Part shown: one piece after another, positions 1 to 49,867 of the stretch | Layout of the letters: every line of letters begins with the position of its first letter | Position numbering within the stretch: the stretch's first letter is position 1 | Position numbers and translations under genes: made by a program | The notes under the pieces: model-generated | What the model was told of the DNA's origin: nothing | The model's input: the letters and a program-made list of their open reading frames with translations, nothing else | Databases searched by the model: none | DNA from: Promethearchaeota archaeon | Lineage (GTDB): Archaea > Asgardarchaeota > Heimdallarchaeia > Hodarchaeales > Hodarchaeaceae | Reading direction: 5' to 3' | DNA: 49,867 nucleotides | NCBI GenBank assembly: GCA_048938105.1 | Contig: JBHLMN010000030.1 | Coordinates: forward strand, 1-49,867

Positions 1-2089
1 CGTGCAGGGTGTAAGTCCCATCATCCAAGCTTCGCTGGGTAGCGGGTGTCCACGTCTGGTTATCCACGTCGACCCCTACAATATAGTACCAATAATATGT
101 CGCATCCCCAGAAAGGGAAATAGATATCATATCATTCGGATAAGTCGTGGCGATAGGTGAATCAATGGTAACAGTAGGAGGGATGGTATCCACATTGAAG
201 ATGACAGTAGCTTTACCAACGTTTCCCAATACGTCTACGGCGTCGATTGTTATATTATGACTTCCCTCGGAGAGGGTTGATATGATTGTTCCACTGGGGA
301 GAGCTGTCGTGTTTGCTTCATCATCAATATATATGGTCACCGTACTATCGGAGACACTATAGATTAAAGTGACGCTATTCTGTCTATATGTTGTTTCGGT
401 CGGACTTGTGATGTCTATTCGAATGTATCCAAGAATCAGGTAGGTCTGGCCTGCTGTCTCCGAGGGGTTAAGACCAATTCCGCCTTCCTTATTACCATAC
501 GCCCCGATCAAAATGTCATCATAGCCATCATTATTGACGTCGCCCGTGCCAGCCACGGACCATCCCGAGTAATCATCACTGTTTTCCCCAATAAAAGAGG
601 CACTGGCCGCGGACAAGTCGAGGTCCATCTGCCAGTCAGTAGTGGGCCGACCGAGGATCAGATAGGTCTGACCCGCCCTATATCCGCCTTCCCCATTCCA
701 AGTTGCCCCAATCAGAATGTCATCATAACCATCCTTATTGACATCACCTATTCCTGTCACGGAAGTTCCTGAGTGATCATCACTGTCTTCCCCAATAAAA
801 GAGGCACTGGCCGCGGACAAGTCGAGGTCCATCTGCCAGTTAGCAGTTGGCCGACCGAGGATCAGATAGGTCTGGCCCGCAAGATCTCCACCATCATCAT
901 CACCAATCGCTCCAATCAGAATGTCATTATAGCCATCCTTATTGACGTCACCTGCTCCAGCCACGGACCACCCCGACTCATCACCCCAGTCTTCCCCAAT
1001 AAAAGAGGCACTGGCCGCGGACAAGTCGAGGTCCATCTGCCAGTTAGCAGTTGGCCGACCGAGGATCAGGTAGGTTTGACCCGAAAGCCATCCGCCTTCA
1101 CTATTACCAGGCGCCCCAATTAGAATGTCATCATAGCCATCATTATTGACGTCACCCGCGCCAGCTACGGAAGTTCCCGACTGATCATCCCAGCCTTCCC
1201 CAAGAAAAGAAGCACTGGCCGCGGACAGGTCGAGGTCCATCTGCCAGTTAGCAGTTGGCCGACCGAGGATCAGATAGGTCTGGCCCGCCATAGTTCCACT
1301 TTCGTTATTATAAGGCGCCCCAATCAGAATGTCATCATAACCATCATTATTGACATCCCCCGCACCTGCCACGGACCATCCCGACTTATCACCATAGTAT
1401 TCATCCATACCTTCCCCAATAAAAGAGGCATTAGCCTCGGACAAGTCGAGAGCCATTTGCCAGTCAGTAGTGGGCCGACCGAGGATCAGATAGGTCTGGC
1501 CCGCAAGATCTCCACCATCATCATCGCCAATCGCTCCAATCAGAATGTCATCATAACCATCCTTATTGACGTCCCCCGCACCTGCCACGGACCATCCCGA
1601 GTTATCGCTACGGTTTTCCCCGATAAAAGAGGCGTCGGCCTCGGACAAGTTGAGGTCCATCTGCCAGTCAGTAGTGGGCCGACCGAGGATCAGATAGGTC
1701 TGACCTGCTCCCCTTTTCCCTTCACTCTTCTCTTTCGCAGGCGCCCCAATCAGAATATCATCATAACCATCATTATTGACGTCCCCCGCACCTGCCACAG
1801 AATAACCCGATAAATCATGACGATTCGAATCAGTAATAGCTTCCCCGATAAAAGAGGCATTGGCCTTTGACAAATTTGTATCCATGCCCCATTGCCCAAC
1901 AGAAAATTGAGGTAAATTGGGAGTGTTTTCATTAATTAAGACAATTTCCTCTTCTTGTGGTTCAATAATCGGGTCGATGGTCATGGGTGGGTTGGTACTC
2001 ATTCTTATCATAAGTAAAATTACTATCATACCTGTTATTATAATTATTTTAGGAATAATTATTTCTTTTCCAATCTTTTTTCTCAACAA
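1..2089 (-). CDS. Surface protein with 7 FG-GAP (integrin-alpha-type) repeats followed by Ig-like stalk modules; 3' end lies outside the window
   Basis: Manual translation of the minus strand: TTG at 2089 lies 6 nt after GGTGA and the frame is open to position 2. N-terminal basic plus hydrophobic segment, then 7 x (SFIGE..D.SG.SVAGAGDVN[N/K]DGYDDILIGA....AGQTYLILGRPT..WQMDLDLS), then IDITSPTETTY...YWYYIVGVDVDNQTW...DGTYTLH. Absent from the ORF track because it has no stop in the window. Confidence 0.9.
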   Translation of the reverse strand, partial: MLRKKIGKEIIIPKIIIITGMIVILLMIRMSTNPPMTIDPIIEPQEEEIVLINENTPNLPQFSVGQWGMDTNLSKANASFIGEAITDSNRHDLSGYSVAGAGDVNNDGYDDILIGAPAKEKSEGKRGAGQTYLILGRPTTDWQMDLNLSEADASFIGENRSDNSGWSVAGAGDVNKDGYDDILIGAIGDDDGGDLAGQTYLILGRPTTDWQMALDLSEANASFIGEGMDEYYGDKSGWSVAGAGDVNNDGYDDILIGAPYNNESGTMAGQTYLILGRPTANWQMDLDLSAASASFLGEGWDDQSGTSVAGAGDVNNDGYDDILIGAPGNSEGGWLSGQTYLILGRPTANWQMDLDLSAASASFIGEDWGDESGWSVAGAGDVNKDGYNDILIGAIGDDDGGDLAGQTYLILGRPTANWQMDLDLSAASASFIGEDSDDHSGTSVTGIGDVNKDGYDDILIGATWNGEGGYRAGQTYLILGRPTTDWQMDLDLSAASASFIGENSDDYSGWSVAGTGDVNNDGYDDILIGAYGNKEGGIGLNPSETAGQTYLILGYIRIDITSPTETTYRQNSVTLIYSVSDSTVTIYIDDEANTTALPSGTIISTLSEGSHNITIDAVDVLGNVGKATVIFNVDTIPPTVTIDSPIATTYPNDMISISLSGDATYYWYYIVGVDVDNQTWTPATQRSLDDGTYTLH
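440..1870 (-). repeat. Intragenic tandem repeat, 7 units of ~200-220 nt (FG-GAP blades)
   Basis: GDVNxDGYDD-encoding motif recurs near 535, 735, 940, 1145, 1350, 1565 and 1780; 785-865 is identical to 989-1069. Confidence 0.95.
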
Positions 2090-2156
2090 ATCTACTCACC
2101 TACCTTTGTTCCAACTTATTTGTAGAAATTAGGAAGATGATTATACTAGCTCTTCA

Positions 2157-2165
2157 CTTATAAAA
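2157..2165 (-). promoter_or_regulatory. Putative archaeal TATA box for the FG-GAP gene
   Basis: Minus strand reads AAAAAGTTTTTTATAAG about 70 nt upstream of the TTG; the AT-rich background limits certainty. Confidence 0.35.
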
Positions 2166-2447
2166 AACTTTTTAGTACACATTCACATCAAATCCCCCTT
2201 TTTATCAAATCTGCCATTATAATGTTGTAAATGAGAATTATTACAAAGAGATCATCTCTCCTATGTTTTAAGAAAGAATAATAATTAGAGAGGTTATTTC
2301 TGTCAAAATACTATTGTATCAATATGAATCAAAGCCAAAGATGATGATAGAACAAGCAAATTAGGACAATTATTATATAGATATTGTAGTTACAAGCGGA
2401 TGATGTCTTATTTCAAATTACTGGCAAGAAAAAGGAAGATTTGTTAA

Positions 2448-3629
2448 ATGCGAGATGTTGCTATTATTGGTGTGGGAATGGGGAGACGTTGGGGACGTTA
2501 TGATGGGTCTCTCATTGAAATGATGGCAGAAGCGTCTCTTGACGCTATTGAAGATGCAGATACAGACCAAATAGATGCTGTATTTATTGCTAATATGGGA
2601 GCTGGCCGAATTAATAATCAAACTGCTTTAGCTTCCGCTTTAATTGACTATCTGAACCTTTACCCTGCTGTTGGTGCATCAATTGAAAATGGGCCAGCAT
2701 CAGGCGGAACAGCTGCTCGTATTGGTTTTATGGCGATTGCTTCAGGGATTCATGACTGCGTAATGGTAACTGGTGGAGAAAAAATGCGGGTAGCCCCTGC
2801 ACCAGTCATTACTGATTTTATATCCACTATGTCGCATCCTGAGGCTGAATATATATATGGAATTACTTTTCCTTCTCTTGGCGCAATGTTAGCTCGTATA
2901 TATTTTGATAAATATGGAGTTACATCAGAGGATTTAGCTCGAATCGCGATTAAGAATCACAAAAACGGTTTGATGAATCCTTATGCTCATATACACCAAA
3001 AAATTACTATGGAAGGCATTCTCACCTCTCGAGAAGCCAAACTCAATAATCCCATGATTGCTGATCCCCTTCATCTATATGATGTGTGTCCTGTAACTGA
3101 TGGAGCAGCTTCAATTATATTGTGTTCTATGGACAAAGCGAATGAATTGTCCAAGAAACCTCTTATCAAGTTTGCGGGAACAGGCCAAGGTATGGATACA
3201 ATGGCGGTACATGAGCGTAAAGATCCAACTTTTCTTAAAGCAGTGAGAGATGCTTCAAAACAAGCGTTTTCAATGGCTGGGTTGAAGAAAGAGGATATAG
3301 GCTTTGCAGAAATACACAACGCGTTTGAAATATTAGAGTTAGCTGAATTGGAGTCTGCAGGATTCTTTGAACGTGGTAAAGCTCATCTTGCTGTACGCAA
3401 TGGGGAAACTGAAATCACAGGTCGCTTTCCTGTAAATCCTTCAGGGGGGTTGAAGGCTCGTGGGCACCCTGTAGGAGCAACGGGAGTAGCACAGCTTTGT
3501 GAGTTAGTTTGGCATCTTAGAGGAGAAGCAGGGGAACGCCAGATTCCTAATAACCCTGAACATGCGTATGCCGTAAATTTCGGTGGATTTGGCAATAATG
3601 TAGTTGCTACCATTTTATCAAGGGTCTAA
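2448..3629 (+). CDS. SCP-x/SCP2-type thiolase-family protein with atypical active site
   Basis: MRDVAIIGVG start, DGAASIIL, VNPSGGLKARGHPVGATG; ENGPASGG and EIHNAF stand where EAACASG and EVHDCF are usual. Confidence 0.9.
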   Translation: MRDVAIIGVGMGRRWGRYDGSLIEMMAEASLDAIEDADTDQIDAVFIANMGAGRINNQTALASALIDYLNLYPAVGASIENGPASGGTAARIGFMAIASGIHDCVMVTGGEKMRVAPAPVITDFISTMSHPEAEYIYGITFPSLGAMLARIYFDKYGVTSEDLARIAIKNHKNGLMNPYAHIHQKITMEGILTSREAKLNNPMIADPLHLYDVCPVTDGAASIILCSMDKANELSKKPLIKFAGTGQGMDTMAVHERKDPTFLKAVRDASKQAFSMAGLKKEDIGFAEIHNAFEILELAELESAGFFERGKAHLAVRNGETEITGRFPVNPSGGLKARGHPVGATGVAQLCELVWHLRGEAGERQIPNNPEHAYAVNFGGFGNNVVATILSRV

Positions 3630-3631
3630 AG

Positions 3632-3985
3632 GTGAAAATAATGGTTGAAAAAGCACCAATTGGATATAAATGTTTGAATTGTGGAGAAGTTCATTATCCC
3701 AAACATGGTCGTTGTCTTCAATGCAAACAGCGGGATTTTGAAGAAGTAGAACTTCCTTCTGAAGGTTCTCTTATTAATTATACTATTTTGAAAGCTCCAC
3801 CTACAGGTATAGAAAAATCTTCACTCATACTAGGCATCATCGATCTTGGAGAAGTCCGTTATACAGGCCAGCTGGAACTTGAACCTAAAGATATCAAGCT
3901 GGGAATGAAACTCAAGGCTGTTTGGAGTAAAGTTCGTGTAATTAATGGAAAACAAGTTTTTGGTTTTGTTTGGACGCAAATTTAA
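3632..3985 (+). CDS. DUF35 Zn-ribbon/OB-fold protein (thiolase partner)
   Basis: CLNCG...CLQC ribbon followed by OB-fold-like strands; directly after the thiolase. Likely start is ATG 3641 after GGTGA. Confidence 0.9.
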   Translation: MKIMVEKAPIGYKCLNCGEVHYPKHGRCLQCKQRDFEEVELPSEGSLINYTILKAPPTGIEKSSLILGIIDLGEVRYTGQLELEPKDIKLGMKLKAVWSKVRVINGKQVFGFVWTQI

Positions 3986-4039
3986 AGTATATTTGAAATA
4001 AAAAACAATTGCCTTAATTAATTGGAAGAAAGGAATGAA

Positions 4040-4780
4040 ATGAAACATTATCATATTAATTTATCTAAAGAAGATTTAGAGGGAGCTCAACATATGTTTA
4101 TTGTTGGTGACCCAGCAAGGACAGAATCAATCGCTAAACACTTGAAAGATCCTCAGGAAATTGCTTTCAACCGTGAGTATAGGACATTTATCGCTTACAT
4201 TGATGAAAGTCCTGTGGTTATTTCCAGCATGGGAATCGGTGGCCCATCAACTGCTATTGGGTTGGAAGAATTTGGAAGGTGCGGAATAAATACAACTATC
4301 CGCGTAGGAACGTCTGGAATTTTAAATCCTAAAGTTAAATTAGGAGATATTGTATCTGCAATTGGTGCTATTCGTGATGAGGGTACAACAAAGCAATATT
4401 TGCCTCTCGAATTTCCTGCAGTAGCTCACCCTGATGTTGTTCTAGCATTACGACAAGGAGCGTTCAGTCTGGATCTTCAAGATCGTTTTCATGAAGGAAT
4501 AGTACATTCCAAAGATGCTTTCTGGATGGAGGAACCAGAAATGATTCCTGCAAAAAAAGATACTATTGAAAGATGGGAGATTTGGAAAAGAGGAAAGACT
4601 CTTATAACCGAAATGGAAGTTTCAACCTTATTTGTTTTAGGAAGTATCAGAGGTTGGAGAACTGGGGGAATATTAGCAGCTATTGGTGACTTTAAAACTG
4701 GAGAATTGATACTGGATAAAAAAGCAGGACACATCGAGTCAATTCAGACAGCTATTGCTGGAATGAAACTACTATTGTAA
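4040..4780 (+). CDS. udp: Uridine phosphorylase / nucleoside phosphorylase (NP-I family)
   Basis: GDPAR, NREYRT, SMGIGGPS, IRVGTSG, RDEGTT, EME motifs. Confidence 0.85.
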   Translation: MKHYHINLSKEDLEGAQHMFIVGDPARTESIAKHLKDPQEIAFNREYRTFIAYIDESPVVISSMGIGGPSTAIGLEEFGRCGINTTIRVGTSGILNPKVKLGDIVSAIGAIRDEGTTKQYLPLEFPAVAHPDVVLALRQGAFSLDLQDRFHEGIVHSKDAFWMEEPEMIPAKKDTIERWEIWKRGKTLITEMEVSTLFVLGSIRGWRTGGILAAIGDFKTGELILDKKAGHIESIQTAIAGMKLLL

Positions 4781-4798
4781 TTAATATAGAAGACTGAG

Positions 4799-5452
4799 TT
4801 AGGAGTCTTTTTTTTCTCTTTTTTTACCTTTTTTATAAATGACAATCATAGAACTAATTAGGAAGACAGTAATTAGAGCGATAATAATAACTTCTGGAAT
4901 ATTCAAGAAAGGATTTGTTACACTCCCTTGTGAAATTGTTTCCCATCCTAATGAAATATCAGACTCATGGGGCCACTGATTTGGGGCCATCTCAGATTTA
5001 TCCCAATCTTTTGATTGTTCTGAGTAATAAACTATGTACTGAAGTTGCCCCTGTACTGATTCTCCGCGATTTAATGAAAATTTGGCTGCTGAAGGGACTT
5101 GTAATTGTATTAAAACATGAATTTTTGAATCAACAGTCACGAGATCATCAATATCGCATTTTAAATCGCTTTTGATTATTTCTTCGGAGGAAGTAAATCT
5201 AAGACCGACTGCTATTGAATAATAGCCATCTAAATTTGAACCAAAAGCGTTAACTTTCAAATTGATTTTGTAAGTGTATGTTGTATCAACTAAAAGGTTG
5301 ATAGAATATGAGGAGATAGTAATTTCTAATTGAGATCCGTCTGATTGTGTCCAAATTTTTGAATAAGCCGAATTTGCAACAGAATGGCTGAAGAAAGGTA
5401 ATATGAGTAAGAAAATGAATGAAATCACTAATAATAGGCTCTGTCTACTCAT
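4799..5452 (-). CDS. Hypothetical exported protein with C-terminal membrane anchor
   Basis: Likely start MSRQSLLLVISFIFLLILP (signal-like, ATG 5452); beta-rich middle; C-terminal TM followed by YKKGKKREKK. Confidence 0.7.
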   Translation of the reverse strand: MSRQSLLLVISFIFLLILPFFSHSVANSAYSKIWTQSDGSQLEITISSYSINLLVDTTYTYKINLKVNAFGSNLDGYYSIAVGLRFTSSEEIIKSDLKCDIDDLVTVDSKIHVLIQLQVPSAAKFSLNRGESVQGQLQYIVYYSEQSKDWDKSEMAPNQWPHESDISLGWETISQGSVTNPFLNIPEVIIIALITVFLISSMIVIYKKGKKREKKDS

Positions 5453-5510
5453 GTTTGACACAATATTATCAGATTGATTAGAATCATATAATTTTAACTG
5501 AAAATAAAGT

Positions 5511-5969
5511 TCAGAGTTGTGATAATATTTCATAATATACTTGACATTTAATACGAATTTGTTTTAACTGTTCATTAGTTAAACATTGAACTGAAAAAAA
5601 AGCAGAGGATGTTAAAATCTCTCTAAATGTCTCAGCTATCTCTTCCTCCTTTGTGAGAATGAATTGGGTTAATTTCTCTGCTGATTGATGGAAAACTACT
5701 AAGTAAGCAGAGCCTATTCCTTTAATTTGAAAAGCTTTAGTTAAAGCGAAAATCTCAACTTCGTCCCAAATTAAAGGTAAAAAATTCCATTCAACTTCCT
5801 CAAGATCTACAGGATCTTTCGTTGCAAGAATCTTTAAGAGTAAGTTCCAAGTCTGAATTTCTGAATGCCATGTAGACCCTGACCAAAGAATTGTAGGATT
5901 CAGTTTGTTGTGTTCTATAATCCCGAAAAATAACCCTAAATTATGATCAGGTGTATCTTCAGATATCAT
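5511..5969 (-). CDS. Hypothetical protein (possibly longin/uDENN-like alpha/beta fold)
   Basis: 152-aa ORF with normal composition; beta-beta-alpha-beta-beta-beta-alpha pattern by eye only. Confidence 0.55.
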   Translation of the reverse strand: MISEDTPDHNLGLFFGIIEHNKLNPTILWSGSTWHSEIQTWNLLLKILATKDPVDLEEVEWNFLPLIWDEVEIFALTKAFQIKGIGSAYLVVFHQSAEKLTQFILTKEEEIAETFREILTSSAFFSVQCLTNEQLKQIRIKCQVYYEILSQL

Positions 5970-6197
5970 CGCTTTCTTAATCCACGATTTATTCCTCTAA
6001 AATTAACAATGGAGGTTGAATCATTTTGATATGGTTTTTGAAGCTTTGAAGCATTGTATCTTTGTTCCATTGAAAGAGTATTATGATACTTCAAAAACTC
6101 TTTTATTTACTAATTGTGAATTATACTACACCTTTCTATAATAACCCTATCAATTAGCAAGTATAATATAGATGATAAAATTATTGAATAGAATTCA

Positions 6198-8789
6198 GTG
6201 GTTAAAATGCCGATTCCGCGTGACTTATATAAACAAGGAGCAGTTTTAGCTCTATCAATTGTAGGACTCTTTCTCTTAATCATTATTTTTTCAACCCCAA
6301 TAATGGGAATGTTTGCTCTTGGTCCAATTGTGTCTCCTGGAGGAATTTATGGTGCCTCAACAGGATCTAAGTATTCTTCTGAGACAATTACACTAGAAGG
6401 GATTGATAATAGCGTGACTATTATCCGAGACAACTGGGGTATCCCTCATATTTATGCTAAGACTCAAAAAGATGCTGCTTTTGCATTAGGTTACTGCCAT
6501 GCCTATGATCGAATGTTTCAGATGGAAATGACCGTTCGGACTGGAATGGGATTGATGTCAGAAGTTATGGGGAATAGTTCTCTTGAGGATGATATTTGGT
6601 ATGAAACAATCGGGATTGAAAAAGCTGCACAGGAAATGTTGGACACATTTGAAATAGAACGTGAATCTGATTTAATTCTCGATGCGATGTTAAATATCTT
6701 AGATGCTTACTGTGAAGGGGTGAATTACGAAATTGAACACAGAATACAGACTAAAACGTTACCAATCGAATTTCAACTCTTGAATTTCGAACCCACCCCA
6801 TGGACACCGCTTAAGATTTTTGTATATAACCGCTTAATGAGTTTAATGTTAACTTATTCAAACTATGATTTACATGCTACCATATTAAGGGATGAATTGT
6901 TCAATGGTGACTTAATTGCGATGGAAGAGGTATTTCCACTTAACCAGACGTTTTATCAAATTCCAGTTGTACCCGATTATGGTGAATATCCGCTTCCTTC
7001 AGTTTGTAAAAATAAGAATGAAATTATAGTTCAGAGTGGGGACATTGAAACCCGTTATTCAGCAATTAAGAATATTTTAGACCGTACTCCTGAAAGTGTG
7101 AAATATTTTCAACAATCATGGATAGGATCAAATAATTGGGTAGCAAATGGTACAAAAACAAAGAGCGGATACCCCATTCTTTGTAATGATATGCATCTAA
7201 GTATTGATCTCCCTCACATCTGGTATGAAGCCCATCTCGTTGCGACAGAAGATGATTGGAATATTTTTGGCTATACGCTAACAGGTACACCAGTTGTAGT
7301 TGTTGGTTACAACACACATATAGCGTGGGGTTTTACTAACGTTGGACCAGATGGAGTAGACTGGTACGAATATGTGTGGAATAATAAAGGCGAATATTGG
7401 AATGGTTCAAAGTGGTTGCTTCCAATAGAAAGGAAAGTCACTATTCCTGTAAAGGGAATTGGAAATCACACAGCTACAATCAAATACACACAGGAAGGAG
7501 TGATTATGGATGAAGAAAAGGGAAAATCACTGATAGCTATGAGGTGGACAGCTACAGAAGAACCAACCTATGAAATCAAGGCATTATATGGTGCAAATAA
7601 AGCCAAGAATTGGGCGGAATTTAATGAATCAATGCAATGGTTCCATGATCCACCTCAGAATGTTGTTTTTGCTGATTCCAAAGGTACCATTGCTTTGAGA
7701 CCAACAGGGAGGTACGTAAAGAGAAATTTTACAGAAGGTCAGCTTGCTCGATTTGTCCAAAATGGCTCTGATCCTAAAGTCAATAAGGATTGGGAATATA
7801 TTCCTTTCCATGATCTTCCTTATTCAAAAGATCCCCCACAGTGTTATCTAGCTTCTGCCAATCAAAAATCCACAGGTCCTGAATATCAATATTATATAAG
7901 TAGCACCCAAGCTGCAGGATATCGCGGGAGAAGTATCAATCGCTGGTTGAGTGAGGCTGCTGATGGATCTATCGATGTTGATTTTATGAAAGACGCTCAA
8001 TGTGGTGATAGGGGTATATTTGATACTTGTTCCGAAGCTTTTACTCCGTTCTTTATTACTGCAATTGAAAATACAGGAGAAACACTTTCAACCACAGCAA
8101 CAGCTGCATTTGCTGAATTAAAATCATGGAGTGAGAGTGATGAGAAGTATCTCATGAAACATGAACTTATAGGTCCGACAATTTTTTATGAAACCTTTTC
8201 CCGGTTCAAAGATCTTGTGTGGAACGATGAATATGAGGAAGCTGAAATACTGGGTGTGGCATCAAAACCTCAAGATAATACGTTAGAATATCTTGTACGT
8301 ACAAATCCAGATTCAGATTGGTTTGACAATAAGACAACTGCTGCGGTTGAAGACAGGGATGATATAATGGTTGAAGCATTTATCCAAGCTGTGAAATACT
8401 TAGAAGGTGAATTTGGTTCTGAAGCAGATGACAACTGGAACTGGGGTGAATATCATCGAATGTATTTCAACCACCTAGGAGGAATTCCATCGTTAGGAAA
8501 AGGATCACATCCTCATGATGGTTCAGGTTACACACTTCTAGCAGCAGGTGGTCGTCGAGTAGGGGGTGGCCCCAGTGAACGAATGGTCGTTGATTTTGGT
8601 AATATTACTGAAAGTTGGAGTGTTATCCCAGGCGGAGTCAGCGGTAATCCAGCTAGTTCCCATTATGCTGATCAAGCTCTTGAATTATGGATGAAAGGAG
8701 AATATCACCTAATGTTAATCGAATATAAAACTGTTGCGGAATTCCCCAAGGAGTACCTTGAAGCCATAGTGGTTCTAAAGCCAAAGTAA
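6198..8789 (+). CDS. Penicillin acylase family (peptidase S45, Ntn-hydrolase), N-terminally membrane-anchored
   Basis: RDNWGIPHIYA, LGYCHAYDRMFQM, autoprocessing GSNNW, NDMHL, SANQ, GGVSGNPASSHYADQ. Confidence 0.93.
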   Translation: MVKMPIPRDLYKQGAVLALSIVGLFLLIIIFSTPIMGMFALGPIVSPGGIYGASTGSKYSSETITLEGIDNSVTIIRDNWGIPHIYAKTQKDAAFALGYCHAYDRMFQMEMTVRTGMGLMSEVMGNSSLEDDIWYETIGIEKAAQEMLDTFEIERESDLILDAMLNILDAYCEGVNYEIEHRIQTKTLPIEFQLLNFEPTPWTPLKIFVYNRLMSLMLTYSNYDLHATILRDELFNGDLIAMEEVFPLNQTFYQIPVVPDYGEYPLPSVCKNKNEIIVQSGDIETRYSAIKNILDRTPESVKYFQQSWIGSNNWVANGTKTKSGYPILCNDMHLSIDLPHIWYEAHLVATEDDWNIFGYTLTGTPVVVVGYNTHIAWGFTNVGPDGVDWYEYVWNNKGEYWNGSKWLLPIERKVTIPVKGIGNHTATIKYTQEGVIMDEEKGKSLIAMRWTATEEPTYEIKALYGANKAKNWAEFNESMQWFHDPPQNVVFADSKGTIALRPTGRYVKRNFTEGQLARFVQNGSDPKVNKDWEYIPFHDLPYSKDPPQCYLASANQKSTGPEYQYYISSTQAAGYRGRSINRWLSEAADGSIDVDFMKDAQCGDRGIFDTCSEAFTPFFITAIENTGETLSTTATAAFAELKSWSESDEKYLMKHELIGPTIFYETFSRFKDLVWNDEYEEAEILGVASKPQDNTLEYLVRTNPDSDWFDNKTTAAVEDRDDIMVEAFIQAVKYLEGEFGSEADDNWNWGEYHRMYFNHLGGIPSLGKGSHPHDGSGYTLLAAGGRRVGGGPSERMVVDFGNITESWSVIPGGVSGNPASSHYADQALELWMKGEYHLMLIEYKTVAEFPKEYLEAIVVLKPK

Positions 8790-8799
8790 GGTGAAGAAA

Positions 8800-9255
8800 A
8801 TGAGCGAAACTACTCTTGAATTTGATATTCGCAGAATATTGCAATATCCACGATCAATTGCATTTATCATAGCCTTAATCGGTGTGATAGTTATTGACCT
8901 TACTATTGCTTCTTCCTTACCCTTTTGGTTAATTCCATTAATTTTCGGAATAATTGGTGGAATCATCATTGGATCTGCATCTGCTGGTTTATTTACTGGA
9001 CTAGGAACGTTAGCTGGACGAGTTGTATCCATTTTAATCATGACTCTTACAACACCTGGATTAATGGAAACACTAAATTATTTTCTGGCAGCTATAGGGG
9101 ATGTTTTAGGAGCCCCTCTACCTCCAGGTTCTGTCGTAATAATTTTACTATCTAGCATCATTTGTGGATTGTTCGGATTGCTCGGAGGTCTTATAGGTGG
9201 ATCAGCGACAGAAATTACTAAGATTCTATTAGAGGAGAGAAAAGAAGGAGATTGA
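8800..9255 (+). CDS. Small Gly-rich integral membrane protein (about 4 TM)
   Basis: Hydrophobic segments with GxxxG; GGTGA 5 nt before ATG 8800; follows the acylase by 10 nt. Confidence 0.75.
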   Translation: MSETTLEFDIRRILQYPRSIAFIIALIGVIVIDLTIASSLPFWLIPLIFGIIGGIIIGSASAGLFTGLGTLAGRVVSILIMTLTTPGLMETLNYFLAAIGDVLGAPLPPGSVVIILLSSIICGLFGLLGGLIGGSATEITKILLEERKEGD

Positions 9256-9330
9256 TTCTCTTTTCTCGTTCTATTTTCTTAAATTTCCACTCAAATCTGG
9301 ATTAAGTCAGATAAAAAGAGAGACTGCAAT

Positions 9331-18900: not shown

Positions 18901-19713
18901 ATGGAAAAAGAATTAGAACAAAAGATTTGTATTGCTTTAGCTCCATTAAAAGATAAATCAGGGATTGTTGCTTTTTCTGGGGGAGTAGATAGTACTGTTG
19001 CAGCAAGACTCTTTCAAAAAGTATGTAAGAAAATGAAGCTAGTAACAGTTATTTCTGAATGGATTTCCAGCTCAGAAGTTGAGGATGCTAAAGCAATTGC
19101 CCAAGATTTGAAAATTCCTCATGAAATTATTCAAATCTCTCTTGGAAAGGAGACACATCTCTGGAAAAATCCCCCAGATCGCTGTTTTCATTGTAAATTG
19201 CTCGTCTTTTCTCATCTTTTGGATTATGCTAAGCATCACGGATACGATTTAGTGCTTGATGGTACTAATGCTTCAGATGTTAAGGGACATAGACCTGGTT
19301 TGAAAGCTCTCGAAAAATTAGAAATTCAAAGTCCATTATTGCAAGGAGAAATAACCAAGGAGGAAGTTAGACGAATAGCTAAGCACTACAAATTACCAGT
19401 GGCGAAAAAACCCGCGATGGCGTGTCTAGCATCTCGTATTCCTTATGGTGAAGAAATAACCCGAGAAAAGCTCAATAGAGTGGCCCAAGGAGAAAAAATA
19501 TTACGTAATTTTGGATTTTCTAACCAATTGCGGCTTCGTGACCATGATTCTATTGCTCGAATTGAAATTAATCAAAAAGATTTTCCGATACTATTAGAAA
19601 AGAACATACTTGTTCAAATTGTAGATGAATTGCGAGCTTTAGGGTATTCTTATATTACATTAGACTTAGAAGGGTATCGTCCTTCAATACCTAAAGAACC
19701 ATCAGAAAAGTAA
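18901..19713 (+). CDS. larE: LarE-family PP-loop ATP-dependent sulfur transferase
   Basis: AFSGGVDST, NPPDRCFHCK, DGTNASD, HRPG, ACLASRIPYG, RLRDH, ITLDLEGYR. Confidence 0.85.
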   Translation: MEKELEQKICIALAPLKDKSGIVAFSGGVDSTVAARLFQKVCKKMKLVTVISEWISSSEVEDAKAIAQDLKIPHEIIQISLGKETHLWKNPPDRCFHCKLLVFSHLLDYAKHHGYDLVLDGTNASDVKGHRPGLKALEKLEIQSPLLQGEITKEEVRRIAKHYKLPVAKKPAMACLASRIPYGEEITREKLNRVAQGEKILRNFGFSNQLRLRDHDSIARIEINQKDFPILLEKNILVQIVDELRALGYSYITLDLEGYRPSIPKEPSEK

Positions 19714-19729
19714 TGTGGTTTGACTCTAA

Positions 19730-20194
19730 ATGATCGTTGAAAGAAAAAAATTTCCGTTTAAATGGATGTTGAGTATTATAGAAGCTTTAGAAAACGAAAA
19801 ATCACTTTCATCATTGCAGATTGCGAGAGCTGTTAAGGTTTGTATTCCAGATGCGAGGGAGGTAACTCAGATGCTTCAGTATCTAACTTCTTTTGGGAAA
19901 ATTATATCTAATCAGAATGGGAAATGGGAAGTCACCCTAAAGGGAGAAGATCCTGCTCCTCCCTCAAAGGAATTTCGCTTCAAATACATTATAACATTAA
20001 CAGAAATTATCAAAATTCTTCATAGAAGTAATCGAAGTGCTTCAGAATTAGCACAGAAGACATCTCAAGAAATCGATGATATTGAAGAGGCGTTAGAATT
20101 TCTAGCTTTAATCACAGAAAAGGGTCAAGTTCATTTAACGAAAAGTGGTACTTCAGACCAGTGGAGTCTAAGGTCATGGTTAGAGTTCCTTTGA
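19730..20194 (+). CDS. Tandem winged-helix protein
   Basis: Two similar halves: IIEALENEKSLSSLQIARAV...LQYLTSFGKI and IIKILHRSNRSASELAQKT...LALITEKGQV. Confidence 0.7.
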   Translation: MIVERKKFPFKWMLSIIEALENEKSLSSLQIARAVKVCIPDAREVTQMLQYLTSFGKIISNQNGKWEVTLKGEDPAPPSKEFRFKYIITLTEIIKILHRSNRSASELAQKTSQEIDDIEEALEFLALITEKGQVHLTKSGTSDQWSLRSWLEFL

Positions 20195-20245
20195 AAACTT
20201 AGGGCTAATATGAAAGATTCCTTTGATATTCTTTGATTTCATTAA

Positions 20246-21778
20246 TCAATTCTGTTCTTTACGTATAGAAATTACTAGAATGCCAATGAATAATGTCACA
20301 ACTATGATATTTGGAAATGATCCTTTTTTTGAAGTAGTATCAGTAGAGGTTGACGTATTAGTATCAGTAGAGGTTGACGTTGAAGTACCAGTAGGGGTTG
20401 ACGTTGAAGTACCAGTAGGGGTTGATGTTGAAGTACCAGTAGGGGTTGATGTTGGAGTAGTAGTAGGGATTGATGTTGGAGTAGTAGTAGGGATTGATGT
20501 TGGAGTAGTAGTAGGGGTTGATGTTGGAGTAGTAGTAGGGGTTGATGTAGTAATAGTAGTAGTGGTTTCTGGTAAAACAATGCTCACCTCATTGGAAAAC
20601 TCACTTTCACCTATGCTATTGATAGCGGTGACCACATAGTAGTAAGTATTACCTGCAAGGACTGTAGTATCCGTATAATTTAGTTCATTTGTAGTAGCAA
20701 TATTGCTATATGGACCCCCACTGATAGATGAACGATAAATGATATATTCTGTAATAGTGTAACCACTGTCAGTTAGAGGAAGAGTCCAATTTAGAATCAT
20801 TTGGGTCGTATCAGATGTTAAACTCAGATTTAGAGGAGGGCTAGGTGTGCCAGGAATTAGCGTAACCTCATTTGAATTACTACTCTCTCCTTTATTGTTC
20901 TCTGCAGTAACAAAATAGAAGTATCTAGCACCATTGATGACATTTGTATCGAAGAACCCAGTAGTCGAACTATTCATTCCTATCATAGTATAGTTACTCG
21001 TATTGGTCTGAGAGCGGTAAACATTAAACCTAAAGATATTTAGATTTCCATCATCTAGAGGGGAACTCCAATTTAACGTTATTGACTCATTACCAGGAGT
21101 GGCAATCAAATTTAGGGGAGGACTGGGAACATTATATTCCAGAAATATTGTTGATGAAAAACCCTGGGTAGTAGCGACTGCTGTAAAATCGTCTGCATCA
21201 CTATAAGCCCAAAAAAGAGAAATATTTACTCCAACGGTGATAGGATTATCGTACACATCTTGGGTATTTAGCTTGCGGCTGAACTCAAGAGTGGTCCAAT
21301 ATTTTCCTGTAATCTTTTCTTCACTCATATTAAAGGATAGTATATCATTGGTTCCGCCGAAAATAGTGTCATTATAATGCGTAGTAGAAGTATTGGCATA
21401 ATCATCACGGATCCCATGGCCAAAAGTATCACTGTAATATCCAATTATAATATCAGCCTCCGTCATATTTGAACTCGATACAGGATCAATACCAATAGCA
21501 ACCCAACCCGCTGTTTTTCCCTCAAGAGCCATAAAAATATCGGAACCATCTATCGTATAATAAAATTTAAAGTCAGCATCAAGGGATAGGGAAACATCAT
21601 ACTCTGCAGCTGAGACAACGCCGTCATGTACAACATTATTACCTTCCGTTGTACGTAGGTCTAACTGAAATTCCTCCGTAAATGAATCTGACGAATCGGT
21701 GTAATGAACAGTGGAAAAATGATGGCAAAAACAAATTGAAATCACTATTAGAATAAATATTACTATAGATTTTTTCAT
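20246..21778 (-). CDS. Cell-surface protein: signal peptide, DOMON domain, 2 fibronectin type III domains, Thr/Ser-rich linker, C-terminal TM anchor
   Basis: GWVAIG, MTEADIIIG and TTLEFSRKLNT (DOMON); PSPPLNL..ITLNWS..YFYFVTAEN..GES twice (FN3); GSFP-TM-RK tail. Confidence 0.9.
   Translation of the reverse strand: MKKSIVIFILIVISICFCHHFSTVHYTDSSDSFTEEFQLDLRTTEGNNVVHDGVVSAAEYDVSLSLDADFKFYYTIDGSDIFMALEGKTAGWVAIGIDPVSSSNMTEADIIIGYYSDTFGHGIRDDYANTSTTHYNDTIFGGTNDILSFNMSEEKITGKYWTTLEFSRKLNTQDVYDNPITVGVNISLFWAYSDADDFTAVATTQGFSSTIFLEYNVPSPPLNLIATPGNESITLNWSSPLDDGNLNIFRFNVYRSQTNTSNYTMIGMNSSTTGFFDTNVINGARYFYFVTAENNKGESSNSNEVTLIPGTPSPPLNLSLTSDTTQMILNWTLPLTDSGYTITEYIIYRSSISGGPYSNIATTNELNYTDTTVLAGNTYYYVVTAINSIGESEFSNEVSIVLPETTTTITTSTPTTTPTSTPTTTPTSIPTTTPTSIPTTTPTSTPTGTSTSTPTGTSTSTPTGTSTSTSTDTNTSTSTDTTSKKGSFPNIIVVTLFIGILVISIRKEQN
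20337..20548 (-). repeat. 24-nt minisatellite (~9 units) encoding a TPTTTPTS/TPTGTSTS mucin-like linker
   Basis: Units begin at 20337, 20361, 20385 ... 20529, with stepwise variant drift. Confidence 0.95.
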
Positions 21779-21981
21779 AATCTAGATCACTATTCGAAAT
21801 AAATACATACTTTTTTTTAAAGCCTTCTTTTCACAGGAGGATGTCACATAACGATATTTTTTTTATAGATAGAGAAAAACTAGTAAAGGAATAAGAAGTT
21901 ATCATTGCTTACATCTATTCTTATCCTAAATATACAAAAGGTTTATGTCTAGACAGAAACTAATTTTCTGGATTAGCGAGA

Positions 21982-24297
21982 TCAGAGTAGTTGGATATTT
22001 TTTCCATCAAAGGAGATCATTCCCCGAATAGCGAGCATTTTAAGGATTGGGACGATCTCATTTTCATTACGATTAAGCAATAAGCACAATCTATCGGTCG
22101 TCATCGTAGGATTAAACTTTAAGATGGAAATAATAGCTTCGATAGCTTCTGATGATTCGGAAACACGTTCTGTAGCTGTTCGTGGGCTACTTACACTAGT
22201 ACTAAGATGACCAAAGATTGTTTGGAAAATAATTATTCGATTGAGACACTCCTCAAAAACAAAAGTCAAAGCTTCATTTCGAGTAACAATGTGATTTCCA
22301 AAAGCTAAATCTCCTGCTGAAGCCATTTCCACCAGCTTTTTGGTTGCCAGAAGTGCTTGGTTTGACATAAAGTCAATATAATATAATCCTCCAAATTCAG
22401 ATAAAGATTGAGCTAAATCCAGTGATTTGGAAGCTGTGCGTTGTAACGACAATTCTTCGTCTCTCAGAAGGAAAGCATGACGAATATTACCCTTAACGAG
22501 CTTTTTTAATCTTCGCAGGCTCTGAAAAACAGTCGCAGAATGTTCAGAATTATTGATTTCAATGCCTACAGATGCTGGCCCTCTAGGGGTCTGATAAGTG
22601 AAAACCAAATCAAGTCCTTTTTCATCTTTTTCGATAAGTTGGCGGTCGATTCTAACATTGAGAATTGTTAAACCATAAACAGGTATTTGCCGTTCAATGG
22701 AAGTGTTGAGGATATCATACAAAACCCCTTTTAAAAAATCCCGACGAACTGGATGAGGAAACGCCCAGATCTCTTGTTCAAACTCCCTAGCATACTGACT
22801 CCATTTCTTCTCTAAAAATCCTATCATCTCGCTTGGTGTAGTTATCACTTTGGATGGGGAGATAGATGTAGTTTCCATGGATTTTGTAGGGGAAACTGCC
22901 GTTAAAGTGCTGATAGTTGGTTTTGGTGTTGTTTTATCGACATCTGGGAATAATTCTGCTAGCGCGTCCAATTCCTCAGGTTTCAGATCAATAATTGATT
23001 TGGTACTTTCTTCAGAGAGGTCAGCTGAAGCGATAACTTGGTCTGGAGTCATCGGTGGTACTCCAGCTACAGCTACAGCCTGTTTCTTTGCATCCGTAGC
23101 GATGTCAGATGCTGTTAATTTACGAATATATCCTCGATCTTTGAATTCGTTTAGTCTATCCCGTAAATGACGAAGAAATAGTCGTGGATTTCCATTAGTA
23201 TTTTGATTTGCTATTGTGATGTATTCTTCTGTAAAAGGATATGTAGGAAATGGAGGGGTTACACCTGAGTCACGAAATACTGTATCTATTCTAGCTTTAG
23301 CTAGTAATGGAGCTGTTTCAGCTGTCAATCGTTCGAGTGATGTGATATAATCTATTCGCTGACGTGAATATTCTGGAACCTCTTCGACAATGGATTCTTT
23401 CCACACAATAGACTGAACCATTGCCAGAACAAGGAGATGTTTACATTGGTTATACAGGTTAGTTAGTGAATCGAAAAGAAGTTGTATGCCATTATCTCGT
23501 TTGAAACGGATATAAATTGACTCTAATTGGTCAAAACTTAATAAAATTGGTTTTTGGGCAAGTGTGGAAATAGTTTGAATTATTGATAAGGCTCTATTTT
23601 CCGAGTTGATGGAATGAGGGACATCTAATCGTTCAAGATCAGCCTCAGATACTTCTATACCAGAAAGCCATTTAAATGCGGTTGGTCGGATCGTTGGATT
23701 CAATGTGTGAAAAAGAACTTCTAGGAATTGGATATCAATATCAGGATGAATACTTGCAAGGTAATTAATAGCCATTTTTCTTAGATTGGTCGAGTAAAAT
23801 TTTTCTGGCTTGAAAGTAAAAATCTTCATAGGATCCTGGTTAAAAGATTCAGCGAGGCTACTTGCCACAGGATTGTCAGGTAATCCGTCAGATAACGCAC
23901 GAGAAACGATTTCACCAATGAATTGTTCAAGTGGGCTATATTTTTCCCCTTCCCCTTTCTTACGAAGGCTTATCATGATCTCTTGGAGAATATGTCCATA
24001 GATGCGTTGAAGATCTCCAAATGGCCTTATAGAGATAAAAAGATAATCTCTCTCTTCAGCAATTCGCCTTAAACGAGCTAAAATATGTGTTTTTCCAACT
24101 CCCGCGTCTCCCAAGATCATACACATACCTGATCGGCCTGTTGATCGTACTTCATCTAATGTTTCAAGAACAACGCGACTAGCTTTTCGATTTATCTCTG
24201 TGACATCGATTACTTCGGCCTGCCAAGGATCACCTACTGAAGTAGATCGAAATGGATTCACTTTCCCTAAGATAATTGCATCATACATCTCGGCCAA
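21982..24297 (-). CDS. AAA+ ATPase (BrxD/ORC-Cdc6-like) with a C-terminal putative PD-(D/E)XK-like domain and wHTH
   Basis: Walker A GDAGVGKT, FKWLSG, Walker B SFDQLE, YPF...GNPR lid; T/S/P linker; LDLVF...VGIEINN; terminal HTH. Confidence 0.75.
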   Translation of the reverse strand: MAEMYDAIILGKVNPFRSTSVGDPWQAEVIDVTEINRKASRVVLETLDEVRSTGRSGMCMILGDAGVGKTHILARLRRIAEERDYLFISIRPFGDLQRIYGHILQEIMISLRKKGEGEKYSPLEQFIGEIVSRALSDGLPDNPVASSLAESFNQDPMKIFTFKPEKFYSTNLRKMAINYLASIHPDIDIQFLEVLFHTLNPTIRPTAFKWLSGIEVSEADLERLDVPHSINSENRALSIIQTISTLAQKPILLSFDQLESIYIRFKRDNGIQLLFDSLTNLYNQCKHLLVLAMVQSIVWKESIVEEVPEYSRQRIDYITSLERLTAETAPLLAKARIDTVFRDSGVTPPFPTYPFTEEYITIANQNTNGNPRLFLRHLRDRLNEFKDRGYIRKLTASDIATDAKKQAVAVAGVPPMTPDQVIASADLSEESTKSIIDLKPEELDALAELFPDVDKTTPKPTISTLTAVSPTKSMETTSISPSKVITTPSEMIGFLEKKWSQYAREFEQEIWAFPHPVRRDFLKGVLYDILNTSIERQIPVYGLTILNVRIDRQLIEKDEKGLDLVFTYQTPRGPASVGIEINNSEHSATVFQSLRRLKKLVKGNIRHAFLLRDEELSLQRTASKSLDLAQSLSEFGGLYYIDFMSNQALLATKKLVEMASAGDLAFGNHIVTRNEALTFVFEECLNRIIIFQTIFGHLSTSVSSPRTATERVSESSEAIEAIISILKFNPTMTTDRLCLLLNRNENEIVPILKMLAIRGMISFDGKNIQLL

Positions 24298-24443
24298 GTA
24301 AAAGCCCTCACTTCATTTCTCAAGTTATTAAAGAATATTAATAAAATACTTCATTTTAGGTTAATTCTTAATTTTTGTTTATTAAGCACATATGTTAGGA
24401 TAACAACATCGACACAATACCAAGAGTCCTTATTTTGTGCTAA

Positions 24444-25526
24444 TTAACTAATTAGATCTTCAATTGTTTGTAAATATGTTTTTAACTCATTTAAAGTTCG
24501 ATCACCCATATGGGCAATCCTGAAATTCTTTTCCTTAAACTTTCCATAGCCAGTCGCAAATAAGTACCCTTTTTTCATTAAATCTGATTTGAGTTTGGGA
24601 ACATCAAGCCCTAAGCTATTCACACAGGTCACAGTGTTTGATGCTACCGATTTGTCTGCGAATAAAGTGAGGCCTCTGTCTTTTACCCATTTTCTGGCAT
24701 ACCCACCCATTTCTGTGTGTTTGGCCCATCTGTTTTCAATTCCTTCTTCATCAACTATTTTGTGGAGCTGATACTGAAGTTGATAGTAAATCGGGATCAC
24801 AGGAGTGGCTGGTTGCATCCCACCTCGATCATGATATTTTTTCAAATCTAGAAAGTCGAAGTACAACCCACGATTAGGGACTGTTTTAGCCATTTCCAAT
24901 GCTGCATCTGATACTGAAGCAACAGCTAAACCAGGTGAAAGAGCCATACATTTTTGCAACCCAAATAGGTAAACATCAATTTCCCAATCATCAATCCGAG
25001 CTTCAATACCTCCGGCACATGATACAGCATCAACAAGAAATAAACAATTATGATCTTTAATTATCTTATACAGATCTTTTAGAGGAGTTGTAACACCCGT
25101 GGAGGTCTCGTTTTGGGTTATACAGACTGCATCGTACTCTTTCTCATCCAGTTTTTCTTTTAATTGTTGAGGTGAAACTGCTTTCCCCCATTCAACACCA
25201 ATTGTGTCAGCTTGTTTTCCATTCGCTAAAGCAATTTTATGCCAACGTTCTGCAAAGGCTCCATTAATGACATTTAACACACCTTTTTTATTTACACAGT
25301 TTCGAATAGCTCCTTCCATTAGTCCTGTGGAAGAAGATGTAGACATAATAATTTGATTGTTAGTAAAAAGCATTTTCTGTAAGTAGGTAACGATGTCTTG
25401 ATGTAATTCTCCCATGGTCTCACTTCGATGAGCTATCATGGGTAGAGCTAGTTTTTGTCTGCACTCTTTTGATACATTAACAGGTCCAGGTATAAACAAA
25501 TCCAGAAAGTCTTTTTCGTTAATCAT
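24444..25526 (-). CDS. Class V PLP aminotransferase (serine-pyruvate/alanine-glyoxylate family)
   Basis: LFIPGP, HRS, NETSTGV, VDAVS, GLQKC, FRIAHMG. Confidence 0.93.
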   Translation of the reverse strand: MINEKDFLDLFIPGPVNVSKECRQKLALPMIAHRSETMGELHQDIVTYLQKMLFTNNQIIMSTSSSTGLMEGAIRNCVNKKGVLNVINGAFAERWHKIALANGKQADTIGVEWGKAVSPQQLKEKLDEKEYDAVCITQNETSTGVTTPLKDLYKIIKDHNCLFLVDAVSCAGGIEARIDDWEIDVYLFGLQKCMALSPGLAVASVSDAALEMAKTVPNRGLYFDFLDLKKYHDRGGMQPATPVIPIYYQLQYQLHKIVDEEGIENRWAKHTEMGGYARKWVKDRGLTLFADKSVASNTVTCVNSLGLDVPKLKSDLMKKGYLFATGYGKFKEKNFRIAHMGDRTLNELKTYLQTIEDLIS

Positions 25527-25821
25527 AATGAAAGTCTCCAGAAAAGATGGTCGTGAAGGATAGAGTTTTCTCAGAGGATAAATCTTTGGGTTGGATATAA
25601 TTTGATACTTCTGTAATCCATAAGGTCAAAGAAAAATCTTCTCTTTTTATTGATCATAAACCTAATTTATTAACATCATTTGCGATATTTCATTAGCTTT
25701 CATGGACACGAAACGTTTTTAAGGACTAATTCTTTCCTCACTGGGAATAATGTTGATCTTTAAGCTGACATTATTGACATCGATGGCGTTGGGCTAAGGA
25801 AGCATATATAGGAGGAGATAA

Positions 25822-26037
25822 ATGGTAATGGCTGGACAACAACTAGAAGAAACTATTGAGAAATTAAAAAAAGCAGAAAAATCGGCCTCAGTTGTCAATA
25901 GAAACCGAAATTCCTCTGAAAAGAAAGTGGAGGGTAAAGATAAGATCGAAGAGGAGTATAAAAGACGGAAAAGAGAGGCAGCTAAAAAGCTTGAAGCAGG
26001 ATTGTTGGAGTTAAAGAAGAAACAAAAAAACATATGA
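25822..26037 (+). CDS. Small basic coiled-coil hypothetical protein
   Basis: Strong AGGAGGA upstream of the ATG; K/E-rich helical sequence. Confidence 0.6.
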   Translation: MVMAGQQLEETIEKLKKAEKSASVVNRNRNSSEKKVEGKDKIEEEYKRRKREAAKKLEAGLLELKKKQKNI

Positions 26038-26251
26038 TGCGTTTAAGTTTTGATCAATAATTATTTCAATCTTCTTTTTTGATTTTCTGATAATTTTTAT
26101 TTTTATAAGGTAATTGAAAACATATAAAAAAAAGATTTTGGTTGTTGGGGATTTTAATTCAAGTAATTTCCAAAATAACTCATTTCTCAAATTATCTGAT
26201 TGACATAAAAATAAGATTTTATAATTAGAGCACAATTGACTGACATGCGAT

Positions 26252-29200
26252 TTGATACTCATGATTGTTGCGAAATCCCAGCAATTCTATTTAATTAGCG
26301 TTTTATGTCTTATGATAATTCTACCTCTTCACAATATGCCTCAAGAAAGTTCAGACACAACTTTTCAGAACATAAATTTCTCTCCTCAAATAGTTGGTCA
26401 AGAACCCTCGAAGGTTAACTTATTATTTTCTTATAACCCTTCTGAAAAAAATCTTATTACTCAGGTTTTGAATCAATTTAATCCGTTGTATTTACACTTA
26501 TATCGTAATTTCCCTATTGGATTTGTAACTTATCAAGAGAATACTCTTCCTATAATTCAGAAAACTTATCCTAATATTTATTCACGGTTAAAAATCTCTC
26601 AGCAATCCCAAGTCATTCCTTCAATCGAAGAATTCAAACCCCAGAAGATGAGCGGGACTCAACAATCTAGTTATGTTCCCCCCTCAGAAATTATCAATGC
26701 TGGTACTCTCTGGAATAAAGGATTCGATGGGAAGAATGTAAAAATAGCAATCATTGACTCAGGAATCGACGGGGACCCAGCCCAGGGGGATTTTGAGGGA
26801 AGGATTATATATGAAGAGTCATTTATTAAGGCAGAGTATGGATTTAGTTCCGGCTCTGAAGAAGACGCTCGGGATTACCATGGACATGGTACCCATGTAG
26901 CTGGTATTGCAGCTGGGGCTGGTTCAACATATAGGGGTATCGCATATAATGCTGATTTAGTAAATCTAAAAGCAGCAGACATGTCAGGCTATTCTACTAA
27001 AGAAGCAATGCTAGCAGCTCTCGATGAAGCAATCGCTCAATCTGTTCATGTTATCTCAATTTCTATTGGCTTTGAAAAATCATCTCCTTGGGGTTCTGGA
27101 GATGAATTAACACAAGCAGTTGATAGTGCAGTGGACGCTGGGATAACTGTGGTCATCGCAGCTGGTAATGAGGGGTCTAATGACGAATTAGCATCCATAG
27201 GGTCTCCAGGGTCAGCTCGTAAAGCTATTACAGTAGGTGCAACAAATGGGAGTTACAATGTGGCATCGTTTTCAAGTCGAGGCCCCTCTTTTGATTTTAA
27301 AGTAGATCCTGATGTTGTTGCACCTGGTGTACAAATTATTGCTCCCTTAGCTCATGGTTGTATAATAGAGTTAGCATATGAATCTCTTGTTGGTGTTGAA
27401 TTAGGAGATTATGTTAGTCTTTCAGGAACGAGTATGGCGACACCAGTTGTTAGTGGAGCAGTTGCATTACTGAAACAACAGTACACTATAGCAACTCCCG
27501 CAGCTATTCGTGCTGCTCTCCAGGAATCTGCTGTTGATATGAATGAGGATCTCTACACTCAAGGGAGTGGGTTGATAAATGTTGGAAGAGCTTCTGAATT
27601 ACTTAAAAGTACAGAACAATCTAATGGTTTCACTTTAATCTCATCTTTACCAAAAGCAAAGAGTGATAAGCCTATTGAATTTGCTGAACGCGTTGCTTTT
27701 CCTGGAGACAAAACTCAAATGGATATTTCATTTATGACTGGAATTGGGGGTACTATTTCTTGGGATATTTCTGAATCAATTGCAAAGTTTATTGAGTTTA
27801 ATTTATCTTCACAAGTACAATCTTCTGCAGGGTATTTTGATAGATCATTAAACCTAACCATTCCATTGAATACTGCCCCAGGCACCTATCATGGAAACAT
27901 TAGTTATACTTTTCAAGGCATTAAACATGTGATTCCGCTTGTTTTCACCATAAACAACCCCAATTCGAAGATTTATTGGGATACATATTATACTGGTAAG
28001 GATGATTCCCCATTTTTTAATTATAGAGCTTTAGATGATTTACTTACGACCAATTTACATTTTGATATGAATGAGTATGAGAATACCATAACTTGGGAAA
28101 ACCTGTCACAAAATAATATATTGGTACTTACTGACCTAGAATACCCCTTAAGTGAGGAAGAACTCACCACTATATTCAAATTTCACAATCAAGGTGGATC
28201 CATTCTCTTAGTAACCTCTGCTTTTCCATATTTCAATTTAGATGCCTATTCACGCCTTTCAGCAGATTTGAGTATTCCTGTAAATTTCACTGATCGGTTG
28301 GATCTAGTGAACTACACAGACAATGGAAGAAATCGGAAAGCTATTCCGTTATCTTCCCAGGGAGTAGATATTTATTGGGAGGAAGGAAATCCATTATTTG
28401 AAGAAGTAAACCAAATTCCATTCAAGATGGGTACTGCTTTTACAAGCAATCAAAACGATCTCACTTTAAAGTATCAAGCCTGGGTTAAGGATCAATCCTA
28501 TCTGGTGGCAGCAGCATTTGAGCCAATTGAAAAAGGGAAGGTTTTAATCTTAGGAAGTGAACTTTGGCTTTATTCCTCATTCATTTCGACTGATGATGGT
28601 CAGAATTTTGTAAGGAATATTTTTGAATGGTTAAAACCTGAAAACGGATTAATAATTAATTCCCAAATTTCCCCTAATCATCAGCTAGAGATTTCAGGAT
28701 ATTATTCTTCAGAGTCACCTCTTTCAGTAGAAATTAAATTATCGAACGGGAGTACTCTTCTGGAGAGTTCATTGCTTTATAATGCTACATTACAACATCA
28801 TCATTTAGTTATTCCTCTAGGAGAACCAACAAATCAAACGATATCAATATCTATCAAGAATGGACAAGTAACATTGAAGGAATTCGTTTTTTTTGATTTT
28901 AATGATCTTCCTGAAGTTGAAGAAATACAAATAGTTTTTTCTGCCTCTTCTGACGTGATTTTACCATCTTGGGTTAGTGAAGACTCATATGACTTTGTTA
29001 TAGATGAAGGAATAGAAATTTTCATTAATCATTCCGTTTCTAGTGAGGTACAATCGACTCTCTTGATTTCTAATCAGCTTGAAGACACCCTTGACGTAAT
29101 TAATCCCCCTCTCGAGAGTTTGGAGGAGATAGTTAATGAAACTGTATTATCTCTTGATTCTAATACCCAACAATCTCTTTATTGGCCTGTCCCAGCTAAT

Positions 29201-29992
29201 TTTTCAACAGGATATTATTCATACGAAATACAAGTTTGGGTTGAAAAAAATGACTACACGGTTTTAATAAATACTAAGCGAGGATTTTTCATCATTTCTG
29301 ATCCTGAACCAACATTCAATGCACAGAGTGCAATTAAAGGGCAAACCATTGAGTACTACAGAGATATTGAATCTTCAGCGGACATTCCAACTTGGAACCC
29401 TGGTGAAACTATTGAATTAAGGCTAATAGGGCAAGATATTAACAGTTATGAGTTCACGGTGTATGTACAGTTGATACATTATTACCTGTGGTTAGTTGAC
29501 AGAACAGTTTTGGATTACTTCGAAATACCTCGATCTACGTTAAACAAAAGTGAAAATATCGGATCATTTGTTATTCCTAATCGTCCAATTCCTTTACCAG
29601 GTGAAGAGTATGAGTTAGAGATTAATAATCAACTATATATCTTCTTGATCTTCCTACGTGACGCACAAGGAAATTATGATATTGAAGCAATTTTCTTTAT
29701 CATTGGTACTTCTTTTTACTTCGACATTGATCCATTTTTCCTCGTTCTTTTCGGAATTCTTGCCTTAGCTGTTGTTGTGGGTATTGTTATTTTAATCCAA
29801 AAAAGAGCTAGCCATCGAACATATCCTTATTCAGTTGTTGGTCCATACTCGACTCAATATCAACCCTCAGGTTCCGAAAAATCCCCATTAATAAGGAAAT
29901 ATTGCCACAATTGTGGTGCACTTGTTGTTCCAGAGGCAAAGTTTTGTAGTACGTGTGGAACCAATTTGTCATTTAAAGATACTCTAGAATGA
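26252..29992 (+). CDS. Membrane-anchored S8 subtilase with GATase-like domain, C-terminal TM and cytoplasmic zinc ribbon
   Basis: Triad IIDSG / HGTHVAG / GTSMATP, oxyanion AAGNEG; IYWDTYY...ILVLTD...GGSILL...GKVLILGS; TM; CHNCG...CSTCG. Confidence 0.92.
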   Translation: MILMIVAKSQQFYLISVLCLMIILPLHNMPQESSDTTFQNINFSPQIVGQEPSKVNLLFSYNPSEKNLITQVLNQFNPLYLHLYRNFPIGFVTYQENTLPIIQKTYPNIYSRLKISQQSQVIPSIEEFKPQKMSGTQQSSYVPPSEIINAGTLWNKGFDGKNVKIAIIDSGIDGDPAQGDFEGRIIYEESFIKAEYGFSSGSEEDARDYHGHGTHVAGIAAGAGSTYRGIAYNADLVNLKAADMSGYSTKEAMLAALDEAIAQSVHVISISIGFEKSSPWGSGDELTQAVDSAVDAGITVVIAAGNEGSNDELASIGSPGSARKAITVGATNGSYNVASFSSRGPSFDFKVDPDVVAPGVQIIAPLAHGCIIELAYESLVGVELGDYVSLSGTSMATPVVSGAVALLKQQYTIATPAAIRAALQESAVDMNEDLYTQGSGLINVGRASELLKSTEQSNGFTLISSLPKAKSDKPIEFAERVAFPGDKTQMDISFMTGIGGTISWDISESIAKFIEFNLSSQVQSSAGYFDRSLNLTIPLNTAPGTYHGNISYTFQGIKHVIPLVFTINNPNSKIYWDTYYTGKDDSPFFNYRALDDLLTTNLHFDMNEYENTITWENLSQNNILVLTDLEYPLSEEELTTIFKFHNQGGSILLVTSAFPYFNLDAYSRLSADLSIPVNFTDRLDLVNYTDNGRNRKAIPLSSQGVDIYWEEGNPLFEEVNQIPFKMGTAFTSNQNDLTLKYQAWVKDQSYLVAAAFEPIEKGKVLILGSELWLYSSFISTDDGQNFVRNIFEWLKPENGLIINSQISPNHQLEISGYYSSESPLSVEIKLSNGSTLLESSLLYNATLQHHHLVIPLGEPTNQTISISIKNGQVTLKEFVFFDFNDLPEVEEIQIVFSASSDVILPSWVSEDSYDFVIDEGIEIFINHSVSSEVQSTLLISNQLEDTLDVINPPLESLEEIVNETVLSLDSNTQQSLYWPVPANFSTGYYSYEIQVWVEKNDYTVLINTKRGFFIISDPEPTFNAQSAIKGQTIEYYRDIESSADIPTWNPGETIELRLIGQDINSYEFTVYVQLIHYYLWLVDRTVLDYFEIPRSTLNKSENIGSFVIPNRPIPLPGEEYELEINNQLYIFLIFLRDAQGNYDIEAIFFIIGTSFYFDIDPFFLVLFGILALAVVVGIVILIQKRASHRTYPYSVVGPYSTQYQPSGSEKSPLIRKYCHNCGALVVPEAKFCSTCGTNLSFKDTLE

Positions 29993-30032
29993 ACACTTCA
30001 AAATAAAAAATTCCCCAAACTGTCTTCTAGTA

Positions 30033-30668
30033 CTAAATCGAACAGAAATATATTGTCTTTTTCTCCTTGTCTTTTTGTCCTACATACCCCATATCCTGAA
30101 GAGTACGTAGGTTCTTTTTTATATCTTTTTTAGTCTCTCCGCTCTCTTTTGCAATGTCTACGATTGTTCCTTCTTCTAAAGAAACTATCGCGAGAGCTGT
30201 TCTGTGAAGAAGTGGCGGTAGATTGAAAATCTCACCTGTAGTTAGTTTCTTACTTGGTTTTATTGATTTGGATTCATCCGTAATTGTTTCTGTTTGGATA
30301 ATTTCACGAATAGTATCTTGAAATGGTGCAAAAATACTGAGATTTGAATCCCAGTCCATTAAAACTTCACCGTATTGTTTGATAAATCGAAATCCCAACA
30401 TTTGAATTATATCTTCAGGAGTTTTAGGGACGTCAGTTACGAGTACAAGCCGAAAAAAACCAAAAGATCTTATATGATAAGAAAGCCCTTCAATTTCAAT
30501 GCTTTGCATCTCCGAATCATCTTGTGTCATTTCACTGGTCAAGTTTTGTAATGCGGTAAGTAATCCGCCGAATAAGATCGCATTTGGAATATTCTCGTCG
30601 CATTGAAAGTTCTCAGATAGGATTGTCCGGCCATCCTCCGCTATAACATAAATTGCATATACAATCGT
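30033..30668 (-). CDS. Longin-like plus wHTH protein, copy 2 (probable ACG start at 30668; ORF track starts it at 30542)
   Basis: Frame stays open and homologous to copy 1 for 42 codons upstream of 30542 (TIVYAIYVIAEDGRTILSENF...GGLLTALQ) with no ATG/GTG/TTG; AGGTGA lies 6 nt before ACG. Confidence 0.75.
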   Translation of the reverse strand, partial: TIVYAIYVIAEDGRTILSENFQCDENIPNAILFGGLLTALQNLTSEMTQDDSEMQSIEIEGLSYHIRSFGFFRLVLVTDVPKTPEDIIQMLGFRFIKQYGEVLMDWDSNLSIFAPFQDTIREIIQTETITDESKSIKPSKKLTTGEIFNLPPLLHRTALAIVSLEEGTIVDIAKESGETKKDIKKNLRTLQDMGYVGQKDKEKKTIYFCSI

Positions 30669-30998
30669 ATTATTTCACCTTTTCAAATAATACCTAAGAA
30701 AATGTACTAAAATGTTTTGAAATTATATTTTCTTCTTGACATTGTAAAACCCAGATAAACATAATATCGGAAGAAAACTTCATAATTAGTAAAAATTCCT
30801 TAATTATCTTTATTATTTTATTTCGTTCTTTCTTATGATTGTTTTTCCCATTTCTCTACCAATAGTCGCGCTTTTTCAGCATACTGTTGAATCTCTTCCT
30901 CCTTACAATAGAGTTTTTTATAGACCAGATATCTCATGTATCCCACCCACTTTTTATGGCTTTTCAAATGCATGAAATGTCATATTCAAACTGTGATT

Positions 30999-31634
30999 TC
31001 AGATCGTGCAAAAATAGATTGTTTTTTTCTTCACTTTTTTTGTTCCTATAAATCCCCTTTTCTTCAAAGTAGCCAAATTCTTTTTTATAACGTCTGCTTC
31101 CTCTCCACTTTCTAATGCAATGTCATTAATCGTTCCCTCCTCTAATGAAACCAGTGCTAAAGCAGTTGATTGTAAATGATGAGGCAATCCAAAGATTTCA
31201 CCCGTGTTCAGCCTTTTTTTAGGTTTTATTGATTTAGATTCGTCATACCCAACTAATTGTTTCATAACTTCTTGAATTGTTATCTTAAATGGACTAAAGA
31301 CGTTCAAATCAAATTCCGTTTCTGTTAATATATCTCCATACTCATTTATAAATCGTAACCCAAGTGTTTGCATGATATCTTCTGGAGTTTTGGGTACATT
31401 AGTGACTAGTACAATCCTGATAAGCCCAAATGAGCGGATATGGTAGGATAATCCTTCGATTTCAATGCTTTTCATTTGTGAATTTTGTTGTGTCATCTCA
31501 GTTGTAACTTGTTGAAGTGCTGTAAGTAATCCTCCAAGTATAACTTCATTAGGAATATCCTCAGCTGACTGAAAATTTTCTGATAGAATTGTTTTACCTT
31601 CTTCTGTTAATACATATACAGCATATATGATCGT
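30999..31634 (-). CDS. Longin-like plus wHTH protein, copy 1 (ACG 31634 or TTG 31652 start)
   Basis: IYAVYVLTEEGKTILSENF...LGGLLTALQ...SIEIEGLSYHIRSFGLIRIVLVT longin pattern; GTINDIALESGE...LATLKKRGFI wHTH. Confidence 0.8.
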   Translation of the reverse strand, partial: TIIYAVYVLTEEGKTILSENFQSAEDIPNEVILGGLLTALQQVTTEMTQQNSQMKSIEIEGLSYHIRSFGLIRIVLVTNVPKTPEDIMQTLGLRFINEYGDILTETEFDLNVFSPFKITIQEVMKQLVGYDESKSIKPKKRLNTGEIFGLPHHLQSTALALVSLEEGTINDIALESGEEADVIKKNLATLKKRGFIGTKKVKKKTIYFCTI

Positions 31635-31635
31635 G

Positions 31636-32496
31636 TTATTCCACCTCTCCAAATAATGTTGGGATCAAATCAATGAGAGTCGTAGAAAAAACATGATCGG
31701 GTTGTTCTAAAGTATAGATAATTCTTGAAGCCTCAAGACCTTGCAAACCTTTAACCGCTTCTTGGAATTCTATATTCTGAAGTTCAAAGTCTGTTGGAAT
31801 CCACCCAAGAAATTCTACTATTTTATCACCAATATCTGCAGTAAACCGCTTTTCAATCAGTTTTTGGATTTCTTTTTTCTTCGTATTACTTTCAATAGCC
31901 TCTTTGGGAATAAGATTAGCTAATACCAAAGATCTGTTTTTTAATTGTTTAAACAAACCAGCGATCATTTGTGAGGTACCAAAGATGTCTGCATTACTCA
32001 ATTTTACAATAAAAAGACTTGAATCTGTTGCAAGCATGACATTGACAGTTGAATAACCTGTTCCTGGAGAACAGTCGACAACCATGTACTCGATTTCATA
32101 AGGCTTTTCTTTAAACCCTTTTTTGAGTTTAATTAGATTTTGAAGCATTTTGATTGAGGTTTTTTGATCAATACGGATAAGATTTTGGATTGATTCGGGT
32201 GTAGGATCCGCATAACCTACCCAAAGCTTTCCTGATAAATTAAGCAAAGAGGAAACATCATGTAAACAATTATCCATGGTTTCATTACCCAGTAAGTATT
32301 CGTTAAGCCAACTGATCTCTGGGTCCTTTCGAAAAAAAGTCATTATACTTGGTCCATGAAAATCGTTATCTAACAAGCAAACCCTCTTACCTATTTTAGC
32401 TAAGTGGACTGCTATATTCACGGCAATACTGGTTTTTCCCACACCACCTTTATGAGACAGAATTGCTAGACTTCTCAATGACACATTAGCCACCAT
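31636..32496 (-). CDS. MinD/ParA-family ATPase
   Basis: Deviant Walker A HKGGVGKT, LLDNDFHGPS, VVDCSPG, LANL, GWIP. Confidence 0.9.
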   Translation of the reverse strand: MVANVSLRSLAILSHKGGVGKTSIAVNIAVHLAKIGKRVCLLDNDFHGPSIMTFFRKDPEISWLNEYLLGNETMDNCLHDVSSLLNLSGKLWVGYADPTPESIQNLIRIDQKTSIKMLQNLIKLKKGFKEKPYEIEYMVVDCSPGTGYSTVNVMLATDSSLFIVKLSNADIFGTSQMIAGLFKQLKNRSLVLANLIPKEAIESNTKKKEIQKLIEKRFTADIGDKIVEFLGWIPTDFELQNIEFQEAVKGLQGLEASRIIYTLEQPDHVFSTTLIDLIPTLFGEVE

Positions 32497-32886
32497 ATCT
32501 AAATCTTTTAAACCTTGTATTATTTAACAGGTACTTTTTATTGTTTTCTTCTGAGTCCGTTATTGCCTAGATATATTTGAGTAATTAGTAAGTAGAACCG
32601 TGACAATGTAATTTCAATTCATTTAAAAATCAAACTTATTTTTATTTTCGAATAATATCATGATATTGTTTAAGTATTCGTCACTCAACTATTTTCCTAT
32701 TTTTTTTACAATAGGAGTTGCTACTAGATTTATGAATGAGTTAACGATCATTAACCTAGATTTCTTGGGTTAATAATTTCAATTAAGTAAAAAAAATTAT
32801 ATAAGTGTTGTTGAAAGAAAATAATTCAACGTACATTTTCTAGAAGTCAACATTATAGCCATCGTTGCTTTACTATACTTGATTTT

Positions 32887-35178
32887 TTATTCTAAGATTT
32901 TAGGAGGAAAATTATCATATAAATTATTCAATAATGCTTCTAAGAGTTTTGTTGCAACACTCTTGTCAAGTGGGAAGTTGTCATTGCCACATTTAGGTGA
33001 TTGGACACAACTGGGACAACCATTCTGACATTCACAATCTTTAATTAGATCTAAAACATTCTTGAGAAGAATGTCACACTTATCAAAAAGTTGTTCAGAG
33101 ATACCAATTCCTCCAGGGAATCCGTCATAAATAAACACCTTCGCTTTCCCATCCACAGGATAACTAGGATAGGAAGTTCCACCTATATCCCAACGATCAC
33201 ACATGGCATACATTGGAGACAATGCAATTGTTGCATGTTCCATAGCATGAATCCCCCCAGGAAAATCAAGTGTATCATCTCGAATACGCTTGACAATTTC
33301 TTGCGGGATTTCAATCCAAAGAGCTTTCGTTTGAAACTCTAGAGTAGGTAAATCCAGTGGTAAGATCTCTAGAACTTCATCAAAAGATTTTTTTCGATAT
33401 GAATGATATATCTCGGTGACTTTCACTTCCCCGAAGAAAAGAGGAAATCCTAAGTCTTTGCTTGTGAGTGTCTTTAATATTGTTACCTCTGACACACTCA
33501 TTGCTTCTGTATAGTAATCAACTTCGATGGGAGAAACGAATGCTTTCTTTTTTGATAGGTTTAAGCTTTCAACGAAATAAGTTTCCCCTTGATGGATGAG
33601 GATGGCTCCTTCATGCGCTTCACGATAAGCTTGCGGGATACTCATTGTTTCTAAGATCTTTCTTTGTACCAACACTTCAATACTATCCATAAATGCCGTA
33701 TTAAGGCTAACTACTGAAGCTGGCCTTCTAGGAGAACTGCTAGTCAACCCAGCGGGAACTATTTTTACTAGGTTTTCTTCTCGTAACTCTTGGGCTATAT
33801 TTTTCCCATCTTCACCCCAAATTTGCTGAATTTCGTCAATTGTTAAGGGAATTTCAGCTGCAGCGCAAAGTATATGTCCTTTCAGAATATAGGGGTTTTT
33901 AAGATCAATAATAGCATTTTCAGGATTTTTCCCTAAGAAATAGTCAGGATGTTTACCAAGAAATTGTTGGAGTGGATCTTCAAAAAGAACTAAGGTTGCT
34001 AATGATGGTCGAAGAGTTCTCCCGACACGGCCAATTTGTTGCCAAGTGGAAATTATTGTACCTGGAAAACCTGATAGGATAACAGCGTCTAAATTCCCAA
34101 TATCTATTCCCACTTCTAGCGCGTTAGTAGAAACAACAGCTTGAATCTCACGATTACGTAATTTATTTTCAATTTCACGACGTTCTAGGGGGCGATAACC
34201 TGCTCGATAAGACATTACTTTGTTATAATCTAGATCAAGGTTTCTAAGATCTTGTTTGGTCCACATTGATATAAGCTCAGCCATCCGCCGAGACAGCGTG
34301 AAACAAAGCGTTTGATAATTCATTTTAAGGTGTTGAAATAATAGATCGCGGGTCTCTTGGTGAGGTGAACGCTTCTTTAGCTTGAATCGGTCAATAAAGG
34401 GAGGATTCCATAATACAAGGTGCTTAGCTCCGTACTCCGCCCCATCATCACTTATAATTTCTACTGATTGTCCAATGAGTTTAGTAACGAATTCTTTAGG
34501 ATTATTTATAGTAGCAGAAGAGAGAATGTATTGTGGTGTGGATCCATAGTGGTCAATAATTCGATTTAATCGTCGAAGCAGTTGAGCGACATTGGATCCA
34601 AAAACTCCTCTATACTGGTGCGCTTCGTCTATTACAATAAATCTTAAATTTCTGAAAAATCTATCCCATTTATGATGCCAGTCTAGATATTGATGTAGTG
34701 CATACGGATTAGAGATTATCACATGAGCATAATTCCGAATTCTAGGTCTTTGTTCTGAGGGAGTATCCCCATCGTAAATATAGGGACGTAATCTTCCCTT
34801 GAGTATTTCATTTAATTCTTCAAGTTTTTTCAATTGATCATTTGCGAGAGCTTTCATTGGATATAGGAATAATGCAGTCACTGCGCGCTTTCGTGCGATA
34901 GTATTTGCTATAAAAAGTGAAAAAATCAATGTTTTCCCTGATGCAGTGGGAGTCGTTATTACTACATTTTTTCCTCTGTGAATGGCATTTAAAGCGGCAG
35001 CTTGATGGGAATATAATGATAGTTGATTACTTTCTAACCAATCGTTCAATTCTGGTTCTAATTCAAAATCAAGAGTTCCGTAATTTGCGGACCTGGCTGG
35101 AATCGTTGTTTTAAATATCATCTGTTGCCTATAAGAGGAGTTTACTTCAATCTCGTGGAGAAACTGTTCAATTTTCAT
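32887..35178 (-). CDS. mrfA: Hrq1/MrfA(YprA)-family DEAH-box helicase with DUF1998 Zn-binding domain
   Basis: LYSHQ, TPTASGKT, YPMKALANDQ, DEAH, SAT, YRAGY, TNALEVGIDIG, QQIGRVGR, CECQNGCPSC. Confidence 0.88.
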   Translation of the reverse strand: MKIEQFLHEIEVNSSYRQQMIFKTTIPARSANYGTLDFELEPELNDWLESNQLSLYSHQAAALNAIHRGKNVVITTPTASGKTLIFSLFIANTIARKRAVTALFLYPMKALANDQLKKLEELNEILKGRLRPYIYDGDTPSEQRPRIRNYAHVIISNPYALHQYLDWHHKWDRFFRNLRFIVIDEAHQYRGVFGSNVAQLLRRLNRIIDHYGSTPQYILSSATINNPKEFVTKLIGQSVEIISDDGAEYGAKHLVLWNPPFIDRFKLKKRSPHQETRDLLFQHLKMNYQTLCFTLSRRMAELISMWTKQDLRNLDLDYNKVMSYRAGYRPLERREIENKLRNREIQAVVSTNALEVGIDIGNLDAVILSGFPGTIISTWQQIGRVGRTLRPSLATLVLFEDPLQQFLGKHPDYFLGKNPENAIIDLKNPYILKGHILCAAAEIPLTIDEIQQIWGEDGKNIAQELREENLVKIVPAGLTSSSPRRPASVVSLNTAFMDSIEVLVQRKILETMSIPQAYREAHEGAILIHQGETYFVESLNLSKKKAFVSPIEVDYYTEAMSVSEVTILKTLTSKDLGFPLFFGEVKVTEIYHSYRKKSFDEVLEILPLDLPTLEFQTKALWIEIPQEIVKRIRDDTLDFPGGIHAMEHATIALSPMYAMCDRWDIGGTSYPSYPVDGKAKVFIYDGFPGGIGISEQLFDKCDILLKNVLDLIKDCECQNGCPSCVQSPKCGNDNFPLDKSVATKLLEALLNNLYDNFPPKILE

Positions 35179-35184
35179 ACTAGT

Positions 35185-37554
35185 TCACAAAGATATTGTC
35201 TCTTCTCCCTTTATAGACCGACCATAACTATCCCGAGTAATGTTTATAGAATGGGGGAATTGGTCTGCAACTTCTTGGAGATGAGTAATTAAAATGATTT
35301 TAAAGCGATGTGTAAGTTGAAGGAGTTTTCTAACAAATGCCTGTTGTGCTTCTAAGGTGTCAAGTGAACCCAAATCTCCCTCATCAATAAATAAGGTCTT
35401 TTTGCTAGTGCTAGTAGTTCTCTCAACTTGTCCGAGTTCAGAAATTTCCTCACTTATAGCCAATCGTAATGCTGCATTTATTTGTGTTCTTTCCCCGCCT
35501 GAAAACGTTGCGACATCACGAATACCGTCTGGAACCTTTATTAATATTTCAAATCCCATCCCTTGTCTCCCAGCTTCGACTTTTTGTAGTTGAATGTGAG
35601 AGAATCTATTATTGGTCAATTCAGCTAATATGAAAGAAGCACGTCTTCCTAATCTTGGTAATACTTTATTGATAGCATAAAATGGTGCACCCTTGGTATG
35701 AAAAACCTCATTCTTCAGTTTTTCAAAGATCTCTTCTTCTTTTACTAGTAAATCGATCTCCTTCTCCAATTCTTCAACTTCAGGTTTAAGTTGTTCTAGT
35801 TCTTTGACCATCTGAGAGAGATTTTTCATTCGTTCCACTAATACAGTTATTGTTTTATCAAGTATTCTTTCTTCTTTCTTCTTTTTCTCTATTTCCGTTA
35901 TTGAATTATCATACTCTTTCTTGAACGATGGAAAACCTTTTAGTTCAATGTGGTAATCTTGAATTTCTGTTTCTATTTCCTTCATTTGTTTTTTAATAAT
36001 AGTAACCTTAGAGGTAGGATCAACTTGACCTTCGGCTATGCGTTTGATTTCTTCATATTTTTCTTGTATTTTTTGATTGGATTTCTGTTTATCTTGCAGA
36101 GTGATCAGTTGATGCCTTTTTTCAGGAGAAAAATCAAGTTTCTCTAATTTCTTTCTCTCCATAAGCAGTTCTTTTTCATCAACTTCTGTTTCTTCTTTCA
36201 GTCGATTTTCGAGCTCATTTACTTCCTCTTCAAGTTCTGTAATTCGTTGAGTAATTTCTGAAAGAATAAAAGAATCCTTATTGATCTTTTCTTTTTCTAT
36301 TTGTAATACATTTAGATCTTTTCTAGCTTGTAGTTGTTCATCACGCAATCCTTTCAGGATTCTTTCAGGTAAGTTCCATGATTGCTCTAAAGATATCCTT
36401 TGAATCCGTTCTAACAGCCTCCCTTCTTGATTGAGAAGGTTAAAAGCTGTTTCGTGATCAATGGTAGTACTTAAATTCTTTGTTCTATCCTGTTCCTTTT
36501 TGAGTCGAATTAGCTTCTTTTGTAATTCTTTTTTTAGAGTTTTTTCTCTTCTGGTCTTTTTAATCTCCAAAGTCTCTAAATGCTTCTCTATTAGTTCATA
36601 ATCCTTTTTAATATTCTCTAATTCTCGTAATTCTTCCTCCAGATTCTTTAATTCTTTTATTATGGTTTCCAATTCTAATAATTGCTTCCGAATATTTTTA
36701 TATTGGCCTAATTCGGTGTTTGCTTCCGAATAATCCCTTAGCTTGGCTTTTAATCGTGCCTGTGCATTTTTTTCCGTTGTCTGTAATGATAGATATTTCT
36801 CTAATTTTAATTGTTGGTCTTGCTCTTTTTCCATTAATTCTTCAATAGTTTGAATTAGAGTGTTATGTTTCTTTTCATTGGAATCTATTTGAGGTTTTAA
36901 CTCTGCTAATTCGGTTTTCAAGTGCTCTATCTTTGATATCTCATTCTTTTTCACCTTTAACTCCCCCATTTTTTGATTTTTCTCGTTCATCACTTCTTGC
37001 AATCGTTTCTGTGTGTCTTTAATCGCTTTCTCAAAAATATCCAATCGAAATAAGTTTTGTAGAGTTTTTAATCGTTCTGTGGATGATTTTGAACCAAGAG
37101 CTTTCATTTCATCCTGACGAATGATTGTTGAGTTCACAAATGACTGATAATTCATTCCAAGAATTGTTGATCGGATTTTCTCATTTAATTCGGGAATTTT
37201 TCCTGGTACGCGTTTACCATCGATGAAGAGTTCAACGTAACTCTTGCCCTGATTATCTCGTCCACGCTTAACTCTAAAAGCATTATGTCCTGTTTTAAAA
37301 TGGCAAACAACTCTACCATTTTTCTTGCAAATATCTTCGATCTTTACATTCATTAAATCCAATCGTGAGCTCTTACCAAAGAGGGCAAATGTAAGAGCAT
37401 CTAGAATTGTGGTCTTTCCAGAGCCAGTTTGCCCTGCGATTACAATATATGGGGCCTGAAAATCAAACTCTGTGGGTGTGTGGTAGTTCATGAACCTATA
37501 AAGCTCAATTTTTTGGAGATCAAATCCTAACCCCATTCGTGCTTGAGTACTCAT
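35185..37554 (-). CDS. rad50: Rad50/SbcC ATPase lacking a CxxC hook
   Basis: GQTGSGKTT, Q-loop IRQ, long coiled coil, FSGGE, FIDEGDLGSLD, ITH; 4-nt overlap with mre11. Confidence 0.9.
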   Translation of the reverse strand: MSTQARMGLGFDLQKIELYRFMNYHTPTEFDFQAPYIVIAGQTGSGKTTILDALTFALFGKSSRLDLMNVKIEDICKKNGRVVCHFKTGHNAFRVKRGRDNQGKSYVELFIDGKRVPGKIPELNEKIRSTILGMNYQSFVNSTIIRQDEMKALGSKSSTERLKTLQNLFRLDIFEKAIKDTQKRLQEVMNEKNQKMGELKVKKNEISKIEHLKTELAELKPQIDSNEKKHNTLIQTIEELMEKEQDQQLKLEKYLSLQTTEKNAQARLKAKLRDYSEANTELGQYKNIRKQLLELETIIKELKNLEEELRELENIKKDYELIEKHLETLEIKKTRREKTLKKELQKKLIRLKKEQDRTKNLSTTIDHETAFNLLNQEGRLLERIQRISLEQSWNLPERILKGLRDEQLQARKDLNVLQIEKEKINKDSFILSEITQRITELEEEVNELENRLKEETEVDEKELLMERKKLEKLDFSPEKRHQLITLQDKQKSNQKIQEKYEEIKRIAEGQVDPTSKVTIIKKQMKEIETEIQDYHIELKGFPSFKKEYDNSITEIEKKKKEERILDKTITVLVERMKNLSQMVKELEQLKPEVEELEKEIDLLVKEEEIFEKLKNEVFHTKGAPFYAINKVLPRLGRRASFILAELTNNRFSHIQLQKVEAGRQGMGFEILIKVPDGIRDVATFSGGERTQINAALRLAISEEISELGQVERTTSTSKKTLFIDEGDLGSLDTLEAQQAFVRKLLQLTHRFKIILITHLQEVADQFPHSINITRDSYGRSIKGEETISL

Positions 37555-38780
37555 TTAGCTTCCTCCACCTTTGATATAGCAGCATCTAGGATTTCTAAAC
37601 CCTTTTCACGGAGTTCTTTAATGTAAGGATAGTCGGTATATTGTTCTGATACAAATTCAGCAAACAGGACTAATGGATCTAGGATTAAATCTGAAGACAC
37701 AATTTCCCTCACTTTTTCTGAAGTGCTCCAATTAATTTCATAATAGAAGGTTCTTTCTTCTAGGGTTTGATGAATTCGGGGTAGAATGACACGCTTTTTA
37801 AGCAAGGAGGAAATTTGAATGTCAATACGTACAAGTGCATCCTCGAGGTTTTGAGGGAGGTGCTTTAAGATGAAATCAGTTGGATTTTGGGTGTCTTGAG
37901 GAACTTCAATGTACTTCCTTAATAATGAACGAGGATTATTTGAAACAAAATCTAATTTTTTGTTATTTGTATCATAAACATAAAACCCTTTATCCTCTGT
38001 TGTTTCCCCAAAATCCACTCGCTCTAAAGATCCAGGAACTAGTAGTTTACCATCAAAGAGTACTTGAGTGGTATGAATATGACCGAAGATTGCAAGATCA
38101 ATCTCTTTTAACGGGAGCATATCTTTCTTGAAGATGAATTCATGTGGAAGTTGATCAGGATAAGGAATTATCCCAATCCTTGATCCTTTTACATAGAAAT
38201 GTCCTACGATGATTTTTACCTTTGTGTCCAGTTCTTGTACTTCATGTTTGATCCAATCACGAAATAGCTGCTGACTACGAATCATATGTTGGCCTCGTTC
38301 GATCTCTTCCCCAATCTGTTCCTCAGCATATGCTATAGCTTGAGTAGCTGTCATGTAGGGGAGAAGAACGAATCCAATCTCCTCTTCTGTGTTTCGGGCT
38401 ATAATTTTTTGCGATTGAGGCCATCTGGCTGCAATGCTATTAGGAATAATTGAGATCTCACCAAAAGGAGATCCTTTTTCAAAAATCTGAGGTGAGTCAT
38501 GATTTCCTCCCACCAAAACGATTGGAATTCTATAATTAAGTAATGGTTGCCAAATTTTTTCCCTCACTTGTCTTAAAAGAGTTGGCCCAATTGACACTCG
38601 GTCATATAAATCCCCAGAAATAACAAAAATATCTATTTGTTCTTTTATTGAATATTCAACAACACGAGCTAATGCTTCAATGAAATCCATTGTACGGTCG
38701 CTTATCCCTGTCCGTAGATTCACACGATAAGGATATCTAATACCTATGTGAACATCAGACACAAATAGGATTTTTGCCAT
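37551..38780 (-). CDS. mre11: Mre11/SbcD nuclease
   Basis: SDVHIG, GDLYD, GNHD, GH, GHIH, PGSLERVDFGE. Confidence 0.92.
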   Translation of the reverse strand: MAKILFVSDVHIGIRYPYRVNLRTGISDRTMDFIEALARVVEYSIKEQIDIFVISGDLYDRVSIGPTLLRQVREKIWQPLLNYRIPIVLVGGNHDSPQIFEKGSPFGEISIIPNSIAARWPQSQKIIARNTEEEIGFVLLPYMTATQAIAYAEEQIGEEIERGQHMIRSQQLFRDWIKHEVQELDTKVKIIVGHFYVKGSRIGIIPYPDQLPHEFIFKKDMLPLKEIDLAIFGHIHTTQVLFDGKLLVPGSLERVDFGETTEDKGFYVYDTNNKKLDFVSNNPRSLLRKYIEVPQDTQNPTDFILKHLPQNLEDALVRIDIQISSLLKKRVILPRIHQTLEERTFYYEINWSTSEKVREIVSSDLILDPLVLFAEFVSEQYTDYPYIKELREKGLEILDAAISKVEEAK

Positions 38781-38794
38781 ATTAGATCAGCAGG

Positions 38795-40414
38795 TTATTT
38801 TGGCTTAAATAGGTCACTCTTTTCTTCATCAGACATTTCTTGTAGTTTTTGCTTTAAGCGGGTGCCCGTATGTGTAACTTTCCATTTATCGGTCATAGTC
38901 TGGTCATTGTATTCTAGGACATCCATAGCTGTGGGTGCTTTAATTGCATCCCCAAACATTAGAACAGTTCGTGGTGGCATTGCTTTCACAATTGCACGCC
39001 AAGCTGCAGGATCCACAGGGCCTGAAAGAGCCCCTGTGATATCTTTCGGATCATTTAAAGAAAGAATAAAACGATTTGCCAACTGAGATAAAATTTCAGG
39101 ATCAATTCTCGAAGGACGTTGATCAACCATAGCTAATACAAGTTTAAACTTTCTCATTTCTCGGGCTAAACGATCAAAAATTGTACCTCTTGAAATTATT
39201 GGATCAAGAAACTTGTGAGCTTCTTCAAGTAAGACAACTAAATGAGGATACTCTGTCATATCAACCATCTCACTATATGCTTGATATAAACGTCTTGAAA
39301 GAATATTAGCTACAAATAAGTATGCAAAGAAATCCGCTCCATATTTTCCAAAATCAATTACAATAGATTGGCCAGTTTTGAGATAAGTTAAAATTTTGTT
39401 CAAAGTTCCCTTTCCTGGCCGAACAATGAATTCAAGACGCTCTAATCGTGCAATACGTCTGCCTAAAGCGCTTAAAGTGCCACGAGTTGCTTGGTATGTT
39501 TCAGGATCAGCAAGAGGAGCATTTGAAATCGCTTCTATCAATGTTTGCCCAGCTTTAAGTCTATTTATTTCGTATATTGCGTCTTTCATAGCAGGACTAA
39601 GATCTTGGAACGCAACAATTAGATCCTGTGGTGTGATCTCGTCTTCTCCTAAGTATAAAACTTCATCAAGGCCCTGACTTGTTTTTGGGTCCAGTCCAAG
39701 TAAAGTGATTTTATCTTCATAAAAGAATTTGAGTCCAGCTGATTGGTCAGCACGACTTCGCCAACCATATTCAGATTGCATATCAAAAACTAAAATTTGA
39801 GCGACTCCAAGGTGAAGAATATTTCCTAGAATAATTTTATTGAGAAAAGTCTTTCCAGAGTGGGTTCGACCAAAGATGCCAAAAGGTACTTGAACCAAAT
39901 TCTGGAAATCAATCGGGATCTCGAATCCCTCAACACCTCGCAATGTTCCCACTGTTTCTGAATTTTCTGGAAGATCAGTTTGATAAACTCTATTCACATC
40001 TTCCTCATTAGCGAAACGACCAGATGAGAAATATGGAGGGAGGGTTTCAAATGAAAACGTTTTATTCGTTTCTTTCTCTATCATCTGGACACATTGTAAT
40101 TCTGCTGTACTATAGAAGGCACGTCCGCGAGCAGTTTCAATGGAGGTCATAGGGATTGTACTTCGTAATTTCTCAGCATTCGCTAACATTGTTACTGCAT
40201 TACTTGTAGGGAAGGAGATATCAGCAATGATACAAAAGAAGTCATACTTATTACCTTCAACAACTGCAGGGTACCCTATTCTTACTTCCTCACTATCAGT
40301 TTTCAGTTTCAATTGAATTGCGGAGCTTACAGCTCCTGAAATCACTTCCCCAAGCATCCCATTAGAGCTTGTGGAGTTATTTCTTTCTTCCATCTTCTTC
40401 TTCTCCTTGTTCAT
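38795..40414 (-). CDS. herA: HerA helicase/translocase
   Basis: N-terminal HAS-barrel-like region, GRTHSGKT, FDMQSEY, LEEAHKF, REMRKF, DQRPS, SQ. Confidence 0.9.
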   Translation of the reverse strand: MNKEKKKMEERNNSTSSNGMLGEVISGAVSSAIQLKLKTDSEEVRIGYPAVVEGNKYDFFCIIADISFPTSNAVTMLANAEKLRSTIPMTSIETARGRAFYSTAELQCVQMIEKETNKTFSFETLPPYFSSGRFANEEDVNRVYQTDLPENSETVGTLRGVEGFEIPIDFQNLVQVPFGIFGRTHSGKTFLNKIILGNILHLGVAQILVFDMQSEYGWRSRADQSAGLKFFYEDKITLLGLDPKTSQGLDEVLYLGEDEITPQDLIVAFQDLSPAMKDAIYEINRLKAGQTLIEAISNAPLADPETYQATRGTLSALGRRIARLERLEFIVRPGKGTLNKILTYLKTGQSIVIDFGKYGADFFAYLFVANILSRRLYQAYSEMVDMTEYPHLVVLLEEAHKFLDPIISRGTIFDRLAREMRKFKLVLAMVDQRPSRIDPEILSQLANRFILSLNDPKDITGALSGPVDPAAWRAIVKAMPPRTVLMFGDAIKAPTAMDVLEYNDQTMTDKWKVTHTGTRLKQKLQEMSDEEKSDLFKPK

Positions 40415-41455
40415 TCAACGAGTGATATCATCTAAATGTCGATGAAAGGGGTCTCTTTCTATTCGTTCATGGATTATGAGATATTGAAGTAATTCATCTT
40501 CGATACCAAGAGCAGAAGCAGCTTCTACCAATTCATGATTATACATATCTGGAACTCTTCGAACTAATGCTGCAATGTTATGAGCATCAACTAAAGGAAA
40601 TGGGTATCCAGGAAAACTATCTATCATCGAATAATATGCTAAATGGGAGAGAATCGTTTCAATTTCTTGGTGCTTCTGGAGCACGACATCCACTCTGAAG
40701 CTTTTTATAGGTTTAGAATGAAGTTTTGCCAAAAATGTCTTTCCTAATGGAGGATAAACCTGTTTCCCTTTAGGTACCTCCTGAATTTCGGTGTATAACA
40801 TTCGTGGATCATTTTCAGTCAATCGTTTAACTAATGCTTCATCAGTAAGGTCGGAACTGAGGCGTCTTGTTGTGTTTCGTTTCGATACACCAATAAGAAT
40901 ATTATTGTTCTCAACACAGGCTTCTCTTAAGTTTCCAGCAGCATCTTCGATCGGTTTTATTTGAGCTATTGTCAAAGCGCCATCCATTGCAATCATAGAA
41001 TTTGAATATTTCAAGGCCCAATCTTCAGCTAGCTTATATTCTTCGAACTCCCTTAATTGACTTAAAATTCCTTGAGCGGTTGGGCTTCTTCCTAAAACGT
41101 TTTTAATCTCTTGATGGAGAGCTTTAACATCTTGATCATAGTTTAACATCTCAAGATTGTTTGGCGCAATCAGAGCGGGGATATCCTTATGGTCATGATC
41201 AACTAATATTAAAGATTTTGATTGAGCATGATATTCATATACTACTACTGCTGCTCGAATGACGGCAATTCTTGCATCAACATCGGGGTTATACCAGATC
41301 CACCGATTTGAACCATCAATAGCCACCATTTTTGGGGGGATATCTTGATACATAAATTCACGAAAAGAAAATGATGGATTCTTCTTTGCTTCTTTTATTG
41401 CTTGCCTTTGTGTTGCTTGGATCTGTTTTAAGAATTGTTGAAAATGTTTTTTCAT
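40415..41455 (-). CDS. nurA: NurA nuclease
   Basis: AIDGS, MDGAL, GVSKR, GYPFPLVDAHN; abuts herA. Confidence 0.9.
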   Translation of the reverse strand: MKKHFQQFLKQIQATQRQAIKEAKKNPSFSFREFMYQDIPPKMVAIDGSNRWIWYNPDVDARIAVIRAAVVVYEYHAQSKSLILVDHDHKDIPALIAPNNLEMLNYDQDVKALHQEIKNVLGRSPTAQGILSQLREFEEYKLAEDWALKYSNSMIAMDGALTIAQIKPIEDAAGNLREACVENNNILIGVSKRNTTRRLSSDLTDEALVKRLTENDPRMLYTEIQEVPKGKQVYPPLGKTFLAKLHSKPIKSFRVDVVLQKHQEIETILSHLAYYSMIDSFPGYPFPLVDAHNIAALVRRVPDMYNHELVEAASALGIEDELLQYLIIHERIERDPFHRHLDDITR

Positions 41456-41826
41456 TAATATTAACCCCTAATTTGTGATAATCCCCAATTTAAATTATAG
41501 ATTATGAGGATAATTCACTTATAAGACATTTGTACTGTTAAAGCTTTTATTTCTTAATACCGCAGGAATCAAAATTATTACCCCTTATTTTTCGAAGTGA
41601 GTCGTTGTAGAGCTTTTGAAATTCATGTAATCTCAAAAAACAAGACGTGATGGATTAAAGTGCTAGCTTTTGACCTTAAAGATAATGATAGACTGATTTA
41701 GGAGCTCTTCGCCCTCTGGATTGATAGTAATTGAATTCTAATCGTGTTTAAAGCAAGGATTTTTATTATTAGATATTTACTCATTAAAAAAAGACTACAT
41801 TTCTCTAGTCCATCATGTGATCTTCA

Positions 41827-43047
41827 ATGATTGAAAATAAACAGCGACTACAACTTGAAAAAGAGTTCAATAAAGGAACAATCCCTTTTGCAATAGATAG
41901 AAGCAAATACCGAAGATTTTCTGAGAGGGACACGATTTTTGCTAGAGTAGTATGGGATGAATCTTATTCATCTCATATGCGTCCTATAACAGAACGTGCA
42001 TCCCAAAAAGTAGGTAAGAAAGGATATAGTCGTATGGGTTATGCTGCTCAAGAAGCATCCTGGACAATATATGATTATTTTTATGGAGCCTTTGATTGGA
42101 AGAGTGCTGGAGGAGACAGTGATAAGAAGATTCTTCCCACGCAGCTGTTAAATGTTTTACCCAAACTTGAATCAACTGACATCAAAATGAACACACAGCT
42201 AATTAAACGAATAGGTCAAGTATTTGGTGCATGCAAAGTAGGAATCGCTGAGCTTGACCCTGACCTTCCATTTATCTATACACACAATCGAATAAACGAA
42301 CCAATTAATTTTCCCAAAGAAATGAAATATGCTATTGTAATGCTGATCGAGATGGACTATCACGCGTTAAAAACATCACCAGCTCTCCCAGCAAGTATTA
42401 CAACTGGAAATGGGTATTCACGAATGGCGTTTACCATCGCTTGTATGGCTGAATCTTTACGAAAATTAGGCTATCAGGCAATTCCTGCAGGTAATGACAC
42501 AGGATTGTCCGTACCATTGGCTGTTAAAGCAGGTCTTGGACAATTTGGGCGTAATGGTCTCTTAATCACCCCCAAGTATGGGCAGAGGGTACGAATATGT
42601 AAAGTTTTGACTGATTTACCATTGATCCCAGATAAACCGATAGATTTCGGCGTTACCCAGTTTTGTAGAGTGTGTAAAAAATGTGCAAAGGCCTGCCCAT
42701 CACAGTCCATATCTTATGAAACGGATCCCACTTGGGAAACTCCTTGGGATACTATCTCAAATAATAATGGAACCTATAAATGGTATGTTAACGTGGACAC
42801 TTGTTATGATTATTGGGTAAAAAATTCCGCTGATTGCTCAAATTGCATTCGAGTTTGCCCTTTTACTAAACCCCCAGCTATAAGTCACGATATAGCACGA
42901 TTTTTTATTAAACATTTTCGATTTTTAGATCGAATGTGGGTATGGATGGATGGCCTTATGGCAAAATTCCCCTGGTGGCGTTATGGAAGAAAAGACGATC
43001 CAGAGAAGTTTTGGCGGTCCAAACGATACCTAGGGAAAAAGATGTAG
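41827..43047 (+). CDS. rdhA: Reductive dehalogenase (RdhA-like corrinoid/2x[4Fe-4S] protein) without TAT signal
   Basis: YSRM, AGLGQFGRNGLLITPKYGQRVR, TDLPLIPDKPIDFG, FCRVCKKCAKACP, CSNCIRVCPF. Confidence 0.85.
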   Translation: MIENKQRLQLEKEFNKGTIPFAIDRSKYRRFSERDTIFARVVWDESYSSHMRPITERASQKVGKKGYSRMGYAAQEASWTIYDYFYGAFDWKSAGGDSDKKILPTQLLNVLPKLESTDIKMNTQLIKRIGQVFGACKVGIAELDPDLPFIYTHNRINEPINFPKEMKYAIVMLIEMDYHALKTSPALPASITTGNGYSRMAFTIACMAESLRKLGYQAIPAGNDTGLSVPLAVKAGLGQFGRNGLLITPKYGQRVRICKVLTDLPLIPDKPIDFGVTQFCRVCKKCAKACPSQSISYETDPTWETPWDTISNNNGTYKWYVNVDTCYDYWVKNSADCSNCIRVCPFTKPPAISHDIARFFIKHFRFLDRMWVWMDGLMAKFPWWRYGRKDDPEKFWRSKRYLGKKM

Positions 43048-43077
43048 ATATTATATGATAAAAAGGGTCGAAACTAT

Positions 43078-44073
43078 ATGAAAGTTTTATTTGCCCTTCG
43101 GGTTTCTCCAGAGATGAAAGACTATTATCGGGAACAACTATCAGAAGAGATAGATCTTATTTTTCCTACTGAAATAAATGATGAAATCTTATTATCAATC
43201 GCTCCAGACGTAGAGGTTCTTGTAGCTTACAAATTATCCTCTGTATTTATGGAAAAAGCAGAGAAGTTGAAACATATTCAGGTTCCTTGGACTGGTTCGG
43301 AAACTCTAGATTTTGAGCTTTTACGTAAATATCCACACATTACAGTCTCAAACTCACATTCTAACTCACTAGCAATAGCTGAACATGCTGTTTCCCTATT
43401 AGTATCAGCAGCGAAAAGAATTTCTTATCGTGACTCAAGGATGAGAGAAGGAGATTGGTCTCCTCGTTATAATGATGTGAACTCTTATTGGATTACTGGA
43501 AAAATCTTAGGAATAATTGGTTATGGAGCAATAGGTAAAAAAGTAGGTAAAATTCTAAAAGATGGATTCGAGATGAAAGTTTATGCAATTAAAAGAGATC
43601 CCCACAGAGTTGAAAATAGGAATCAATGTGATTTTATTGGAGGGCCAGACGATATTCCTTATGTTTTAAAAGAATCTGATTTTATTCTTATTGCATTGCC
43701 ACTGACCAGAGAAACAGAGGGTCTTATTGGGAAGAATGAACTTCAACAGATGAAAGAAAGAGTTATAATTTGTAATATTTCTCGGGGTTCAATAATTGAT
43801 GAGCAGAGTCTCTATGACTACCTTAAAGAAAATAAAAATGCAATTGCAGCTTTAGATGTGTGGTACAACTACCCCCAAGATCGTAAAAATCCTACTGATG
43901 TGTTTCAAAATCATTCTTTTGAAGAATTGGATAATATCGTGATGAGTCCACATTCAGCATTTAAAGTGGTTGAAAGGGAAGCAGTTTTTGCTGGAGACAT
44001 TATTACAAATATTTCATTGATTGCAGGGGGTAAAGAACCAATAAATCAAATTAACTTGGATTTAGAGTATTAA
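43078..44073 (+). CDS. D-isomer-specific 2-hydroxyacid dehydrogenase family protein
   Basis: IAEHA, GYGAIG, LPLTRET, NISRG, LDVWY, SPH. Confidence 0.92.
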   Translation: MKVLFALRVSPEMKDYYREQLSEEIDLIFPTEINDEILLSIAPDVEVLVAYKLSSVFMEKAEKLKHIQVPWTGSETLDFELLRKYPHITVSNSHSNSLAIAEHAVSLLVSAAKRISYRDSRMREGDWSPRYNDVNSYWITGKILGIIGYGAIGKKVGKILKDGFEMKVYAIKRDPHRVENRNQCDFIGGPDDIPYVLKESDFILIALPLTRETEGLIGKNELQQMKERVIICNISRGSIIDEQSLYDYLKENKNAIAALDVWYNYPQDRKNPTDVFQNHSFEELDNIVMSPHSAFKVVEREAVFAGDIITNISLIAGGKEPINQINLDLEY

Positions 44074-44302
44074 GAATCCAGCAAGATTGTTTTTCCTAGC
44101 TATCCACATACTCTAAGTAAGAATAAGGAAAATAAAACCATTTTAATAATAATTTGGTTAATTTGGATTTTCTTTAATGCTGAATCTCTTAGTAATATGA
44201 TTTTTTATAAGGAATGGTTCAGAAACAATTAATAAGGTAAACATTGTTAGAGTTATAAATCTATAGTTCTTTCAATTTGTTGATAAGAGTGATGAATTAC
44301 CA

Positions 44303-47168
44303 ATGAAAACGAATTTTAAGCCTATTATGATTATAATTATCATATCATTATTATCGATACCTAGTGTACCATTCCAAATAAATGAATCAAAATCGCAAAC
44401 AAACACGCTTGCAACTCTATCCTCACCCCAAGTGAGTGAATTGATTGAGATCAATGGGAATGTTGATTTTGATCAACAAGCAACTACGAAAGGATGGCCT
44501 GGCAATGGTACAGCGACCTCTCCCTATATCATTGATGGTTATTCATATAACTTAGGTGGGAGTCTAGACGAAGCGGGTGCTCTAATCCAAAATACTGATA
44601 GACACTTCATCATGAGAAATTGTTATTGGCATGCCCCAAAGGCGTGGTCAGAAAATTCGGGAGGCTTTAAATTCGTAAATGTGACCAATGGCCACATTGA
44701 ATCTTCATTGGTAATTGGGGCACCAGAGGGTCTGATGTATTTCGATGGAACTTCATATTACCCCACACAGTGGGCAGCATGGTTAGAGGATTGTATTAAT
44801 TGTACGATAGACGATCTCACGGTTAACGCTTATTATAATACAAACCTTCACCCCTTGTTTTTTGGGAATCGAGTTAAGATATAGTCATGGCATCAATATA
44901 ACCAATTGTGCTATTGAAGCATACATTGGTATTAGAACTTATGATTGCACCTATCTTACCATTTTAGATAATGATCTTACTGGACCTCAAAGTACTGGTT
45001 ATCCATTGGCAGATTTCACTCTAGGGGTTCAATTTACAGAAACTATTTATAGTACTCTGTCCGGTAATACGATCTACAACTCCGCTGATATGGGTGTTTG
45101 GTTTCTATCCTCCAGCAATAATAATACAATATCTGACAATACTATTTATGATTGTACAAATTATGGTGTGACGATGACTAGTACCAACTATACTACGCTA
45201 TCTGGAAATACTTTTTACAATTGCGGACTTGAGGGGATTCATTTGGATACAGCCAAAAATGGCACATTCCAGAGTAATATTGTTTACAATAATCAAGTTG
45301 GTATGGGATTTATTGGATCCATAAACAATACAATTTCCGACAACACTGTTTATGACTGTGGTGTTGGCATTATATTGGAAGGCTGTAATAACAATACTGT
45401 TTCAGATAATACTATCTCTGATATTACTGCTTCTCATGGCATTAGACTATATACCTGTCATAATAATACAGTTTCAAATAATACAATCTATAATATTTTT
45501 ATTTCTGATGGCCTGTTGTTGGGTAACGGTTGTAATGATAATACAGTTTCAGATAATACTATCTATGACATAGCATTGAGAGGGATGTATCTACCGGTTA
45601 ATAACCTCCGTAATACGTTTTCTGGAAATACGATCTACAATTGCTCGGTTCAAGGTATTTTTGCGGGAGTAAACTGTAGTAATAGTACGTTTTCTGGGAA
45701 TACGATCTATAATTGCGCAACTGAAGGTATTTTTCTAGTAGATTCCAGTTTTACTAATCTAAGTTGGAATAAAATCTTTAACAACACGCATTATGGTGTG
45801 GCTATTTTCTCAACAGGTGTTCCATCTAGTAACAACCAAGTAACCTGGAATTATTTCCTGGGTAATAATCCTGGGGGAACCTCTCAAGCTTATGATGATC
45901 AATTAAATAATATTTTTGCCTATAACTACTGGGATGATCACACTGGCCCCGATAATGGACCTGATGGGATTGTAGATACTCCATATGGAATTGATGGAGG
46001 ATCTAATGAGGATTTATCTCCACGTATGTCTCCAATACCTCTAGTTACAATTGATTCCCCAATTATTTCATCCTATACTATACCTACAATCTCTGTGCAG
46101 TTATCTGGAAATGCTCTTCATTACTGGTACTACATTGAGGGGGCCGATATCCAAAATCAAACGTGGATCGATAACCTAAATCGAACGTTAATGGATGGTA
46201 CCTACACTCTTCATGTTTTCGGAAATGATACACTTGGATATACTGCTCATACTATGGTTACCTTCACAATTGAATTTCTTTCCGTTATTTCTCCACTCAC
46301 TCAGGATTATGCAACAGACACGATCACTGTGTTATTGGCTGGAAATGCGCTTCATTATTGGTATTATGTTGATAGTATAGACCCTGTGAATCAAACATGG
46401 ACGAAAAGTGTGAATCGAACATTACCCGATGGATCTTATACTCTTCATGCTTATGGGAATGACACACAGGGTACAATTATTCATTTAACTAGAGATTTCT
46501 TTCTGGATGCAAATCCTCCAGATATCGAGATTATCTCCCCAATTAATCCAGTATACACTCAAAATACCATCACATTGACTTATTTTATATCGGATGTGAC
46601 AGAAACAATTGTAACTATCTATATTGACAATGTAGCTAACACAACAGCTATCCCCAGTGGGAGAACTAGCACTTTCCCAGATGGGAATTACAATCTCACT
46701 ATCATTGCGGTAGATCAACTTGGACACGTTGGAAAAAACAGTATTATCTTTACTGTGGATGCTACTCCTCCTACAGTTAACATTGATTCTCCGACTGCGA
46801 TATCCTATACTACCAAAACTATCCCTGTGACTCTTTCAGGGGATGCAGAGGCTTATTGGTATTATATTGAAGGAGTAGATGAATCGAATCAGACTTGGAC
46901 ATCAATGGTATCACGGAGTTTAACAGATGGGACTTATACACTCCATGCTTATGGTAATGATTCAGTAGGTAATATTGCACATACTACCCTCATCTTTACC
47001 ATAGATACAAGTCCCTCCACAAGTTCGACAACCCAAGAAACAACCACGACTAAGCTTATCACTACTACTACCACAACCGAAGAAGCAGGGTCTTTCCCAA
47101 GTTTTCTCACAGTGCTAGCCTTTATTACGACTCTCGTGGTAGTTGTTCGCCGACGTCAGAAGACCTAA
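44303..47168 (+). pseudogene. Right-handed beta-helix (NosD/pectin-lyase-like) surface protein with 4 Ig-like stalk modules and GSFP-TM tail, split by a single +1 frameshift (ORFs 44303-44884 and 44862-47168)
   Basis: ORF1 has the signal peptide and GWPGNGTATSPYII cap; ORF2 continues the NNTISDNTIY repeats with no signal peptide. The shift lies within 44811-44881, which contains CCCC-TTG-TTTTTT-GGG. Confidence 0.75.
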
Positions 47169-47182
47169 GAGTTTTCTCGCTC

Positions 47183-47189
47183 TTTTTTT
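47183..47189 (+). terminator. Putative oligo-T terminator
   Basis: T7 tract 14 nt after the stop at 47168. Confidence 0.4.
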
Positions 47190-47386
47190 GACCTAGATGG
47201 ATTTACGTCAAAATCGAGACTCGTTGGTTGAAGCGATGTTAGAATATATTTTTAATTCGAGAAAATACAGAGGTTAGAAAAAGGCTTAATAATCTTCAAA
47301 GAGGGGTATACTAAGTTTTTACAGAAGTAGATTTTACTCTTTGTATGATCTCACTGCTGTTTTAATTAATTGGAGTAGATTTAATT

Positions 47387-49867
47387 TTGAAAAAAAAAGG
47401 AACTCAGCTTATTCTACCCTTAATCTTATTATTATTGGTCATAATCCCCTTTCAAAAACATGAGAATACACTTAATAATCCGCAACCAGGTACCAGAGAA
47501 CCTATGAAGGAGAGAACGCCAGGTGAGAGAAGATCTGAACGAGTAGAGCCCCAACTGTCTATTAATAAAAACACTGAACACCAAAAGTACAATCGAATCA
47601 CCATTCTTAATGACAGTGCCTTCGGCCCTATTGGTTACAACTTTCCTGGTACTGGAACTGCTAATGATCCGTACCTGATTGAAGGATACAACATCACAGA
47701 TTCTTCGGGAACATTAATCCACATTGAGAATACTATAGTCTGTTTCATCATACAAGACTGCATCTTGGACGGGATCAGTAAAGCTCATAAAGGTATTTAT
47801 TTACATAATGTCACACAAGGAACCATTTTCAATAATGTCCTGAGGAATAATTATCAGAGTTGTTACTTATATGATTCCGACTACAACAATACTATTGAGA
47901 ACAATTGGATAAGTAACACTGCCGATGTTGCTATTGGTCTCTCTAATTCAAGAAACAATGGTGTTTTTGATAATGAAATCCAAAATAGTCATCGTGGGAT
48001 TTATGTAGCTCCTTATTCACCATACTCCCAAATTTTTCGTAATACTATTACAGATGTCCTTTCTGATGGAGTCTATATTGGGTCGGATAGCTCTCATAGT
48101 GATGTAATAAACAACACACTCTCTAATATAGGGGGAAATGGGGTAGTTTTATCATGGTGGACTAGAAACCATGAAATCAGAGGAAATCTCATCTCAAACA
48201 CTTCTGGGGCAGGTATTGTGCTATCAAGTACCAATTATGGGGGTGGGGCTATCATATCAAATAATAATATTCTGAATAGCAAACATCAGGGGATCCTATT
48301 TGCTGGCAGTAATAGCGGTGTTCCCATCACTCGCAATACGATTGTCAATTGTGCAGGCTATGGGATCCAATTTAACACTAGTTCCGATAATAACGAGGTA
48401 ACCTGGAACACCTTCCTCCATAACAATGGGGGTGGTACTCAAGCTTATGACAATGGGACAAATAATGTCTTCGAGTATAATCACTGGAATGATCATGTTG
48501 GACCTGACACGGACACGGATGGCTTTGTCGACTCTGGATATTCTATTGTTAATGGGAACACTGACCTCCATCCCCGTGTTGCCCCCATCTGGATCAATGA
48601 TAACAGTGATTTCATGGATTTCGCTCTATCAGGTAATGGCACAGAAGATAATCCCTACAAGATCAAAGGGCATCACTTCATAAGTAATAAAAGTGTGTTA
48701 ATCGCAATTTACAATACTACTGCCTATTTTGTGATTGAAAACTGCCACTTAGATGGAATCAATGAGGTTCATACAGGCATTTTCTTGTACAATGTCACAT
48801 CGGGGACAATGTCACATAACATCTTAAGTAATAATGTACAATGTTGTTACCTATATCGTTCCCACTATAACATTATTGAGAATAATTGGTTGAGTAACAC
48901 CTCCAGTACCTCTATTGTTCTCACCTATTCAGGACACAATGGAATATTCGATAATGAAATCCACAATAGTGGAGGGCATGGGATTGATGTTAGTCCTTAT
49001 TCAGGTTCCAACCAAATTTTTCGCAATACCATTATAGATATCGCCTTGAATGGAGTCCATTTTAAGTCGGATAGCTCGCATGGTGATGCAATAAACAACA
49101 CTCTGTCTAATATAGAGGGGTATGGTGTGAATGTAGAATGGAACACAATACACCATGAAATCATAGGAAATCTCATTTCAAACACTTCTCTGGCAGGTAT
49201 TAGGCTAGCAAGTACTGGAGCGGCTGGAGGATATCGGCACGGGGCTACTATCTCAAATAATACGATCTTAAACAGTAAACAACAAGGGATTCAGTTAATA
49301 GGAGAAAATTATGATGTTCCCATCACTCGGAATACGATCTTCAATTGTACAGGTTATGGCTTAGAAATTAATACTAATAGCGATGATAACGAAGTGAAAT
49401 GGAACAACTTCTTCCATAATAATGGCGGGGGGACGCAAGCATTTGATAACGGGACAAATAATGTCTTCGAATACAACCACTGGAATGATTATGTTGGCCC
49501 TGACGTGGATACTGATGGCTTTGTAGATTCAAATTATCAAATCAATGGTGGATTAGGGGCATTAAAGTTCACTGGTTCTGATGTCACTTATTTTTATTTA
49601 TTTGATCCAATCACTTTTGCTTCCGATGCTATCACAGTGGAATTGTGGATGAAGTGGTCTGGCTGGTCTTTTTTTGCTTGGAATAGTTCTAATTTGATCT
49701 CTTATTATACGGATGGTCAACATTATGCTTTCTTAATGGGATATAATGATTCTGCTGATGAATTTATGATATATGTTGCAGATGGTGCCCTAAGTACTGG
49801 CTGTTCACTCAGTGAGAATACATGGACTCATTTAGTAGTTACTTGGCGTAGTTCCGATGGGGAAACA
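47387..49867 (+). CDS. Surface protein: signal peptide, two tandem beta-helix domains, LamG/pentraxin-like domain; 3' end lies outside the window
   Basis: Manual translation: TTG 47387 gives MKKKGTQLILPLILLLLVII, open for 827 codons to the window end. FPGTGTANDPYLI and SGNGTEDNPYKI caps; YNHWND..GPD.DTDGFVD twice; then ALKFTG...ITVELWMKW...WTHLVVTWRSSDG. Confidence 0.9.
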   Translation, partial: MKKKGTQLILPLILLLLVIIPFQKHENTLNNPQPGTREPMKERTPGERRSERVEPQLSINKNTEHQKYNRITILNDSAFGPIGYNFPGTGTANDPYLIEGYNITDSSGTLIHIENTIVCFIIQDCILDGISKAHKGIYLHNVTQGTIFNNVLRNNYQSCYLYDSDYNNTIENNWISNTADVAIGLSNSRNNGVFDNEIQNSHRGIYVAPYSPYSQIFRNTITDVLSDGVYIGSDSSHSDVINNTLSNIGGNGVVLSWWTRNHEIRGNLISNTSGAGIVLSSTNYGGGAIISNNNILNSKHQGILFAGSNSGVPITRNTIVNCAGYGIQFNTSSDNNEVTWNTFLHNNGGGTQAYDNGTNNVFEYNHWNDHVGPDTDTDGFVDSGYSIVNGNTDLHPRVAPIWINDNSDFMDFALSGNGTEDNPYKIKGHHFISNKSVLIAIYNTTAYFVIENCHLDGINEVHTGIFLYNVTSGTMSHNILSNNVQCCYLYRSHYNIIENNWLSNTSSTSIVLTYSGHNGIFDNEIHNSGGHGIDVSPYSGSNQIFRNTIIDIALNGVHFKSDSSHGDAINNTLSNIEGYGVNVEWNTIHHEIIGNLISNTSLAGIRLASTGAAGGYRHGATISNNTILNSKQQGIQLIGENYDVPITRNTIFNCTGYGLEINTNSDDNEVKWNNFFHNNGGGTQAFDNGTNNVFEYNHWNDYVGPDVDTDGFVDSNYQINGGLGALKFTGSDVTYFYLFDPITFASDAITVELWMKWSGWSFFAWNSSNLISYYTDGQHYAFLMGYNDSADEFMIYVADGALSTGCSLSENTWTHLVVTWRSSDGET
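47596..49550 (+). repeat. Intragenic duplication of ~0.98 kb (two beta-helix domains)
   Basis: Matching motifs offset by roughly 1 kb, e.g. GATAATGAAATC near 47970/48950 and GGGACAAATAATGTCTTCGA near 48454/49451. Confidence 0.85.

Follow-up and report, generated by a model that had tools for sequence, protein, structure and literature searches.

Conserved ACG codons as candidate start codons of two longin-fold paralogs in a Hodarchaeales-type Asgard archaeon

Gene layout and predicted products

The window analyzed here is a stretch of 49,867 nucleotides from a Hodarchaeales-type Asgard archaeon (assembly GCA_048938105.1, contig JBHLMN010000030.1, positions 1 to 49,867), in which two paralogous genes, copy 1 and copy 2, lie on the minus strand downstream of a gene for a MinD/ParA-type ATPase. 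The following features were recognized at this locus:

31636..32496, minus strand: gene for a MinD/ParA-family P-loop ATPase, 286 aa (open reading frame, Pfam, Walker A motif)
31650..31652, minus strand: TTG in frame with the copy 1 ACG and six codons before it, the start chosen by gene finders (MERWNN...)
31641..31647, minus strand: Shine-Dalgarno (SD)-like GAGGTGG, 6 nt before the copy 1 ACG (sequence; duplex -10.8 kcal/mol)
31638-31636, minus strand: ATPase stop TAA, followed by C at 31635 and then by the copy 1 ACG
31632..31634, minus strand: ACG, proposed copy 1 start, 1 nt past the ATPase stop, aligned with ATG/TTG/CTG of 16 homologs
30999..31634, minus strand: copy 1 coding sequence, ACG to TGA, 211 codons (longin domain, then winged helix-turn-helix)
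31001-30999, minus strand: copy 1 stop TGA
30669..30692, minus strand: sequence left over from the 3' end of the ATPase gene, duplicated along with copy 2 and including its SD (19/24 nt identity)
30686-30684, minus strand: TTG upstream of copy 2, separated from the ACG by an in-frame TGA
30675..30680, minus strand: AGGTGA SD of copy 2, containing the TGA (30675-30677), which is in frame three codons before the ACG
30666..30668, minus strand: ACG, proposed copy 2 start, without an in-frame ATG, GTG or TTG between the TGA and codon 43
30033..30668, minus strand: copy 2 coding sequence, ACG to TAA, 211 codons, with 64% identity to copy 1
30540..30542, minus strand: TTG at codon 43, the first canonical in-frame start of copy 2 (from the list of open reading frames)
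30035-30033, minus strand: copy 2 stop TAA

The product of the upstream gene can be assigned to the MinD/ParA (SIMIBI) ATPases from its deviant Walker A motif, readable in the translation as KGGVGKT (pattern KGGxGKT), and from Pfam matches above cut-off to ParA (2.2e-18, 67 bits), AAA_31 (1e-17, 65 bits) and CbiA (6e-13, 49 bits); MinD function itself is putative. The final codons of this gene (G-E-V-E-stop) double as the ribosome-binding site of copy 1. The first-pass annotation, which had proposed that both paralogs initiate at a conserved ACG, proved accurate in every detail of the observation that we checked: the coordinates match, the ACG of copy 1 follows the ATPase stop after 1 nt, either copy spans 636 nt from its ACG to its stop, and GGTG(A/G) lies 6 nt from the ACG in both. 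In copy 2 the upstream TTG is indeed cut off by the TGA inside AGGTGA, and the next ATG, GTG or TTG is the TTG at codon 43. The canonical spacings that had been cited for comparison also hold (GGTGA, 5 nt and ATG at 3641 and 8800; GGTGA, 6 nt and TTG at 2089, minus strand). The first-pass annotation was also right that a remnant from the 3' end of the ATPase gene precedes copy 2 (LFEKVK-stop, against LFGEVE-stop before copy 1), because 19 of the 24 nt preceding the two ACGs are identical, compared with 14 of 36 farther upstream; the likeness is clearer in the related genome G008 than in the window's own genome.

In the AlphaFold model of copy 1 (pLDDT 82), residues 3-128 are arranged as strand-strand-helix-three strands-two helices, and a winged helix-turn-helix (wHTH) occupies residues 144-209. 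The top Foldseek matches of the model were the longin domain of Sec22b (1ifq, E 8e-5, TM 0.70), sedlin (2j3w), AP sigma/mu and zeta-COP, and residues 3-128 are thus predicted to adopt a longin fold. A Pfam search with copy 1 gave no longin match, and its match to TrmB (9.5e-5) fell below the curated cut-off. The likeness of residues 3-128 to longin proteins (the N-terminal domain of Sec22b, sedlin/TRAPPC2, AP sigma) reaches a TM score of 0.70, and the C-terminal 65 residues of the paralogs resemble TrmB-like winged-helix regulators; eukaryotic longin proteins differ, however, in that they share only 10-17% identity with the paralogs and have neither the wHTH fusion nor the operon with a MinD/ParA ATPase. 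Codons 2-43 encode longin strands 1-2 and helix 1, all of which, according to the model, a start at codon 43 would strip from the fold.

Public annotations place the start of copy 1 at the TTG (P0014) and hold copy 2 as products of 158-169 aa that begin at the TTG of codon 43 or at the next ATG; such truncated entries include P0002 from the window's own genome, P0025 from G009, and P0024, P0034, P0036, P0040 and P0043. If the ACG starts are real, a few percent of the proteins in these genomes are systematically truncated or given wrong starts by standard gene finders, copy 2 is left as fragments that lack half of its longin domain, and the MERWNN extension of copy 1 is spurious; surveys of eukaryote-like proteins such as those with longin domains, and structure predictions made from such calls, would also be affected.

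Homologous start codons, selection and Shine-Dalgarno sequences

The 5' ends of homologs, whose alignment had been called for when the ACG starts were proposed, were compared in 23 genes from 21 genomes of the genus. The codon aligned with ACG is ATG in 12 genes, TTG in 3 and CTG in 1, so that ATG or TTG occupies the exact position in 15 of 23, and ACG is found in the remaining 7, which come from 4 genomes of the set; 3 further public contigs also carry it. In both copies ACG departs from AUG solely at the middle base and sits at the canonical-start position of the homologs, and MI[VI]YA is the N-terminus of most public members of the family. Both paralogs measure 211 codons. The counts are not independent events, because the ACG genes share ancestry, and two changes suffice on their tree.

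The arrangement AGGTGA-N6-ACG is common to the copy 2 orthologs in the window's own genome, G009, G014 and G008 and on contig L157, and its TGA is in frame in each, so that no upstream start is possible in these genes. The ACG of copy 1 is kept in G009, G014, L153 and L154, where the spacer to the ATPase stop measures 1, 2, 1 and 0 nt, respectively. A canonical in-frame start upstream is absent from copy 2 and its ACG orthologs and from the copy 1-type genes of G014, in which the 22 open codons upstream of the ACG contain no ATG, GTG or TTG, and of L154, in which the ATPase TAA abuts the ACG; the window's own copy 1 has the TTG at codon -6. A CTG stands at the copy 2 start position in GCA_054390355.1, behind GGTGA-N5. 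Fusion of the ATPase to the paralog by readthrough or frameshift was considered and rejected, because the spacer differs in length from genome to genome and no open reading frame lies upstream of copy 2, and reading of TGA as a sense codon was rejected because copy 1 itself terminates at TGA.

Selection on the first 42 codons was estimated as the first-pass annotation had recommended. The dN/dS ratio of codons 2-43 was about 0.1 (0.04-0.19 overall; 0.04-0.13 among copy 2 orthologs, compared with 0.07-0.11 in the remaining codons), indicating purifying selection level with the remainder, at dS values of 0.6 to >2 that are saturated. Protein-level constraint begins at the ACG: the stretch upstream of the SD is unconserved, and strand 1 of the predicted fold starts at residue 3. 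Purifying selection and the predicted longin fold elements together indicate that the first 42 codons are translated. We also examined the constancy of the ACG itself among the seven ACG genes, by using 63 columns in which the amino acid is invariant and its codons are at least 3-fold degenerate. Only 3 of these 63 comparable columns have the same codon in all seven genes, and ACG, which is the rarest threonine codon in the window's own genome (8.4% of Thr codons), is among them; the codon that follows it differs freely among ATT, ATC and ATA. Compared at the codon level, the constancy of ACG exceeds chance.

The 3' end of the 16S rRNA is ...GGATCACCTCCT, and genome-wide the start codon most often follows GGTGA after 6-7 nt. 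The motif (G)AGGTG(A/G) lies 6-7 nt before ACG, which is a functional distance. Mean SD energy was -9.4 kcal/mol for the ACG/CTG members of the family and -6.7 kcal/mol for the ATG/TTG members. This difference suggests compensation and not a deliberate lowering of expression, and it bears on the meaning that had been attached to the ACG codons. Comparative evidence upheld the part of that interpretation concerning near-cognate initiation, which also withstood the refutation tests set out with it; the idea that a weak start is retained to keep expression below that of the ATPase found no support, because the near-cognate habit is not specific to the ATPase operon but extends to other, unrelated genes in this genus. 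In sister operons that contain the same ATPase the start is ATG, and the stronger SDs of the ACG/CTG genes also argue against such a purpose.

Alternative explanations of the 5' ends

Copy 1 might start at the in-frame TTG (31652-31650) with the MERWNN extension, leaving copy 2 alone to rely on ACG. Archaea use TTG as a canonical start, this one is in frame in the window's own copy 1 and in G009 and L153, extensions of the type ME[RK]W..T are annotated in ten public protein clusters, and termination-reinitiation could in principle reach a codon 14 nt before the ATPase stop. This TTG is not preceded by an SD, however, whereas GAGGTGG stands 6 nt before the ACG, and the TTG results from how the ATPase gene encodes its conserved Phe-Gly pair. 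The extension is also not frame-conserved among homologs, because 0, 1 or 2 nt separate the ATPase stop from the ACG, depending on the genome; the TTG is consequently out of frame in G014 and L154, and the gene is unharmed. In addition, the sister ortholog of copy 1 in G008 has ATG at the ACG position. The comparison suggests that the TTG at 31650..31652 is probably not the real start of copy 1, and we regard this alternative as unlikely. Initiation at the second codon rather than at ACG appears more doubtful still. AUU, AUC and AUA are themselves near-cognate, codons of this kind (ATA, ATT and ATC) stand at the start positions of other genes in the genus, and the SD spacing of 9-10 nt that such a start would have is also present, 9 nt being fairly common genome-wide; the spacing that fits ACG (6-7 nt) is, however, about three times as frequent as the one that fits the isoleucine codon. 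Isoleucine 2 would be a structural residue of strand 1, because it is equally conserved in homologs that start with ATG, and its codon drifts among three synonyms whereas ACG is frozen. In a family of CLC channels from the same genus, ACG is followed by AAA, AGT or ACA, and ACG itself would have to be competent there because these codons cannot initiate.

Conversion of ACG to AUG in the mRNA would account for the alignment in another way, since start-codon editing (C to U) in plant organelles is classically recognized by a conserved ACG where homologs begin with ATG. Editing of mRNA is not known from archaea; starts at ATA, ATT and ATC occur in the same genus, and deamination of C cannot turn these into AUG. 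A genome search for a DYW-type deaminase domain, run without a positive control, gave no match, and we consider editing very improbable. An even smaller probability attaches to the suggestion that copy 2 is a recent pseudogene that arose by a Trp-to-stop change in an MKRW-type extension, or that its ACG is a sequencing or assembly error. Compared with copy 1, the change from TGG to TGA at 30677-30675 does look like a nonsense mutation in isolation, and gene finders predict a truncated product for copy 2 (P0002), but the combination of TGA and ACG is common to orthologs in at least 4 independently assembled genomes and contigs, copy 2 has a full-length dN/dS of about 0.1 with exactly 211 codons kept, and the sequence upstream of its SD is unconserved. 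By these comparisons, copy 2 displays neither the relaxed selection nor the lineage-specific disruption expected of a pseudogene. The ACG start has objections of its own to answer: the in-frame TTG six codons upstream, which the window's own copy 1 shares with several relatives, is used by most annotations, and ACG initiates very poorly in E. coli and does not belong to the accepted start codons of archaea.

On balance we think it likely, from the comparison of homologs, that both paralogs are intact, that their translation starts at ACG and that they are an instance of relaxed start choice throughout the genus. The ACG, 6 nt downstream of a strong SD, would serve as the start codon of both paralogs, with the ribosome initiating there and methionine being inserted by the ordinary initiator Met-tRNA, which would read ACG with a mismatch at the middle base. 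An ancestral ATG may have become ACG by a single T-to-C change that was retained through speciation, with the SD being strengthened in the same lineages. A pattern search for initiator-like tRNAs found one tRNA(CAU), with an intron, on contig C11, and no CGU anticodon was present among the initiator-tRNA look-alikes listed; a dedicated ACG-reading initiator tRNA is thus unsupported. ARAGORN, run with and without introns, returned just 15-20 tRNAs, with tRNA-Met and tRNA-Thr missing, an incomplete scan that is uninformative on initiator tRNAs, and an Rfam search gave 27 tRNA matches without anticodons.

Probable near-cognate starts in the genus and comparison with known systems

Several unrelated families in the genus have near-cognate codons at their start positions. 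Among 14 orthologs of the CLC channel, 12 have TTGGAGGC-N7-8-ACG and 2 have TTG, with divergent residues after the start. Iron-dependent alcohol dehydrogenase (Fe-ADH) orthologs have ATA (8), CTG (4) or ATT (1) at the start position and otherwise ATG or TTG; their counterparts from other families of the class start canonically, and for Fe-ADH the habit has been traced within the genus. CTG is at the start position of a FIST protein in 4 cases, and ATA, ATT or ATC at that of an FAD oxidoreductase in 4. A Vps4-like gene on contig C40, whose MIT domain precedes the first canonical start codon, with an ATC after GAGGT, was dropped as a further case because it is a second, divergent copy that lies on a contig of 6.8 kb and has no close orthologs. 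In the window's own genome, which this test covered, an SD is far more frequent before ACG, CTG, ATA, ATC and ATT than before other codons, and such an excess is absent at AAG and AGG. ACG, CTG, ATA, ATT and ATC may accordingly be the starts of a few percent of genes in the genus.

A broader proposal, in which our confidence is evenly divided, is that Hodarchaeales-type Asgard archaea have a heritably relaxed start-codon check, under which ACG, CUG, AUA, AUU and AUC, with AAG and AGG left out, are regular main starts when a strong SD positions them in the P site. If this is true, the change from ATG to a near-cognate codon together with a stronger SD would be a routine evolutionary way to set expression, and the archaea most closely related to eukaryotes would possess an SD-guided counterpart of eukaryotic near-cognate initiation. 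If the starts are real, the stringency of initiation of the aIF1/aIF2 type would also become experimentally approachable in the lineage closest to eukaryotes.

Reviews allow archaea AUG, GUG and UUG starts only (PMC7531240, PMC4705826), and aIF1, aIF1A and aIF2 are archaeal homologs of eukaryotic initiation factors (PMC4705826, PMC7531240). In the literature library that we searched, no paper was found that reports main starts at ACG, CUG or AUA for Asgard archaea. Ribosome profiling of Haloferax volcanii placed about 30% of the alternative start sites identified with harringtonine at near-cognate codons, which the authors set aside as possible false positives (PMC7261190); conservation of those sites as main starts was not demonstrated, whereas the proposed Asgard main starts are supported by evolutionary conservation. 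Conserved non-canonical starts in bacteria include AUU/AUA in infC, AUU in E. coli pcnB, and, in Deinococcus, ATC in dnaA and CTG in rpsL, and those of Deinococcus were proven by N-terminal proteomics (PMC2830850). The bacterial cases are likewise led by an SD, conserve a near-cognate codon where relatives have ATG, and have their N-termini misplaced by gene finders, but they involve ATT, ATA, ATC or CTG, with ACG not among them, and a handful of genes per genome; the present case differs in that it concerns an archaeon and affects several unrelated families. The start of infC is tied to autoregulation by a fidelity factor, whereas the aIF1 gene of the Asgard genome has a normal ATG.

Edited ACG starts in plant organelles also present a conserved genomic ACG where homologs have ATG, but the ATA, ATT and ATC starts that co-occur in this genus are inexplicable by C-to-U editing. 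Near-cognate initiation in eukaryotes and their viruses, where CUG and ACG are read by Met-tRNAi, similarly uses codons one base off AUG, and the ranking of near-cognate efficiencies in eukaryotes fits the set with SD excess, namely CTG, ACG, ATA, ATC and ATT without AAG and AGG. Eukaryotic near-cognate starts are placed by scanning and Kozak context and give alternative isoforms, whereas the Asgard codon would be placed by an SD duplex at a fixed distance of 6-8 nt, and the ACG would be the only start of its protein.

Layout of the operon and coding status of the two frames

The genome assembly (G000; 5.85 Mb, 35% GC), of which the window is contig C15, belongs to a Hodarchaeales-type Asgard archaeon, as indicated by close homologs named Candidatus Hodarchaeales, Heimdallarchaeota and Promethearchaeota archaeon. 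It carries two longin and winged-helix paralogs downstream of a MinD/ParA-family ATPase gene. The paralogs are 64% identical and lie 330 nt apart, and the features that bear on their starts are as follows (window coordinates):

32496-31636, minus strand: ATPase gene, 286 aa, with Pfam ParA, AAA_31 and CbiA above cut-off
31638-31636, minus strand: ATPase stop TAA
31634-31632, minus strand: copy 1 ACG, one base past the ATPase TAA
31001-30999, minus strand: copy 1 stop TGA, closing a 211-codon frame
30677-30675, minus strand: in-frame TGA that shuts the copy 2 upstream frame and is part of AGGTGA
30668-30666, minus strand: copy 2 ACG
30035-30033, minus strand: copy 2 stop TAA, closing a 211-codon frame

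The numerical statements of the first-pass annotation were all reproduced, among them the spacings at the three genes that it used for comparison. A large subtilase gene (26252-29992, plus strand) converges on copy 2. Its synteny extends to four or more other genomes or contigs (L153, L155-L157), so that the ATPase/longin-winged-helix/subtilase neighbourhood is conserved.

The earliest canonical in-frame start (ATG, GTG or TTG) of copy 2 is codon 43. Among orthologs, whose synonymous divergence runs from 0.6 up to saturation, dN/dS (Nei-Gojobori), the check that the first-pass annotation had proposed for the 42 codons, is 0.04-0.19 over codons 2-43 versus 0.07-0.11 over the rest of the gene. 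An AlphaFold model built from 20 homologs (pLDDT 82) predicts a longin fold at residues 3-128 (strand 1, beginning at residue 3, and strand 2, then a helix, three more strands and a pair of helices) and a winged helix at residues 144-209; its best structural matches are the Sec22b longin, sedlin, the N-terminal domains of AP sigma and mu, and zeta-COP. According to this model, a start at codon 43 would remove strands 1-2 and helix 1. Public databases hold the copy-2 type as fragments of 158-169 aa, and the copy-1 type either with a MERWNN-like N-terminal extension or, where the upstream TTG is out of frame, as fragments of 165-169 aa.

The start position across homologs

The 21 genomes of the genus in our collection include 12 that together encode 23 homologs. 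At the position aligned to ACG, 12 of them have ATG and 7 have ACG, with TTG in three and CTG in one (G001, whose near-identical G016 ortholog has TTG). The seven ACG genes (both copies in G000, G009 and G014, and copy 2 of G008) share ancestry, and these counts are therefore not independent events. In a maximum-likelihood tree they fall into two well-supported clades: the copy-1 clade, in which an ATG-bearing G008 gene is basal to three ACG genes, and the copy-2 clade, whose four genes all carry ACG. This topology calls for two or more ATG/ACG changes and, in addition, one TTG/CTG change. All four copy-2 orthologs keep AGGTGA-N6-ACG with its in-frame TGA, and the sequence farther upstream is not conserved. 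Public contigs supplied three further cases: L154 (copy-1 type), with ACG directly after the ATPase TAA; L157 (copy-2 type), with AGGTGA-AATAAC-ACG; and L153 (GCA_054390355.1), which has the same synteny, neighbouring subtilase included, with ACG in copy 1 and CTG behind GGTGA-N5 at the ACG position of copy 2 (1495-1515). The L153 copy-2 ortholog is annotated from a GTG located within the Shine-Dalgarno (SD) sequence itself.

The 16S 3' end reads ...GGATCACCTCCT, so that GGAGGTGA-like motifs are genuine SD sequences, and the 6-7 nt between SD and ACG is the genomic mode. Predicted SD:anti-SD duplexes average -9.4 kcal/mol for ACG/CTG members and -6.7 kcal/mol for ATG/TTG members (Mann-Whitney p = 0.001, overstated because the genes are related). 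The copy 1 SD is spelled by the last ATPase codons, GEVE-stop (31636-31650, minus strand); in the ATG-bearing G008 operon the ATPase ends in GESS-stop and the SD is weaker. Across the seven ACG genes, a single codon is kept in only 3 of 63 amino-acid-invariant columns with at least 3-fold degenerate codons, namely the ACG column itself (position 1) and two others, which carry the common codons ACT and ATT. Among the Thr codons of the genome, ACG is the rarest (8.4%).

Probable near-cognate starts in the genome and the genus

We screened G000 by taking open frames of 150 codons or more with no canonical start over 20 codons and counting SDs at 5-8 nt within them. An SD at this distance preceded 3/14 ACG, 8/44 CTG, 7/126 ATA and 220/1944 ATG codons, and about 1% of other codons (near-cognate versus other codons, odds ratio 3.8, p = 9e-6; this one genome). 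In a relaxed whole-genome count, near-cognate starts were in excess by about 36, alongside 327 canonical SD-led starts, with upstream SD excess for CTG, ACG, ATA, ATC and ATT and none for AAG or AGG. The base at +4 is A after six of seven SD-preceded ACGs, and after all ACG starts of two families examined.

Four candidates were followed through the other genomes that represent the genus (coordinates on G000 contigs):

C52:468303-470210, plus strand (L043:301-2208): CLC chloride-channel gene, ACG
C52:399490-400578, minus strand (L040): Fe-ADH, ATA
C18:56748-58127, minus strand (L042): FIST-domain protein, CTG
C31:58041-59330, plus strand (L038): FAD oxidoreductase, ATA

The CLC channel is the cleanest ACG-start family seen: its orthologs (L081-L094) have TTGGAGGC-N7-8-ACG in 12/14 and TTG in 2/14, and the residues after ACG are strongly divergent. 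ACG is followed there by AAA, AGT or ACA, and hence must itself be competent for initiation within the genus. The Fe-ADH start position is ATA in eight species, CTG in four, TTG in two, and ATT and ATG in one each; the Pfam domain begins at residue 10, the earliest canonical start lies 59 codons downstream, and beyond the genus its orthologs use canonical start codons. The G010 ortholog (L131) has GTC at this position, preceded by TTAGGAGGA-N6; five codons before the GTC, its frame is closed by a stop. The FIST-domain protein has CTG in four species and ATG, GTG or TTG in others. The FAD oxidoreductase has ATA, ATT (twice) or ATC versus TTG/ATG in others, an in-frame stop two codons upstream, and a GxGxxG motif preceding the earliest canonical start. 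The near-cognate habit is genus-wide.

Two further genes were noted in G000. The Mo-hydroxylase large subunit (C49:97311-99647, minus strand; L041) has ATA behind GAGAGGTGA-N6, and its conserved VVGKSVPKVDA motif precedes the earliest canonical start. A divergent second Vps4-like AAA ATPase (C40:4834-6045, plus strand; L039), on a 6.8-kb contig and sharing 48% identity with the C11 copy that occurs genus-wide, has ATC behind GAGGT-N5 and a MIT domain preceding the earliest canonical start; a mobile element or contamination may account for it.

For aIF1 (SUI1), the start codon is an ordinary ATG (C9:42328-42345); a second, out-of-frame ATG, 4 nt past GAGGT, opens a short overlapping frame that may be a small upstream ORF. 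One initiator-type tRNA(CAU) was found, with an intron after position 37 (C11, about 97215-97320, plus strand), and no CGU-anticodon look-alike was seen among the pattern-search matches listed. With only 15-20 tRNAs found by ARAGORN across 5.85 Mb, the majority of the tRNA genes probably contain introns or are atypical in some other way.

Alternative readings and comparison with known systems

The comparative and computational evidence is best read as SD-positioned initiation at ACG in both paralogs, which we consider highly probable for copy 2 and probable for copy 1. The efficiency of initiation at ACG and its first amino acid are what we infer. The strongest rival is a copy 1 start at the TTG, which does lie in frame six codons 5' of ACG. 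The conserved MERWNN-type extension that this predicts was not found: the spacer from ATPase stop to ACG is 0, 1 or 2 nt depending on the genome and the frame is not kept, the pattern of an untranslated spacer rather than of coding sequence. The G014 copy-1 ortholog has a 2-nt spacer, a TTG out of frame, and 22 open upstream codons without ATG, GTG or TTG. Initiation at the following Ile codon ranks next, but this codon drifts between ATC, ATT and ATA in the ACG genes and is also Ile in ATG-starting homologs, which argues for ACG as the constrained signal, as do the non-Ile codons behind ACG in the CLC genes.

RNA editing of ACG ranks third; ATA, ATT and ATC starts are beyond its reach, and a search of the genome, run without a positive control, detected no DYW deaminase. 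A pseudogene or sequencing error comes last. One ATG-type family member (L155:262-400; GCA_048886445.1), annotated as a 164-aa fragment, has TAT changed to TAA at codon 7 and, unlike the ACG cases, represents either a true pseudogene or a fault of assembly. With ACG initiation as the preferred reading, there is no need for the suggestion of the first-pass annotation that it keeps expression low in relation to the ATPase: the habit extends beyond this operon, ATG is the start in related operons, and the SDs of ACG genes are stronger.

Reviews give AUG, GUG and UUG as archaeal starts (PMC7531240, PMC4705826), and our literature searches on Asgard, Lokiarchaeota or Hodarchaeales turned up no relevant report of non-AUG or non-canonical starts. 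Ribosome profiling in Haloferax saw near-cognate sites, which were set aside (PMC7261190). In the bacterium Deinococcus, ATC and CTG starts have been proven by proteomics (PMC2830850).
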